Below, in pieces: positions 1-50,046 of a DNA stretch of 50,046 bases. Location of the stretch: IMG/VR virus record IMGVR_UViG_3300045012_000081, positions 1 through 50,046 of that record; one strand, written 5' to 3'. This DNA comes from a virus. Its lineage: Duplodnaviria > Caudoviricetes. Under the pieces are notes generated by a model, which saw nothing but the letters and a program-made list of their open reading frames with translations, ran no database searches and was not told where the DNA came from. Both the position numbers and the translations under genes were made by a program. Position 1 is the first letter of the stretch. The number at the start of each line of letters is the position of its first letter.

Positions 1-1
1 C

Positions 2-1627
2 TCTGGTATCGAACTAAGCCTCATGATGGGCGAGGCGGGGATGAAGCGAAGTGACTGTTATCTTACGAATGTCGTCCGGAGTCGTCCTCCTGGCGGAGAA
101 ACCTCGGCGTGGATTGCCTCGAACAAGACTGAGGAAGCGGTCTTTCTCTCGCGCGGGGGCATCCGCTACAACGGCCACGTCATTGCACCAGAACTTTACG
201 CCGGGATCATGGACCTCCGTGAGCAGGTGGAAAAGCAGAGACCTAAACTCATCGTGGCCCTGGGAAACGTGGCGCTCTGGGCACTCACCGGGGAGTGGGG
301 CATTGGATCCTGGCGCGGTAGTGAACTTACAGCGACGCTTAGCAGCGATTGGCGCCCGCCCTGCATCCCAACCTACAACCCTGCGGCGATCCTTCGCCAG
401 TGGGCGCTACGACGTGTTGTCGTCCAGGACTTTAGGCGGGCACGAGGCGTATTGGCAAACGGACCAATCAACCCGCGCTATAACTTCCTTGTCGAACCCA
501 CCTTCGAGCAAGCCATCCATGTCCTCGACTTTCTTGCGGATAAACTGGAGTCTGCTGAACAGCCAGTCCCACTCAGCGTCGATATCGAAACCCGCAACTA
601 CCACCTGGCTTGCCTGGGCATTGCGTGGAGTAAAAAAGACGCTATCTGTTTTCCTTTCTTAGACTCTCGGAGGCCAGATGGCTATTGGAATGAGGCAGAG
701 GAAGCGGAGATTGTATTCCGGCTATACCAAATCCTCACACATCCTCGTGCTATCAATATCGGGCAGAACTTCCTTTACGACGCGCAGTATATTTGGCGCT
801 ACTGGCTCTTTATTCCGCGTGCAGTACGCGACACAATGCTCACTCAGCACCTTTGCTTCCCAGGACTACCAAAGAGCCTTGATTTTATTGCGTCGCTCTA
901 TTGCGAATCGTACCGATATTGGAAGGACGATGGGAAAGTTTGGTCCGACTCTATGGACGAGCGCATCCTGTGGAAATATAACTGCGAAGACTGTGTCCGT
1001 ACGTTCGAGTGTAAGGAAGCACTGGATTCGGTCGTGGATAGCCTTGGGCTGCGCGATCAATATGACTTCCAAATGCGGCTCTGGCCCGCAGTCTTGCGTA
1101 TGATGAACCGAGGTATGGCCATCGACAACGTCATGCGCGCGAAGCTCGAGCTCGAGATGCACACCCATGAACGAGGTTTGCTCGAGGACATTGAATACAT
1201 CGTCGGTCATCCACTCAACCCCGGCAGTCCGAAACAAATGAAAGAGTTTTTCTATGGCGAACTACAACTCCCACCGGTATACCAGCGCGGGAAACGAGCT
1301 AAACCTGGTAAAGTCCGACAGCCAAGCTGCGATGACGAATGCCTTAACCGCGCAGCTGCTCGCGAGCCTATCATACGCCCCCTTGTTAACCTTATTCTCG
1401 AGTATCGCTCTGTCCGCGTTTATGCTAGTACCTTTCTCGCAGACCATAGCGATTTCGACGGCCGCATACGTTGCAGCATCAACATCGCAGGCGCGGTTAC
1501 GTTCCGTTTCTCGTCAAGCGAAAACCCCTTTGGCTCTGGAATGAATCTCCAGAACCTGCCGGGCAAGGAGAACAAGACCCGCGCGGAGATGGATGCCGCG
1601 GACAAGGAGCTGCGCCATGCTACCTAA
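2..1627 (+). CDS. DNA polymerase family A, N-terminal part (UDG-like domain + 3'-5' exonuclease + thumb)
   Basis: UDG-4 motifs YLTNVVRSRPP, IVALG, PTYNPAAILR; Exo I DIET, Exo II QNFLYDAQY, Exo III YNCEDC; PolA motifs LNPGSPKQ and TFRFSSSENP..NLQNLP. Confidence 0.9.
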   Translation, partial: SGIELSLMMGEAGMKRSDCYLTNVVRSRPPGGETSAWIASNKTEEAVFLSRGGIRYNGHVIAPELYAGIMDLREQVEKQRPKLIVALGNVALWALTGEWGIGSWRGSELTATLSSDWRPPCIPTYNPAAILRQWALRRVVVQDFRRARGVLANGPINPRYNFLVEPTFEQAIHVLDFLADKLESAEQPVPLSVDIETRNYHLACLGIAWSKKDAICFPFLDSRRPDGYWNEAEEAEIVFRLYQILTHPRAINIGQNFLYDAQYIWRYWLFIPRAVRDTMLTQHLCFPGLPKSLDFIASLYCESYRYWKDDGKVWSDSMDERILWKYNCEDCVRTFECKEALDSVVDSLGLRDQYDFQMRLWPAVLRMMNRGMAIDNVMRAKLELEMHTHERGLLEDIEYIVGHPLNPGSPKQMKEFFYGELQLPPVYQRGKRAKPGKVRQPSCDDECLNRAAAREPIIRPLVNLILEYRSVRVYASTFLADHSDFDGRIRCSINIAGAVTFRFSSSENPFGSGMNLQNLPGKENKTRAEMDAADKELRHAT

Positions 1628-2345
1628 CATCCGCAAGATGTTCGTTCCTGACCCTGGCTTCACGATGTTCGACTTGGATCTCGAGTCCGCGGACCTTCGC
1701 ACTGTTGCATGGGAATCCGACTGCAAGTACTTGAAAGAGTGCTTCAAAGCCGGAAAGAAACCCTATATTGAAATGGGCAAAGAGTTTTATGACAACCCTA
1801 GCTTCTCGAAGAAGGACGAGCCGTTTTACACCCAGTTCAAAAGTCTCTGTCACGGAGGTAACTATCTCGGTAAGGCTGAAAATATTGCGGGACGGATCGG
1901 TCTCGCCGTTTCTGATTGTGTCCGCGTCCAGGGATGGTATTTCAAAAAGTGCCCAGAAGTCGTGGAATGGCATAACAGAACCATACGTCAAATGGACACT
2001 ACAGGAACTGTCCGCAATGCTTTCGGATATAGGAGAAAATTTTTTGACCGCATCGAGGGCACTGTCTATAACGAAGGAGTTGCTTGGATTGGACAATCGA
2101 CAACTTCAATCATCATCAACAAAGGACTCGTCGCGATAGACGAATGGGAGGAGGAAAACCATGGCGGCCTACAGCTGCTCATGCAAGTGCATGACTCTCT
2201 TGTTGGACAGTTTCCCACTGCGGAGACCGCCTTCTTTCTTGACCTCATCCGAGCGCTCTGTACTATCACAGTGCCCTATGAAGACCCAATGGTCATGCCC
2301 GTTGGAATTAAGACTTCTACGATATCTTGGGGAGATTGCAGCTAA
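1617..2345 (+). CDS. DNA polymerase family A, C-terminal catalytic part
   Basis: IRKMFVPD, motif A DLESADLR, motif B KSLCHGGNY, motif C QVHDSLV. AAGGAG at 1604-1609 precedes the ATG at 1617. It lies in the +1 frame relative to the upstream part. Confidence 0.9.
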   Translation: MLPNIRKMFVPDPGFTMFDLDLESADLRTVAWESDCKYLKECFKAGKKPYIEMGKEFYDNPSFSKKDEPFYTQFKSLCHGGNYLGKAENIAGRIGLAVSDCVRVQGWYFKKCPEVVEWHNRTIRQMDTTGTVRNAFGYRRKFFDRIEGTVYNEGVAWIGQSTTSIIINKGLVAIDEWEEENHGGLQLLMQVHDSLVGQFPTAETAFFLDLIRALCTITVPYEDPMVMPVGIKTSTISWGDCS

Positions 2346-2617
2346 TGGACACAACTAACATGCACTGGTTCGATACCTACTGCATTCACCATAACATCAC
2401 ACAGTATGGCGAACCACCCACGAGCAACCGTGGCTACTTCTATGTCGATATGGCTGGGCCGACTGAGGAAGATCTTATCTTCCCTGCGTTGGCCGAGTTC
2501 TATAAACAGCTCAATGGCTATCACAACGTATGGCTTCGAGTCCGTCCATCGGTACAAAAGGTAACGGAAGCTGATGACGTTTGCTACCGCTGCCGCTTTC
2601 GTGGAGTCTACTGGTAA
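2345..2617 (+). CDS. hypothetical protein
   Basis: TAATG coupling to the genes on both sides. Confidence 0.6.
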   Translation: MDTTNMHWFDTYCIHHNITQYGEPPTSNRGYFYVDMAGPTEEDLIFPALAEFYKQLNGYHNVWLRVRPSVQKVTEADDVCYRCRFRGVYW

Positions 2618-3810
2618 TGTCCCGCATCTTTCCCGACTGGATAGAAGCGTTCGAAGCGTACACTCGGTTTGGCGAAGCCCCGAACAAGATGTACCGCTGG
2701 TGCGCTGTGAGTGCCATCGCTGGCGCGATCCGTCGCAAGTGCTGGCTTGATCAAGTCTACTTTAAATGGTACTGCAATGAGTACATTATTCTTGTCGCTC
2801 CTCCCGGAATCGTCTCCAAGTCTACAACGGTTGAAATTGCAATGTCGCTACTGCGGCGCGTGGAAGGCGTACGCTTCGGTCCCGACGTTATCACTTGGCA
2901 GGCTCTCGTTAAATCCTTTGCGGGAGCAGGTGAGAAGTTTGCCTTGCCGGATGGCACCGAGCTCGAAATGTCCCCGCTCACAATCGCATCGAGCGAGTTT
3001 GGAAATCTCATGGCTCCCGGAGATCGAGAAATGGTTGATCTGCTTGTCTCCCTCTGGGACGGACGCGAGGGAGCTTTCCGCAAAGAGACCAAAGGTTCTG
3101 GTAACGACGAGGTCATCAACCCATGGATCAACATGATTGCTTGTACCACGCCCGCGTGGATCAGTGGAAACTTTCCCGAGTACATGATCGGCGGGGGTTT
3201 TATGTCGAGGTGTATCTTCGTATATGCAGAGGAGAAGAGGAACTATGTCGCGTACCCGGGCATGGCTGTAGCTGGCATCGATATAGCGAAAATGGAGGCG
3301 GACCTTACCCAGGACTTAACGCAGATAGCTGCCTTGTCCGGCGAATTTGGTATGACGCAGGAGGCCGTGGAGTGGGGGACGGACTGGTACAAGCGCCACT
3401 TCGCGACAAAGGGCAATGGACTATTGGACGATTCACGTTTCGGTGGGTACGTAGCGAGGAAACAGACCCACTTACACAAGCTTGCTATGATATTTTCTGC
3501 ATCGAGATCGGAGGACCTGGTTATTACGGTGACGGACCTCAAGCGCGCAGAGCAGGAGCTAACTGACCTCGAGGCCGATTTACCCAAGGTCTTTGATCGA
3601 GTAGGAAAGAGCCAAGACTCCGTGCAAGCCGACCGCTTGCTCGAGCTTGTAAAGAGCCGTGGCTCTATTCCTCTCATGGAAGCTTACGCGGCCCTCCACT
3701 CCGCCATCCCGCACTTCGACGAGTTTGAAACCCTCATGCGCAGCCTGACGCAAGCCGGGCTCCTTCGCGTTGAAGTGGCTGGAGGCAAGCTCATACTCCA
3801 CGCGCTATGA
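2617..3810 (+). CDS. DUF3987-like replicative helicase/ATPase
   Basis: Walker A-like ILVAPPGIVSKSTT, SEFGNL, LWDG, GFMSR; C-terminal winged-helix-like end; follows the polymerase. Confidence 0.7.
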   Translation: MSRIFPDWIEAFEAYTRFGEAPNKMYRWCAVSAIAGAIRRKCWLDQVYFKWYCNEYIILVAPPGIVSKSTTVEIAMSLLRRVEGVRFGPDVITWQALVKSFAGAGEKFALPDGTELEMSPLTIASSEFGNLMAPGDREMVDLLVSLWDGREGAFRKETKGSGNDEVINPWINMIACTTPAWISGNFPEYMIGGGFMSRCIFVYAEEKRNYVAYPGMAVAGIDIAKMEADLTQDLTQIAALSGEFGMTQEAVEWGTDWYKRHFATKGNGLLDDSRFGGYVARKQTHLHKLAMIFSASRSEDLVITVTDLKRAEQELTDLEADLPKVFDRVGKSQDSVQADRLLELVKSRGSIPLMEAYAALHSAIPHFDEFETLMRSLTQAGLLRVEVAGGKLILHAL

Positions 3811-4270
3811 TGAAGAGCCGCTTTGTCCACCCATCTCCATCGTGCGGCCACCCTGCCAATCCTTGATAATGCTTCAGCCGAGCTAGGAGATACAACTCCG
3901 GCTCGGCGAAGGAGGCCGCCGCTGCCGCGGTAGTCGGTCCGACCTTTCCGTCCTGCGCTACCCCCAACACTCCCTGCAATATCATAGCAGCCGTACCAAC
4001 GCCGTGATTAATCGCGCCGTCGAGCAGCCACAAGTCCAAGCCACGAGGCATAAGCCCAGCCCCGCTAGGCTGCCAGTAATCATTGTAGTAAATCTGCGCG
4101 GCGCCAAGCTCCGTGAGTCCTGCGATATCAACGTTAGGGTAGGCCGCTTTGCTGATGCCATAGTTTGTTTCTCCGCCTGGGTCTTGGGGATCATTCGCGT
4201 AACCTCCTTCAATGCGTTCGATAATCAAGCCGATACACGCCATGAACCGCGCGGGTAGAATATTGCTCAT
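3791..4270 (-). CDS. endolysin, glycoside hydrolase family 108 with peptidoglycan-binding tail
   Basis: EGGYANDPQDPGGETNYGIS, DGAINHG, LQGVLGVAQDGKVGPTT, GWTKR. Confidence 0.9.
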   Translation of the reverse strand: MSNILPARFMACIGLIIERIEGGYANDPQDPGGETNYGISKAAYPNVDIAGLTELGAAQIYYNDYWQPSGAGLMPRGLDLWLLDGAINHGVGTAAMILQGVLGVAQDGKVGPTTAAAAASFAEPELYLLARLKHYQGLAGWPHDGDGWTKRLFIIARGV

Positions 4271-4271
4271 G

Positions 4272-4454
4272 TCAATGCCCTCTCAAGTCCTTGATCAATT
4301 CCCACACGCCAGTGGCCACACTCATCAGACCAAAGGCCCATACTGCGAATTTCCTCCACAATTTAAGCTCCCGTACTAGCGCGGTTGACTCGGTTGTGTT
4401 AGCGTCAATATTTCTCACCCGAGTCAGCAATTCTTGTTCTTCTATAGGCTTCAC
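4272..4454 (-). CDS. putative holin/membrane protein
   Basis: 60 aa with one C-terminal TM helix, directly upstream of the endolysin. Confidence 0.5.
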   Translation of the reverse strand: MKPIEEQELLTRVRNIDANTTESTALVRELKLWRKFAVWAFGLMSVATGVWELIKDLRGH

Positions 4455-4462
4455 GGCTCCTC

Positions 4463-4744
4463 CTATTCAATCAACGTAGGCCCCTTGCGCGCGTCTAGGG
4501 CGAGCTGGTTAAAAACGTCCTGCCGCTTGGTGATTTCGTTTCGGGTACTTTCAACCGCTGCTTGCACATGCCGCGTTTGGTTCGCGCTCTCGAGCATCAG
4601 CAAAGGCAAGAAGGCAATCGAGCACCCGTCTTGGTCAAATGGCATACCGGTCTGGGGATTAACCATCGTCATATGGCTGTACATCATACACTCGTGTTGG
4701 ATGCAAGGCTTCTTGAGGAATGGACAGATAGGCGTCTTGTTCAT
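4463..4744 (-). CDS. Cys-rich hypothetical protein following the tail fibre
   Basis: CPFLKKPCIQHECMMY...CSIAFLP...AAVESTRNE, a type often seen after phage fibre genes. Confidence 0.6.
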   Translation of the reverse strand: MNKTPICPFLKKPCIQHECMMYSHMTMVNPQTGMPFDQDGCSIAFLPLLMLESANQTRHVQAAVESTRNEITKRQDVFNQLALDARKGPTLIE

Positions 4745-5262
4745 GACTTCACCGCGAGAATATGGTCGACGTACTTCAGTTGAGGAGTAGTGTAAGTCGG
4801 CGTGATACCGGAGCCCGAGCCTGTATTTTGGATACTCGCAAAGCCTGTTTGAATATTCGCCGTGCTAGTCAGCGTCGCCTGCCCGCCCGGGCTTACAATA
4901 GTCCCCGCGCCACCACCGACGTAGCTTGACCCAGATGCATTATAGTACGTCAACGCATTCTGTGTGTGCGCATGGCCTGAGTCCGTATGAGTATGCCCTG
5001 CGTCTGTGTGGTTGTGCGCGGGGAGTTGGGCTATGGATAGTGTGAATGTGTTAACGTTAAATGTGCTGCCAAAGTTCCAGCTTGACCAGTTAGCTGAACC
5101 ACCACTTGCTCCACCACTTGCGCTATTGTACCGAAACGAGGTATCAGTTATCGCGCTACTCGTCCAGCCGTTCGGCGCCGTGGCTTGCGCCATTGGCCAG
5201 CTCGTACCAACAGGAGCAATTAGCGCGTCATATTCTCCTGCGAAGGGAAGTTTATTAAACAT
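4741..5262 (-). CDS. short tail fibre/collar-like protein
   Basis: APNGW and TLSIAQLPAHNHTDAGHTHTDSGHAH His-x-His metal-binding fibre repeats. Confidence 0.7.
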   Translation of the reverse strand: MFNKLPFAGEYDALIAPVGTSWPMAQATAPNGWTSSAITDTSFRYNSASGGASGGSANWSSWNFGSTFNVNTFTLSIAQLPAHNHTDAGHTHTDSGHAHTQNALTYYNASGSSYVGGGAGTIVSPGGQATLTSTANIQTGFASIQNTGSGSGITPTYTTPQLKYVDHILAVKS

Positions 5263-5264
5263 GA

Positions 5265-5591
5265 CTATTGCCCCGTTTGGCCGCTGATGGTGAGCCAGAT
5301 ACCTGTCGCGGCACTGGCATAGGCGTCGAGTACCTCCGCCGCGTTGAGCACAATCAGGCCGGTGAAGTGTACAGTCTGGTTTGGCGGAACAGACATGGCG
5401 GAGAAGATCGACGACGTCACGTTACCGATGGTGAGCGTAAGGGTCTCTGCCGCGCCAGCCGTGTTCGTGACAATAATATCTTTAATCAACGCCTGGGTAC
5501 TCGCAGGCACAGTATAGACTGCTGTCCCGGCACTCGTAGCTGTTACTTGTTGTGCAACAAACCGCGCGTATTGGTAGGTCGAGAAAGTCAT
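5265..5591 (-). CDS. small beta-rich virion protein
   Basis: Probable start MTFSTYQ; AVYTVPASTQALIKDIIVTN pattern typical of small phage structural proteins. Confidence 0.55.
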   Translation of the reverse strand: MTFSTYQYARFVAQQVTATSAGTAVYTVPASTQALIKDIIVTNTAGAAETLTLTIGNVTSSIFSAMSVPPNQTVHFTGLIVLNAAEVLDAYASAATGIWLTISGQTGQ

Positions 5592-5592
5592 T

Positions 5593-6030
5593 TCAGTTAG
5601 CTCCGTTAGTGCTACCGCCTTTGAACGCGCTGATAATACCTGGCGCGACTTTTTCCGCACTGCGTCCCATTACATATCCACCGACACCGAGCTTAAGCAA
5701 GTCCCACATGTCTGGAGGGATCGCCAGTGCCAGCCCGACGTGGAACATGGCTTGGAGGTACGGCGCGAGAATATAGTTATTCACGATGATCGCCATGAAG
5801 ACATACATCAAAACCGGCCTCCAGCTGCTTGTAAGCTTATTCGCGCTATTGGCTTCTGCGGTAATAACGCCTGCCGCAGTAGTCATCTTTTGCAGGTCGC
5901 CTGTGATGTACATCTGCGTCAGCGTGGCTTGCGCGGCAGCCTTCTGCTCTGGGTTTGGAAACTCGTTGATGATGCTTTGTACTACGCCTGCTACCGCGCT
6001 AACAGGGTCGTTTACAAGAGAGACAGTCAT
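5593..6030 (-). CDS. 3TM (GTA-type) holin family protein
   Basis: AEANS..LTSSWRPVLMY, PPDMWDLLKLGVGGYVMGRSAEK. Confidence 0.75.
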   Translation of the reverse strand: MTVSLVNDPVSAVAGVVQSIINEFPNPEQKAAAQATLTQMYITGDLQKMTTAAGVITAEANSANKLTSSWRPVLMYVFMAIIVNNYILAPYLQAMFHVGLALAIPPDMWDLLKLGVGGYVMGRSAEKVAPGIISAFKGGSTNGAN

Positions 6031-6067
6031 GATAACCTCGGGTTGTATCGGGAACAAAAGGTAGGGT

Positions 6068-6751
6068 TTATCCAACCTTAACTACTTGAAATTGGTTGTA
6101 GAGGCCGCCTGCGTTTGCATAAAGCGTATTGGCTGCGCCTGAATCCTGCGCGCCTTGGAGGGCGATAGTATCTCCTGCCTTGCATTGTATAAGGTAAGAG
6201 CCGGTAATGTCTATATATAGGGATGCCGTAGCTGTACCTACCTGCTGAAGGTCGTTATACACTTGAGTCCCGTTCTTGACGATAGATACCTCTGCGTAAC
6301 CCTGCGACAGATAAGTAACGTTGTTCCAGAGTATGTTGTATGACACCAGATAGATACCGCCAACAGGTACAGTGTAAATGCCAGTCGAGGTCGCTAGAGC
6401 AGAAACCGTATCGATCTGCACAGTCCATGTGGTGATGGTACTATAGGCACCTGAGGTAGGGAAAGATTGAGTGCTGGTACTAACAGCGCACATTGCTATG
6501 GCTGGGCCCAGTGTGCTAATCCCATCACTCCCCTCTCTTGCCCATCCACTCAGCGGCAAGCCGTCAATACTCGTACCCGAACTCGCCGTACCAGAGTTCA
6601 CAATGCCCTTTACATTTTGCCGCAGCGTACCTAACCATGCGCGGAGTCTGGTCCACGTATCCAGCGTCATGTATGCGCGCTGCTTCTCTGGTATCTGCTG
6701 CGCACCCGCTGGCGCGTTGTCTGTCGGCGGTGGATCAAGGGGCTTAGCCAT
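6068..6751 (-). CDS. C1q/TNF-like domain virion protein (possible receptor binding)
   Basis: TGIYTVPVGGIYLVSYNI, IVKNG and CKAGDTI form the C1q signature. Confidence 0.65.
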   Translation of the reverse strand: MAKPLDPPPTDNAPAGAQQIPEKQRAYMTLDTWTRLRAWLGTLRQNVKGIVNSGTASSGTSIDGLPLSGWAREGSDGISTLGPAIAMCAVSTSTQSFPTSGAYSTITTWTVQIDTVSALATSTGIYTVPVGGIYLVSYNILWNNVTYLSQGYAEVSIVKNGTQVYNDLQQVGTATASLYIDITGSYLIQCKAGDTIALQGAQDSGAANTLYANAGGLYNQFQVVKVG

Positions 6752-8054
6752 TTACCCACTCCTCGCAGTAGCCGGCCTTCTGTAGAGGCTCAAGCGGCAG
6801 GCACTCTGCAATATCGTCGCGGCAGAAGGGGCTGTTAGGAATCTTCAGGCTCTTGTAGAGTTTGTACGACCGATCTCGAGCCTGCATAACCGTCGAGCCT
6901 TTCCCTACCACGCAGCCAACAAAGGGGCCAGCGGTACAGAAGGTATCTTGCATCTTCCACTTGCCGTTCTCGCAGCATTCTACCTGGTTGCACTTGACCT
7001 GTGCGAGATGGACATCATCCATATTGCCTTGGTCCACGCCCCAGATTGGATAGTCCTCTACCTCCTTATCATGCACGTAGTCATCGTAAGGCCAAGGCGG
7101 CATTGCCACTGTGAGGCCTACGGCATGTGCAGCACTCACGCGCAACGTATCCTTCCCAGCTACAAGGTTCGCGAAGAACTCTACCATCGAACCCTTGTGC
7201 AAACTGCTCTGAATATAGATCGCCGGTATGCCAAGCCTTGCCGTGCACTCAAGCGGATGCATGGTCTTGGCTTTCTTGTCAAACATCAGGCCCATGGCGA
7301 AGTTGCCCACAAACTTCAGCGCGTGGAGTGTGTCGGTGAGTGGTAGCAAAAAGTCCCGCGCAAGCTTGCTGTCCTCCACGTACTTCAGCGCGTTCCCCAT
7401 CTCCCACGTGTTAGGTCCCATATCGCCGGGCATCAGCTTCTTGTGCTCGAAGTCTTCTTCAAAACACCCGCACCAGCCACCAGGCCCAAACCACCCGCTC
7501 ACACCCACCTCACAACCTTCTTCAATCTTCTCCTGGAGAATGAAAGGAAACTTGTACCCTTTCCGCTTCCACTTCTCGAGCATAAACAGCATGTCTTCCG
7601 GTCCTTTGCTGACGTATGAAAGAGCCTTGTTGGCGTTATCACCAAGCGGCTTGCTAACAAACGAGCCCTTTGTCTTTCGCACATACGCAATCGCCTCGTC
7701 GTAGTTCTCGAACTTGCGGAACGGTAAACAATCGAAGCCTGCGTGTTCAAAGGCTTTGTTACCGGCTTCGCGGTCGATTTCCAGTTGCTGTGCGCGCGGG
7801 TGCGTACCAAGGATCGGATACCCATTATCAAAGTACCATTCAAGTTCAGCTGAGTAAGTATGGTTGAAAGGCAGCACAATCAGCTCCGCCCACTTCATGT
7901 GAGCTTGCCACTCTTGTACGCGCGGAACCAAGCGCTCGCCAATGTCATGCAGCTTCCTGTGTCCATTATAGACCTTGACCGAGTGTCCTTCCCATTGCGC
8001 GCGCAGAGCCAAGTCCGTCATCGTCCCATCAACGTCGAGGTAGAGAACCTTCAT
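6744..8054 (-). CDS. PurD (GARS)-like ATP-grasp ligase
   Basis: AQQLEIDREAG, FENYDEAIAYV...FVSKP, ILQEKIEEGCEV, EHKKLMPGDMGPNTWEMG and LECTARLG align with the PurD motifs QLEGSK, VIK, EEFLDGEE, DHKR..GPNTGGMG and EFNCRFG. Confidence 0.75.
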   Translation of the reverse strand: MKVLYLDVDGTMTDLALRAQWEGHSVKVYNGHRKLHDIGERLVPRVQEWQAHMKWAELIVLPFNHTYSAELEWYFDNGYPILGTHPRAQQLEIDREAGNKAFEHAGFDCLPFRKFENYDEAIAYVRKTKGSFVSKPLGDNANKALSYVSKGPEDMLFMLEKWKRKGYKFPFILQEKIEEGCEVGVSGWFGPGGWCGCFEEDFEHKKLMPGDMGPNTWEMGNALKYVEDSKLARDFLLPLTDTLHALKFVGNFAMGLMFDKKAKTMHPLECTARLGIPAIYIQSSLHKGSMVEFFANLVAGKDTLRVSAAHAVGLTVAMPPWPYDDYVHDKEVEDYPIWGVDQGNMDDVHLAQVKCNQVECCENGKWKMQDTFCTAGPFVGCVVGKGSTVMQARDRSYKLYKSLKIPNSPFCRDDIAECLPLEPLQKAGYCEEWVNG

Positions 8055-10513
8055 TGTTGGCTCCTTGCTTTGCGCCGTTCGTCTGCAGCCTTAGCCTTTG
8101 CCCGCGCATCCATTTGCTTCTGGGTCGGTGAGTTAATCCCGACTTGCGAAAGCAACATCTGGCCGGCCCCGCGCTTGCCGCTCGCCACATCGGTCACCTG
8201 TCCGATTGGACTGACCTGTTGCGTGAGATAATGTCCGACAGACTCGTCTTGGCCGATCTTCTTGCCAGTAAATGTGTCCGTACCTGTCATCAGCTCTACT
8301 GGGACTTTTAATGCAGGTGAGATTGGCATGACCGAGCTCATCAAACCGCCCCAAGTTTTATCTCCCGTGCTGAATTTATAGATCGCGTCTGGCACCGAGT
8401 CCGCGCCGAACCGGCGTAGTGAGGCGTTATCATTCCCCGTAACCTTCTGTACTAACTGATCAAGCGCCGGATATACAACCAGGCTAGCAGTAGCAAGCAT
8501 AGCCATCTGATCGATCGCATGTGCGCGGTCTGCGATAGAAGAGTCTCGACTAACGAGATCCTTAACCATGTTGCCATAAGAAGCAAGCCGCCCATAGTCG
8601 TACCTCCCGAAAGCCGTTACCGCTGGTGATTTAAGGAACTGTGAAGCTGCGCGGCCACCAGGCAGGTCAGTAATCTGATCCGGAATACGATAGTTTGGAA
8701 TGTGCTTCTCTGTCTGCGTGATAGCTTCATCGAGCCCCATTCCGCCGTTCATCTTCGCCATGTAGCCGTGCATCATAATCACGTCGTTCCAGGACCAAAG
8801 CGACTTTGCACTATAGGCATAGATAGCCTTAACCATGTTCGCTGGATTCGCATAGCCCCAGGCCTTGGCAACCGCATCCATTTCTGGCGCGGTGCCTAGC
8901 TGTTGCGCCATGCTCTCAGCAAAGTTCCGCGTCACCACCGAGGGGTAGATCAGTCCCGCGCCTTGCTTGAGTGCTTGGCGGTAGAGAGGTCCCATGGTCA
9001 TGACTTCCTTATGCGCGGCCAAGGCTGTCTTTACTGTGCTCGGCAAGTCGATAGTCAATGCTTTGAGGTTCCCTACCAACCCTCCCTCAATCATCTTATG
9101 ATCCAGCACGTTTGCAATGTGCGGCAGAGGGTTCCAGAACAACGAGCCAACAGTCACCCGCGTGATGTTACCGAGCTTTGCCAACGCGCCACCCTTGTCT
9201 ATCCCCGAGTAGTCATCCAATATATTCGCCACTCGTGGCGCGAACTTATACCCAGCCAGCTGCGGTATCCCATTCACCGCGCGGAAGCCTTCTGGCGCCT
9301 CTGCGGCCTTTGGCGATACGAGAGTCTTGAACTCTGGACTGTGCTTGATTTGTTCAAGGAACTGCGCGTTGTGGAGAGCCTCGCTCAAGTTAATGTTGCC
9401 GTTGATTGCGCTCAGCAATGGATCATGATAGTAGCGGATAGGCGTATTGGCCTCAATCGCCTTCGTAGTGCTATCGGTTAGCTTAAATGTTTCGCCCATG
9501 AATTTGACTTGCTTGTTAGCGAGATCATCCGCGCCAAGCTTACCAGAGCCCATTACCTTCCCACCGCGATAAACCTCGAAGCTATTGTTGTTCTTGCTCT
9601 GCACCAGGTGCAAGTCTTTCTCTCCTGCCCCTTCCATTCCAAACACTTTACGCGCTTGCATCTCTGGCGCGAAGGTACTAATCCCTTTAGGCTGGTTCGG
9701 CGGCAGCACTCCCTTGATGGTATCCACTACGCTCGACTGCCCAACGGGAATCCGCCCGACGTATTTCTCCACGTCAGGACCTTTCTCGCCAGTCAAGATA
9801 GTAATCATGTCACGCATCTTCTCATTCTTCGCCATGATCGGAGCGACCATCTTGTCTTTGATATACTGTGCGCGCGGACTTAGCTTAATCGAGTCATCCT
9901 CAAACGAGTGGTAGATATCCTCCGCATGCGTGCTATAATCCTTCGGCAGAAAATTCTTCACGTCCACCAGCCACTGCATCTTCATTCCTTGCGCGGCTTT
10001 GCTGAGGGTATAGAGGCTATCGCTGATTTTCGCAATAGGATCACCAAGCCGAGATGCGATATTCCCGAGAGCGGATATACCAGCGGCCTTGTTCGTGACC
10101 GCGTTGATTGTACCTTTGGCCGCGCTGGCGAGAGCCATAGTCGCAGCCTTGCCGAGAACCACTGGCGCGGCTTCAGGAAACGGACTATCTGCCGCAGACA
10201 CTTTATCGAATTCTTCATTCTCTCCCACCTTCGGTGCGCCGAAGAAGCCACGCAGTTTATTCTCTAAATCCCACGGACCTCCGCTACGGTCTACTTTGTT
10301 TCGTTTAATGTCTTCCGGGGTTGGCGGAGTAGCCGCTCCAGCCGTTGCGCTCGCGAGCGCATCTTTCGTTGGCGCTTGAGGTAATACTGCTCGCGACTGA
10401 CCGAGTGCGCTTGGTGCTTGCTGTTGCTCACGGCTGCCTCCGAATAGTTCATCGGCGTTGCCAGTCGGAGCTGGCGCGCTTGCGCTGCCGAATAGTTGAT
10501 CTGCATCAGGCAT
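8051..10513 (-). CDS. large internal virion/ejection protein
   Basis: 820 aa, helical, last of three ejection-type genes after the nozzle and GNAT. Confidence 0.55.
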   Translation of the reverse strand: MPDADQLFGSASAPAPTGNADELFGGSREQQQAPSALGQSRAVLPQAPTKDALASATAGAATPPTPEDIKRNKVDRSGGPWDLENKLRGFFGAPKVGENEEFDKVSAADSPFPEAAPVVLGKAATMALASAAKGTINAVTNKAAGISALGNIASRLGDPIAKISDSLYTLSKAAQGMKMQWLVDVKNFLPKDYSTHAEDIYHSFEDDSIKLSPRAQYIKDKMVAPIMAKNEKMRDMITILTGEKGPDVEKYVGRIPVGQSSVVDTIKGVLPPNQPKGISTFAPEMQARKVFGMEGAGEKDLHLVQSKNNNSFEVYRGGKVMGSGKLGADDLANKQVKFMGETFKLTDSTTKAIEANTPIRYYHDPLLSAINGNINLSEALHNAQFLEQIKHSPEFKTLVSPKAAEAPEGFRAVNGIPQLAGYKFAPRVANILDDYSGIDKGGALAKLGNITRVTVGSLFWNPLPHIANVLDHKMIEGGLVGNLKALTIDLPSTVKTALAAHKEVMTMGPLYRQALKQGAGLIYPSVVTRNFAESMAQQLGTAPEMDAVAKAWGYANPANMVKAIYAYSAKSLWSWNDVIMMHGYMAKMNGGMGLDEAITQTEKHIPNYRIPDQITDLPGGRAASQFLKSPAVTAFGRYDYGRLASYGNMVKDLVSRDSSIADRAHAIDQMAMLATASLVVYPALDQLVQKVTGNDNASLRRFGADSVPDAIYKFSTGDKTWGGLMSSVMPISPALKVPVELMTGTDTFTGKKIGQDESVGHYLTQQVSPIGQVTDVASGKRGAGQMLLSQVGINSPTQKQMDARAKAKAADERRKARSQQ

Positions 10514-11760
10514 TATTTAATCTCCTCGTACTGGTTCGGTCCAGTCTTCTTGTACATCTTGTCTCCCTTGCGGAACTGATCCCCGACGGAGAGCGCAGTG
10601 AATTGCTCCTTCGTATCGATGGCTTGAGGGAGAGGTCCTTTGAGACTCGCGTCCTTTGCGCCGATACCTGTGCCGAAGAAACCTTTCTTGCCTGGGTCCA
10701 CCATCTTCTTCGCCATCGGAACGAGCTTGTTAACCTCGCGCGTGAAGTCATCTGCGGTCACGGTGTCACCAGGCTTGGTTACTTGCTTCGACAACGCAGC
10801 TTTCGCGCCAAGCAACAACTGTTGCGCGACAGCCTTCTTCTGCGTATCACCAAGCATGCTCAAGTCAGGGTCGCTTGCGATCAAAGATTGAATGTATGGC
10901 GCACCTTTGTCAGCTTGCTTCGCCGCGAAATCTTTGCTCTTGGCCAAGTCCATCGCATCCGTGCGGCTCACGCCTGCGGCTGCCCGCGCATCAGTCCGCG
11001 CATGCCAGTCCATCTCCGCTGACTTCCACTGTTTGTCCAAGTCCACCTTCTGCGCATTGAGATTTAGGTTCGCGCCTTCAAGCCCCAACCTGCCGCTGTC
11101 GTATCGGACTTTCTCTTGGTAGCTCAGGTTCGCTTGGTCTTCTGTTACTTTACGATGAGCCTCTTCGAGATTGTCTTTGTAGCTCATCGTCCCCTTCGCG
11201 ATCTGCTGCAACCGCGGCCAGTCCTGCACGACATTACCAGACAATTGGAACTTGCTAATGTCTGTGCCAGGCGGTAGGCTCGCTAGCGCGTCAGTGTAGC
11301 CTTGCTGATCGCCCGGCTGTATCGCGCTAAAGACTTTACCAATCGCATCTGTTTGCTTGCCCATGATATCGAGCGCGTTCTTCTGCCGCGTCATGGCTTG
11401 GTCTCGTAGCGTGCTAGCCTTGGTGCTGTACTCAAGAGCCAACTTCGGGCTGAACCGACTTATATTAGCCGCGATCTTATCGTAGATAGCTGCAGTCTTC
11501 TCCGCAGGATCAACGTTCGGCTGGCCAGTCGCTGGGTTCGTTCCACCGCCTTGGCCACCTTGCTGATCCGGTTGCTGTGCTTGCGCGTAAGCGTCCGCAA
11601 TTGCCTTACGCTCTTGCATCTGGTTCTGTATGTTGATAATCCCTTGCGAGAGCTCTACCGCGTGCAAGCCCATTTCGAGCTTAGCATCTTGCATCTTAAT
11701 CCGCCCTTGCACCGCGTCGATGTAAGCCTGATAAATCGGCGGTCCATAGTTGAGTGCCAT
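10513..11760 (-). CDS. internal virion/ejection protein
   Basis: 415 aa, Ala/Gln/Lys-rich helical; position in the module. Confidence 0.55.
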   Translation of the reverse strand: MALNYGPPIYQAYIDAVQGRIKMQDAKLEMGLHAVELSQGIINIQNQMQERKAIADAYAQAQQPDQQGGQGGGTNPATGQPNVDPAEKTAAIYDKIAANISRFSPKLALEYSTKASTLRDQAMTRQKNALDIMGKQTDAIGKVFSAIQPGDQQGYTDALASLPPGTDISKFQLSGNVVQDWPRLQQIAKGTMSYKDNLEEAHRKVTEDQANLSYQEKVRYDSGRLGLEGANLNLNAQKVDLDKQWKSAEMDWHARTDARAAAGVSRTDAMDLAKSKDFAAKQADKGAPYIQSLIASDPDLSMLGDTQKKAVAQQLLLGAKAALSKQVTKPGDTVTADDFTREVNKLVPMAKKMVDPGKKGFFGTGIGAKDASLKGPLPQAIDTKEQFTALSVGDQFRKGDKMYKKTGPNQYEEIK

Positions 11761-11769
11761 AGTCCCTCC

Positions 11770-13017
11770 TTAACCTGTGTAGCCAGAGATGAGATCATCC
11801 GGCGTGCTGGTGCTCGACGCGCCAAAGTTTTCGCTGCCCGACGTTGAGCCGCCCGAGCCGAAGCTAAGTCCGCTAAGCAACTGCCCAACGCCTGAGCCAA
11901 GGCCGGCAAGGCCCGAAGCAATATTGCTTCCGCTGGCTTGGTTCGCGACCCCAAGGTTAGCCAAGATACCGCCTGCGCTAGCTGGGCTCGAGTTGCTAGC
12001 TTGCGTAGCCGTGAGCAGAGGCCCAAGGATCGACAAGTTCGCGTTGATCGCGCCAGAGTTAATTCCCATCATGCTCTGCAACAGGTTCTGCAAATTGACT
12101 TGCGAGTTTTGTTGCTGCGTCGACTGCAGTTGTTGCGTTCCCAACTGATTGCTGAACGACTGTTGCTGTTGGCCGGTGAGCAAGCTAGCCAAGCTCGCGG
12201 TGTTGCCGAACTGATTCTGGCCCATCTGGTTGACCAGCCCTTGTAGACCTTGGTTCGTGGTTGAGGTCTGGTTCGCGCTAGTCTGCGCGCCGAGCAAGTT
12301 CGTAATGTTCTGTTGTACTGCCTGTGAGGCAAAGTTCTGCCCGTACTGCTCCGCTGCCGCGTATTGATTGCCTGAGCCTAGTTGACCGGTCTGCGCAAGG
12401 CTGCGGTTGAGATTCGACAAACCTTGCGTCTCTTGGAATTGCTCGCCAGAGGTGAGTGAATAAGGGTTCTGCCCCAGTATCGCGCTAATGCCGGAGGGCA
12501 ACTGCACGCCTCCGCCTTGCAGCGTGGACAACAGCTGCGTCGGGTTGTTAAGCAAACCTTGCAATGCGCTCGTTTGACCCGGCGTGCTAATATTACCTTG
12601 CGCGGACAACCCACCAGTGTTAGTGCTAATATTCGCACTGCCCATAATCGAATTGAGCAGACTCAGTTCCCCTTGCTGCGCCGTTGCTGTCTGGCCTTGG
12701 ATACTACCTAGCTGGCCAGGATTGAGCAAGTTCTGCAACGTAGGGACGAAACCAGTTGCGTACTGTCCAAACGGATTCGACGCTGCCGCGCCAGCTTGCA
12801 ACTGGTTGAGGTTACCTCCGGCCAGACCTTGAATACCAAGCCCCGCGCTGAGACCACCCGCAAGAATATCGCCAATACCTTGGCCAAGCGAGCTGCCACC
12901 ACTAGCGCCTCCTCCACCTCCACCGCCACCCCCTCCGCCGGAGAGAAGCGCACTAGCTCCTGCAGACGCAACGCCACCTGCGACAGCAGCTCCAATTCCT
13001 CCAGCGACTACGCACAT
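11770..13017 (-). CDS. DNA pilot/ejection protein (MC-start, Gly/Gln/Ser-rich)
   Basis: MCVVAGGIGAAV start after the GNAT gene; QFQETQGLSNLNRSLAQTGQLGSGN...QYGQNFAS resembles P22-like DNA transfer proteins. Confidence 0.6.
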   Translation of the reverse strand: MCVVAGGIGAAVAGGVASAGASALLSGGGGGGGGGGGASGGSSLGQGIGDILAGGLSAGLGIQGLAGGNLNQLQAGAAASNPFGQYATGFVPTLQNLLNPGQLGSIQGQTATAQQGELSLLNSIMGSANISTNTGGLSAQGNISTPGQTSALQGLLNNPTQLLSTLQGGGVQLPSGISAILGQNPYSLTSGEQFQETQGLSNLNRSLAQTGQLGSGNQYAAAEQYGQNFASQAVQQNITNLLGAQTSANQTSTTNQGLQGLVNQMGQNQFGNTASLASLLTGQQQQSFSNQLGTQQLQSTQQQNSQVNLQNLLQSMMGINSGAINANLSILGPLLTATQASNSSPASAGGILANLGVANQASGSNIASGLAGLGSGVGQLLSGLSFGSGGSTSGSENFGASSTSTPDDLISGYTG

Positions 13018-13529
13018 GATTCACCTCTTGGAAGGTCTTTCAACTTTAGTTCCATGATAACATCGTCTGCGATATAACCGCGCTTTTTAAGAATCTCAAA
13101 CAACTTTCCAGCTCTTGTTACGGGCCAGCCTATGATGCTAACCCCGCGCGAACTGAATTCCTCTTCCACGCAAGACATAAATCTTGGCATAGATGCTCTG
13201 TACGCAGGCTGCACATAAAAAGTATCCACGTTGCCGCATAGCTCGTTTTTCAGATGCATGCTGTAATAGACCACCATCAACGCGTAGCCGTGTAGAGCGC
13301 CGTTCTCCCCGCGCAACGTTAGGGCTACCAAAGCCCCATTGTCCGCCAGGCTAAGATACTGGTCAATGTTTGGGTCTATTTGCAAGCCCCGCTGTCCGTG
13401 ATAAGCACAGGTGTCTTTCTTTATCTCCGAGCACTCGTCCCAGCATTCTTGACCGAGTGGGGTAATCTCTTCGGAAAGCTTGATTGTAAAAGGCTCAACA
13501 GCTATGTTTACAACAGCGGTGGCTTCCAT
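13008..13529 (-). CDS. GNAT-fold acetyltransferase-like virion-module protein
   Basis: LHGYA...DTFYVQPAYR...LKKRGY; sits between nozzle and ejection genes. Confidence 0.65.
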   Translation of the reverse strand: MEATAVVNIAVEPFTIKLSEEITPLGQECWDECSEIKKDTCAYHGQRGLQIDPNIDQYLSLADNGALVALTLRGENGALHGYALMVVYYSMHLKNELCGNVDTFYVQPAYRASMPRFMSCVEEEFSSRGVSIIGWPVTRAGKLFEILKKRGYIADDVIMELKLKDLPRGESCA

Positions 13530-13530
13530 C

Positions 13531-16407
13531 TTATACCCCTTCTTCGAATTCGAGTTCAATCGACTCTACACGCTGAGCGGTAAAGTCGGTGTGGCGGATC
13601 TGGTACGCGGTTCGGTTCGCGCGGCCCATTGCCGAGATAAATGGCCAAGGGTTTTGCATGTTTACAGGCCTGTAATAAGACCACGTTTTGTAGTCCGTCT
13701 CGCTATGCCGAATCCACAGGTTGCTTGCGGTCTGATCGCCTACGATTGCCGCGCGAGTGATAAACTTGTCCCGCAGTTGCCCAGCGTCCCAGATTTCACT
13801 TACCGTGTTAAAGTCGATTGGGTTACCGTAGTCTGAGCCTGTGTTGTAAGTCACAACGTAGATGTTGCCATTGCTTGGGTCTTGGACAAAGACCGAGCCA
13901 CCAATGTTGCCTGCTTCTGAATTTCCAAGCTCGTGTCCATCGACGCCTTGGTAGTAGGTATACATGTAAGGCTGAAGCGAGCCGCTAGTCTGCGGCGAGG
14001 CAAAACCGTTGATGTTATATTGCAGCGTGTATGGATCAATAACATTAAAGACCGCGTTACCGTTGAACAACGGATTGCCAATGCCACTTACAACCCCAGG
14101 GTCGCCGTCGTTCATGCCATGCTGGTTTGGCGCAGTGCTGATTACTGCCCGCGCAAAGCTTGCGGTGTAGAAACCAGTAACGCTCACGCTGGTAATCGGC
14201 TGGACTGGCGCAGGCCGCAGGCTGGTCCACACGTACCAAAACTGCATTGAGAAATCGTACACGAGCGTGATACCAGTCGTGACCAATGTGAGCACATAGC
14301 ACGGATGTCCAAAGTGGCTGGTAGCAAACGCATAGATCGAAGTGAGCGGATCGTTCTGAATAATCCGATCGATGAAAGGAGTAGAGACAATCGTCGGCGA
14401 GTACCCTTGCATCATGTAGACCTTAGCGCCCTCTGTCGAAGTCTGGCCTACCCAAAGCACACTTGCTTGCATCTCTACAATCGAGCGGCCATTGGCGCAA
14501 CCCACTTGGTAAGCCAACGCGGTGTTTGCGGAGAGCGCAGAGCCTGGACTAGGATTCGCGTTGTCGTAGAAGAACTCGCAAGACCATGCGCCGAAGCCAA
14601 CGAGGAACTGTCCTACCTTCGCAATGCCGACGCCACCGTTTGGCTCGTTCTGAATCGCGATTTCGTTGAGGGCAGTCCATGTGCTTGGGTCGTTGATGGC
14701 TGAGCCCCAGATCTTTCCAGCCGGGTCCATGACGTAGAACACACCATCGAGGTAAACGAGGCCAAAGACTGTTACCGCAGGATAGTTCGCGTTGGTGATC
14801 TTGGTGAGCAACGAGAGGGCTGCGTTGAAGTAGTAGCCTTGATGCGCGGACTTAAACACCAGCAACGGTGTGGCAATACCGCTCGAGGTCTGGTTGAAGT
14901 TGTAGAACTCGCCGGCAACAGTCGGAGTCAGCGGAAAGTTAACATTGCCGCCACCGACAGTCCACACGTCATTGTAGAACGTGGAGCCGCCGCTGGAGCC
15001 ACCAATGATCCAAAGGTTACCGTAGGCAATGACCTGCATAGAGCGGTTGGCGTAGCCAGGGCTTGCAGTAAGCAAAGTCCAATTGATGCCATTGGAGCTG
15101 GTCCAGATCTCGTCAACCTGCGCGCCGTTGATGTAGGAGGTGAAGTAGAAGTAAGTCCCGTTTGCGTAGACTACTTCACCTCCACGGCCACCGCTGACCG
15201 CAGTGCCGTCGAGGAAACCGTAGCCGGTGACAGGGATGTTCTCACCATTCGCGATGTCAGTCCAACCGCAAGCCGTTGTGTAGAGCGAACCGACAGTGGT
15301 GAACGTGACTGTCGGCGCGTCGTAGTAATCACACCATTCATCCTCGAACAGATCACTGTCGCCAGATATGTAGCGCTGTGCTACCGCGCCGGAACCACCA
15401 GCACCATTCACCGTCGTGACAGTGATACCGTAAGGCTCTTGCAGCCCCTCGCTCGTAACCACCGTAAAGGGTAACATCGGACAGCCAGCGACTCCAAACA
15501 CATTACTATTCACCCGAGTCCACGTGACACCGTTCGTACCTCCGTCAGACCACAGATCGGCCACTGCGGTTTGAAACGCGGTGAAGCTGCCGTTGTTGTA
15601 GAAGCCTCCAATCACATACATCGTCGAACCGACAGCGAAGAAGCCGAACCTGCGCCGGCCGATCCAAGGTGCTGCCGCGTTCTGCACTGTCCAAGCGGTA
15701 CCGTTAGTCGTGCTCCATACGTCGTGCCATAAACCTGGGGTTAGGCCAGAAAGACCTTGGCCGCCTGCAAGATAGATTGTGTTGCCCAGTACCAAAAGTT
15801 CAAAGTCCGCGCGAGGCAGCCATGCGGCATGTGCAGTAATCTGCGTCCACGTTGCGCCGTCTGGCGTGCTCCACACATCATTGAGATAGGCACCTGCCGC
15901 GTTCTGCCCTCCCATGATGTAGAGAATGCTGTTGAGTACGATAGCCTTCGCGCCAGTGCGGCCCGTCAACGCCGCTGGTAGGGTTGTGTTTTGCGTCCAG
16001 ACTGAACCGTTGATGCTTGTCCATGCGTCGTTGAGCAAACCGCCCGCGTTATTCCCGCCGATGACCCACAGCTGACCAAGAAAGCCAACCATCGCCGCGC
16101 CGTCTCGCGCGCCAAAGCCGGCTGAGGCAGTAACCAAAGTCGGAAGAGAAGCGGCTGCGCCTGAGTATTCATTCAGGTAATCACCAGAGACGCCGTACAG
16201 AGTGCCGTTGTAGTCATCAATACCTTGGCCAAGCCCTACCACGCCAGTGTAGGCGATGGACAGCCCAGCGCGTTTGATCGCGCGAAGCTTCTCCTGGCCC
16301 TGCTCCACAAGCCCATTTACTACCTTCGAGTCATACGCAAGTGTCGAATCACGAGACTCGATCCTCTCTACAACCCCAATGCGCGGATTCTTTTGTGCCC
16401 AGGCCAT
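13531..16407 (-). CDS. tail nozzle/DNA-stabilisation protein (P22 gp10-like) with Kelch-repeat insertion
   Basis: KRAGL N-terminus; VYLDGVFY, SAINDPSTW, EFFY, VGCANGRSI, GHPCYVLT..TLVYD nozzle motifs; Kelch repeats GG..LNDVWS.DG.TW. Confidence 0.7.
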   Translation of the reverse strand: MAWAQKNPRIGVVERIESRDSTLAYDSKVVNGLVEQGQEKLRAIKRAGLSIAYTGVVGLGQGIDDYNGTLYGVSGDYLNEYSGAAASLPTLVTASAGFGARDGAAMVGFLGQLWVIGGNNAGGLLNDAWTSINGSVWTQNTTLPAALTGRTGAKAIVLNSILYIMGGQNAAGAYLNDVWSTPDGATWTQITAHAAWLPRADFELLVLGNTIYLAGGQGLSGLTPGLWHDVWSTTNGTAWTVQNAAAPWIGRRRFGFFAVGSTMYVIGGFYNNGSFTAFQTAVADLWSDGGTNGVTWTRVNSNVFGVAGCPMLPFTVVTSEGLQEPYGITVTTVNGAGGSGAVAQRYISGDSDLFEDEWCDYYDAPTVTFTTVGSLYTTACGWTDIANGENIPVTGYGFLDGTAVSGGRGGEVVYANGTYFYFTSYINGAQVDEIWTSSNGINWTLLTASPGYANRSMQVIAYGNLWIIGGSSGGSTFYNDVWTVGGGNVNFPLTPTVAGEFYNFNQTSSGIATPLLVFKSAHQGYYFNAALSLLTKITNANYPAVTVFGLVYLDGVFYVMDPAGKIWGSAINDPSTWTALNEIAIQNEPNGGVGIAKVGQFLVGFGAWSCEFFYDNANPSPGSALSANTALAYQVGCANGRSIVEMQASVLWVGQTSTEGAKVYMMQGYSPTIVSTPFIDRIIQNDPLTSIYAFATSHFGHPCYVLTLVTTGITLVYDFSMQFWYVWTSLRPAPVQPITSVSVTGFYTASFARAVISTAPNQHGMNDGDPGVVSGIGNPLFNGNAVFNVIDPYTLQYNINGFASPQTSGSLQPYMYTYYQGVDGHELGNSEAGNIGGSVFVQDPSNGNIYVVTYNTGSDYGNPIDFNTVSEIWDAGQLRDKFITRAAIVGDQTASNLWIRHSETDYKTWSYYRPVNMQNPWPFISAMGRANRTAYQIRHTDFTAQRVESIELEFEEGV

Positions 16408-17129
16408 TACCGCCCCCGCATATCGTATTTGATACGGACTTCAGTATCTTGCTCTTGGCCCCACTCGATGATCTTTTCCTTCGCGGTGAGGGCACGCTTC
16501 TCGATCCGCGCATAGCGAGAGTCGGAGACTGGATACTCATTCGCGATCTCGTACGCCAAACACCACTTGAAGGGAAGATAATATTCCGCTGGAAAGTCAA
16601 TCACGTCCGTGAGCAACACAGGATTCTGCAACGGCTGGAGGGCCTTGAGCAAGACCTGCTGCGTAATGCCTGCAAACGGAATCGGGTACATAGTGATTCG
16701 CGCGCTGGTTGAATTCAACTCACTACCGAGGGGCTCAAACCAGTACTGCGTCGGTATCCCGAATGCAATGTCCTTTCCGCTCAGCTCTACATACTGCGAT
16801 CGCGAGATTGGCCATAGCTGGATGCACTGGAGATTAATTGTGTTTTGGATCTCCGCCTCGAGTACCCTAAGCGGACGGTCGGTAATAAGGTCTGGTCCCG
16901 TCGAGCCCATATAATACGTCGCCTGATTAGCCACCATCGGCAGCGTAAGCGTAGCCACCTTCCACAACGGAATACCATCTGCTACCCACTCCTTGAGTAA
17001 AAGTTGAAGAGCCATTCCAACGTTGTTGTAATCGTTGGAACCTGGAGTCGCAGACTGATCCAGCGCGCCACACTGGCGCATAGCTGCTTGGATGATCTGG
17101 TCCTGCGTGACAGCGTAATCAGTGGCCAT
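16407..17129 (-). CDS. head-tail adaptor protein
   Basis: Start MATDYAVTQDQIIQAAMRQCG; LLLKEW, G.PTQYW, FPAEYYLPFKWCLAYEIA. Confidence 0.7.
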   Translation of the reverse strand: MATDYAVTQDQIIQAAMRQCGALDQSATPGSNDYNNVGMALQLLLKEWVADGIPLWKVATLTLPMVANQATYYMGSTGPDLITDRPLRVLEAEIQNTINLQCIQLWPISRSQYVELSGKDIAFGIPTQYWFEPLGSELNSTSARITMYPIPFAGITQQVLLKALQPLQNPVLLTDVIDFPAEYYLPFKWCLAYEIANEYPVSDSRYARIEKRALTAKEKIIEWGQEQDTEVRIKYDMRGR

Positions 17130-17137
17130 TGCTGCTC

Positions 17138-17623
17138 CTAGTATGGCACATAGGCCCAGTAGATGTTGAACACAGTTGTCGAGCCATCGCCTTGCGCGAA
17201 CTGGAACGGGGTGGTGAACTTTTGCTGCGCGCCACTGTTGTGAAGCCAGACGCCAGTCCACTGGATCGCGGCGTTGAGCGGCGGTGGAGTGGTGAACGTA
17301 ACCTGGCCCTGTGGGAGAACTATCGTGTAGGCAGCCGTTAGAACACCGTTAACATACAACGCCGGCGTGCCTACTACAATCTCACCAGTCGGAGTCGGCA
17401 GCGTTCCGCTGAAGACATTCGGCGGCTCAGGGTTGCTGTACGGCACAGCCATTTGGTCCTTCACACCGCGCACGAAGTCCTGCGGCTGGCGCAACTCCCA
17501 GTCTTCCGGACAGCACCAAACGTTGTCCCAACGGAGCTTCATCTCCGTGTTCTTGTACTTGAATCCGCATACTTGGCAGACCATATTCCATCCGCCAGGC
17601 AGCCAGTAGTCAGCGCGTCCCAT
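17138..17623 (-). CDS. hypothetical protein with N-terminal Zn-ribbon
   Basis: WNMVCQVCGFK...WDNVWCCPEDWE.RQPQDFVRG, a motif typical of phage head-tail regions. Confidence 0.65.
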   Translation of the reverse strand: MGRADYWLPGGWNMVCQVCGFKYKNTEMKLRWDNVWCCPEDWELRQPQDFVRGVKDQMAVPYSNPEPPNVFSGTLPTPTGEIVVGTPALYVNGVLTAAYTIVLPQGQVTFTTPPPLNAAIQWTGVWLHNSGAQQKFTTPFQFAQGDGSTTVFNIYWAYVPY

Positions 17624-17625
17624 GA

Positions 17626-18942
17626 TCAAGGCCCATTTTTACCAACACCCAAGAGAGGCAACCGCTGCGGCACCGCGGGGATTACTATCTGCGGCGGCTC
17701 GCTTTGAGTCCAGCCGGCGAATACGAAAGCGAACTTAGCCCATTGCTGCGAACGCGTCTGCGCGGGAAGCGTGTCCCACATACTCGAGCGCATAGGCGGC
17801 GCAACGTCGGCCGAAAGTGGCGCCTGCTGAAAACCGTGAAAGTCAAACTTCTGCCATTGCCTTGTATGAGTTCCGACTGGAGGCAACTCAAACCAAGGTA
17901 ATGGTACAAGGTACTCGACCGGAATCGGGCCACGTTGGAAGCCGGTCCAGTCTATACGCCTATCGCGAAGCTTGCCAATGGGTGGCAACTCATCCCACTG
18001 GTGTCGCCAGGCAAGGTCATTGTCTTGCGCGATTGGGCTGTGCTGCCAGCCTTGGTAATTATAAGCCGCGTTCTTGCGTCCGCCCCACTTGCCACCGAAG
18101 GCTGAAAGCCACCAAGCGTCTGTCCAATCTGCGGCGATGCTAAGCACAGCTGGGGTGTAAGTAATGCGAATCTGACCATTAGCTCCTGCTCCACCAAGGC
18201 CATTAGGGCCACCGTTGTCTGCGCCACCGCCACCTCCGCCCGGCAACCCACCGACACCGCCTGTGTTACCAGAGCCGTTATCTGCGTATGAACCGCCGCC
18301 TCCACCACCGCCATTGACATTAGCCGTGCCTGCACCACCGTTCTTAGACCCACTGGTGCCGCCAACTCCACCAGCTCCGCCGCTACCGTTGTCACCTGCG
18401 CCACCGGCTCCACCGTTATCGTTACCTGTGCCGGTAGGAGGCGTTGCCCCAGCTGCACCCACTCCGTTCGGCCCTGGCGCACCAGCACCGCCACCACCAG
18501 GCCCACCGAATGTCGGATCATCGCCGCCGTTACCGCCTGTTGCGCCGGCTGTTAACGTAGTGCCAACCGCACCTGTGGTAGAGCCGCCAGCACCACCTGT
18601 GCCTGCGCTGGTACCGCTGTAGATACCACCACTGCCTGGATTAGACCCAACGATAGAAGCCGCAAGGCTTGCTCCGTCAAACCATGTAGCTGTGCCGTTG
18701 CTGCCGGAAACACCGTTGCCGCCAACACCTCCTGTGCCTACCTGAATCTGCAAAGAGCCAGACAATCCGGTCTTGTTAGAGATCGAAGAATAACCGCCGG
18801 AACCACCGCCGGAACCACCAAGAGCTCCGTCGCCATTACCGCCACCACCAGAACCCCACGTCTCGATCTGGTTCGCGCTGGTCCAATCACCAGGTATTGT
18901 GTAGCTGGTGGTTGCTGTGTTGGTAATGACGACTACTGTCAC
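17626..18942 (-). CDS. glycine-rich virion protein with C-terminal Trp/Pro repeats
   Basis: IETWGSGGGG...GANGQIRITY glycine-rich domain; repeated W.ELPP..DF.GFQ..P units. Confidence 0.65.
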   Translation of the reverse strand: MTVVVITNTATTSYTIPGDWTSANQIETWGSGGGGNGDGALGGSGGGSGGYSSISNKTGLSGSLQIQVGTGGVGGNGVSGSNGTATWFDGASLAASIVGSNPGSGGIYSGTSAGTGGAGGSTTGAVGTTLTAGATGGNGGDDPTFGGPGGGGAGAPGPNGVGAAGATPPTGTGNDNGGAGGAGDNGSGGAGGVGGTSGSKNGGAGTANVNGGGGGGGSYADNGSGNTGGVGGLPGGGGGGADNGGPNGLGGAGANGQIRITYTPAVLSIAADWTDAWWLSAFGGKWGGRKNAAYNYQGWQHSPIAQDNDLAWRHQWDELPPIGKLRDRRIDWTGFQRGPIPVEYLVPLPWFELPPVGTHTRQWQKFDFHGFQQAPLSADVAPPMRSSMWDTLPAQTRSQQWAKFAFVFAGWTQSEPPQIVIPAVPQRLPLLGVGKNGP

Positions 18943-19235
18943 GCTGCGCTCGATGTAAAGTTCGGCACAGGGACAGTTACGACGCGAGCTGGCGCGCCAA
19001 TGAATGTCGAAGTGCCAGGGCTGGTTACAGGCACTGGCGCAGTGGCATTAGGATTGAAGCTAGCCACACTCGTCTGTTGCTGCGCGCCAACTAGCTGTGC
19101 CGATACGTTGCCGATAAGACCGGCGAGATTCATCGCCTGCGCTACCGCAGTTGCAACGATGGACTCGGCCAGCTGCACTGCTGTGCCTTGCGGTACGTCG
19201 GCCTGGACTGTGAAAATATAAATAACGTTGCTCAC
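18939..19235 (-). CDS. hypothetical protein
   Basis: ORF in the late operon, overlapping the next start. Confidence 0.5.
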   Translation of the reverse strand: MSNVIYIFTVQADVPQGTAVQLAESIVATAVAQAMNLAGLIGNVSAQLVGAQQQTSVASFNPNATAPVPVTSPGTSTFIGAPARVVTVPVPNFTSSAA

Positions 19236-19320
19236 TTTTTGCCTCGCACGATAAGGAAAGCTGGCGCGCGGTAAGTCCTCCGGCGCCGCCGAAACAACTG
19301 AAAGAACCGGAGGACCGTGC

Positions 19321-19623
19321 TCATGATACTGTTACCGTCAGCGATGCAGGTTGCGCAAACGTTGCCGGAGGCGGAGCCGCGACGGTGAAGTCTGCCGTGG
19401 CTGCTGCGCCCATCGTTGCGCCGGTTTGATTGACCGCGATGGCTGTGGCTGTGTAAGCGCCTGGCGCGACGTCAGTCGGGAAGGTGAAGGACGTCTCGTT
19501 TGCCGTGCCAGTTTGGATGACTTGAGTGCCCTGCAGGATCTGGAACTGATAGCCAGAAAACGTATCGCCGGATGGCAGATCGACGTCCGTCGTGGATGCG
19601 ATGACTACTTCGACTTTAGACAT
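19321..19623 (-). CDS. Ig/Fn3-like small virion protein
   Basis: GGAG RBS then MSKVEVV; VAPGAYTATAIAVN..G pattern. Confidence 0.55.
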   Translation of the reverse strand: MSKVEVVIASTTDVDLPSGDTFSGYQFQILQGTQVIQTGTANETSFTFPTDVAPGAYTATAIAVNQTGATMGAAATADFTVAAPPPATFAQPASLTVTVS

Positions 19624-19633
19624 GGTACTACTC

Positions 19634-19879
19634 CTAATCGTTAGGTCCCCAGAGGGAATGTTTACCGAACTTCGCAAGGGATGCTGTGCAGTGATCGTCG
19701 CGGAGAAGCTTTGCTAAAATCTTGCACAGTACGCACCCCCATCTTACACCAGCTAGTTGCGCCTTTGCCGCGGCGACTGAGATGCTCTCGCCTGGGTCTC
19801 CGCCGCGCAAGGTGTTGAGCGACTGGTCGAACAGGAAAATAATCCAGTTCATTATGTACTGCCAGACCAGACGTAGCAT
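19634..19879 (-). CDS. conserved small phage protein
   Basis: DQSLNTLRGGDPGESIS...WGCVLCKIL...DHC; AAGGAGG RBS. Confidence 0.6.
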   Translation of the reverse strand: MLRLVWQYIMNWIIFLFDQSLNTLRGGDPGESISVAAAKAQLAGVRWGCVLCKILAKLLRDDHCTASLAKFGKHSLWGPND

Positions 19880-19889
19880 TGCTGCCTCC

Positions 19890-20360
19890 TTAAAGTGGAT
19901 CTTCCATCCAGACGATCATCATGGAAATCGTCCCCGTACCGACCTTAGAACGGAAGGAAAACTGCGGGTTAACACGTGCAGCTGCAGCAAGCCCTACCGA
20001 GTAGAGTGGCTGGTCTGGCGCTGTCTTCCAACGGTAGATACCGCCGTTGGAGTTGCACGGAATAGAAACGATCTCGGTGCTCACGACCGGCTGCGTGGTC
20101 CAGCCGGTATTGACTGTTGACACCGCCGCAGGGGCGAGACCATCACCACTCCACGCGTTTGGTGTGATAGCGCCACTGCCCGTAACGCCCACCGTTGTGA
20201 CCCAGTAGACGGCAAGCTCGTTCGCCGCGCTGGCTGTGCCCATACCGCCGATCGAGACTTCAAGCAACTGCAGCCGTCGGTTGGAAGCTGGAGTAAGGGT
20301 CATAGTATCGGCGGCAGTGTTGAATGTCGCATTCGATACACATGCTGAATAAACAGACAC
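19890..20360 (-). CDS. putative structural protein
   Basis: Beta-rich, Thr/Ala/Val-rich; AGGAG RBS. Confidence 0.55.
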   Translation of the reverse strand: MSVYSACVSNATFNTAADTMTLTPASNRRLQLLEVSIGGMGTASAANELAVYWVTTVGVTGSGAITPNAWSGDGLAPAAVSTVNTGWTTQPVVSTEIVSIPCNSNGGIYRWKTAPDQPLYSVGLAAAARVNPQFSFRSKVGTGTISMMIVWMEDPL

Positions 20361-20369
20361 AATATTCTC

Positions 20370-20696
20370 CTAGGAACTGCTCGGGCACCATACGAGCTGA
20401 ATAGCTGTCGGTGCCGCGAAGGATTGGTTGAAGTTCAGCGCATCGCCAATACCTGTTTGAAACCAGCCAACTTGGGAAAACGGCAGCACGAAACCGCCGT
20501 TTGCCGCGAGGGGCCATAAACAAGTAATATCCGTGGGTCCAGTACTTGTTTGAAACTTAACATTATCCGCTGCGCTAGCGATTACGCACACTTGCAAAAC
20601 TATAATACGTTGACCGGTTTGCGCAGCTACAATTGTAGTACTGCCAGACGAACTTGGCGTCGCAAATACATACTGGACACGCAGATCTGCAGCCAT
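20370..20696 (-). CDS. putative structural protein
   Basis: TIVAAQTGQRIIVL...LAANGGFVLP..GWFQT. Confidence 0.55.
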   Translation of the reverse strand: MAADLRVQYVFATPSSSGSTTIVAAQTGQRIIVLQVCVIASAADNVKFQTSTGPTDITCLWPLAANGGFVLPFSQVGWFQTGIGDALNFNQSFAAPTAIQLVWCPSSS

Positions 20697-20881
20697 TACG
20701 TTACCTTCTCTAGCTGATCATGCGAGCTTACTACAAGCTGTAGCGTAAGGCTGTGGGCGTAAATGGCTTCGGACTCGATACGATGCACAGTAAGAGGGCC
20801 GATACCCTTCCACATAACCTTGTCGCCGACCGCGTGTTGCACTGGTGGGGGCAGCGGAGGGGCTGATTTAAAGATTTGCAT
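20696..20881 (-). CDS. hypothetical protein
   Basis: Coupled to neighbouring genes; VGDKVMW SH3-like start. Confidence 0.5.
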   Translation of the reverse strand: MQIFKSAPPLPPPVQHAVGDKVMWKGIGPLTVHRIESEAIYAHSLTLQLVVSSHDQLEKVT

Positions 20882-21321
20882 TATGCACCTCCGGCGCGGT
20901 TTTTAACCATGTGGAGAATCAATAGAATCGATACATCTGTTGGGAACGAAGCTGCGCTGGCATTGATCGCAAGATCGATGTTGCCGGTTACTCCTGCGCC
21001 GGCGTTGTTCTGCAGGCCGCCGTAGTGATGCGAAGCAATTTTGCCGCGGCCATACAACTCCACAATCGGCACATCGGTTGTCGCGTTCCACAAAAGCTGA
21101 ACAATAACACCGTCTGTGATAGAGTAGTCAATATGGTCAATGCGCAGCAACGTCGGCGGAAAGCTACCAGCAAAGCCCGGCAGCATACTCGTCAAAAGGC
21201 TAGCTGTGATGATTGTCGTTTGTCCAGGTGGCGAGGCGCCTAGAAAGTCTCCCGTTACCTTCGCGACAGTATTGCGCGGACCGTCGTTAAGGATCTGGGT
21301 CGCGATGGCGTAGTTGGCCAT
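20881..21321 (-). CDS. putative structural protein
   Basis: QILNDGPRNTVAK...GGLQNNAGAGVTGNI, a common phage head-region family. Confidence 0.6.
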   Translation of the reverse strand: MANYAIATQILNDGPRNTVAKVTGDFLGASPPGQTTIITASLLTSMLPGFAGSFPPTLLRIDHIDYSITDGVIVQLLWNATTDVPIVELYGRGKIASHHYGGLQNNAGAGVTGNIDLAINASAASFPTDVSILLILHMVKNRAGGA

Positions 21322-21324
21322 GAC

Positions 21325-22095
21325 TTACCGCTCCTTATGGCAAAGGTGAAAGTCAGCTGTACCGGTTGTAATAGCAGCTGTCGCACCATTACCTACCGCC
21401 ATTGTCAGGTTCAGGTTGACAGCCGTAAGCGGCGGTGCAATCATACGCGAGTTTGGTCCTGCCTGAGGAGGCGTGTTGGCACCAGTCCCGGCGCTGGGGA
21501 TATACCCTACCAGTTGGCCGGCAACGAATGCAAGCACGTCTCCTTGGCGGTTGAGGTAGAACGCAAGGTCAAGGTTGGTGGCGTTAGCAAAGTTTGCGTT
21601 GGCGACGTTTAGTGCAACGTTAGTTCCACCTACGTTGCAGTTAAGTACTACCTGCGTCGACCCCGCTGCTTTGCTGAAATAAATACCATCGGTAGTACCG
21701 CCAGACAGCGGTGTAGCATTCTGGTTCATCAACCCGGCCGCAAACGCCGCTGTGGTAGCTGCGGCAAGTTGAATGCGAGTCAGATAAAACAGTTTCTTAC
21801 CAAGCGTAAGTGTAAAGCTAGCGGCAGGAAGATAAATTTCCGCAAAGCTGCCGGCGGTACCAGTAGTTGTGAATAGCGCTAAACCGCCATCGCCTGCTGT
21901 ATGCGCTACAGTACCTGTACCGTTGTACACGTACAGTCCGTTAGTTGTAGCGCCCAACGCGTTGTCGAAGTCATCCTGAAACCCGTGGTAGAAGAACGGA
22001 TTGCCTTGACCGTCGTCCGCCAACGGCTGCCATGCGGCGTCGCTTGTCGAGCCGCTCGTGCACCGTTGCGGAGGTTGAGAATATTGTCCAGCCAT
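21325..22095 (-). CDS. putative head decoration/fibre protein
   Basis: FQDDF start, DGIYFSK; beta-rich; downstream of the capsid gene. Confidence 0.55.
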   Translation of the reverse strand: MAGQYSQPPQRCTSGSTSDAAWQPLADDGQGNPFFYHGFQDDFDNALGATTNGLYVYNGTGTVAHTAGDGGLALFTTTGTAGSFAEIYLPAASFTLTLGKKLFYLTRIQLAAATTAAFAAGLMNQNATPLSGGTTDGIYFSKAAGSTQVVLNCNVGGTNVALNVANANFANATNLDLAFYLNRQGDVLAFVAGQLVGYIPSAGTGANTPPQAGPNSRMIAPPLTAVNLNLTMAVGNGATAAITTGTADFHLCHKER

Positions 22096-22107
22096 GATAG
22101 GTTCTCC

Positions 22108-22326
22108 TTAAGCCTTTTTGCCGTAGATAGGAGCAGGGTGCTGGCGCGCACCAAGGCTAGAATTGGGAAGCGTACGAGGGCCAGCCGAACGAGTCGGGGT
22201 GGCTACACCGTCGTAAGGGCAGTTGGGGATTGAAGTCTCGCCGACGTTGATCGGCTGCGCAGGGCCGTACTGAGGCCCTTGCTCGTTGATGGACTTCTGT
22301 ACGTCGCGAAGTTTGCGATTGGCCAT
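22108..22326 (-). CDS. hypothetical protein
   Basis: GGAG RBS; follows the capsid gene. Confidence 0.5.
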   Translation of the reverse strand: MANRKLRDVQKSINEQGPQYGPAQPINVGETSIPNCPYDGVATPTRSAGPRTLPNSSLGARQHPAPIYGKKA

Positions 22327-22360
22327 GAGATACTCCTAGGGTTTTTGCCAAGATTACAAC

Positions 22361-22382
22361 TAGGGTTGGCCGTAACCAACCC
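22361..22382 (-). terminator. hairpin downstream of the major capsid gene (possible attenuating terminator)
   Basis: GGGTTGGT-TACG-GCCAACCC on the minus strand, ~25 nt after the capsid stop; the U tract is weak. Confidence 0.35.
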
Positions 22383-22405
22383 CCTGCCTAGGATTCGGAG
22401 CACGC

Positions 22406-23329
22406 TCAAGGACCGTTGCTGCCCCACAGTGTGCGTGGATCGCCCCAGAAAATCGAGTAGCGTTCGCGGGACTTGGCCTTCGCGTTGTCTGTGTCGAAGT
22501 CGTTGTCCTGTGTGAAGCTGATACCGACGCGCTCGTAGTAGATGAGGCCGTTCGGCGCATTGCTGCGCAGGAACCAAGCGTGCGGGGAGGTGAAGTAGTG
22601 GTTGAGGTGAATGCCGCCAGGGATGCTATTCGTAGCCTTGAGCACGTTGATATCGTTGTTCGCGGTGCCGGACTGGAAGACTGACTTGAGAATTCGGTTG
22701 GCATTGAACCATTCCTGGCGCGCAATGTGCAGGCTCTTGGGAATGATATTGATCAGGTTACCGACGTCGTCTTGCGCGCCCATCATCTGAATGATCAGAT
22801 CTTCCATGCTCGCTTCGGACAAGTCAGCACCGACAGCCAACATGTTGCTCCAGGTACCGCCACTGGTGTTCGGGTGCGCGGTGTTGAGGAGACTCACACC
22901 ATCGCCGCCGAGGTAGCTGGCATTGAAGGCATTGTTATAAACGTTTGCAACGACGTTTTCCTTCGTCTGGTTGAACGCGAACGCGAGAGCACGTGCGCGG
23001 GTCTTGCTCACTGCCTCGTACAAGTTGTCTTCAAGCTCAACTTGCGAGACGATGTAGCCCAGCGAGTACTCGACGTGCGTCCAGATTGAGGAGAAGCCTT
23101 GGACTTCCGCAACGTAGTTTGTTGCGGAGGTTTCTTGCTTGACCTGTGCCAGACCGAAACCGATGATCTGCGTTTCTTTCTCGTAGTTCATCGAGCTGAC
23201 ATCTTGCTCGCACAGCGCCGTCCATTCTGGCGCGTGCTCCATGTACATCCTGCCCCACCATGCATGAATCCCAGGCCACAACGCTAGGGGGTGGGCGCCT
23301 GTGGTGATCGGACCGCCAAGAGCTGCCAT
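22406..23329 (-). CDS. major capsid protein (HK97 fold, Mu gpT-like family)
   Basis: ALWPGI, YSLGYIVS..ELEDNLY, QTKENVVANVYNNAF, GGDGVSLLNTAHP, NHYFTSP.AWF, DFDTDNAK.K.RERYS..WGDPR. Confidence 0.9.
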   Translation of the reverse strand: MAALGGPITTGAHPLALWPGIHAWWGRMYMEHAPEWTALCEQDVSSMNYEKETQIIGFGLAQVKQETSATNYVAEVQGFSSIWTHVEYSLGYIVSQVELEDNLYEAVSKTRARALAFAFNQTKENVVANVYNNAFNASYLGGDGVSLLNTAHPNTSGGTWSNMLAVGADLSEASMEDLIIQMMGAQDDVGNLINIIPKSLHIARQEWFNANRILKSVFQSGTANNDINVLKATNSIPGGIHLNHYFTSPHAWFLRSNAPNGLIYYERVGISFTQDNDFDTDNAKAKSRERYSIFWGDPRTLWGSNGP

Positions 23330-23344
23330 GATAGTTCTCCTTAA

Positions 23345-23962
23345 TTAGGCTGCGCCGGTAGTGCCGGTCGACATCAGTTCGTGGGAGTTCCACGCAACCA
23401 ACAGTGGGACATACAAACCTGTCGCGATGTTGGGCCGTTGTGCTACGCCGAGGATCTTCAGTGGGAAGCCGATCGTCGCAGCGGGTGTGGTTGTGTTGAG
23501 CACCGTGGTGCTGATGTTCAACGGAGCGGCTTGGGCTGCCGTTACTGTATAGGTCGCATTCGCGCCGACCCAGGTCGAGACGTACGAGTTGTTACCGTCA
23601 GGCAAAATCTCCATGACGATGTTCGGTGAGTCCATGACCATAACGTAATAGTTCTGCGTCTTGGTCTGCGGCACGTAGGGCTGGTCGAGGTTGAACGGAT
23701 TGCGGAACATACCGACGACGATACCGCGAGCAAGCTCGGTGGTAGCGCCAGTGCATTTGACAACCTGCGCAATGCCGAAGGTTCCCCAAGGGTTACTTGC
23801 ATCGGCACCACCAGCGGCAAGGGACTTAACAGCGTCACCGATGCTATACGTATTTGTCCCATCCGAAGACGGGATTTCATACATATGGCACTGGCTGTTG
23901 TAGTCCATGCCATTCTGGGCACCGAGTACAGTAAACCCGTGAGGGCTATTTTGGTTAGCCAT
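23345..23962 (-). CDS. capsid decoration/cement protein
   Basis: MANQNSPHGF start, GDAV, VMDSPNIVMEI; lies directly upstream of the capsid gene. Confidence 0.65.
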   Translation of the reverse strand: MANQNSPHGFTVLGAQNGMDYNSQCHMYEIPSSDGTNTYSIGDAVKSLAAGGADASNPWGTFGIAQVVKCTGATTELARGIVVGMFRNPFNLDQPYVPQTKTQNYYVMVMDSPNIVMEILPDGNNSYVSTWVGANATYTVTAAQAAPLNISTTVLNTTTPAATIGFPLKILGVAQRPNIATGLYVPLLVAWNSHELMSTGTTGAA

Positions 23963-23970
23963 ATCAACAC

Positions 23971-24498
23971 CTATTCAAGTTTGGTGTTTATCGAGATGTG
24001 GCCGCCTTTGGGATGGTAAGTCTCAGGGCGACGCACGCCATCAACCTTACCGGCTTTGATCTGCTGTTCGATGGCGCGTGTGCGAGCGGCGTAGAACTCT
24101 TGGTTCTCTTTGTACCACTCGTCGCGGATCTTCATCAAGTGCAGAGTAAGCGGTTTGCCTGTATCGTGAGAACCGGAGATACACGTCACTCGGTCGCCCG
24201 CGTCGTCGCTGGAGCGGCTACGCTTGACATCCTTTTTGCTGACGTACTCATATCCGTTCTCTTCTGCCTGTTCGAGTCTGCCTGGGTAATCTGCGATCCA
24301 GTGGAGATGATAACCAGGGATCTTTGTGACGCCGAGCGTTAGTTTGCCGTTGACGCCGAAGGGGGTACGAGTGCGCTCGAAACCCTGCTCCATCTCGGGG
24401 TTACGCTCGCGCACGTTGACTACTTCCTCGACCTCATGCCGTGAGGGGAGGCGTTCGCCCGGCTGCTGCTCGTCGTTGTCCATGTCTGTGATCTTCAT
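23971..24498 (-). CDS. conserved head-module protein
   Basis: IPGYHLHWIAD..GRLEQAEENGYEYV, LMKIRDEWY. Confidence 0.65.
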   Translation of the reverse strand: MKITDMDNDEQQPGERLPSRHEVEEVVNVRERNPEMEQGFERTRTPFGVNGKLTLGVTKIPGYHLHWIADYPGRLEQAEENGYEYVSKKDVKRSRSSDDAGDRVTCISGSHDTGKPLTLHLMKIRDEWYKENQEFYAARTRAIEQQIKAGKVDGVRRPETYHPKGGHISINTKLE

Positions 24499-25349
24499 TA
24501 TCTTACTCCTGGTTGTGCCCAGTATTCTGCCGCGTAGGCTTCCATGTCTTTGTAGAGGCCTTGTTTGACGTATCGCGCGCCAGCTGCTGCGGCATCGTCC
24601 GGTAGGCTCGAAACCGATTTTGCAGACTTGCGGGAGCCATCGCGGCCTCCACCCTCGCCAGCACCCACAGTTGTGGCTGTGCGTTTGCGAGTTCCAAAAC
24701 GATCGGGGAAAGCTTTCTTTACGCGTGCGGTTAGCTCATCGAGCTTTTCTTGCACGCTAAGGTCTTGACGAGGGGCAAGCTTTGCTGCCATACCATCGGC
24801 GTAGGCAACGAGATCCTCGTTTTCCTCCTCCTGATTGTACCAAGATGCACTTTCAGCAAGCCACTCCTTGACTTCGGGTAGGACTTGGCCGCTTGCTGGG
24901 GTCGGAGTAGGAGCAGGCGCTGCTGTCTCTTTCTTGCCTGGGACTGCGCTTGGCGCGTTTTTCAGCTCGTCAATCTCATCCCCAAGCTCTTCAGCCAGTG
25001 CCATGTTGCCTGAGCCAAGAGCTTCGGAGCGTTCGCGCTTGAGTCGAGCCACTGCGGCTTCGATCGCGCGCTTCTCCATGTTTGCGTGGTACTCACGAAT
25101 TTCCTCGATCGTTTTGCCTTTCTCCTCGAGCTCTGTTTTCAATGCGGCCATCTCGCGCCGAAGTTGTTCGTTCTCGCGTTTGGTGAAGGCTTTGATTTCC
25201 TTCCCGCGCTCGATGAACGTTTCTGCGTCGATCCAGGTGCCAGGCTTGCCGCGGTACTCTTCCTCCGGACGCCATCCTTGGACTCGCGCGCGATGCTCGA
25301 TTGCCTCTTGATCCACTTCGACTTCGCTGCCTGTTTGCTCTTCAGCCAT
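24498..25349 (-). CDS. capsid scaffolding protein
   Basis: RARVQGWRPEEEY.G....WIDAETFI, acidic coiled coil, VKKAFPDRF, Y...Y C-terminus. Confidence 0.7.
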   Translation of the reverse strand: MAEEQTGSEVEVDQEAIEHRARVQGWRPEEEYRGKPGTWIDAETFIERGKEIKAFTKRENEQLRREMAALKTELEEKGKTIEEIREYHANMEKRAIEAAVARLKRERSEALGSGNMALAEELGDEIDELKNAPSAVPGKKETAAPAPTPTPASGQVLPEVKEWLAESASWYNQEEENEDLVAYADGMAAKLAPRQDLSVQEKLDELTARVKKAFPDRFGTRKRTATTVGAGEGGGRDGSRKSAKSVSSLPDDAAAAGARYVKQGLYKDMEAYAAEYWAQPGVR

Positions 25350-25740
25350 TTTGTTTGCCTCTGAAAACCATTGTGATTTCAGTGTCGTGGAGAACGCGAT
25401 ACTCTACGCTTTCGTCGTCTCCGTCTTTTTCCAAGTGCACCCAACCGTGGTGCAGCTGGAACTTTACTCGGTCACCGACCTTGACCCAGTCTTGTTGAAG
25501 CCAGCCCTGCGTGGCATCGTCCCATACTCGCATGTCTTTATACGCGGCAGGGCCGAGCGCGGCAACTGTTCCTTCGGTCTGGTTCATGTTGTTTCGTTCC
25601 GTGAGTTGCGGTGGAACGTAAATCCCGCTATGCGTGAAGCTCTCGACCTTGTCGAGCTGAACCATGATCTTGTTCCCACTAGGGACCCAGTCTGGCTCAC
25701 GTAGCTCCTTACGCGTTGTCGGTGTAAGCATCTCTGTCAT
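25342..25740 (-). CDS. GroES-like co-chaperonin
   Basis: PSGNKIMV..VESFTHSGIYVP, GTVAALGP.AY, VKVGDRV, YRVLHDTEI. Confidence 0.85.
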   Translation of the reverse strand: MTEMLTPTTRKELREPDWVPSGNKIMVQLDKVESFTHSGIYVPPQLTERNNMNQTEGTVAALGPAAYKDMRVWDDATQGWLQQDWVKVGDRVKFQLHHGWVHLEKDGDDESVEYRVLHDTEITMVFRGKQNG

Positions 25741-25978
25741 CTTCTGCCTCGTCTGTTAACATGAGCCGAAGTAGCTCATCTATCTCATTGATACGGCCGA
25801 TTACTTCAGCCATTTTCAGCGCGGTGGCTTCGCATGTCTTGTATGTGAACTCACCGGCTGCGAGCAATTCTTTGTACTTGTCTCGGCGCTCTTGCAGCCC
25901 CTTAACGACCAGGACTGTTCCCTCCGACAGGCGCCATTGCTGCCATAGAATGCTCATGCTCTCGCTGCTTGTCTGCAT
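25709..25978 (-). CDS. hypothetical protein
   Basis: Small helical ORF between the portal and GroES genes. Confidence 0.55.
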   Translation of the reverse strand: MQTSSESMSILWQQWRLSEGTVLVVKGLQERRDKYKELLAAGEFTYKTCEATALKMAEVIGRINEIDELLRLMLTDEAEDDRDAYTDNA

Positions 25979-28073
25979 CTTCGAACTCTCCTTGAGTCTC
26001 GATCATACTGTGCGTGAGTTCGATCATCTTGACTACGCGGTCGAGGTGAGCGTTCTTCGCACCTATCTGGGCTTCGAGGAGCGCGATTGCGTGCCCTTGG
26101 TCGACGCCCTTGGCTTGCGCCATTTGGTTTGCTGCCTGGGCCGTGAGCAGAGCAATTTCGCTCTTGAGCTTATCGGCTTCGATCTGGAGCTCTGCTTGCT
26201 GCATCTTAGCTTTGTTCTGGACGTCTTGCATCTTCGCCTGAGCCACCATTTGTTTGGCTTGGGAGTCGAGCATTTTCGGATTCGGCAACGGCATTGCGCC
26301 GAGCGGGAAGCCTTCGGGAAGCGGCTTGCCTTGTTGCTGGGCTTGCATGCCTTGCATGAGGACTTCAGGCGCGACGAGGAACCGATCGGGGTCTTGGACC
26401 TTGAGCGCTTCGAGGTAGTATAGGCCGACTTGGTAGCGGTCCATACCAGGGATCATTGCCGCGCCCTGCATCATGGCTTGCGCCTGGTTGAAGCGTTGGG
26501 TGTCAGACATGTAGAACGGGTTCGCGCTGGGGCGGATTAGGTTCAAGCCCGGGGAGGTATAGTCCGCGCCGAAGATCGAGGCGGAGTTCCCTTTCGCGTC
26601 GTAGAACTTCGACTCACCATCGGCTAGGAAGTTAATGTTGAGGCGGAAAAGCTTTTGCAACTCACGTGTGAAAGCTTTATGCACGCGTTTGTAGATGCCG
26701 TTGAAGGTGCTCATGCCCTGCTCGACTAAGGATTGCTGGGTCGAGGCAGGTGTGTTTTGGCCAGGATTTTCGCCCAGCAATGCGTCAGTCGCGCCGGCAA
26801 CGTGCTGCGCGTACTCGATTAGCAAGCCGACGAGTTTGAAGAGGGTATCGGAAGGCTGTGGCACCGGCAACGGCATGATGTTGTCTTTCAGCTCGCTTCC
26901 GAGGCACTCCAGCGTGACCCATTTGCCTGGGGAGATGTGGAGATCCCCCTTCTTCATCTTAGAGCCCTTGCCCAGAAAGCCACCTCCCGCATTCGCAATG
27001 GTACCCGCGTCGAGCATTTGGTTAATGGCGGAGTCGATGACTTCGGAGATTGGACCAAGCAACGCGCCAAGGCCGAGGTCGTAAATGCCTCCATCAGGAC
27101 TGGGGATAAACGTGTACTTAGTGTATAGCCCGCTCGGAGCAATACGGAGGACGCGTGGCTTCGCGCGGCTAGAACCTTGTGGGCGAGTCCATGTGATATC
27201 TTTGCGAGTGAAGCAAGGTGCGAGTCGAAGGACCTGGCGCGTGTCGTGGCGCACGGTGGCCACATATGGCTCGCGGTAGTCGTCTCCGTCGAGATCGAGA
27301 TAGAGGCATTGCTCCAGGCACTCGTAAGGGGTGTCCCGGTCGACTGGAGGCGGATTTGTTCCCTGCCGTTTGTCCACCCCGTTACCGTCTCGAAGGGTTG
27401 GTGCCATTGGTATGATGGTGCCATTGGTGAACTCCGAGAAGGTACCGATAAGTTGCTGCTCGCGGACCGCATTGTGGGAGAGGTAAATGAGGTGTGTAAT
27501 GCGCTGGGCTTCTTCGACCGAGGTTGCCCAGTAGTTGATGTAGAGATCGCGCGGGTTGATGCACACCGAGCGGTTGATATTTCGCACTGGATCGTACCAC
27601 GTTTTCTTAAACACACATCCCATGATGGCTAGGATGAGCAACGCCTTGTCGGCCTCTTCTTCCCAGTCGAGCATTTCTTCCAGGATTTGGTACGACATGT
27701 GGCGCTGGATCCGTAAGGCGCGCTGTTCCTCTTGCTTGTCTCCAACAACGATAGGTTTAGTAGCAACTGGGTTAGGCCCGCCAATGAGCGCAGGGTACGC
27801 GCGCGACTGGAACTGCAGTGCGGCGATAGTGATAAGCGGAAACTTAACGTTAGCAGCGTGCTCCCAGGGAAAAGTTTTCTTCTCGACGACCTGGAGAGCC
27901 ATCTCCATCGCCTTCTGCATCCGGCGTTCCCAACCATCGCGCGAGTCCTTGTCTTGTTTAAAGTGCTCGCAGATCTCGTGACCGAGCCAACGGACTTCTT
28001 GTTCGTCAAGAAGCTCGATGAGGTTCGGTTCGCGCAAGATGGTTTCGAGCGGGATGACAGTTTCGATCTGCAT
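25902..28073 (-). CDS. portal protein
   Basis: Start MQIET; DKDSRDGW, FPWEHAANVKFPLIT.AALQFQSRAY, FIPSPDGGIY, INQMLDAGT; long C-terminal coiled coil. Confidence 0.85.
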   Translation of the reverse strand: MQIETVIPLETILREPNLIELLDEQEVRWLGHEICEHFKQDKDSRDGWERRMQKAMEMALQVVEKKTFPWEHAANVKFPLITIAALQFQSRAYPALIGGPNPVATKPIVVGDKQEEQRALRIQRHMSYQILEEMLDWEEEADKALLILAIMGCVFKKTWYDPVRNINRSVCINPRDLYINYWATSVEEAQRITHLIYLSHNAVREQQLIGTFSEFTNGTIIPMAPTLRDGNGVDKRQGTNPPPVDRDTPYECLEQCLYLDLDGDDYREPYVATVRHDTRQVLRLAPCFTRKDITWTRPQGSSRAKPRVLRIAPSGLYTKYTFIPSPDGGIYDLGLGALLGPISEVIDSAINQMLDAGTIANAGGGFLGKGSKMKKGDLHISPGKWVTLECLGSELKDNIMPLPVPQPSDTLFKLVGLLIEYAQHVAGATDALLGENPGQNTPASTQQSLVEQGMSTFNGIYKRVHKAFTRELQKLFRLNINFLADGESKFYDAKGNSASIFGADYTSPGLNLIRPSANPFYMSDTQRFNQAQAMMQGAAMIPGMDRYQVGLYYLEALKVQDPDRFLVAPEVLMQGMQAQQQGKPLPEGFPLGAMPLPNPKMLDSQAKQMVAQAKMQDVQNKAKMQQAELQIEADKLKSEIALLTAQAANQMAQAKGVDQGHAIALLEAQIGAKNAHLDRVVKMIELTHSMIETQGEFEDADKQREHEHSMAAMAPVGGNSPGR

Positions 28074-28242
28074 TACATGTCCTTGAGGTAGCAATCGCAG
28101 ACTTCGCGGCCACACAAGCCACAGCTGGTTGGTCGTACTACGCGCGGATTGCGGCGCTGGCATTCGAACCCAGACTCTTGCCAGCCAGTACAATCGCACT
28201 GAACGGAGTCAGCAAAGGCTATAAGCTCATGGAGAGGGCACT

Positions 28243-28425
28243 CTAGCCGCTGCGATTGATCAAGTTCCACTTGAGGAATTCCAACACTCCCACTGTCTGG
28301 CAGATCGTAAGCTCGTTGAATCTCTCCTGCGCAATCACCTTGCACAGCGCGTCCTGAAGCTGTGAAGGCAGGCTCTCCGTTGGCGCGATGCTCACCACCG
28401 GCGCTGAGCGAATTTCCGTAAGCAT
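28243..28425 (-). CDS. hypothetical protein
   Basis: AGGAG RBS; QTVGVLEFLKWNL motif. Confidence 0.55.
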   Translation of the reverse strand: MLTEIRSAPVVSIAPTESLPSQLQDALCKVIAQERFNELTICQTVGVLEFLKWNLINRSG

Positions 28426-28460
28426 TGAGTTTCTCCTGAACAGCTGGCATATTCATTACC

Positions 28461-29984
28461 TCAGTAACCTGTCGTCTCGCTGCGGCCCGAGTCGCCCGTT
28501 GCAGCAACCATTTCGTCGTATTCTTGCTCACGCTCTTCTTCCTCAGTCGGCGCGGCAGCTTGCGCGTCGAGGTCCATACCGATCATGCTTAAAGTGTCTA
28601 CGCGGTCATCGTGCTTCGCGCGGGGAAAGCCCATCATCTCTGACTCAAGGCCTTCGTAGCCTCCAGGCATTTGCTTGTTGTAGCGGCAGCCTCGGGCTGC
28701 GTGGCACGCTTGCCAGCTACGAGCGCGCATCTTCTTATCGGACTTGGGCTTGACCAGCTTGATGTTAAGGAAGTGATTCTTCTGCAACATCATAACGCGG
28801 AGGAAAGGCCCGACGGATTTGCTAATATTCTCGTCTTCGACTATCCAGTACTCAGGGCGGTAGATGAGGTCTAGCTCGAACCACAACTCCGCGGCTTTGA
28901 GCGTGTCGATAAGCTCAGCGCGCATATCAAGCACGTTACGAATGTTATCGCTAGACACTCCGACAACCCCAAACGCGGTGTTGTCTGTGTCTTTCTTTTC
29001 AGAGACAGCAAAATCAATTGCCCCATAGACGTTCATCGCGCGGGTATAGTCCGCGCCCTCCATTGCCACAAACCCCTCCGGTACGAAAAATTCATTCCCC
29101 TCTGCGATCGCGATGCCAAGGTACTCTTGTGAGTACCCATTCTTGTTGCGCATGTTGATGTAGCGCTGGCGGATTTTTCTCAGAGCCTTCTCGGTGAAAG
29201 CTTCAGGCCAAAGGATCTGAGAGAAATCGTCAAACGACTTGTGCGCGCTGCGGAAGAAACCGTACCACTGAGGCTGGTCCGCGGCCTCGTTTAGCTGGCT
29301 GTCTTCGAGGAAGTTCGCGAGAAGTGCATCCGCGTGCATGATAGTGCCAACCATGCGGATCTTGACTCCGTCGAAGGTACCAGCAGGGAGAACGGCATTG
29401 AGAAACCAGTTCTTGTGCTTCTTCCTCGACTCGTCGTTGAGAACCTCCTCGTCGTCTTCTAAGTCATCGATGCGGATCTTGCCAGGGCGTTTTTGGCGCC
29501 AGAGCTCACCGCGGACTTTTTGTCCTCGGCCTCGGGCCATGATGCAGAACTCGCGGCCTTTGACACGACCAATCAACTCAGTTTCGTTACACTTTACTAC
29601 CTCGCATGCGAAAGCCTCTTGCAAGTCCGCGTATTGGCTGTCGGTGAGAATGAACGCTATGTTGTCGAGAATCTGCGCGGCCTTCTTCTCATTTACTCCG
29701 ACGATGATTTCAAAGTCTTCAGCGCCAAAGAGCACATCTGCGAGAGCGCAAGTGATAGTACTTGCTGTTGTTTTTCCGTGACCGCGTGGACAGACAGCAA
29801 CTCCCAGTTCTGCGTCACTGCAATCCCACTCCCACAGATCGTGATGAAAGACGGGAGTTGGCTTTGCTTTGTCGAAACCAGCATGGAGGAACATCTCCGA
29901 AAATCCCGCGATCAGCGCCGCGTCGAGCTTGATGCGCTCGGCTCCAGCGGTGGGGTGCGGGTAGTTAAATGGCTTGCGGGCCAT
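28461..29984 (-). CDS. terminase large subunit
   Basis: Walker A CPRGHGKTT, Walker B RIDDLED, VGTIMHAD, nuclease AIDFAVS..DNTA, FPRAKHDDRVD. Confidence 0.92.
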   Translation of the reverse strand: MARKPFNYPHPTAGAERIKLDAALIAGFSEMFLHAGFDKAKPTPVFHHDLWEWDCSDAELGVAVCPRGHGKTTASTITCALADVLFGAEDFEIIVGVNEKKAAQILDNIAFILTDSQYADLQEAFACEVVKCNETELIGRVKGREFCIMARGRGQKVRGELWRQKRPGKIRIDDLEDDEEVLNDESRKKHKNWFLNAVLPAGTFDGVKIRMVGTIMHADALLANFLEDSQLNEAADQPQWYGFFRSAHKSFDDFSQILWPEAFTEKALRKIRQRYINMRNKNGYSQEYLGIAIAEGNEFFVPEGFVAMEGADYTRAMNVYGAIDFAVSEKKDTDNTAFGVVGVSSDNIRNVLDMRAELIDTLKAAELWFELDLIYRPEYWIVEDENISKSVGPFLRVMMLQKNHFLNIKLVKPKSDKKMRARSWQACHAARGCRYNKQMPGGYEGLESEMMGFPRAKHDDRVDTLSMIGMDLDAQAAAPTEEEEREQEYDEMVAATGDSGRSETTGY

Positions 29985-30213
29985 TGGCCAGCTCCCACTC
30001 GATATCGTCCGCGAGGTTGCGAAGGCAGTCCGCAATGCGCCGCTTGTCTTCCGCGCAATCCCCCGCATTGCTGATCTGAACCGACAGCACCTCGCGCGGA
30101 GTGCATTCAAACGTCACGGTCCAGAAGAACTTTTCCCCCGCCTTGGTAGGGTGGCGAAACGCTAGCACAGGTGCCAAGCCATGCACCGTTCCTTCGGCCC
30201 GTGCGTCAGTCAT
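29965..30213 (-). CDS. hypothetical protein
   Basis: Overlaps both neighbours in the late operon. Confidence 0.45.
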   Translation of the reverse strand: MTDARAEGTVHGLAPVLAFRHPTKAGEKFFWTVTFECTPREVLSVQISNAGDCAEDKRRIADCLRNLADDIEWELANGPQAI

Positions 30214-30560
30214 TTTCCATCTCCGTAATCCGCGCAGAGCTCACACTCAATAGCGAAGTGTGGCGTCCAGCGCGGTCTGGTGATCCATACAATTCTGCGA
30301 CGACCTGCAAGCCAGGTAGTGACTTCATCGTCGAACTCGGCGAGGGATTGCCGAATATCTCGAGTGTCTCCGCGCACAGTAAATCTTTGTACGCGGCCTC
30401 GAACACTGCTTTCAGTCCCGGCCACAAGCTCTTCGGTAGCGAAACCGTGGTAATTGGTCCACGCTGCGAGCCACTCATCAATCATCTCCTGAAGCATACT
30501 CGCGAGTGTCTTCGCGTTCGGCCCGTTCAAGGCTGGCAGAGGTAGTCGGATCTGGGACAC
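30210..30560 (-). CDS. hypothetical protein
   Basis: GTG start with GGAGG RBS. Confidence 0.5.
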   Translation of the reverse strand: MSQIRLPLPALNGPNAKTLASMLQEMIDEWLAAWTNYHGFATEELVAGTESSVRGRVQRFTVRGDTRDIRQSLAEFDDEVTTWLAGRRRIVWITRPRWTPHFAIECELCADYGDGK

Positions 30561-31137
30561 AGCGTGCCTCCACGTCGACAGGTTCTACATAAGGATCCTT
30601 GTAGCCTACAGCGCGGAGCTTGTGCGCGAGCTTCTCCAAGGTCTTGTTTGTTCCGTCGATGTGCGTGGGCTCACCGATTAGCAACTGGCGTTGTTTGAAG
30701 ATCTCGCCTGCGGCGCGCGCAAGGTCTCGGCCGGACATCTTGAGCCGAGCGAAGCCGTTCCCGCGCATGATAAAGTCCCCATGGACAATGCGGTCCTCGA
30801 GGGCTTCGAGTGTAAGGTTGTGGATGCGAGTGAGGCGGGCGTTTTTCATAGCCGACTCTTCGCGCCGGAGTGCCGCGAGTTCTGCCTGCCACCACTCAGT
30901 ACGTTGGAGTTTCTGGAGCTCGTAGATCGCAATCCCCAGCGCGCGCGAGACCTCAGCGAGGCTACCGCACTGCGCGTACATCCGGACCGCCTCCAGCTCA
31001 AGCTTAATCGGAGCTAGCTGGGAAGCGTCCTGGAGCAATGTTTGTTCGGTGCGTCCTACGGCTGGCGCGCAGTCAGCCACAGCCTCGCGCGAGGGCGATT
31101 CTGCCACCAGCTGGCCACCTTTGCCGTAGACTCTCAT
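30478..31137 (-). CDS. putative terminase small subunit (HTH)
   Basis: YAQCGSLAEVSRALGI..LQ.TEWW HTH, LEDRIVHGD, RQLLIGEPT; upstream of the large subunit. Confidence 0.6.
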   Translation of the reverse strand: MRVYGKGGQLVAESPSREAVADCAPAVGRTEQTLLQDASQLAPIKLELEAVRMYAQCGSLAEVSRALGIAIYELQKLQRTEWWQAELAALRREESAMKNARLTRIHNLTLEALEDRIVHGDFIMRGNGFARLKMSGRDLARAAGEIFKQRQLLIGEPTHIDGTNKTLEKLAHKLRAVGYKDPYVEPVDVEARCVPDPTTSASLERAEREDTREYASGDD

Positions 31138-31146
31138 GTCATCACC

Positions 31147-31335
31147 TTAAAGCTTCTTTTCCAGCGGGCCTTTCGCGTGCGGGACCTTGCTCGCCGCGGA
31201 GCCTTTGTGCGAAATGCTACCGCCAGTGTGCGGCTGGATCATCTGGCCTTTCGCATGAACCTGCTTGGCTTTGCCGACCGCGCCAGGCACTACACTATGC
31301 GCGGTCACCGTGACCCCTTTGCTCTTCCCTTTCAT
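31147..31335 (-). CDS. small basic hypothetical protein
   Basis: Lys/His-rich 62 aa; GAGG RBS. Confidence 0.5.
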   Translation of the reverse strand: MKGKSKGVTVTAHSVVPGAVGKAKQVHAKGQMIQPHTGGSISHKGSAASKVPHAKGPLEKKL

Positions 31336-31592
31336 TTCACCTCTCCCCCGACGTTGTTCTCTGGCAGGATTTTCTCCGCCACAGCCTCAACCGTGTCACC
31401 AGCTTCGATTGCCGCGTCCTTCGCATCGGCAACGGCCTGCGCAGCCACCAGGCCAAACCCATCCGCGCCAGCGATCTTCTTCACCCATTCCTCGCTCACA
31501 GTAACCGCATGCTCGGCCTCGAGCTTCACCGCGACCTCCGCGTGGGAGAGGCCTTGCGCCAGGTAAGCGCCAATCGTTGATAGCAAGTTCAC
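31332..31592 (-). CDS. hypothetical protein (first late gene)
   Basis: GGAGG RBS, GTG start, acidic and Ala-rich. Confidence 0.55.
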   Translation of the reverse strand: MNLLSTIGAYLAQGLSHAEVAVKLEAEHAVTVSEEWVKKIAGADGFGLVAAQAVADAKDAAIEAGDTVEAVAEKILPENNVGGEVK

Positions 31593-32072
31593 CCCACACC
31601 TCCGTTGTCAATTGCCAGGTTAGACCCGAGGCTACGAGGCAAAGTTCCCGAGCGGGCTGGGCGTAGACCTAGGGTTTGATCGCGGCCCTAGGACGGGCTG
31701 GCGCCGCTACCCACCCCACCCTATGCTAAAAATAGGGCCAGGTTATCCTACCCCCCATTCCGTGCGCCGCAGCGCCATCGGCGGCCTCGTCGGTGCCCGG
31801 TAGTCGCAACGCCCCAACCCTACCTTTATTCTCCGCAAAAACTAGGGTTCTCTCCCCACTTTTCACTCCGCTACAACTCAGGGCTATATCGCACGCGCGG
31901 GAGGCAGCTTTTTGCCCCCCGGGCGGGTCGAGCGCGATTGCATCGCATGCGACTGGGGTCAATGGGTAGTGCCGCGCGGGCGCGCAGTCGATTGCATCGC
32001 GTGCGATAGAGCTGCAGCCGTGCCGCGCGTCGAGATCGCGGGGCTAGGCATAGCGATACTCGCGCAACATGG

Positions 32073-32293
32073 GGAACATGAAAACCGTGGAAACACGGGG
32101 ACGAGGGAAGGTGATCTTAGGTGAGGGACGGTAGGTGTGTGTGTGGTGTGTAGTGGTGTGTATATGTATGAAGATTTAAAAAAATTAAGTAACTACTACA
32201 TACACACTCTACCCTACCTACCTACCTACCCTCTCCCCTCACTAGCGAAGAGGTCGGATGGGGCTGTCCGTGTTTCCACGGTTCCCGTGTTCC
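32073..32293. repeat. large imperfect inverted repeat around an AT-rich core (candidate origin/terminus)
   Basis: AACCGTGGAAACACGG at 32083-32098 and its exact reverse complement at 32268-32283. A GT-rich arm and a CTAC-repeat arm flank TTTAAAAAAATTAA. Confidence 0.7.
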
Positions 32294-32437
32294 GGCAATA
32301 TCGGGAATATCGCTATCGCTACCGGTATTCGATAGATAAATATCATAATGCCATGTTGCGCTAAATCACCTATACTGGAATCTAGTTCGCGGCAACCCCA
32401 CGTCACACGGCACGGGTAACATGGTTCGGAGACTATA

Positions 32438-32602
32438 ATGAATGCACTAGGGACAATGGATGACTTTGGTAATCACATGGGACTGATCACCGCGCGGATG
32501 TCAACGGCGACATTGGATGCGCAGTTGCTGTGGCTGGTCAGTGACGAAGCGGTGGCGGAGCAGTTCACCGATAGTTTCCTTCAATCGTTCGGGGCTTGCT
32601 AA
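32438..32602 (+). CDS. small early protein (not in ORF track)
   Basis: GGAG RBS; MNALGTMDDFGNHMG..., 54 aa. Confidence 0.45.
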   Translation: MNALGTMDDFGNHMGLITARMSTATLDAQLLWLVSDEAVAEQFTDSFLQSFGAC

Positions 32603-32606
32603 AATT

Positions 32607-32831
32607 ATGTACAGACTATTTGATCTAATCCGCGCGGTGCGCGCATTGCTGCAGCCCTACGAGGTGGACGTGGTGTGGGATGGAGACTTTTACCGGCACC
32701 GCGCATGGACGACTAGCGATGCGCGCGAGTGGATGGCGCAATATCCGCAGGCTTATTGCGAAGTGTGGACGCGCGGACTGTATCGCGGTCCGGTTATCGT
32801 GGCAACGCGCGGGAGGTGGTGCGATGCGTGA
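32607..32831 (+). CDS. hypothetical early protein
   Basis: MYRLFDL...HRAWTTSDAREWMAQYP. Confidence 0.55.
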   Translation: MYRLFDLIRAVRALLQPYEVDVVWDGDFYRHRAWTTSDAREWMAQYPQAYCEVWTRGLYRGPVIVATRGRWCDA

Positions 32832-32895
32832 GACCTTTTGGTTCCTCGTGTTTCTGTTGGTGATCGTTGGGTGCGTGTTGCTTAGTTTCATCTAG
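32824..32895 (+). CDS. small membrane peptide
   Basis: GGAGG RBS; MRETFWFLVFLLVIVGCVLLSFI. Confidence 0.4.
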   Translation: MRETFWFLVFLLVIVGCVLLSFI

Positions 32896-33108
32896 TCGGC
32901 TTACTAGAGCCGTGGAACACGGCGCATGGCGTTGCGGGTTGCGCGCAACGTGCTACGGCTCTAGCTAGTTGATTGCAAGTGAGGTGTATGATGCGTGAAT
33001 TTTCTAGTTTCATTGCAGCGCGCGGGTTTGTTGCGATTTGTCATGAGCGCGCGGTGGCGTGTAGCGAAGTGCGGCGCATTGGTGCGCGGTATTTTGTGGA
33101 GGTGCGCG

Positions 33109-33477
33109 ATGGCGCGGAGTAAGGGGGTTTGGCCTAGTTGGTTTCGCGTGGCGCTCGAGCAAGTCCGCGCGGACGGGTTTGCGCTAGCGGAATTCCCTAC
33201 GCAAGCGGAATGCGAGCGAGAGAGACTAAGATTTTACAAGTTTCTGAAAGAAACGCGGGAATGCGCGGACGATGCACTGGCCGACATTGCGCGCGAGTGT
33301 GTCGTGCAATGGCTTGCGAGCATGGATAACGGCAAGTCCAAGCGAGTGCTGCGGTTTGAAAAGCAGTCGAATACCGCGAACCCGCTAGTGAGCGGTGGCA
33401 AGGCAAGCGAAGTAGCAGAGCAGGCTGAGGTAGAAAGGTTGCTGAAAGAAATGCGCACGGCGTTTAAGGAAAAGTAA
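33109..33477 (+). CDS. hypothetical early protein
   Basis: GGAGG RBS before MARSKGVW. Confidence 0.6.
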   Translation: MARSKGVWPSWFRVALEQVRADGFALAEFPTQAECERERLRFYKFLKETRECADDALADIARECVVQWLASMDNGKSKRVLRFEKQSNTANPLVSGGKASEVAEQAEVERLLKEMRTAFKEK

Positions 33478-33584
33478 GCCAGTTACAATTTTCACCTAGG
33501 CTTTTTTCGCGCATGTGCTAGACTGAAATTGTCGCCAATGCGACACATTACCCGGGCGAACGACCCTAATTGAAGGAGATAGAC

Positions 33585-34151
33585 ATGTCTGACACTCTCA
33601 CGCAGGATAACGCGGTTGAAACTACCGCGACGGCAGCCCCGAAGAAAATGAAAATGACGGAGACGCACGGGGACGGGAACCTCGTCACGTTTCGCATTGT
33701 GTTTGGCAATGGCGCGGAGCATGAATTTTCGTTCGACCCTACATCGGAATTGTATCATTCCTTCGCCGTGCATGGGGCGCGCCAGAAGTTATCCGATGCG
33801 GGCTCGACCAAAAAGACTGCGGACGATGCCGAGAAAGCCGTTGCGGGCCTGATCGAGGCGCTCGAGGCAGGTGAATGGAGCATGAAAGGCTCGGGCGATG
33901 GAGAGCCGACAGGGGGCTTGCTCGCAAAGGCTCTCGCGAACCTCTACAAGCGTGAATTGTCCGACGTGCGGACTTACCTTGCTGGCTTGCACGAGGATCC
34001 GAAGAAGCGGACCAAGATTCATAACGCCCTCCGCGCGCAACCGGAAGTTGCGGCAGAAATCGAGCGCATTCGCCCGCCGAAGAAAGAACGGAAGGTGAAC
34101 GAAAGCGCGGCGCAGGCAGCTGCGGCGGCTCTCGCAGGGTTGAAGTTGTAA
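33585..34151 (+). CDS. hypothetical early protein
   Basis: AAGGAG RBS; HGARQKLSDA...GEWS. Confidence 0.7.
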   Translation: MSDTLTQDNAVETTATAAPKKMKMTETHGDGNLVTFRIVFGNGAEHEFSFDPTSELYHSFAVHGARQKLSDAGSTKKTADDAEKAVAGLIEALEAGEWSMKGSGDGEPTGGLLAKALANLYKRELSDVRTYLAGLHEDPKKRTKIHNALRAQPEVAAEIERIRPPKKERKVNESAAQAAAAALAGLKL

Positions 34152-34313
34152 GCACGGAACGCGCGGGCACCGCGAAAAGCGATGCCTTGCGTGCTGTGTG
34201 CATTAGCAGGGGCGAAACGCGATGCGCGGCTTCATGCGCGCATGTCTAGGGTGTAGCAGCCTAGAGCCCCGCCTAATGCGCATCCGGCGCATTGTTACGG
34301 AACGGAGGCAGGA

Positions 34314-34508
34314 ATGGACGGTAAAATAGTGGATAGCGCGGAATATGGCGAGCATATCGCGCTGACTTGCGTGAATCACCCGAGGCTGCGGTGGAGCACA
34401 AAAAACATCGCGCCAATCGGCTGCAGGACGATTTTCTTCAATCCGCATGCGGACCCAGAAATGGGCGGGGAGTGTAGCTGCACGTGTGACGATTTGCGCG
34501 CGGTTTAA
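34314..34508 (+). CDS. hypothetical Cys-containing protein
   Basis: GGAGG RBS; LTCVNHPRLRWSTKNI...ECSC. Confidence 0.6.
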   Translation: MDGKIVDSAEYGEHIALTCVNHPRLRWSTKNIAPIGCRTIFFNPHADPEMGGECSCTCDDLRAV

Positions 34509-34526
34509 CTAGTCTCGGAGACTATC

Positions 34527-34706
34527 ATGGAATTAGAATCAATTAAGAGCATCTTGATCCGTCGCGACGGTATGACTGCGCTCGAGGCAATTGAAGTGAT
34601 TCATGAAGCCCGCGCGCGGATAGCCGACGGAGAGGATCCCGAAGAAATCTTGCACGAGGAATTTGGTCTGGAACCAGATTATATTTTTGACCTGTTGAAG
34701 CTGTAA
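34527..34706 (+). CDS. conserved small phage protein (not in ORF track)
   Basis: GGAG RBS; MELESIKSILIRRDGMT...DPEEILHEEFGLEPDYIFDLL, 59 aa. Confidence 0.7.
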   Translation: MELESIKSILIRRDGMTALEAIEVIHEARARIADGEDPEEILHEEFGLEPDYIFDLLKL

Positions 34707-34757
34707 CCAGTCTCCCCTCGCGCGGATATGTCCCTGGGCTGCGCGAGGTTTTCCGTA

Positions 34758-34800
34758 CCGTAGTGCGCACTGGCAATCACTTGCGCACTACGGGCTTTTT
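34758..34800 (+). terminator. intrinsic terminator-like hairpin
   Basis: CCGTAGTGCGCA / TGCGCACTACGG 12-bp stem followed by GCTTTTT. Confidence 0.55.
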
Positions 34801-34939
34801 GCCACCGCGTTAGTTAACCGCGCGAGCGGTTGCACAAGTCTCCGACCTCGCGTGCGAGGGTGCGTAAAACTAGCGCGGTTACAAAAGGGGCGCGGCTTGC
34901 CGCGATGCATGGCATTGCACTTTCAATGGAGGACCCAAG

Positions 34940-35173
34940 GTGGCTGAACTAATCAAACCTTTCTCGGTCAAGCAATCGCTCGAGATGAAGCTCTACCGCG
35001 TTGTCAAGTGCGTGGTAGCAATGCCGGGGATTGGGAATACAGATGCCTTCGCGGTCCAGCGCGTCTATGCGTTGCAAGAGGCTCCGACGGTTGCGATGTT
35101 CGTGATCCGAGAGCACGCGGAGCAATATTGCTCTTGGCTGATCGCGCAACAAGTCGAGATCAATCGTGTCTAG
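34940..35173 (+). CDS. hypothetical protein
   Basis: GGAGG RBS, GTG start. Confidence 0.55.
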   Translation: MAELIKPFSVKQSLEMKLYRVVKCVVAMPGIGNTDAFAVQRVYALQEAPTVAMFVIREHAEQYCSWLIAQQVEINRV

Positions 35174-35271
35174 CGCGCACTGGGTGGAGCTTGTGGGAGT
35201 GCTGGTGGCGCTAGCGTTGTTCGCGTGGCTGGTAACGCCTCCGCGCGAGTGAGGTTGTTACAATTTTGTGG

Positions 35272-35300
35272 TTGACAAACCTAGGGTTTTATCCTATCAT
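35272..35300 (+). promoter_or_regulatory. sigma70-type promoter
   Basis: TTGACA (35272-35277), a 17-nt spacer, then TATCAT (35295-35300). Confidence 0.75.
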
Positions 35301-35419
35301 ATAGATAGGGTTTGGCAACGGAGGTTATCATGTAACCCGCATCCGGGCGCGGTACGCTAACACGAGATTAAGTGAATGATACGCGCAACAGGCCCCGCGC
35401 GGTGAAGTCGGGGCCAAGT

Positions 35420-35491
35420 GGGTGGAGCAGGGGCAGTTTAGTGCTTTGGTAAGCACAGAAACTCTGGGTTCGAGTCCTAGTCCACCCGCCA
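35420..35491 (+). tRNA. atypical tRNA-like RNA, Thr(GGU)-like with 8-nt anticodon loop and shortened D region
   Basis: Acceptor GGGTGGA/TCCACCC+G+CCA; T arm CTGGG-TTCGAGT-CCTAG; anticodon arm GTGC-TTTGGTAA-GCAC. Confidence 0.65.
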
Positions 35492-35518
35492 ATAGGCAAG
35501 TGTCAACGGAGACACGTC

Positions 35519-35740
35519 ATGTTAGTTCGACTTCAGTTCATAGTCAGCCTAGGCGACGCAGGGACTGCGCTTGCTTGGCCCGCTGATAACAAACCCCTCG
35601 GCCTTCGCTTAACCTACGAGCCGTTGTCATCCATCGGCTATGGCAGCGAAGCCATCGCAATCGCCGACCTCGATCGCTGGCTCTCCCTCTTTCCTTGCAT
35701 TACTGCGGCCGAGACTGTTGTTCTCGGTTTGGAGCACTGA
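35519..35740 (+). CDS. hypothetical protein
   Basis: GGAG RBS. Confidence 0.5.
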   Translation: MLVRLQFIVSLGDAGTALAWPADNKPLGLRLTYEPLSSIGYGSEAIAIADLDRWLSLFPCITAAETVVLGLEH

Positions 35741-35742
35741 TC

Positions 35743-36120
35743 ATGCTGCCCTCATTCGATTCCCTCATCGCCTCCGCGCGCGAGCAAATCCGCCCCTATC
35801 GTTGGCTGGTGAAACAAAGTCGCTGCCGCGCATGCGGTGAAGTGCATGAGCAACAGCCCCTCCTCATGTGCGATGGAGACAATGGCTGGAGCTTCACTTG
35901 CGAAGATGATGGTTCGCATGAGTCCGCGCCAGTTGTTTTTGAGGAACAGATCCTCGCATGGTGCGCGCACTGTCATTCACCTGCCGCCCAAGAGCTAACG
36001 AAGCTCGCGCGCGAGGCACTCGATATGTATTCTAACTCCACTACGCTAGCCGTTCGGCTCCAGATCGCTCTGCGCCGATTCGAGCTGGCGCAAACCAAGG
36101 AGCGCTTTCACCATGCCTAA
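35743..36120 (+). CDS. hypothetical Zn-finger protein
   Basis: CRACGEVH...WCAHC. Confidence 0.55.
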   Translation: MLPSFDSLIASAREQIRPYRWLVKQSRCRACGEVHEQQPLLMCDGDNGWSFTCEDDGSHESAPVVFEEQILAWCAHCHSPAAQELTKLAREALDMYSNSTTLAVRLQIALRRFELAQTKERFHHA

Positions 36121-36301
36121 GCCACCAAGCGCGGTCCCAACGCGCGAGGTTTTTATCACAATGCCTGAGCCTCTGTACCAACGTATGGAGGCTTTGCTGC
36201 GTTCCGACCTCACAGGGAGCATCCCTTACGGCGCACGACGGGATTTGATCGTCTCGTTGCTCACCAACTATCTCGATATTGTGGAGGGAATTGTAGAATG
36301 A
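36113..36301 (+). CDS. small putative DNA-binding (RHH-like) protein
   Basis: VFITMPEPLYQRME...PYGARRDLIVSLL. Confidence 0.5.
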   Translation: MPKPPSAVPTREVFITMPEPLYQRMEALLRSDLTGSIPYGARRDLIVSLLTNYLDIVEGIVE

Positions 36302-36486
36302 AATCCGTTAATGCTATGCTGCGCCAGCTCCACAATTTGCTCAACACCTCGGACCTCACCCCTTGGGAGCAATCCTTCATCTCCAGCTGCTGGTCGCGCA
36401 GCGAGGAAGGTAGCAACACCGCGCGACTGACCGAACGGCAGGTCGAAGTCGTGCCGGATATTTATCGTAAGCATTTTGGAGACTAA
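36298..36486 (+). CDS. hypothetical protein
   Basis: DLTPWEQSFISS...LTERQVEV..IY. Confidence 0.6.
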   Translation: MKSVNAMLRQLHNLLNTSDLTPWEQSFISSCWSRSEEGSNTARLTERQVEVVPDIYRKHFGD

Positions 36487-36487
36487 T

Positions 36488-36691
36488 ATGAAACGTAAGC
36501 CGGTTCAAATCGCTGTTTGCACGCAAGGCCCGGGCAAGATTCTCGTTGTTCTCGCGGACGACGGGACGCTCTGGCAACGCGTATCGCGCAAGGTGCCTGG
36601 CGGTGACACTGGCGTAACCAAGTACGTGAGCGAGTGGAAAGAAATCCCCGCGCTCCCGTCGGACAACTCCAACTTGACAAAGGTGGCTTAA
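36488..36691 (+). CDS. hypothetical protein
   Basis: RKPVQIAV...LADDGTLW...WKEIPALP, a common small phage family. Confidence 0.6.
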   Translation: MKRKPVQIAVCTQGPGKILVVLADDGTLWQRVSRKVPGGDTGVTKYVSEWKEIPALPSDNSNLTKVA

Positions 36692-36692
36692 A

Positions 36693-37187
36693 ATGATGAC
36701 CCTCTCTCGACGCACCGCATGGTGCGAGGCCCTTCGCAGCTATATGTATACGCGGATTGAAGGAGAAATGCACCGCGGTACCGGCCATTGCGCGCTCGGT
36801 TTGGGCATGCACGTGCTGGGTGTAGGCGAAGGCGAGTTTGCTAACATGCTTCCGCCCGGAACAGCCTGCATGATCGCGCGAATGAATGACGCAGTTAAGC
36901 GCTCGTGGGACGATGCTCCGCGCTTTCGCTACTCGTGGAGCAAGATTGCCGATTGGATTGAGCGCAATGTCCAGTGCGTGAACGATCGTCGCGGATACGA
37001 ATTCATCGAAATCTCGCGCGACGAGAACAGTGTGACGTTGATGCAGATCGAAGGCTACAAATACCTCCTCGACCAAATCGACTGGAGCACGGTCGTAATC
37101 GAACCGCCGAAGCAAAGCGAAACATACACTGGCTTATGCAAGGTGCTCGATCAGTTTAAGGCCGACATCGCGGAGATTTGCACATGA
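36693..37187 (+). CDS. hypothetical protein
   Basis: WCEALRS..Y, HCALG, MND, IADWIE. Confidence 0.6.
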   Translation: MMTLSRRTAWCEALRSYMYTRIEGEMHRGTGHCALGLGMHVLGVGEGEFANMLPPGTACMIARMNDAVKRSWDDAPRFRYSWSKIADWIERNVQCVNDRRGYEFIEISRDENSVTLMQIEGYKYLLDQIDWSTVVIEPPKQSETYTGLCKVLDQFKADIAEICT

Positions 37188-37345
37188 CCGTCAGCGAACT
37201 TATCGCTGCACTTTCGAGCCTCGTTGCTAACGACGACGATGACTCGAAAGTCGCGCAGATGGAAGTTCTCACCACAACCGAGTGCGGGTATGTTGAGGAT
37301 GCTCTCGCACTTCCTTATATCTACAACGGGAGAGTTTTCGTATGA
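37184..37345 (+). CDS. small hypothetical protein (not in ORF track)
   Basis: ATGA coupling at both ends; MTVSELIAALS. Confidence 0.5.
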   Translation: MTVSELIAALSSLVANDDDDSKVAQMEVLTTTECGYVEDALALPYIYNGRVFV

Positions 37346-37566
37346 CCCCTGAACTCAGTGCCCAGCTGGCGCTCTATCGCCAGAAGTGCGCGGACAACAC
37401 CATTACCCGCGACGAGATGCGACTCGCCATCGAGGCCCTGCGCAGTGTCCGCTCGGGGGCAGCTCAGGCCGCCCGCTCGAGTGCCCGCGCAAAGGCACTC
37501 GGCGCCGCGCCAGCAATCAACGCAAACGAGATTCTCAAAGGCCTTGGGGAGATGAAGAGAAAATGA
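37342..37566 (+). CDS. hypothetical protein
   Basis: ATGA-coupled, helical. Confidence 0.6.
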   Translation: MTPELSAQLALYRQKCADNTITRDEMRLAIEALRSVRSGAAQAARSSARAKALGAAPAINANEILKGLGEMKRK

Positions 37567-37787
37567 CCGCGCGAGATCCACAAACTACCCTCATCGACGA
37601 GTGGCGGCCACTGTGGTCTCGCGAATGCGAGATCTGCGGCCAGGTCCCCTGCGTGCAAGGGGTTTCTTACCGTTTCGACGTCAACAACATGCGCGATGCT
37701 TCGCGCGATAAAGTCGAGTACGACGGCACCATGTGCGGCGTTTGCACCTGGGGCGAAGCAGCTTGCGCCGACCCGGAGAACTGGTGA
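37563..37787 (+). CDS. Cys-rich hypothetical protein
   Basis: CEICGQVP...MCGVCTWGEAAC.DPENW. Confidence 0.55.
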   Translation: MTARDPQTTLIDEWRPLWSRECEICGQVPCVQGVSYRFDVNNMRDASRDKVEYDGTMCGVCTWGEAACADPENW

Positions 37788-37925
37788 TGATGCAGTCAAC
37801 CAAGATCTATCTCGATTTCTTATCCTACCGTGCGTGTATGCGCCGCGTAGGAGTCCCCTTCCGCGTAGTTCTCACCTTTGCCGAATACCGCGCGGACTGG
37901 CTGCACTTTTCTTCAGGAGACTAGC

Positions 37926-38315
37926 ATGCAAGAGTTTCAAGTTGGTATCTTCGCCTCGCTCGATAAAAGCTACGAGCGCCTCGAAAGCGGCGAATACGGT
38001 TATGTCGAGCGCATTACCTACCGCGTTCACGACTGGTGCAACGAGCACGGTATCGCGCACTACGCTAAAGAAGGGCACGTATTGGTCGAGATGTGTACTG
38101 TCCGGCTTAGCGCGCCAGTCACACGCCTCTTCATTGTCGAGGGCATGGTCTCTGGTCTCAAAACCAAACGGACAGAGCTCCAAGCCGATACACAAGCCCA
38201 AATCACCGCGATCGACGCGAAGATTAACGAGCTCCTTGCCCTCGAATACTGCCCGGCTGTGCAAGAGCCTGGCTTCGCACCGCGCCGACACAACGACGAC
38301 GTAACAGACGTTTAG
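37926..38315 (+). CDS. hypothetical protein
   Basis: AGGAG RBS; C-terminal coiled coil IDAKINELLALEY. Confidence 0.6.
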   Translation: MQEFQVGIFASLDKSYERLESGEYGYVERITYRVHDWCNEHGIAHYAKEGHVLVEMCTVRLSAPVTRLFIVEGMVSGLKTKRTELQADTQAQITAIDAKINELLALEYCPAVQEPGFAPRRHNDDVTDV

Positions 38316-38320
38316 CCCTC

Positions 38321-38395
38321 GGGTCGCTTAGCTCAGTCGGTAGAGCGTGGCCTGATCAGCTTGCGCGCTGGTTCGAATCCAGCAGCGACCCGCCT
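38321..38395 (+). tRNA. degenerate tRNA-like RNA, Ile(GAU)-like with broken anticodon stem
   Basis: GGGTCGCT/AGCGACCC acceptor; canonical D arm TAGCTCAGTCGGTAGAGC; T arm GCTGG-TTCGAAT-CCAGC; loop CTGATCA in a shortened, mismatched stem; no adjacent CCA. Confidence 0.6.
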
Positions 38396-38401
38396 TCCAT
38401 C

Positions 38402-38421
38402 AGCCTCCTTCGGGAGGCTTT
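38402..38421 (+). terminator. hairpin with C(UUCG)G tetraloop
   Basis: AGCCTCC-TTCG-GGAGGCT-TT directly after the tRNA-like element. Confidence 0.5.
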
Positions 38422-38461
38422 CCCACTGAAGGGGCCTCCTGCCCCAAACTAGGAGCATGGC

Positions 38462-39214
38462 ATGAAATTAGGCATCATAGGATTTTCACTCGCGCTAGCC
38501 GCTTGCGGAGGTGGTGGCTCACCCACTCCCGCGCCAACCAGCGCGGCGTCTACTCCACCCTCTCTTGTCATGTCGAAGCCAGGCCCAGCGCTATCCAACC
38601 TGTCCTCGGTCGTAATCGCTCTCTACGGCGATTCGACGATGTGGGGCACAACGCTCGTCAACGGCGTCTATACCCAGTCGCCAGACAACGAGCCGGCTCT
38701 ACTCCAAATAGCCTTCAACACCAGCTTTCCTGGCCGTGTGGCAGTCCTCAACCGCGCCGTACCGGGCTCTACCTGCCCAGAGCTTCTCTACGGCCAACCG
38801 CCAATCGCCCAGCCTTGGGCGGTGGAGATGGCTTCGTCCCCCGCGCAGATCGTCGCGTGGAACCAAGAAATCAACGATGCGTTCATCCCAGGCTACACCG
38901 ACGCGGATGAAATTTACTGCGAGTCCCAACTCGTCGCTATCGCGCGGACTTACGGCAAGACCGTTCTCATCATGTCCGGCAACCCGATTAACGACTCGCA
39001 CAACTCCATCATGTGGTCGTTGACTCACGACATTCTTTACGTCGGGCAGCAACTCCAAGTTCCCGTCATCGACCAGTGGGACACGATACTTAACTGGTAT
39101 CCGGATTGGCAAGCCGATCTGCCTGACAACATTCACCCCGACGCGCGGCTATACACCTACAAAGCCGGCGTTTCTTATAACATCCTTGAGCCCATTGTGG
39201 CCGGAGCCCTGTAA
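38462..39214 (+). CDS. SGNH/GDSL hydrolase lipoprotein
   Basis: Lipobox LAAC; block I YGDSTMWG, NRAVPG, INDA, DNIHP. Confidence 0.85.
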   Translation: MKLGIIGFSLALAACGGGGSPTPAPTSAASTPPSLVMSKPGPALSNLSSVVIALYGDSTMWGTTLVNGVYTQSPDNEPALLQIAFNTSFPGRVAVLNRAVPGSTCPELLYGQPPIAQPWAVEMASSPAQIVAWNQEINDAFIPGYTDADEIYCESQLVAIARTYGKTVLIMSGNPINDSHNSIMWSLTHDILYVGQQLQVPVIDQWDTILNWYPDWQADLPDNIHPDARLYTYKAGVSYNILEPIVAGAL

Positions 39215-39359
39215 TGGATATTCTCAACCGCATTCACTACGACGACATACGAGGGACTTGGAAAGTCTTCCTCGCTGGCAAAGACGTCGGGAAGGAATTC
39301 AAGACCTCCTCCGAAGCCTTTGCACACTTGCAATCTCTCCTCAAGCCCGGAGCCAAGCC

Positions 39360-39683
39360 ATGAGCCTATGCATCAAGACCGGCGCGGATCTGTGGATCGT
39401 CTCGCGCAATGCCGTTGTCCACTGCGATGCGTACTACGTCGCGCATGAAGGTGGCGCAGGCAACGAGCCAGGCTGTTACGTCTTTCGCCATGCGCAAGGA
39501 GCTTGGTTTTACCCCTCCGGCAAGGCGCGCGAACAATCCAAGGCCCATTGCCACTTTTGGCTCCTCGACGCAGCCATCGACGCACAGCATCGCATCCTCG
39601 AGCTCGAAACCGCTTACGTCATTGTAGCTCCCGAAGGTGACGTACTCGATAACCTCAACTGGGAAACCGGAGATCACGTATGA
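39360..39683 (+). CDS. hypothetical protein
   Basis: Probable start MSLCIKT; ATGA overlap with rtcB. Confidence 0.5.
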   Translation: MSLCIKTGADLWIVSRNAVVHCDAYYVAHEGGAGNEPGCYVFRHAQGAWFYPSGKAREQSKAHCHFWLLDAAIDAQHRILELETAYVIVAPEGDVLDNLNWETGDHV

Positions 39684-40867
39684 AAGTCATCCAAGAGGCT
39701 GGTCATCGCCCGATCAAAATCTGGACCGACAACGTCGAAGCTAGCGCCATGTCTCAGCTTCTCAACATGGCGCGCATGCCTTTTATCGCCTCCAATGGCG
39801 TAGCTTGCATGCCAGACGTCCACGCAGGCATTGGCGCGACGGTCGGAACCGTCATTGCTACTCATCAAGCTCTCATCCCTGCCGCAGTCGGGGTTGATAT
39901 TGGCTGCGGTATGAATGCTGTACGCTTGTCTCTAAAGGCCAGCGATTTGCCAGATAGCTTGCTTGCGATCCGCCATCAGATTGAGCGGGACGTTCCTCTT
40001 GGCAAGGGTGGCGCGCATCAGCCTAACCGGTTGCCGAGCATCGCCAGCTCCGAGCACGCAATGTGGACTGAACTCGAGCGGATTACTGTGATGCATCCTC
40101 TTCTCGCGAAAAACCATGCGCGGCGGCAGCTTGGCACCCTTGGCTCTGGCAATCACTTCATCGAGCTTTGCGTAGACGAAAACCAAGACGTTTGGATTAT
40201 GCTTCACTCCGGCTCGCGCGGCGTCGGCAACATGATCGGTCGCTACTTTATCGAGCGCGCAAAACGCGAGATGGAGCGGTACTTCATTACGCTCCCCGAC
40301 CAGGACCTCGCCTATTTCCCCGAAAACACGAGCGACTTCAACGACTACGTCGAGGCTATGAACTGGGCGCAAGACTACGCGCTCGAGAACCGGCGCCAGA
40401 TGATGAACGCGATACTTCATGCTTTGCTCGGAAAGGTACCGTCTTTCTCGGTCACGCACGAGGCCATTAACTGCCACCATAACTACACCACGCGGGAGAA
40501 TCATTTTGGCAAAAACCTGTGGATTACGCGCAAAGGAGCAATCCGCGCACGATCTGGTGATATGGGAATCATCCCAGGCAGCATGGGCACGCGTAGTTAC
40601 ATTGTACGAGGCCTTGGGAATACTGAGTCATACTGCAGCTGTAGCCACGGCGCAGGCCGTTGTATGTCCCGTACCGCCGCGCGGCGCCAGTTCACCATCG
40701 CGGACCTCGTTGCCCAGACCGCCGGAGTCGAGTGCCGCAAAGACGAGGCTGTGCTCGACGAGTTACCGTCTGGGTACAAAGACATCGACCAAGTAATGGC
40801 GAATCAAACCGACTTGGTCGAAGTCGTCCATACCCTCAAGCAAGTTCTTTGCGTCAAAGGAGCGTAG
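39680..40867 (+). CDS. rtcB: RtcB 3'-phosphate/5'-OH RNA ligase
   Basis: MPDVHAG, GVDIGCGM, GTLGSGNHFIE, HSGSRG, HHNY, RKGA, PGSMG, SHGAGR, YKDID.VM. Confidence 0.95.
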   Translation: MKVIQEAGHRPIKIWTDNVEASAMSQLLNMARMPFIASNGVACMPDVHAGIGATVGTVIATHQALIPAAVGVDIGCGMNAVRLSLKASDLPDSLLAIRHQIERDVPLGKGGAHQPNRLPSIASSEHAMWTELERITVMHPLLAKNHARRQLGTLGSGNHFIELCVDENQDVWIMLHSGSRGVGNMIGRYFIERAKREMERYFITLPDQDLAYFPENTSDFNDYVEAMNWAQDYALENRRQMMNAILHALLGKVPSFSVTHEAINCHHNYTTRENHFGKNLWITRKGAIRARSGDMGIIPGSMGTRSYIVRGLGNTESYCSCSHGAGRCMSRTAARRQFTIADLVAQTAGVECRKDEAVLDELPSGYKDIDQVMANQTDLVEVVHTLKQVLCVKGA

Positions 40868-40868
40868 T

Positions 40869-41852
40869 ATGAAAGACAGCCATTCGCGCCAATTCCCTTC
40901 CGTCATTGACTCAACGATGATCGCTGCCCTCGCGTGCCACCGTCGATGGGACTTTGCTTATCAGCAAAACTATATCCCTGATGCGCGCAAGTCCATTCAC
41001 CTCATGGCAGGAGCTAGCTTTGCAAAAGGCCTCGAAGTCATGCGTCTTGCGTGGTCACAAGGTTACTATGACCGACCAGTATACAGAAACTATGTGGACG
41101 AAGCTGGAAATGACCAAAGAGAACTGGACTATCATGAGCACTGCGTTATCGAATCTACCGATGACGCTCTCCAACTCGGCCTTGAAGCCCTCATGCTCGC
41201 CTACGACGAATCCGTGGAGCATAACACAGCTAAAACCCTCGATCGCATGTGTGGAGCCTTGGAATACTACGCCTCCGTCTTTCCCATTGACGATCTCGAG
41301 TTTGGCACCCTTTCGCGCATCAACGATCGCCCGGCAATTGAGTGGAATTTCTGTGCTCCGTTACCTGTTCTTCATCCCGAGACGAACGAACCGCTCTTGT
41401 ACGCCGGGAGACTTGACTGCATTCTGGATGCTTACGGCGGCCGGTATCTTACTGACGATAAAACAACCTCTAGCCTTGGGGCCAGTTGGGCCAATCAATG
41501 GGATATGCGCGGGCAGTTTGTCTCATATGCGTGGGGAGCATCCGAATCTGGTCTACAGATCGATGGTACGCTCGTTCGCGGTATCTCGATCCTCAAGACC
41601 AAGTACGACCATGCCCAAGCCATAGTCCACCAGCCTCGCTGGAAGATCGACGAATGGTTCGCGTCAACCTGCGAGAAGCTTCGCTACGCAATTGACCTCT
41701 ATCGGCGCGGCATCAACGTGGCTGCGTTCGGCGAGGCCTGCAACGAATACGGCGGTTGTGAGTTCAAAACCGTCTGCATGGTCAAGGACCACCCAGCGTG
41801 GATGAACGCAAACTTCGACCAGCGTAACTGGAACCCTTTGGAGCGTCACTAA
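40869..41852 (+). CDS. Cas4/RecB-like PD-(D/E)XK exonuclease
   Basis: N-terminal ACHRR, AGRLD, DDKTT, QFVSYAW, C-terminal CNEYGGCEFKTVC Cys cluster. Confidence 0.85.
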   Translation: MKDSHSRQFPSVIDSTMIAALACHRRWDFAYQQNYIPDARKSIHLMAGASFAKGLEVMRLAWSQGYYDRPVYRNYVDEAGNDQRELDYHEHCVIESTDDALQLGLEALMLAYDESVEHNTAKTLDRMCGALEYYASVFPIDDLEFGTLSRINDRPAIEWNFCAPLPVLHPETNEPLLYAGRLDCILDAYGGRYLTDDKTTSSLGASWANQWDMRGQFVSYAWGASESGLQIDGTLVRGISILKTKYDHAQAIVHQPRWKIDEWFASTCEKLRYAIDLYRRGINVAAFGEACNEYGGCEFKTVCMVKDHPAWMNANFDQRNWNPLERH

Positions 41853-41853
41853 C

Positions 41854-42138
41854 ATGCTCGAACGCCTTCGCTTGTTCTCCCACATCAAGCACCGCAAAAG
41901 TGGGAAAGAGTTCTCGACGCTCCAGAAACTCAACCTCTTCTACTACGCCCAGCGGCGCACGGTCCTCATGCTGCGGTCGCAGTTAGAGCTCCTCGCCGCC
42001 GCGAACCCGACCATCAAAACGCAGTGCTACGATGCACTTCGATCGGTCGGCGCATGCGAGGACGCGCTGTTTAACGAATACACGCGAGATCGCAACGCGC
42101 TTCTTCTACACAAGATGGAGGTGGTTGAAAATGGCTGA
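41854..42138 (+). CDS. hypothetical protein
   Basis: Operon-coupled ORF. Confidence 0.5.
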   Translation: MLERLRLFSHIKHRKSGKEFSTLQKLNLFYYAQRRTVLMLRSQLELLAAANPTIKTQCYDALRSVGACEDALFNEYTRDRNALLLHKMEVVENG

Positions 42139-42493
42139 TCATGAATGGCAAATCGGGGACGAAGTCGAGTACATTTACTCCAGTGGTAAGCCCTCTGGTC
42201 ACTTCGGTATTATATTTGAGCTCAAGCCAAAAGAAAGCAGCTATAAGCAATTTGTCTCTGTCCGTGACTACACTTGTAATTCTTGTGGTTTAGACCGTTA
42301 TGAAGGAGATCAACATTACGTTCTCTGGTATGCCGAGGGTTTACCAACCGAGGAAGAGCGCATTGAAAGCGGTTGGCTCAGTCTGCGCAAGCCCTCACCA
42401 CAGGCCGAAACCCGCATTGGTCTCTGCCGCGAATCCATCGACTGGACCGCGCACGAGGAACTCAAACGCCTAGCCCTGGGGAACCAAAAATGA
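42131..42493 (+). CDS. hypothetical protein
   Basis: GGAGG RBS; WQIGDEVEY. Confidence 0.5.
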   Translation: MADHEWQIGDEVEYIYSSGKPSGHFGIIFELKPKESSYKQFVSVRDYTCNSCGLDRYEGDQHYVLWYAEGLPTEEERIESGWLSLRKPSPQAETRIGLCRESIDWTAHEELKRLALGNQK

Positions 42494-42705
42494 CCATCCG
42501 CTCCCGCACGGCGAAAGCCGTTCTCAAGCGAACTGCGACGGAGGTCCGTTACCCGGAGCCCGGCTTTGTCGAGCTCTCCTTGTCCGCGCATGAAGCCCAG
42601 CTCCTGCGTCAGATCGCCCAGTATCTGGCCACCGACGGTGACGAACTGCCGGTCAACCTTGCCGAAGCGATACAGTTCGCCGGCTGGCTAGTGAGGAAAC
42701 TATGA
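42490..42705 (+). CDS. hypothetical protein
   Basis: ATGA coupling. Confidence 0.5.
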   Translation: MTIRSRTAKAVLKRTATEVRYPEPGFVELSLSAHEAQLLRQIAQYLATDGDELPVNLAEAIQFAGWLVRKL

Positions 42706-42893
42706 AGCTCAAACCCGGAACGTTCACTCGCTATGGCAGCTCGTTTTACTACATGCCGCATCCAGATACCGTTCGTATGCGCTCTAGCTGGTTACCTTGG
42801 CGCGCCATTGCCGCGAGACGCTACATGGACCAAGAGTGCTCCGAATACTGCGACAAGCTCTACAACGAGCCGGAGCAGGAGCCCAAGCCGTGA
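42702..42893 (+). CDS. hypothetical protein
   Basis: ATGA coupling. Confidence 0.5.
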   Translation: MKLKPGTFTRYGSSFYYMPHPDTVRMRSSWLPWRAIAARRYMDQECSEYCDKLYNEPEQEPKP

Positions 42894-43186
42894 CCTCCTA
42901 CACCCACTTCACCGTCGAGGCCGAACATGTTTTCACAGAGGAGCTCTTCCCCTACTCCCAAAACATTGCGTTTCTCTGCGAGATTTGTGGACGAGAATGG
43001 GCGCGATGTGAGTTTAGCAAAAGTGCCAGATGGCGTTTTATTACAGACCACTGTGCACAGTGTGACGCTTCGTGGGGAGGTTCTTTGTTTAACCTACATG
43101 ATAAGCAGTTCCATGCTTGTCTCCCCCGCGCGGTCTTGATGCGGGAATTACTCTTGGAGCTTTCGCGCCATGGCACTGCTATTTGA
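42890..43186 (+). CDS. putative Zn-finger protein
   Basis: GTGA coupling; FLCEICGREWAR...HCAQC. Confidence 0.55.
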   Translation: MTSYTHFTVEAEHVFTEELFPYSQNIAFLCEICGREWARCEFSKSARWRFITDHCAQCDASWGGSLFNLHDKQFHACLPRAVLMRELLLELSRHGTAI

Positions 43187-43409
43187 AGCCGTTGTTCCCG
43201 CCGGCCAGCGTCTCGCGCAAGGAGGCGGCTGTAACTTTTTCTGGCTCCAGTTTAACAACTGTGCCGGAGAGTCATTGAAGATCACCGTCGAGACTCTCTC
43301 CAAAGTCGCGCTCGATCCAACCGATGGTGTTGTGCTATCCGACTTTGCTGACGAGGAAGAGCCAGACGAGATCCCACCGCACGACTACCTGCCGCGAGGC
43401 TTCTTGTGA
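43170..43409 (+). CDS. hypothetical protein
   Basis: GGAG RBS; acidic C-terminus. Confidence 0.45.
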   Translation: MALLFEAVVPAGQRLAQGGGCNFFWLQFNNCAGESLKITVETLSKVALDPTDGVVLSDFADEEEPDEIPPHDYLPRGFL

Positions 43410-43666
43410 GACGTAACAACACCAGCGGCATCGTTGGCGTATGTTGGGAGCCCTCCAACCAACGATGGTCAGCTAAAGCCTATAGCGGCGGCAAACGCCA
43501 CCTCCTCTACGAAGGCCCAAACTTTCTAACTGCATGTTGTGCGCGCAAATCCTGGGAAAACCAAGTGCGCAAAGGAGCCAATCATGAAACTGACCTACGA
43601 CGAGCTTTTAGCCCTGTCGTCCCATCGGCAGATCACCTCGCGTGCACAGCTGTCTGCTTACCTTGA
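43406..43666 (+). CDS. stand-alone AP2-like DNA-binding domain protein
   Basis: RRNNTSGIVGVCW....RWSAK...ACCARKSWE. Confidence 0.65.
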   Translation: MRRNNTSGIVGVCWEPSNQRWSAKAYSGGKRHLLYEGPNFLTACCARKSWENQVRKGANHETDLRRAFSPVVPSADHLACTAVCLP

Positions 43667-44192
43667 CAATGACGCGCTCGAGTGCTTGATCTGCGGCAAG
43701 TGCTTCATTAACCTCGGCGCGCATATCAAGCCCGCGCACAACGTCACGGTGATCGAGTACAAGCGCGCCTTCGGTATTCCGCGGCGTTATGGAGTCATCG
43801 GCCGCGCGATGAAAGCGCACCTTCAAGACCTCGCGCACTCTCCGCATCGCATCGAGGAAGCTCGCGCGCTAGGCCAGATCTACGGCCATGACAACGGCGG
43901 ATTGCATCTAACCAAGCCCCCTCTCTACAGCCAACAAACGAGAGGGAATAGCAAACCCAAGGTTTTGCCGACGATAAAACCCGAGGTTATTCAGCAAACT
44001 TACGTCGCGACGCGCAAAACGTTTAACGAGTGGGCCGAAGAGCAGGCTAAACTCAAGGGGCAAACAGAGCCTCCCGTAGATTCTATGAAGACCTACGACG
44101 AACACTCGGCCCAGCACCGACTAGCAAAGCTCGAGGGCCTTATGCTAGTTTTCTACACTGCCCTCAAGGAGTATTTCCGTGAAACTACTTGA
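43584..44192 (+). CDS. MucR/Ros-like zinc-finger protein
   Basis: DALECLICGKCFINLGAHIKPAHNVTVIEYKRAFGIP; AAGGAG RBS. Confidence 0.65.
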   Translation: MKLTYDELLALSSHRQITSRAQLSAYLDNDALECLICGKCFINLGAHIKPAHNVTVIEYKRAFGIPRRYGVIGRAMKAHLQDLAHSPHRIEEARALGQIYGHDNGGLHLTKPPLYSQQTRGNSKPKVLPTIKPEVIQQTYVATRKTFNEWAEEQAKLKGQTEPPVDSMKTYDEHSAQHRLAKLEGLMLVFYTALKEYFRETT

Positions 44193-44502
44193 ATTTCAAA
44201 TGTCTGGTACCGCGCACTCTGCCGCGTACAAAGCCCACAAGGCCGATATCTCCGCCGGCGACGACCTTAACTTCTTGCGCGATCCGCACAACCAGTATGA
44301 CTCTGCCGCGATCAAAGTTTTTTGGCGAGGCGAACACATCGGCTGGGTTCCCAAAAAGCTTGGCGAGGCCAAGGCCATGCTTGATCGTTTGCTCGAAAGC
44401 GAGGAATTCCTCATCGACCCCATTGTCGAGTCCCACGAGGTCGATAACCCGGTTGATATGCAGCTCACCGTCACCGTTGAAATCTATTCCTTCGAGGAGT
44501 AA
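44179..44502 (+). CDS. HIRAN domain protein
   Basis: GDDLNFLRDPHNQYDSAAIKV...HIGWVPK. Confidence 0.8.
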   Translation: MKLLEFQMSGTAHSAAYKAHKADISAGDDLNFLRDPHNQYDSAAIKVFWRGEHIGWVPKKLGEAKAMLDRLLESEEFLIDPIVESHEVDNPVDMQLTVTVEIYSFEE

Positions 44503-44507
44503 TCACC

Positions 44508-44798
44508 ATGCACAACTACAACTCTAGTATCGAGTCCCACTCCCACGACGACGCGGATTTGAAGCAGGACGTTGACTGGGCCCTTAGCAACCAAATGCCT
44601 GCCGCCCTGCGCTGGCGCGTATGCGCGCTGAACGAACAAGGCGGTACCGTCTTCTCCGCAATTGTCACCGTCCCCGAAGTAGCCGACGCAATGCAGTTTG
44701 CCGCGCAAGGCCTCTACAACAATCAGTTCGTTGACTACGACAACGACTGGGTGCCAGGACCCGTCGCCAAGCTCACGATCGAAAAGGTGCTCGGATGA
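44508..44798 (+). CDS. hypothetical protein
   Basis: GAGGAG RBS. Confidence 0.5.
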   Translation: MHNYNSSIESHSHDDADLKQDVDWALSNQMPAALRWRVCALNEQGGTVFSAIVTVPEVADAMQFAAQGLYNNQFVDYDNDWVPGPVAKLTIEKVLG

Positions 44799-45664
44799 CC
44801 GACTACCTCACCCTCACGCCCGACAGCGAGCTAACCGGCCTGAACCTCTGCGTCCAAGGCGACGGTGGCACAGGCAAAACTCACTCCATCGGTACGCTCG
44901 TCGACTACGGCCTTGATCCCGCGCACCCACTCGAGGTCTACGTCCAGATGCTTGAGCCAGGCCTCGAAACTCTCAAAGGCTACTGGGTCGACCGCGGCAA
45001 GCCTATTCCGCCTAACCTCCACTGGTCCTACATTCGCCCAACTACGGCTGACCTCGACGCAATGATTGGCGCGTCAACCAAGGTCAATACCCTCAACCAC
45101 AAAGCCCTGGCCGAAATGCAGGATCCTGAACGAGGCAAGTATGCAAAGTGGACAGACATCCAACGAAACCTCAACGGCTTCGTCGATGCCCGAGACGGGA
45201 AGAATCACGGTCGAGTCTATGACTGGGGACTTGATCGCGTGCTGGTCATGGACGGGCTCACTGGCTTCTGCCGTGCTGCAATGTCCTTGGTTATTGGAGG
45301 CAAGCCTGTTAGAAGCCAGTCGGACTGGGGGATCGCTCAAGGTGAAGTCGAAAAAATGCTCCTTTATCTTACGGATTCCTGCAGGTGCCATTTCGTCCTT
45401 CTCTCGCACATTGAGCGAGAGACTGATCAAGTCCTTGGAGGAAGCAAGATAATGGTCTCGGCCTTGGGTCAAAAGCTCGCGCCGAAGTTGCCTCCAATGT
45501 TCTCCGACGTGGTTATGTCGGTTCGCGAAGGCTCAGCCTTCACTTGGGACACGAGCAATCCCCAGGCTGTACTAAAGGCCCGCAACCTGCCCATTGCCGC
45601 GAACCAGAAGCAGGACTTCGCGCCGATCTTTAACAAATGGAAAAAGAGGAACGAAGCGCAATGA
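44795..45664 (+). CDS. Sak4-like/AAA_24 ATPase (recombinase-like)
   Basis: Walker A GDGGTGKT, Walker B LVMDGLT, DWG.AQ, LSHIERE, GQKLAPKLP.MFSDV. Confidence 0.8.
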   Translation: MTDYLTLTPDSELTGLNLCVQGDGGTGKTHSIGTLVDYGLDPAHPLEVYVQMLEPGLETLKGYWVDRGKPIPPNLHWSYIRPTTADLDAMIGASTKVNTLNHKALAEMQDPERGKYAKWTDIQRNLNGFVDARDGKNHGRVYDWGLDRVLVMDGLTGFCRAAMSLVIGGKPVRSQSDWGIAQGEVEKMLLYLTDSCRCHFVLLSHIERETDQVLGGSKIMVSALGQKLAPKLPPMFSDVVMSVREGSAFTWDTSNPQAVLKARNLPIAANQKQDFAPIFNKWKKRNEAQ

Positions 45665-46080
45665 GTACTTATACCGCGTGGGTTAATATGCATACACGCT
45701 GTACTAACCCAAACTATCACGGTACTGATCGCTATCGTGGTAGAGGTATTATGTACTGCGCAAAATGGGAGCGTTTTGATATCTTTTTAAAAGAAATGGG
45801 GGAGAAACCCGAAGGTACGCAGTTAGAACGCTCTAATAATAACGAAGGCTATTACAAGGAAAATTGCGTATGGGCTACTGCTACGCAGCAGGCGCGAAAT
45901 CGTCGTGTGCGTCGCACCAGTAAAACTGGTGTATCCGCTGTGCATTGGTGTACTACATTCAACATCTGGTTGGCTAAAGATTTTGAAAAGAATACTTTGT
46001 ACAGAGGTCAAGACTTTTTTGAAGCATGCTGCGCTCGTAAATCTTTTGAAGCAAAGGTTAAAAATGGCCTCTATTCTTGA
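45661..46080 (+). CDS. HNH-AP2 homing endonuclease-like protein
   Basis: WVNMHTRC.NP...YRGRGI.YC..W..F..FL..MGEKP...LER.NNNEGY..ENCVWAT..QQARNRR plus an AP2-like tail; AT-rich. Confidence 0.8.
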   Translation: MSTYTAWVNMHTRCTNPNYHGTDRYRGRGIMYCAKWERFDIFLKEMGEKPEGTQLERSNNNEGYYKENCVWATATQQARNRRVRRTSKTGVSAVHWCTTFNIWLAKDFEKNTLYRGQDFFEACCARKSFEAKVKNGLYS

Positions 46081-46360
46081 GCAAGATTTCCAAAAGGCTT
46101 TGAACCCTAATGGGAAAGCTGTTGGGCGCAAGATGCCGCCACTTGTCCAACAGATGATGAGAGTGTTCTTTTATTGTGGTTGGTCCGCTGGTGCCTCCCG
46201 CATCATGCAAGCCGGCCGCATGCTGGACGAGACTTCACAAATGCTCGCCATCATGGAAATCATGGATTGTATAGAGAAAGACTACCTCTTTCTCGGCAAA
46301 CCTAAGGAGGAATTAATCAGCAGCCCCGAGTTTGACTCCAACCTTCCTGAAATTAATTGA
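46064..46360 (+). CDS. hypothetical protein
   Basis: MASILEQDF...QMMRVFFYCG. Confidence 0.55.
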   Translation: MASILEQDFQKALNPNGKAVGRKMPPLVQQMMRVFFYCGWSAGASRIMQAGRMLDETSQMLAIMEIMDCIEKDYLFLGKPKEELISSPEFDSNLPEIN

Positions 46361-46369
46361 GACCCTATC

Positions 46370-46813
46370 ATGCCCTTTGACGCAAATACCTTCCTCGACA
46401 CCCAGATCTCTGGCCCGACTTCCACCGAACGTATCTTGATCGAGCCTGGCGTCTACTCCGCCTACATCGTGGACCTGAAGTCCGCCAGCGGCTTCTCGGA
46501 CAAGTCCCAGTCCCACTGGGCGCGCCTCGACGTCGTCTTCGAGCTCGACGATGAGCACCAAAAAGAACGCACAGGCCGCGCACGGCTCATGCTTACCTAC
46601 GGTATCATGCTGGAGCTTGACGAAAATCAAGACCTCGCCGAAGGGCGCGGCAAGAACGTGAAGCTTGGCAAGTTCCGCAAAGCCGTAGGAAAGAACGACG
46701 GTCCGCTGAACCCGCGCGAGTTGATGCATCTCTACGCGCGAGTCCAAGTCTCCCACGAGATCTACAACAACGAACCGCAAGAGAAAATCACCGCGGTCTC
46801 GGCGATTGCCTAA
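46370..46813 (+). CDS. putative single-stranded DNA-binding protein (DUF669-like)
   Basis: MPFDANTFLD, IEPGVYSAYI, GKNVKLGKFRKAVG, VSHEIY; lies after the Sak4-like ATPase. Confidence 0.65.
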   Translation: MPFDANTFLDTQISGPTSTERILIEPGVYSAYIVDLKSASGFSDKSQSHWARLDVVFELDDEHQKERTGRARLMLTYGIMLELDENQDLAEGRGKNVKLGKFRKAVGKNDGPLNPRELMHLYARVQVSHEIYNNEPQEKITAVSAIA

Positions 46814-46825
46814 CTTCTAACTAGG

Positions 46826-46851
46826 AGAGGGAGCCTGCGTGCTCCCTTTTT
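46826..46851 (+). terminator. intrinsic terminator
   Basis: AGAGGGAGC-CTGCGT-GCTCCCTTT followed by TT. Confidence 0.65.
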
Positions 46852-46854
46852 GCC

Positions 46855-47037
46855 ATGACCGATGCTGAAACCTGTGCCCGCGCAATACTCGAGATCCGCA
46901 AGAAAGCTCTCGATGCAGTCATGCTCGATCCGACCAACCAAGCAGCTAGCTGTGCCTACGCGATCACTTCTCAAGCTGTCTTCGCTGCCGCACGAGTAAT
47001 CCGCGCGGTTGAAGAAGCCGCTGCCAAGGAGGCCTAG
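46855..47037 (+). CDS. hypothetical protein
   Basis: 60-aa Ala-rich ORF. Confidence 0.45.
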   Translation: MTDAETCARAILEIRKKALDAVMLDPTNQAASCAYAITSQAVFAAARVIRAVEEAAAKEA

Positions 47038-47040
47038 CCC

Positions 47041-47244
47041 ATGGACGCAATCTCCTTCGTCGCTCTTGCTTGCGCAATTGACATCTTCTGCGCAGTTCTA
47101 ATCCTCTTCATCGCCTACTACGTTAACCAGATGACGGTCAAGGTCTCCGTCGTTGCTCAACAAAACACGGAGAACGCCAAGCTTCTCCTCTCCGTCATCC
47201 AGCAGATTCAGCACAAAGCCGAGGTCGAACGTGCTAATAACTGA
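47041..47244 (+). CDS. membrane protein
   Basis: AAGGAGG RBS; N-terminal TM helix plus coiled coil. Confidence 0.55.
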   Translation: MDAISFVALACAIDIFCAVLILFIAYYVNQMTVKVSVVAQQNTENAKLLLSVIQQIQHKAEVERANN

Positions 47245-47878
47245 ACGAGACCTAGAGAACATTTGCATCGCCCTTATGACCTCGCGCGACCCACAAGGGC
47301 GCCTTACTGCTTGGGGCTCACACCTCAGCTCCGCCATCTTCGGTGAGTTCATCAAAGAAGGCCGCGTAACTTTCGTTATCGAAGGAGCCAATCATGCCAC
47401 TCAAATCGGGCAAGAGCAAGAAAACAGTATCGAGCAATATCTCCGAACTCGCCCACGGCCCGCACCATGCGAAGATGGCAAAGAAGTTCGGCGCGAAGAA
47501 GGCGCAAAAGATCGACGTAGCGATAGCCTTGGACAAAGCGCGCAAGTCGGGGGGAAAGAGAGGCCGATAATCTATATCGCTGGTCCGATGACCGGCCTGC
47601 CCGACCACAACTTCCTCGCGTTCCACGAGGCGGCAGCCCACTACCGCGCACGTGGCCACGCAGTCCTCAACCCAGCCGAAATCAACACCGTCTCCGACGG
47701 CCGCCCTCTACTCGAGATCATCCAGCGCGATCTCTCTGCCCTCCTCCTCTGCAACACCATCTACATGCTGCGAGGGTGGGAGAACTCAACTGGCGCGCGA
47801 ACCGAGCACGCCGTTGCCAAGTGGGCTCAAATGACCATCATCTACGAGGGCGGTAATGTCAACCATCCACAGCTATGA
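47231..47878 (+). CDS. DUF4406 (nucleoside deoxyribosyltransferase-like) domain protein; start uncertain
   Basis: IYIAGPMTGLPDHNFLAF, VLNPAE, DLSALLLCNTIYMLRGWENSTGARTEH. Confidence 0.75.
   Translation: MLITERDLENICIALMTSRDPQGRLTAWGSHLSSAIFGEFIKEGRVTFVIEGANHATQIGQEQENSIEQYLRTRPRPAPCEDGKEVRREEGAKDRRSDSLGQSAQVGGKERPIIYIAGPMTGLPDHNFLAFHEAAAHYRARGHAVLNPAEINTVSDGRPLLEIIQRDLSALLLCNTIYMLRGWENSTGARTEHAVAKWAQMTIIYEGGNVNHPQL
47394..47570 (+). CDS. small basic phage protein, nested in the +1 frame (not in ORF track)
   Basis: AAGGAG RBS; MPLKSGKSKKTVSSNISEL...VAIALDKARKSGGKRGR, matching the common MPLKKGKS..NI.E...AIAL..A phage family. Confidence 0.7.
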   Translation: MPLKSGKSKKTVSSNISELAHGPHHAKMAKKFGAKKAQKIDVAIALDKARKSGGKRGR

Positions 47879-49142
47879 AACCAGCCACATACGCATCTCC
47901 GAGCACCGTCAGCGTCGTCACTTCGACGGGGCCGCGATCATCGAACTCGCCAATTCGATCCAGACCTTGGGTCTCCTCCAACCCATCACTGTCGCCGCGG
48001 GTGGAGAGCTGGTGGCTGGTGAGCGCCGTCTTCGTGCTTGCAAGCACCTGGCCGTGTTGGGAATCCCTGTGCGCTGCGGTAATGAGACTTATCCACTAAA
48101 CCAGGTCCCCGTGATCTTCTTCGACTTCGACGACGAGACGCGGCTATGGGAGGCCCAACTTCATGAGAATATTCGACGAGAAAACCTTACGTGGCCGGAG
48201 CGCGCGGCTGCTGAGGCCTTCCTTCACGAGCTACGTTGCCGCCAAAACCCCAAGCAAACGTTCGCGCAGACGGCTGCAGAGACGCCCAATACCAATGGTA
48301 CTGCTCTACGTGACGCCGTCATTGTTGCCGCGCATCTTGAAGACAAAGAGGTTTCAAGCGCGCCTACGCTGAAAGACGCAATGAAGGTCCTAAGGAAACG
48401 CGATGAAAAAGCACGGCTCAGCCGTCTCTCTGCTTCTGTCAATGTGGCAGCTCTGTCTAGCCTTCACAGCTTACAGCATTGCGACTTCCGCGCTGCTACC
48501 GTTGAAGATGGCTCGATCGATACGATTCTCACCGATCCTCCATATGGCATGGGCGCCCAGGCTTTTAAAGACGGCGGAGACCCTTCTACGGTTCTCCACG
48601 ACTATGATGACATGGATGGAGAAGAATGGCAAACAATGATACAGGAGTTTGCCGCGTGGAGCTGGGCCAAAACCAAACCAAAGGCGCATATCTATGTGTT
48701 CTGTGACATTGATAAATTCCCTTTGCTTCGGAGCCTCTTTAGTAATACTGGCTATCGGGTGCATCGCACCCCGCTTGTCTATGCGAAGAGCCATGCAAGT
48801 AGCCGGCGCGTACCTTGGCCTACTATGGGTCCTCGTCGTGGTTACGAGCTGGTCTTGTACGCGGTGAAGGGAGATCGCAATGTTAACGTCGTTGTGTCGG
48901 ACGTATTTTCTGCTGGAGAGAACGACGAGAATCTCGGACATGCAGCACAAAAGCCTGTTGGAGCTTACGTCGATCTTCTGCGTCGGTCTGTCGCCGCCGG
49001 AGATTGCGTGTGCGATCCGTTCGCAGGTACGGGGACGATACTCCCCGCGGCTCACTTACTTAAATGCCGTGCCATTGCGATTGAGCGTGATGCTTCTTTC
49101 CACGGGATCGCTTTGGAAAGGCTCGCAAAACTCAAGGAGTAG
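47856..49142 (+). CDS. ParB-like N-terminal domain fused to an N4-C/N6-A DNA methyltransferase
   Basis: ELANSI..GLLQPI, LVAGERRLRA, ENIRRENL; TDPPYG, HAAQKP, DPFAGTGT (beta-class motif order). Confidence 0.85.
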   Translation: MSTIHSYETSHIRISEHRQRRHFDGAAIIELANSIQTLGLLQPITVAAGGELVAGERRLRACKHLAVLGIPVRCGNETYPLNQVPVIFFDFDDETRLWEAQLHENIRRENLTWPERAAAEAFLHELRCRQNPKQTFAQTAAETPNTNGTALRDAVIVAAHLEDKEVSSAPTLKDAMKVLRKRDEKARLSRLSASVNVAALSSLHSLQHCDFRAATVEDGSIDTILTDPPYGMGAQAFKDGGDPSTVLHDYDDMDGEEWQTMIQEFAAWSWAKTKPKAHIYVFCDIDKFPLLRSLFSNTGYRVHRTPLVYAKSHASSRRVPWPTMGPRRGYELVLYAVKGDRNVNVVVSDVFSAGENDENLGHAAQKPVGAYVDLLRRSVAAGDCVCDPFAGTGTILPAAHLLKCRAIAIERDASFHGIALERLAKLKE

Positions 49143-49145
49143 TTT

Positions 49146-49337
49146 ATGAGAGTAGCTCGCATTTCAAACTTCGATGATGAAATGTACTCGCAAGCGTTCA
49201 TCACCATGCCAGGGCTTAGCGAGAAGATGGCTGAGGCTATCAAGCGCACACTCAACAACGAATTTAGTTCAAGCGTATCACCAGACTACTATCGCGTGGT
49301 AGCAGACGACTACAAACTTTACGAGTTCGAGCCATGA
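49146..49337 (+). CDS. hypothetical protein
   Basis: AAGGAG RBS; YYRVVADDYKLYEFEP. Confidence 0.6.
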   Translation: MRVARISNFDDEMYSQAFITMPGLSEKMAEAIKRTLNNEFSSSVSPDYYRVVADDYKLYEFEP

Positions 49338-49687
49338 AAATCACACCCAACAAAGACGCACCATTGCCTGTCGAGTATGACGCAGAGCACGGTGGCGAGC
49401 GTAAGATATTTCCTGACTTGCGCAAGCCCCATGGCCGCGTTGAGATCACTGCCGCGCGTCACGAGGCCGCACTCACCTCCCTCTTCTCCGAACTTCGAGA
49501 GCGTCTCGACGAGAACAATCCGCGCGAGGACGACCGAACCCCGGTCTACCAGTGGTTCCAGCAGATCTCCAACCAAATATCGAAAGCGCAATCAGGCAAG
49601 GGCCCCATGCGCGATCGGTATCTTGCCGTCGCCGAACTAGCTCTTGCCGCTATCTTGAGCATCCAACGTAACGAGGAAAGATCATGA
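49334..49687 (+). CDS. hypothetical protein
   Basis: ATGA coupling; RYLAVAELALAAILSI helix. Confidence 0.55.
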   Translation: MKITPNKDAPLPVEYDAEHGGERKIFPDLRKPHGRVEITAARHEAALTSLFSELRERLDENNPREDDRTPVYQWFQQISNQISKAQSGKGPMRDRYLAVAELALAAILSIQRNEERS

Positions 49688-49920
49688 AAGCCCTTCTCTT
49701 ACTAGCCGCAGTTGTCCTCGCTGGTTGCGCCACCGCCACAGCGCCTGCCAATCCCCCAGGCACCAACGCCAATACACTCACAGAGATACAAAAGTCCTGC
49801 GATGACCCTGGCCAGTCTGTAACCTTCATCAACGGACACTCTTACTTCTGCGGCGACTATGACACTGTGCAGAAGTCCATCCAGCAGCTCATACTCCAAG
49901 TCCACCAACGAGGAGCCTAA
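49684..49920 (+). CDS. small lipoprotein
   Basis: MKALLLLAAVVLAGC lipobox. Confidence 0.7.
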   Translation: MKALLLLAAVVLAGCATATAPANPPGTNANTLTEIQKSCDDPGQSVTFINGHSYFCGDYDTVQKSIQQLILQVHQRGA

Positions 49921-49923
49921 ACC

Positions 49924-50046
49924 ATGCTCGTCACCGGTCTGCAGGTCAAACCTTACGGCCCACCGAATGCCGAGGTTATGCTAGTCGGTGAAGCCCCCGG
50001 CGCGGAGGAGGTCAAGCAAGGCCTCTGCTTCGTCGGGGCCTCTGGT
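49924..50046 (+). CDS. 5' part of the UDG-domain/DNA polymerase A gene; continues across the circular junction into 23..1627
   Basis: The ATG at 49924 follows a GGAG RBS and reads MLVTGLQVKPYGPPNAEVMLVGEAPGAEEVKQGLCFVGASG, containing the family-4 UDG motif GEAPG..F.G.SG. The 7-nt terminal overlap CTCTGGT joins it in frame to IELSLMMGEAGMKRSDCYLTNV. Confidence 0.9.
   Translation, partial: MLVTGLQVKPYGPPNAEVMLVGEAPGAEEVKQGLCFVGASG

What the first reader, a model, noticed from the sequence alone, without database searches (positions are those of the whole stretch)
35420..35491. tRNA-like RNA with an 8-nt anticodon loop and truncated D arm behind a strong sigma70 promoter
The 7-bp acceptor stem, encoded CCA and T arm are intact. 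The anticodon arm is a 4-bp GTGC/GCAC stem with loop UUUGGUAA, and only 14 nt separate acceptor and anticodon stems (about 19 in canonical tRNAs). Intact ends with a remodelled middle suggest selection for a non-standard role: quadruplet/frameshift decoder, decoy for anticodon nucleases, or synthetase mimic. The G2-C71 pair does not match the E. coli-type Thr identity element C2-G71, so charging is uncertain.
Basis: partly seen in the sequence, partly recalled or inferred. Interest (0 to 1): 0.75.

Follow-up and report, generated by a model that had tools for sequence, protein, structure and literature searches.

The report
Aberrant phage tRNA-Thr-like gene, lineage-specific
A soil phage carries a real but misshapen threonine-tRNA-derived gene inserted into the leader of an early operon; it has no counterpart in related phages and is probably a non-decoding remnant, although a role against host tRNA-cutting defences is not excluded.

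Summary
Window 35420-35491 has a perfect 7-bp acceptor stem, a canonical T arm, discriminator G and an encoded CCA. Its D region is only 14 nt and its anticodon arm 16 nt (4 bp + 8-nt loop, or 5 bp + 6-nt loop). ARAGORN calls it tRNA-?(Pro|Thr). Rfam tRNA scores 17.7 bits, below the cut-off of 29.

Contigs from two other soil metagenomes repeat it without indels. Their single difference turns a T-stem G.U pair into G-C.

The promoter is real, but it belongs to a conserved early operon. Three relatives have the same promoter-leader-gene layout without the element. Here it lies in a roughly 190-nt insert flanked by a duplicated ribosome-site/start region.

No homologue turned up in 13 related phage records or in any pattern scan, so covariation cannot be tested.

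The loop matches the frameshift suppressor SufJ (an extra pyrimidine between positions 31 and 32 of a Thr-GGU loop). An ACC-T-AA site ends the first half of a split DNA polymerase. However, that split is old, the second half has its own start, and ACC codons are not avoided.

Best reading: a recently acquired tRNA-Thr derivative that RNase P can probably process but that no longer decodes normally. RtcB and a second odd tRNA are unique to this lineage, which keeps an anti-tRNase role open.

The parts
35272..35300 (+). Sigma70-type promoter TTGACA-17-TATCAT of the early operon. The transcription start is inferred near 35307.
   Evidence: 11 of 12 matches. Promoter-like sites stand at the same position before the homologous gene in G011 (TTGACA-17-TACAAT) and G014 (TTGCGT-17-TATAAT).
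35282..35313 (+). Two copies of TAGGGTTT (35282-35289 and 35306-35313) flanking the -10 hexamer. Possibly a regulator site.
   Evidence: 6 copies in the window against 0.65 expected; 0 of 100 shuffles reach 6.
35313..35335 (+). First copy of the duplicated leader/ribosome-site/start region: TGGCAACGGAG, then GGAGG, then ATG-TAA (35330-35335). This marks the left edge of the insert.
   Evidence: (direct repeat D1, spacing 188 nt) and the sequence. Both copies are followed by TCATGT.
35391..35415 (+). 7-bp G+C hairpin (GGCCCCG...CGGGGCC, 11-nt loop) 4 nt upstream of the element. It is part of the insert.
   Evidence: Sequence and the fold of the leader.
35420..35491 (+). tRNA-Thr(GGU)-derived tRNA-like gene. 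Acceptor 35420-26/35481-87; D region 35427-40; anticodon arm 35441-56; variable region 35457-63; T arm 35464-80; discriminator 35488; CCA 35489-91.
   Evidence: Confirmed in independent contigs.
35416..35428 (+). Region of register ambiguity (AAGT GGG TGGA GC). The alternative ARAGORN acceptor strand is 35416-35422, followed by T8, G9 and D-stem GAGC at 35423-35428.
35501..35521 (+). Second copy of the duplicated region: TGTCAACGGAG, ribosome site GGAGA (35508-35512) and the real ATG at 35519. This marks the right edge of the insert.
   Evidence: and the sequence. GGAGA before the ATG is conserved in L018, G014 and G011.
35519..35740 (+). First gene of the operon (73 aa, no family match), conserved in relatives.
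   Evidence: 74% identity to L018; 49% to G014. No Pfam or PHROG match.
38321..38394 (+). Context: second lineage-specific tRNA, Ile(GAT)-like, also with a defective anticodon arm.
   Evidence: Absent at the equivalent site of L018 and from G011, G012 and G014.
39680..40867 (+). Context: RtcB RNA ligase, a clean lineage-specific insertion.
   Evidence: PF01139, 2e-125. Absent from 9 relatives' records. Flanking genes are adjacent in G011 and G014.

Best explanation
The element is a genuine tRNA-derived gene of Thr(GGU) type. It entered this phage lineage recently inside a roughly 190-nt insert in the 5' leader of a conserved early operon.

It is transcribed from that operon's sigma70-type promoter (inferred). 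Its intact acceptor/T-arm half, with U at -1, G at +1 and an encoded CCA, should let RNase P and 3' trimming release a 72-nt RNA and leave a short-leadered mRNA (inferred).

The other half does not match a standard decoder. Four nucleotides are missing at the acceptor/D-arm junction, where a second copy of the 4-nt unit TGGA would make both the acceptor and the D arm canonical. The anticodon arm has 16 nt instead of 17, and the variable region has 6-7 nt.

It is therefore most likely a non-decoding or barely decoding tRNA remnant. At most it serves as a processing site. It is not a conserved functional RNA class.
For: tRNA origin: ARAGORN call, a canonical T loop, a 7-bp acceptor and CCA, and 0 ARAGORN hits in 40 simulated windows.

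Non-standard body:
- Rfam scores 17.7 bits against a cut-off of 29.
- Neither acceptor register gives a full cloverleaf.
- The predicted lowest-energy fold is a rod-like hairpin at -29.2 kcal/mol, against -22.9 for the cloverleaf.

Recent and not conserved:
- It is absent from L018, which is syntenic over 20.2-38.3 kb.
- Among 12 further related records, the only tRNA-model matches are a tRNA-Gly (G021) and one 21-bit match (G018).
- A DNA search of 5 related records gave only a 14-nt match.
- Pattern scans of viral, metagenome and genome collections found no homologue.
- Of 114 phage records with partial blastn matches, none covers 80% of the element.

Insert: a flanking direct repeat, and relatives with promoter, 60-75 nt leader and gene but no element.

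No decoding footprint: ACC is used at 17.3 per 1000 codons, against 15.5-22.3 in relatives.
Against: - The acceptor/T-arm half is flawless, while at least three length changes sit in the other half. That is not what slow neutral decay of a young insert predicts. Detection bias favours finding such cases, however.
- The only difference in 553 nt (X2) and 301 nt (X3) of strain contigs is T35478C, which turns a T-stem G.U into G-C. It equally strengthens the rival rod-like fold.
- RtcB and a second tRNA with a defective anticodon arm are also unique to this lineage.
- The 3' side of the loop (U33-GGU-A37-A38) is exactly Thr-like.
- No expression, processing or charging data exist.
Confidence: 0.5

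Rival explanations
1. Anti-defence RNA. Together with the Ile-like tRNA and RtcB, the element forms a lineage-specific kit against host tRNA-cutting or tRNA-modifying defences. It would act either as a Thr(GGU) tRNA whose altered loop escapes the enzyme, or as an abundant decoy made from a strong promoter. RtcB would reseal cleaved tRNAs.
For: - RtcB, the Ile-like tRNA and this element are all missing from the close complete relatives.
- Both tRNA genes have intact acceptor and T arms but altered anticodon arms.
- The promoter is strong.
- Phage tRNAs with anticodon-loop substitutions are proposed to evade tRNases (PMC10264068, passages read).
- A toxin acting on tRNA-Thr(GGU) loops is in print (PMC13617354, listing and start of abstract only).
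- The closest RtcB (76% identity, Bordetella phage PHB04) lies about 3 kb from a tRNA cluster.
Against: - The published evasion cases are base substitutions in normal 7-nt loops, not length changes.
- The truncated D region makes decoding doubtful.
- The host and its defences are unknown.
- There is no conservation beyond near-identical strains.
- RtcB lies 4.2 kb away and is a separate insertion.
- I found no printed case of a decoy tRNA, but I did not search for one specifically.
Confidence: 0.25
2. A working, if unusual, elongator tRNA-Thr that reads ACC/ACU and supplements the host pool.
For: It has a GGU anticodon with U33 and A37-A38, a perfect acceptor stem, an encoded CCA and a canonical T loop. 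ACC plus ACT make up 391 of 745 Thr codons in 39 long ORFs.
Against: Rfam scores it at 17.7 bits. It has no 7-nt anticodon loop and, in the better acceptor register, no D stem and no U8. G2-C71 and G73 differ from the E. coli Thr identity set (recalled). Relatives manage without it.
Confidence: 0.1
3. A natural SufJ-type +1 frameshift suppressor. With an extra U between positions 31 and 32 of a Thr(GGU) loop, it would read ACC-T at 1622-1625 (or ACC-C at 1577-1580) as one Thr. That would fuse the two overlapping halves of the family-A DNA polymerase.
For: [quoted passage not shown] The element has the same layout with U.
- The polymerase's first ORF ends GCT ACC TAA, and the +1 frame continues as NIRKMFVPDPG.
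- Unsplit homologues exist (L024, L025, L035-L037).
Against: - The split is old. There are 216 homologues at E<=1e-10 in the 133-424 aa range, mostly 234-262 aa. Of 28 fetched, 27 start with Met/Val plus 0-12 residues before the xP(N/S)(I/V/L)R motif.
- The second half has its own AAGGAG-7 nt-ATG at 1604-1619.
- G011 and G012 share the same +1 overlap but have neither the tRNA nor an ACC before the stop.
- The Leu-Pro conserved in homologues would be lost in the fused product.
- At the observed ACC frequency, about a 38% chance exists of at least one ACC in the 28-codon overlap window (my estimate).
- ACC is not avoided: there are 213 in-frame ACC codons.
- No gene is split in the window relative to G011 or G014.
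- The rest of the tRNA body is aberrant.
Confidence: 0.04
4. A chance resemblance, or an attachment-site fragment of a host tRNA, rather than a gene.
For: The Rfam score is below threshold. A 22-nt identity to the T-loop/acceptor strand occurs in a non-tRNA context on a jumbo-phage contig.
Against: Both acceptor strands, the T arm and CCA are all present. ARAGORN called nothing in 2 Mb of simulated sequence. The window has no tyrosine integrase.
Confidence: 0.02

Closest known systems
Phage-encoded tRNA genes, including degenerate ones (Rfam RF00005)
   Same: It has a 7-bp acceptor, a canonical T arm, an encoded CCA and a Thr-type anticodon. It lies among early genes and is co-transcribed with mRNA. 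It shows lineage-specific gain and loss, as phage tRNAs generally do (general knowledge).
   Different: It scores 17.7 bits against a cut-off of 29. The D region is 14 nt, the anticodon arm 16 nt and the variable region 6-7 nt. It sits inside the 5' leader of an operon rather than in a tRNA cluster.
Frameshift suppressor tRNA SufJ of Salmonella (tRNA-Thr3 GGU with C31.5; PMC4238358, passages read)
   Same: The loop layout is identical: stem ending in C31, one extra pyrimidine, then U32-U33-GGU-A37-A38-G39. A SufJ-readable ACC-T quadruplet ends the first polymerase ORF.
   Different: SufJ is a laboratory mutant of an otherwise normal tRNA. Here the extra base is U, which can pair with A38 and close the loop to 6 nt. 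The 27-43 position would be A.A, the D arm is truncated, and no gene needs suppression.
Phage tRNAs proposed to evade host anticodon nucleases (van den Berg et al. 2023, PMC10264068, passages read; PARIS and retron cases PMC11464382 and PMC11555353, abstracts only)
   Same: It is a phage-borne tRNA with an altered anticodon loop in a genome that also encodes an RNA repair ligase.
   Different: The described cases keep a 7-nt loop and full decoding ability. This one changes the arm length and lacks a normal D arm. The host tRNA is unknown, so no host-versus-phage comparison is possible.
D-arm-lacking mitochondrial tRNAs and tRNA-like RNase P sites in bacterial and phage polycistronic RNAs (recalled, not searched)
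   Same: The D region is short with a preserved acceptor/T-arm stack. That stack is the part RNase P recognises.
   Different: No bacterial or phage translation system is known to me to use D-armless tRNAs. Processing here is inferred only.
YrlA-type Y RNAs beside rtcB
   Same: A tRNA-like RNA in a genome with rtcB.
   Different: There is no Rfam match and no Ro60/TROVE gene in the window. The element has its own free CCA end rather than being embedded in a Y RNA stem.

Membership tests
tRNA (Rfam RF00005) | Covariance-model score at or above the gathering score of 29 bits | tested here: not met
   17.7 bits, E=0.6; not listed at gathering level.
tRNA (Rfam RF00005) | 7-bp acceptor stem, discriminator base and 3' CCA | tested here: met
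   35420-26/35481-87 form 7 Watson-Crick pairs, followed by G35488 and CCA 35489-91.
tRNA (Rfam RF00005) | 5-bp T stem with a 7-nt TTCRANT-type loop | tested here: met
   CTGGG/TTCGAGT/CCTAG. The G.T pair is G-C in the X2 and X3 contigs.
tRNA (Rfam RF00005) | D arm (3-4 bp stem, U8, A14, G18-G19) compatible with the acceptor stem | tested here: inconclusive
   It is present only in ARAGORN's register, which costs two acceptor pairs. It is absent in the 7-bp register, where forming a 3-bp G.U stem raises the energy from -22.9 to -20.8 kcal/mol.
tRNA (Rfam RF00005) | 5-bp anticodon stem with a 7-nt loop | tested here: not met
   The arm has 16 nt, read as 5 bp + 6 nt or 4 bp + 8 nt. Independent contigs show no indel.
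tRNA (Rfam RF00005) | Aminoacylation and use in translation | not testable with these tools
   No RNA run holds the stretch.
SufJ-type +1 frameshift suppressor tRNA | Thr GGU anticodon with one extra nucleotide between positions 31 and 32 (8-nt loop) | tested here: inconclusive
   The loop sequence fits. However, it requires an A35440.A35457 mismatch as the fifth stem pair, and the extra U can pair with A38.
SufJ-type +1 frameshift suppressor tRNA | An otherwise normal tRNA-Thr body | tested here: not met
   The D region is truncated and the variable region is 6-7 nt.
SufJ-type +1 frameshift suppressor tRNA | A gene whose expression depends on +1 reading at ACC-N | tested here: not met
   ACC-T-AA exists at 1622-1627. 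But the polymerase split is conserved with its own start, and no window-specific split gene exists.
Nuclease-evading phage tRNA | Anticodon-loop differences from the host's isoacceptor at the enzyme's site | not testable with these tools
   The host is unknown. Only weak hints exist: the closest RtcB is in Bordetella and Burkholderia phages, and a ROS/MucR regulator is present.
Nuclease-evading phage tRNA | Retained decoding competence | tested here: inconclusive
   The structure departs from all canonical measures. No functional data exist.
YrlA / Y RNA module | Rfam Y RNA match and an adjacent Ro60 (TROVE) gene | tested here: not met
   No Rfam match and no TROVE match in the window.

The most novel reading that the evidence does not exclude
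The element is a natural, phage-encoded SufJ-type frameshift suppressor. It would be a Thr(GGU) tRNA with an extra U at position 31.5 that, at low efficiency, reads ACC-T at the end of the first polymerase ORF as one codon. The phage would then make some full-length fused family-A DNA polymerase alongside the two separately translated halves.
Probability: 0.04. Interest if true: 0.9.

Novelty: new variant of a known kind. Interest (0 to 1): 0.38.

Why it matters
If it is only a remnant, it is a well-documented example of how phages pick up and degrade tRNA genes. The insert edges, the duplicated start region and a single likely 4-nt slippage deletion are all visible.

If the RNA is functional, there are two possibilities. 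It could be a natural tRNA with SufJ loop geometry, which bears on how reading frame is kept and on quadruplet decoding. Or it could be a non-decoding tRNA look-alike used with RtcB against host tRNA-targeting defences, for which no case with altered arm lengths appeared in the papers I read.

In either case it warns annotators that a perfect acceptor/T-arm half does not make a decoder.

Tried and rejected
1. Close DNA relatives in cultured phages: none by megablast or blastn. An 80-nt query at E<=10 gave 114 records with only T-arm/acceptor matches, and 0 covered 80%.

2. Exact or degenerate pattern scans:
- Viral contigs gave 0 hits three times and 1 hit once.
- That one viral hit (L023) and the one metagenome hit (L020) are the same non-tRNA stretch of a jumbo phage.
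- Genome contigs gave 0 hits, then 2 hits. These are a tRNA-Ser and a tRNA-Tyr of unrelated MAGs that share only the acceptor/T-arm strand. I treat them as convergent.

3. Relatives through the 250-aa ORF (L002-L012) are too distant, at most 49% identity, and none carries the element. The 73-aa protein alignment found only L018's contig in viral contigs and nothing in metagenome contigs.

4. Alignment of the intergenic DNA to L018 gave no reliable homology upstream of the ribosome site.

5. Frameshift-suppressor target: tested and largely rejected.

6. Attachment-site idea: no tyrosine integrase. Y RNA idea: no TROVE gene and no Rfam match.

7. Neighbouring proteins: no Pfam, PHROG, NCBIfam or PDB-sequence hint of further RNA-repair enzymes. 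The exceptions are RtcB and a weak PD-(D/E)XK match, E=0.0012 and below the cut-off.

8. Expression: no RNA holder was listed among the 13 runs.

9. The X4 run gave no laid contig.

10. Earlier notes of this scan: none exist for this genome or sequence.

11. Supplementary tables of PMC10264068 were not seen. They might list phage tRNAs with unusual loop lengths.

Full report
WHAT THE WINDOW IS. The 50,046-bp window is a whole IMG/VR virus record, which CheckV rates as 100% complete. It encodes a terminase, portal, major head protein, primase, family-A DNA polymerase, a Sak4-like annealing protein, a ParB-methyltransferase and RtcB. It is far from cultured phages: the terminase is at most 36% identical, and there is no DNA match.

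THE OBSERVATION.
- A 7-bp Watson-Crick acceptor stem (35420-26 with 35481-87), discriminator G and an encoded CCA.
- A T arm CTGGG/TTCGAGT/CCTAG.
- A GTGC/GCAC stem around TTTGGTAA.
- Only 14 nt between the acceptor and anticodon stems.

ARAGORN finds it as tRNA-?(Pro|Thr) with a two-base 'anticodon'. It closes the loop with T35445-A35452, giving 5 bp plus 6 nt. Infernal aligns it the same way and gives 17.7 bits (E=0.6 for 501 nt and 4227 families), below the gathering score of 29. The other tRNA in the window scores 46.9 bits. ARAGORN called nothing in 40 simulated 50-kb sequences. I therefore take the tRNA ancestry as real.

Contigs from two other soil metagenomes cover the element: X2 over 35000-35552 and X3 over 35340-35640. 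Each differs at one base only, T35478C, and has no indel. A third, X5, covers 35003-35433 with 7 differences, none in 35420-35433. X4 gave nothing. Only 4 of the 13 listed runs were laid.

TWO REGISTERS, ONE LIKELY DELETION. ARAGORN's model starts 4 nt upstream, at 35416.
- It sacrifices two acceptor pairs (A.C, A.C).
- It gains a normal D arm: T8, G9, stem GAGC/GTTT and loop AGGGGCA.
- Energies are -22.9 kcal/mol (7-bp register) and -15.9 kcal/mol (ARAGORN register).
- The unconstrained minimum is a rod-like hairpin at -29.2 kcal/mol.

The 5' sequence reads GGG-TGGA-GC. If a second TGGA unit once followed the first, both a 7-bp acceptor and the canonical U8-G9-GAGC would be present. A single 4-nt slippage deletion therefore explains why each register looks half right. 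This is inference from the sequence. The anticodon arm (16 nt) and the variable region (6-7 nt) are further length departures.

CONTEXT. The TTGACA-17-TATCAT promoter at 35272-35300 is the best sigma70-type match in 31-42 kb, but it is not the element's own.

The closest syntenic relative is L018, with 75% terminase identity and collinearity over window 20.2-38.3 kb. It has the downstream 73-aa gene at 74% identity behind a promoter-like region. It has no tRNA or tRNA-like sequence. G014 and G011 likewise have TTGCGT-17-TATAAT and TTGACA-17-TACAAT, a 60-75 nt leader, GGAGA and the homologous gene.

In the window, the leader holds an 11-nt direct repeat: TGGCAACGGAG at 35313 and TGTCAACGGAG at 35501, 188 nt apart. 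Each copy is followed, after 5-7 nt, by TCATGT. The first copy now gives a ribosome site plus ATG-TAA, and the second gives the real start. The element, an upstream 7-bp G+C hairpin and about 85 nt of unmatched sequence thus form an insert flanked by a duplicated start region.

CONSERVATION. I reached 13 related records: L018, plus 12 found through the polymerase C-fragment.
- With the Rfam tRNA model at E<=10, 2 of the 12 matched. One is a tRNA-Gly in G021 and the other a 21-bit partial match in G018.
- G011, G012 and G014, the closest complete genomes, had none.
- A 221-nt DNA query against 5 of them gave only a 14-nt match.
- No homologue appeared in any pattern scan or in 50,697 phage records.

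The one natural variant, T35478C, turns the T-stem G.U pair into G-C. However, it equally strengthens the competing rod-like fold.

THE FRAMESHIFT LEAD. The loop is C31, then U, then U32-U33-GGU-A37-A38-G39. [quoted passage not shown]

The family-A polymerase is in two ORFs. The first ends GCT ACC TAA at 1627. The second, in the +1 frame, reads MLPNIRKMFVPDPG from ATG 1617. Homologues L024 and L025 are unsplit. Reading ACC-T as a quadruplet would fuse the two halves.

Against this:
- 216 proteins (E<=1e-10, searched range 133-424 aa) match the second ORF, mostly at 234-262 aa and 36-86% identity.
- Of 28 fetched, 27 begin with Met/Val plus 0-12 residues before the xP(N/S)(I/V/L)R motif.
- In 12 related loci, 2 share the +1 overlap but end the first ORF GCC TGA. 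Seven have the C-fragment behind unrelated sequence with its own ribosome site. Three are unsplit.
- AAGGAG lies 7 nt before ATG 1617.
- The conserved Leu-Pro would be lost in a fused product.
- ACC is as frequent here (17.3 per 1000 codons, 213 codons) as in relatives lacking the element (15.5-22.3).
- No other gene is split relative to G011 or G014.

The split is an old family trait and needs no suppressor. I keep this reading at about 4%.

THE ANTI-DEFENCE LEAD. Whole-genome comparison shows RtcB (39680-40867) as a clean insertion between two genes that are adjacent in G011 and G014. It is absent from 9 relatives' records.

The tRNA-Ile(GAT) gene at 38321-38394 is also lineage-specific, and it too is odd.
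- Two of its five anticodon-stem pairs are G.G and T.T.
- Position 37 is C.
- An eighth acceptor pair resembles G-1:C73.
- There is no encoded CCA.

This lineage therefore gained an RNA ligase and two tRNA genes. Both tRNA genes have intact acceptor/T-arm halves and altered anticodon arms. Phage tRNAs are proposed to escape host tRNases through loop substitutions (PMC10264068, passages read). The nearest RtcB (76% identity, Bordetella phage PHB04) lies about 3 kb from a cluster of normal tRNAs and a permuted tmRNA. This keeps a counter-defence role plausible, at about 25%. Nothing tested here shows it, and the published cases keep 7-nt loops.

VERDICT.

The element is a recently inserted tRNA-Thr derivative that RNase P can probably process. 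It lies in an operon leader and is not a standard decoder by any measure I could apply. It has no known relatives.

The flawless acceptor/T-arm half, set against several length changes elsewhere, argues against plain slow decay. Detectors only find cases with that half intact, so this argument is weak.

I rate it as a new variant of a known kind, with moderate interest.

Noticed in passing
window 2-1627 and 1617-2345 (+): The family-A DNA polymerase is split into two ORFs in the linker before motif A. The second ORF is in the +1 frame, overlaps the first by 11 nt and has its own AAGGAG-7 nt-ATG. The split recurs across many related uncultured phages (216 C-fragment homologues), while some relatives are unsplit. 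The first ORF runs off the window start and continues from the window end (G011 is contiguous across the ends), so the record is circularly permuted.
   Followed up: partly
window 38321-38394 (+): The tRNA-Ile(GAT) gene (46.9 bits) is itself aberrant. Its anticodon stem has G.G and T.T mismatches, position 37 is C, only 20 nt lie between the D and T stems, it has a possible G-1:C73-like eighth acceptor pair, and it has no encoded CCA. It is inserted between a conserved gene end and a conserved terminator hairpin that L018 also has.
   Followed up: partly
window 39680-40867 (+): RtcB is a clean lineage-specific insertion between a 165-aa gene and a 327-aa weak PD-(D/E)XK protein. The closest homologue (76%) is in Bordetella phage PHB04, where it lies about 3 kb from tRNA-Met, tRNA-Asn and tRNA-Pro genes and a permuted tmRNA.
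   Followed up: partly
window 35330-35335 (+): A minimal ATG-TAA 'start-stop' ORF lies 5 nt after GGAGG in the operon leader. It looks like a relic of the duplicated start region left by the insertion.
   Followed up: partly
window 1758, 6062, 22337, 31670, 35282, 35306: The octamer TAGGGTTT occurs 6 times against 0.65 expected. Two copies bracket the -10 hexamer of the 35272 promoter, and similar CTAGGG motifs surround the equivalent promoter in L018. It may be a regulator site.
   Followed up: no
L023 5143-5164 (= L020 893-914), minus strand: A 416-kb jumbo-phage contig holds a 22-nt stretch identical to the element's T loop, T stem and acceptor 3' strand. The context is not a tRNA, and it lies about 1.1 kb from a cluster of five tRNA genes. 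It may be chance or a tRNA fragment.
   Followed up: no
window 43539-44502 (+): A ROS/MucR-type regulator (1.8e-08) and a HIRAN-domain protein (6.2e-11) lie among the early genes. With the RtcB affinities, these hint at a proteobacterial host, but no host was established.
   Followed up: no

Follow-up and report, generated by a model that had tools for sequence, protein, structure and literature searches.

How should we understand a gene that has the shape of a tRNA, is damaged in the arm that would read the message, and lies upstream of a gene for an enzyme that rejoins broken RNA? The question is raised by a complete, integrase-less soil phage genome of 50 kb, analysed here over its whole length of 50,046 nucleotides (hereafter the window). 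A first-pass annotation of this DNA had proposed that tRNA-shaped decoys and an RtcB ligase form a module countering tRNA-cleaving host defences, and this interpretation is partly supported by what follows. The reading that we favour, to which we give a probability of about one half, is that the element (Table 1) descends from a phage tRNA-Ile(GAU) and does not decode, and that it is accompanied by an RNA-repair ligase gene that was acquired independently.

Table 1. Features of the locus and of the second tRNA-like region, in window coordinates.
Feature	Position	Strand	Basis or remark
Strong sigma-70-like promoter, 11/12 matches	35272..35300	+	116 nt 5′ of element 35416
tRNA-like element, the first and weaker of the two: 7-bp acceptor, T arm, encoded GCCA end, 6-nt ‘anticodon’ loop, degenerate D arm	35416..35491	+	ARAGORN, Rfam
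Conserved ORF, phrog_2479 (ORF 37878)	37878..38315	+	Stop codon 5 nt before element 38321
tRNA-shaped element, by sequence tRNA-Ile(GAU)-derived	38321..38392	+	ARAGORN, Rfam; matched best by phage tRNA-Ile genes in databases
Anticodon-like loop CTGATCA	38352..38358	+	Sequence, ARAGORN drawing, alignment to phage tRNA-Ile loop CCGATAA
UUCG hairpin AGCCTCC-TTCG-GGAGGCT	38402..38419	+	Conserved at the site in relatives without the element
Second small hairpin GGGGC-CTCCT-GCCCC	38431..38445	+	Similar hairpin in relative L163
GDSL-like lipoprotein gene, lipobox LAAC	38462..39214	+	Pfam 27.4 bits, under the cut-off of 32.9
Small conserved ORF directly 5′ of RtcB (ORF 39360)	39360..39683	+	Abuts the PD-(D/E)XK gene in relatives
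RtcB RNA ligase, 395 aa	39680..40867	+	PF01139, phrog_1075; within the clade, specific to the window phage
Conserved gene for a PD-(D/E)XK-like nuclease, bounding the RtcB insertion on its 3′ side	40869..41852	+	Weak Pfam match, below cut-off

ARAGORN calls the element a tRNA-Ile(gat) at 38321-38394, and a search of the whole 50-kb window with Rfam places it in RF00005 at 38322-38391 with 46.9 bits (E = 5.7e-07), above the gathering score of 29 and inside the range of 36-75 bits over which accepted phage tRNAs score. The canonical D and T arms and the 8-bp acceptor described in the first-pass annotation are recovered in the ARAGORN drawing, which has an acceptor of 8 bp (GGGTCGCT/AGCGACCC), a D stem of 4 bp and a T stem of 5 bp with the loop TTCGAAT; Rfam reads the acceptor as 7 bp, G38321 being then G-1, paired to C73. 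All 16 pairs of the acceptor, D and T stems (7 + 4 + 5) are Watson-Crick, and the GG of the D loop and the TTCGA of the T loop are conserved. The anticodon arm, GTGGC/GCTTG in the same drawing, is made of two mismatches, one G-T pair and two Watson-Crick pairs; its stem is one base pair short, with three real pairs in a 4-position arm, and the variable region is drawn with 3 nt. In the Rfam alignment 11 nt take the place of 13 in the model, and two pairs are non-standard; the anticodon arm and variable region together come to 20 nt, as against 22-23 in a canonical tRNA. The short, mismatched arm and its loop CUGAUCA had been correctly seen, as had the missing CCA: the 3′ flank reads C-GCC-TT, hence no CCA is encoded after the element.

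A tRNA-Ile(GAU) that decodes has a 5-bp anticodon stem with a 7-nt loop, a purine as nucleotide 37 (in tRNAs that read ANN codons A37, modified to t6A) and A73 as discriminator. The element retains U33, the 7-nt loop and the anticodon GAT. It departs from the rest: its stem is short, a C at 38357 stands at position 37, where tRNAs carry a purine, and its discriminator is not A, being C in the 7-bp reading and G in the 8-bp one. By the identity rules of tRNA-Ile, the short stem, C37 and the discriminator would together mean that it is neither charged by IleRS nor read by the ribosome. The first-pass annotation held that both tRNA-like RNAs of this genome are altered in the anticodon arm. This is true, and incomplete, as the D arm of element 35416 is degenerate too; ARAGORN, drawing a 6-nt loop, gives that element as tRNA-???, and its Rfam score is only 17.7 bits (E = 3.9).

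The unusual shape is not an assembly artefact, since contigs from three other soil runs span all or most of the element with zero differences. In run X5, one contig differs at 8 of 538 sites, none of them among the 66 within the element, numbers too small to test constraint. All of the structural damage lies inside the 20-nt stretch of anticodon arm and variable region. When a bacterial tRNA was given 4-6 random lesions in a simulation, every lesion fell in this stretch in 0.1-1.5% of the copies that ARAGORN still detected. The lesions are more clustered in the anticodon arm than independent random hits would give (about 1%), which suggests that the tRNA body was under constraint, or that a single local rearrangement took place.

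Judged by its sequence matches, the ancestry of the element is that of a tRNA-Ile. Its best match is the tRNA-Ile of Acinetobacter phage vB_AbaM_P1 (83.1% over 68 nt), further best matches being the tRNA-Ile genes of phage 133 and of Pectobacterium phage PM2. Its design, a CUGAUCA loop on a short arm, is met again in two or more phage lineages unrelated to each other: the loop sits on a stem of 2-4 bp, the other arms being good, in L263/G089 (45.3 bits) and in L210/L225 (37.3 and 35.1 bits). In the pair G091 and G092 the elements follow the stop of an ORF and precede the ribosome-binding site of a gene with a signal peptide; they are identical at 69 of 70 positions, the single change turning a U-A pair into a U-G pair, and the spacers immediately 5′ of them at 47 of 70. 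The identical CUGAUCA loop is also borne by phage tRNAs with normal arms, in L220 (44.8 bits) and L229. In cellular genomes no convincing tRNA shape appeared among the 120 short-arm matches listed, and a version of the pattern anchored on the D arm gave one match there, which is not a tRNA. Viral contigs hold no exact match to a 30-mer across the odd arm of the window's element. Degenerate tRNA look-alikes, scored as sub-threshold RF00005 matches, are present in tRNA regions of other phages, namely in 5 of 49 RtcB-bearing records and, as a cluster, in G089. Bacterial tRNA-Val(CAC) genes, mostly from Gemmatimonadota among the matches listed, share the 5′ 25-mer of the element without a difference; tRNA bodies converge and the phage has a G+C content of 55%, and we therefore draw no host from this identity.

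The surroundings of the element are in part conserved in relatives. The UUCG hairpin announced after it is indeed found, beginning 10 nt past its end on the coding strand, with compensatory stem changes among relatives and a conserved motif, TTYCCRCTGA, behind it. The second hairpin is followed by a ribosome-binding site, AGGAG (38451-38455), and by the GDSL-like gene, whose locus is a variable cargo site occupied by other signal-peptide genes in relatives. In the relatives G004 and G005 the homologues of ORF 37878, the hairpin, ORF 39360 and the PD-(D/E)XK-like gene (57-70% identity in G002, G004 and G005) are syntenic; 21-24 nt stand at the position of RtcB, and no tRNA lies between the stop of the ORF 37878 homologue and the hairpin. 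The element came to lie between the stop of a conserved ORF and a conserved hairpin; the insertion of RtcB, 1.3 kb away, separated two conserved genes. These are two separate insertions, both lacking in relatives, so that the element and RtcB are not one cassette. The first-pass annotation had allowed for simple decay, to be recognized if relatives carried a canonical tRNA-Ile here; they have no tRNA at all in this place. Likewise, five metagenome loci related through ORF 37878, which has no relatives among viral contigs, lack a tRNA, as do 11 viral loci related through the GDSL gene (the closest, L002, ends 132 nt upstream), a gene with no match in cellular genomes.

For the clade we compared 39 related phage records, 5 recovered through the portal protein and 34 more through the primase. 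RtcB is found in 0 of the 5 and 0 of the 34. RF00005 has no match at E ≤ 1 in the portal relatives and a single one, a tRNA-Gln, in the primase relatives. The window phage is the sole bearer of RtcB in its clade and one of two members with any tRNA match; the only clade member with RtcB is also the phage with two tRNA mimics.

The ligase gene, stated to be intact and about 1.3 kb downstream, starts 1289 nt after position 38391 and is full-length, matching PF01139 over HMM positions 1-426 of 426 (E = 2e-125) and phrog_1075 at 7.7e-151. Its blocks MPDVH, DIGCG, GSGNHF, HSGSRG and SHGAGR align with the metal-binding and histidine-nucleophile blocks conserved in solved RtcBs. Enzymes of this family rejoin RNA with 2′,3′-cyclic phosphate and 5′-OH ends; repair of RNA cut in this way by host nucleases, established for the family, is by analogy likely for the window's gene. 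Nothing in the company of RtcB elsewhere makes the pair a module, as had been claimed: none of seven neighbour proteins of the window's RtcB recurs in 80 other RtcB loci, 71 of these 80 lack any tRNA or tmRNA in a range of about 4 kb, and RtcB is found in none of the five records matching the short-arm pattern, only one of which is near complete. Co-occurrence of RtcB and tRNAs was counted over 49 RtcB-bearing records, the 80 loci less 30 of them and L053; 17 of these records have tRNA matches above the cut-off. The complete ones have them in 11 of 22 cases, against 1 of 11 complete clade members, a difference (Fisher p = 0.027) that genome size confounds; among complete RtcB records of at most 56 kb it falls to 2 of 8 (p = 0.55). 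A pseudo-tRNA beside RtcB in L017 was set aside, as it is the 3′ part of a tRNA, with its CCA, on the opposite strand, and looks like an att site.

The course of events that we favour may then be put as follows. The window's lineage alone would have gained the element, in the untranslated stretch 3′ of ORF 37878 and just upstream of the older hairpin. Lying on the same strand as the rightward genes, it would be transcribed with them. RNase P, the 3′ end-processing enzymes and the CCA-adding enzyme recognize features of the acceptor, T and D arms and of the core nucleotides, all of which are intact; the element is probably still excised like a tRNA. RtcB is a separate accessory gene, likely to reseal RNAs, chiefly tRNAs, cut by host nucleases. 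On balance we treat the element as a relic or by-stander. Against this stand the clustering of its lesions, the recurrence of the short-arm design and the union of RtcB with two mimics in a single member of the clade.

What else could a tRNA body that does not decode be for? It may be a mimic maintained by selection, on which defence nucleases or their sensors dock without finding a cleavable or correctly placed anticodon loop, and are soaked up or blocked, as RtcB reseals the host tRNAs that were cut. We see this as lying on the unlikely side, with these observations behind it: the clustering of lesions in the anticodon arm, two mimics and RtcB specific to the window phage within its clade, the short-arm design in unrelated phages with the 69/70 identity between G091 and G092, and documented phage tRNAs that escape tRNases beside phage ligases that repair tRNAs. 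On the latter, passages of PMC10264068 and PMC7824862 describe escape through altered anticodon loops and the repair of cut tRNAs, and a passage of PMC7824862 has phage RNA ligases supplementing phage tRNAs against tRNA-cleaving defences. The mimic sits badly with the separate insertions, with the absence of RtcB from the five short-arm records, with an element conserved in no relative, and with the arm itself, whose wrong length would give a nuclease that reads the anticodon loop little cause to bind it. A broader version, unlikely in our view, is that phages repeatedly make and keep non-decoding tRNA mimics acting on host factors that bind tRNAs; in the window phage, mimic and acquired RtcB would be the two parts of one reply to immunity that cleaves tRNAs. 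Such a class would have a recognizable design, a full tRNA body with an anticodon stem truncated to 2-4 pairs and a self-complementary loop, C-UGAUCA; its members would often be orphans in phages without other tRNAs, and their targets would be defence tRNases, the sensors of these or processing enzymes, rather than decoding.

The position of the element suggests yet another role, quite improbable to our mind, that of punctuation: the tRNA fold would be an RNase P site splitting the upstream message from that of the cargo running from the GDSL gene to RtcB, with a new start at the hairpin. Its place on the coding strand, just past a stop codon and just before the conserved hairpin, would suit this, as would the similar setting in G091 and G092, the placement of element 35416 in the leader that follows the strongest promoter-like site, and the fact that only the parts required by RNase P are intact; yet relatives express the same gene order without the element, the intact D arm and core exceed the needs of RNase P, and two contexts are too few to set chance aside. 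That it should be a working, non-canonical tRNA, reading AUC/AUU or charged by another synthetase, is very improbable. Its score is one that accepted phage tRNAs also have, U33 and the 7-nt loop are retained, normally armed phage tRNAs (L220, L229) share its loop, and most bacteria use a G-1:C73 pair to mark histidine identity; against this, we know of no working precedent in bacteria for its short stem, pyrimidine 37 and discriminator wrong for isoleucine. Finally, the identity of its 5′ 25-mer to tRNA-Val(CAC) genes, and the look of a tRNA with a disturbed anticodon stem, would recall an attachment-site scar left by integration into a tRNA gene. This reading is largely refuted, and we rejected it: the complete genome has no tyrosine or serine recombinase (PF00589, PF00239, PHROGs), none of 185,579 species genomes contains an exact copy of the 3′ 22-mer, exact copies being all that was sought, both halves of the cloverleaf are present, and the element stands inside an operon.

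Setting the element beside known systems, we find that it resembles phage tRNA genes in its descent from a phage-type tRNA-Ile(GAU), in lying on the coding strand among phage genes and in having look-alikes in other phages; it differs from them as an orphan outside any tRNA island, in a clade where tRNAs are rare (1/39), with damage confined to the anticodon arm. Phages are known to repair or replace tRNAs attacked by anticodon nucleases, as with T4 Pnkp/Rnl1 against PrrC, phage RtcB and Rnl ligases, or the T5 tRNAs that act against PARIS and retron Eco7. The concept is already in print, in passages of PMC7824862 and PMC10264068. The window phage likewise unites an intact RtcB with tRNA-derived genes, and position 37 is altered; unlike those tRNAs, which decode, the element should not, and it does not form a unit with RtcB. 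The tRNA-like domain of YrlA is embedded in a longer Ro-binding stem, whereas the element has free, tRNA-like acceptor ends. A reading as a Y RNA, suggested by a tRNA-like non-coding RNA encoded near RtcB, was rejected, as TROVE (PF05731), the Ro60 domain, has no match in the whole genome; no Rfam family besides tRNA was matched. As described in PMC4201824, the YrlA/Y RNA mimics of tRNA belong to an rsr-yrlA-rtcBA RNA repair operon and are also found in phages.

Phage tRNAs and RNA ligases are now regarded as weapons against tRNA-cleaving defences, and the combination of a tRNA-shaped gene with a separately acquired ligase hints at a fight over host tRNAs. In every tested case of anti-defence by phage tRNAs known to us, the tRNAs still decode. 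If it were true that a tRNA body with a deliberately disabled anticodon arm protects a phage, a mechanism of RNA decoys would join the anti-defence repertoire, and some of the ‘pseudo-tRNA’ calls discarded by annotators would be explained. If the element is only a relic, the locus would still show cleanly, and in a case that can be dated, the gain and loss of tRNA and RNA-repair genes by small phages at separate cargo sites.

Both ARAGORN (38321-38394) and Rfam (38322-38391, 46.9 bits, E = 5.7e-07) recognize a tRNA in the element that follows ORF 37878, and its body is canonical: an acceptor stem of 7 pairs, or 8 if G38321:C38391 is included, a D arm GCTC/AGTCGGTA/GAGC and a T arm GCTGG/TTCGAAT/CCAGC. 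From position 26 to the end of the variable loop, anticodon arm included, there are 20 nt where 22-23 are expected, the pairs available below the loop CTGATCA are G-T, G-C and C-G only, and CCA is not encoded 3' of the element, which cannot be a normal tRNA-Ile. Three other runs yielded contigs that span it, wholly or mostly, without differences. The first-pass annotation had thus described it correctly, as it had the UUCG hairpin that comes next and the intact RtcB further downstream, which is full length, with a Pfam match at 2e-125 and conserved blocks alignable with those of solved RtcBs.

Features of the window discussed in the text
Feature	Position	Strand	Remarks
DNA polymerase	23-2345		two overlapping ORFs (23-1627, 1593-2345)
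Sigma-70-like promoter	from 35272		strong; TTGACA, 17 nt, TATCAT; 11/12 matches
First tRNA-like element	35416-35491	+	
ORF 37878	37878-38315		phrog_2479
Element	38321-38392	+	loop CTGATCA at 38352-38358
UUCG hairpin	38402-38419		AGCCTCC-TTCG-GGAGGCT
Intergenic unit	38402-38455		7-bp UUCG-type-loop hairpin, TTYCCRCTGA, second small hairpin, ribosome-binding site; kept in relatives (loci L100, L101, L102, L163)
GDSL-like lipoprotein gene	38462-39214		
ORF 39360	39360-39683		directly upstream of RtcB
RtcB	39680-40867		
PD-(D/E)XK-like gene	40869-41852		
MucR/Ros-like regulator	43539-44192		kept in relatives
ParB-N fused to DNA methyltransferase	47856-49142		kept in relatives

The best full-length matches of the element are phage tRNA-Ile(GAU) genes, that of Acinetobacter phage vB_AbaM_P1 at 83.1%, with phage 133 among the closest and Pectobacterium phage PM2 at 82% over the central 47 nt. 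Compared with such genes, both strands of the anticodon stem have lost one nucleotide, the variable loop is shorter, A37 has become C and the discriminator is not A. Among the matches listed (L114-L162), the 5' 25-mer (38322-38346) is identical to tRNA-Val(CAC) of many Gemmatimonadota (Longimicrobiales) and a few others, whose T stem and 3' acceptor strand also agree, the exceptions being the discriminator and one T-loop base, but whose anticodon arms bear no relation to that of the element; we attribute this identity to convergent tRNA bodies and do not read it as a pointer to the host. An attachment-site scar was rejected, since the whole window gave no match to tyrosine or serine recombinases and the 3' 22-mer has zero exact matches in 185,579 species genomes. 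A Y RNA was rejected as well, the whole genome having no match to the TROVE (Ro60) model PF05731.

All structural lesions fall within the anticodon and variable stretch. When a bacterial tRNA of the same body received 4-6 random lesions (substitutions and deletions), ARAGORN still found 44-80% of the damaged copies, and in only 0.1-1.5% of those detected did every lesion lie in that stretch, so that detection bias does not explain the clustering; it reflects either a constraint on the tRNA body or one local event that remodelled the arm.

The window, a whole virus record of 50,046 bp (55% G+C, completeness rated 100%), encodes DNA polymerase, primase, endolysin, holin, portal, large terminase and major head protein, together with a rightward block of small genes, mostly of unknown function, that includes RtcB, a PD-(D/E)XK-like nuclease, a MucR-like regulator, a Sak4-like annealing protein and a ParB-methyltransferase fusion. 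It is distant from all named phages (top portal match 40.9% identity; Alcaligenes phage QDWS535 35.3%), and the phage, or close strains of it, is represented in contigs of several soil metagenome runs. The MucR-like gene may point to an alphaproteobacterial host. The two polymerase ORFs match successive parts of one PHROG and, as relatives show two adjoining matches at the same point, this split, or a frameshift, seems to be conserved among them.

Relatives comprise five viral records found through the portal (65-72% identity; three are complete, at ~50 kb) and 34 further ones found through the primase (26-80%); many are fragments, and 11 records are at least 90% complete. RF00005 matches none of the former and one of the latter, a tRNA-Gln, and RtcB was found in neither set (0/5 and 0/34, fragments included). 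In the related records G004 and G005 the order around the element is that of the window (ORF 37878 homologue, hairpin, signal-peptide gene, ORF 39360 homologue), and the place of RtcB is taken by 21-24 nt between the ORF 39360 homologue and the PD-(D/E)XK gene. The hairpin, with the downstream motif TTYCCRCTGA, lies 3' of the ORF 37878 homologue in both, in a further relative, G001 (twice), and in the metagenome locus L163, with stem substitutions that preserve pairing. A canonical tRNA-Ile in this place, which might have indicated simple decay, was looked for, and no tRNA precedes the hairpin in any of the four. The element is therefore a ~75-nt insertion between a stop codon and an older hairpin, and RtcB was inserted separately, at a point 1.3 kb from it: the two are not a single mobile unit, and in that sense not the module first proposed. 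The conserved intergenic unit, ahead of a variable cargo gene, may serve for termination or as a processing site. Between the insertions lies the GDSL-like lipoprotein gene, in a locus that differs among relatives (an unrelated signal-peptide protein follows the hairpin in G001, G004 and L163) and looks like a moron-type cargo slot.

Relatives of RtcB are encoded in 221 viral stretches, of which the best 80 (58-78% identity) were compared. None of seven window neighbours of RtcB was found in these 80 loci, and nine have tRNA or tmRNA genes within ~4 kb (ARAGORN). Above-cut-off tRNAs, present in 17/49 whole RtcB-bearing records, are commoner there than in the clade of the window phage (p = 0.027, complete records), an excess that is gone among genomes of similar size (2/8, p = 0.55). 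One paper reports that RtcB-type and ATP-grasp ligases supplement the tRNAs of jumbo phages (PMC7824862), and another that anticodon-loop changes let phage tRNAs escape tRNases (PMC10264068). One RtcB-bearing phage (L017, 44.8 kb, terminal repeats) carries a tRNA 3' portion with CCA (5257-5322, minus strand, 25.7 bits), which lies past RtcB at a distance of ~85 nt and on the other strand from it; we rejected it as a mimic, since it is a 3' portion only, ends in CCA and looks like an attachment-site fragment.

Does the short arm occur elsewhere? Scanning viral contigs for a CTGATCA loop between D-stem and T-loop motifs gave 25 matches, among them normal-arm tRNAs (L220, 44.8 bits, and L229), one whose loop has 10 nt (L208) and two with a 3-bp stem (L210 and L225, 37.3 and 35.1 bits). 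A second scan, which looked for short arms and left position 37 free, gave 39 matches, three of them tRNA-shaped by our filter and all three with C at 37: L263 (45.3 bits, 2-bp stem), which has the 12-mer GGCCTGATCAGC in common with the window, and the poorer L256 and L253, unscored by Rfam. Around L263, in record G089 (L388, 700-1340), the well-formed body with its 2-bp anticodon stem and CUGAUCA loop sits in a cluster with several weaker look-alikes (17-22 bits) and mutually overlapping ARAGORN calls. In G091 (L389; 69.6 kb, 99% complete, high G+C) a look-alike with a 3-bp stem and CUGAUCA loop is the sole tRNA match; it follows an ORF stop, precedes a signal-peptide gene of 74 aa and is 69/70 identical to its counterpart in G092 (L390), the one change keeping the pairing, against 47/70 for the adjacent spacer. 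Neither integrase nor RtcB was found in the five short-arm records, just one of which is near complete, and the matches listed for cellular genomes hold no convincing case of either pattern. With a narrow pattern, 2.9 million contigs thus yielded three solid lineages, which are suggestive of a recurrent design, too thinly evidenced for a family.

In the other tRNA-like element of the phage the acceptor pairs perfectly over 7 bp, a T arm is present and the end GCCA is encoded; it has a 6-nt 'anticodon' loop and a degenerate D arm, and scores only 17.7 bits in Rfam; that both RNAs are altered in the anticodon arm is true, with the reservation that damage in this one extends to the D arm. With the promoter-like site 116 nt before it and the start of ORF 35519 27 nt past it, it would belong to the leader of the rightward operon; no similar DNA was seen in relatives for 35272-35518.

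That the damage clusters in the anticodon arm and variable loop, that short arms with a CUGAUCA loop recur, and that the phage with two mimics is also the one with the sole RtcB of the clade all keep alive the idea of a putative anti-defence mimic maintained by selection and, less so, that of a putative processing signal; we consider the mimic unlikely, and the processing signal quite improbable. Absence of the element from all relatives, separate insertion of RtcB and lack of a common context elsewhere lead us to favour, at a probability of about 0.5, a by-stander: the element would descend from an acquired phage tRNA-Ile and be unable to decode, yet be still tRNA-shaped enough for its predicted excision.
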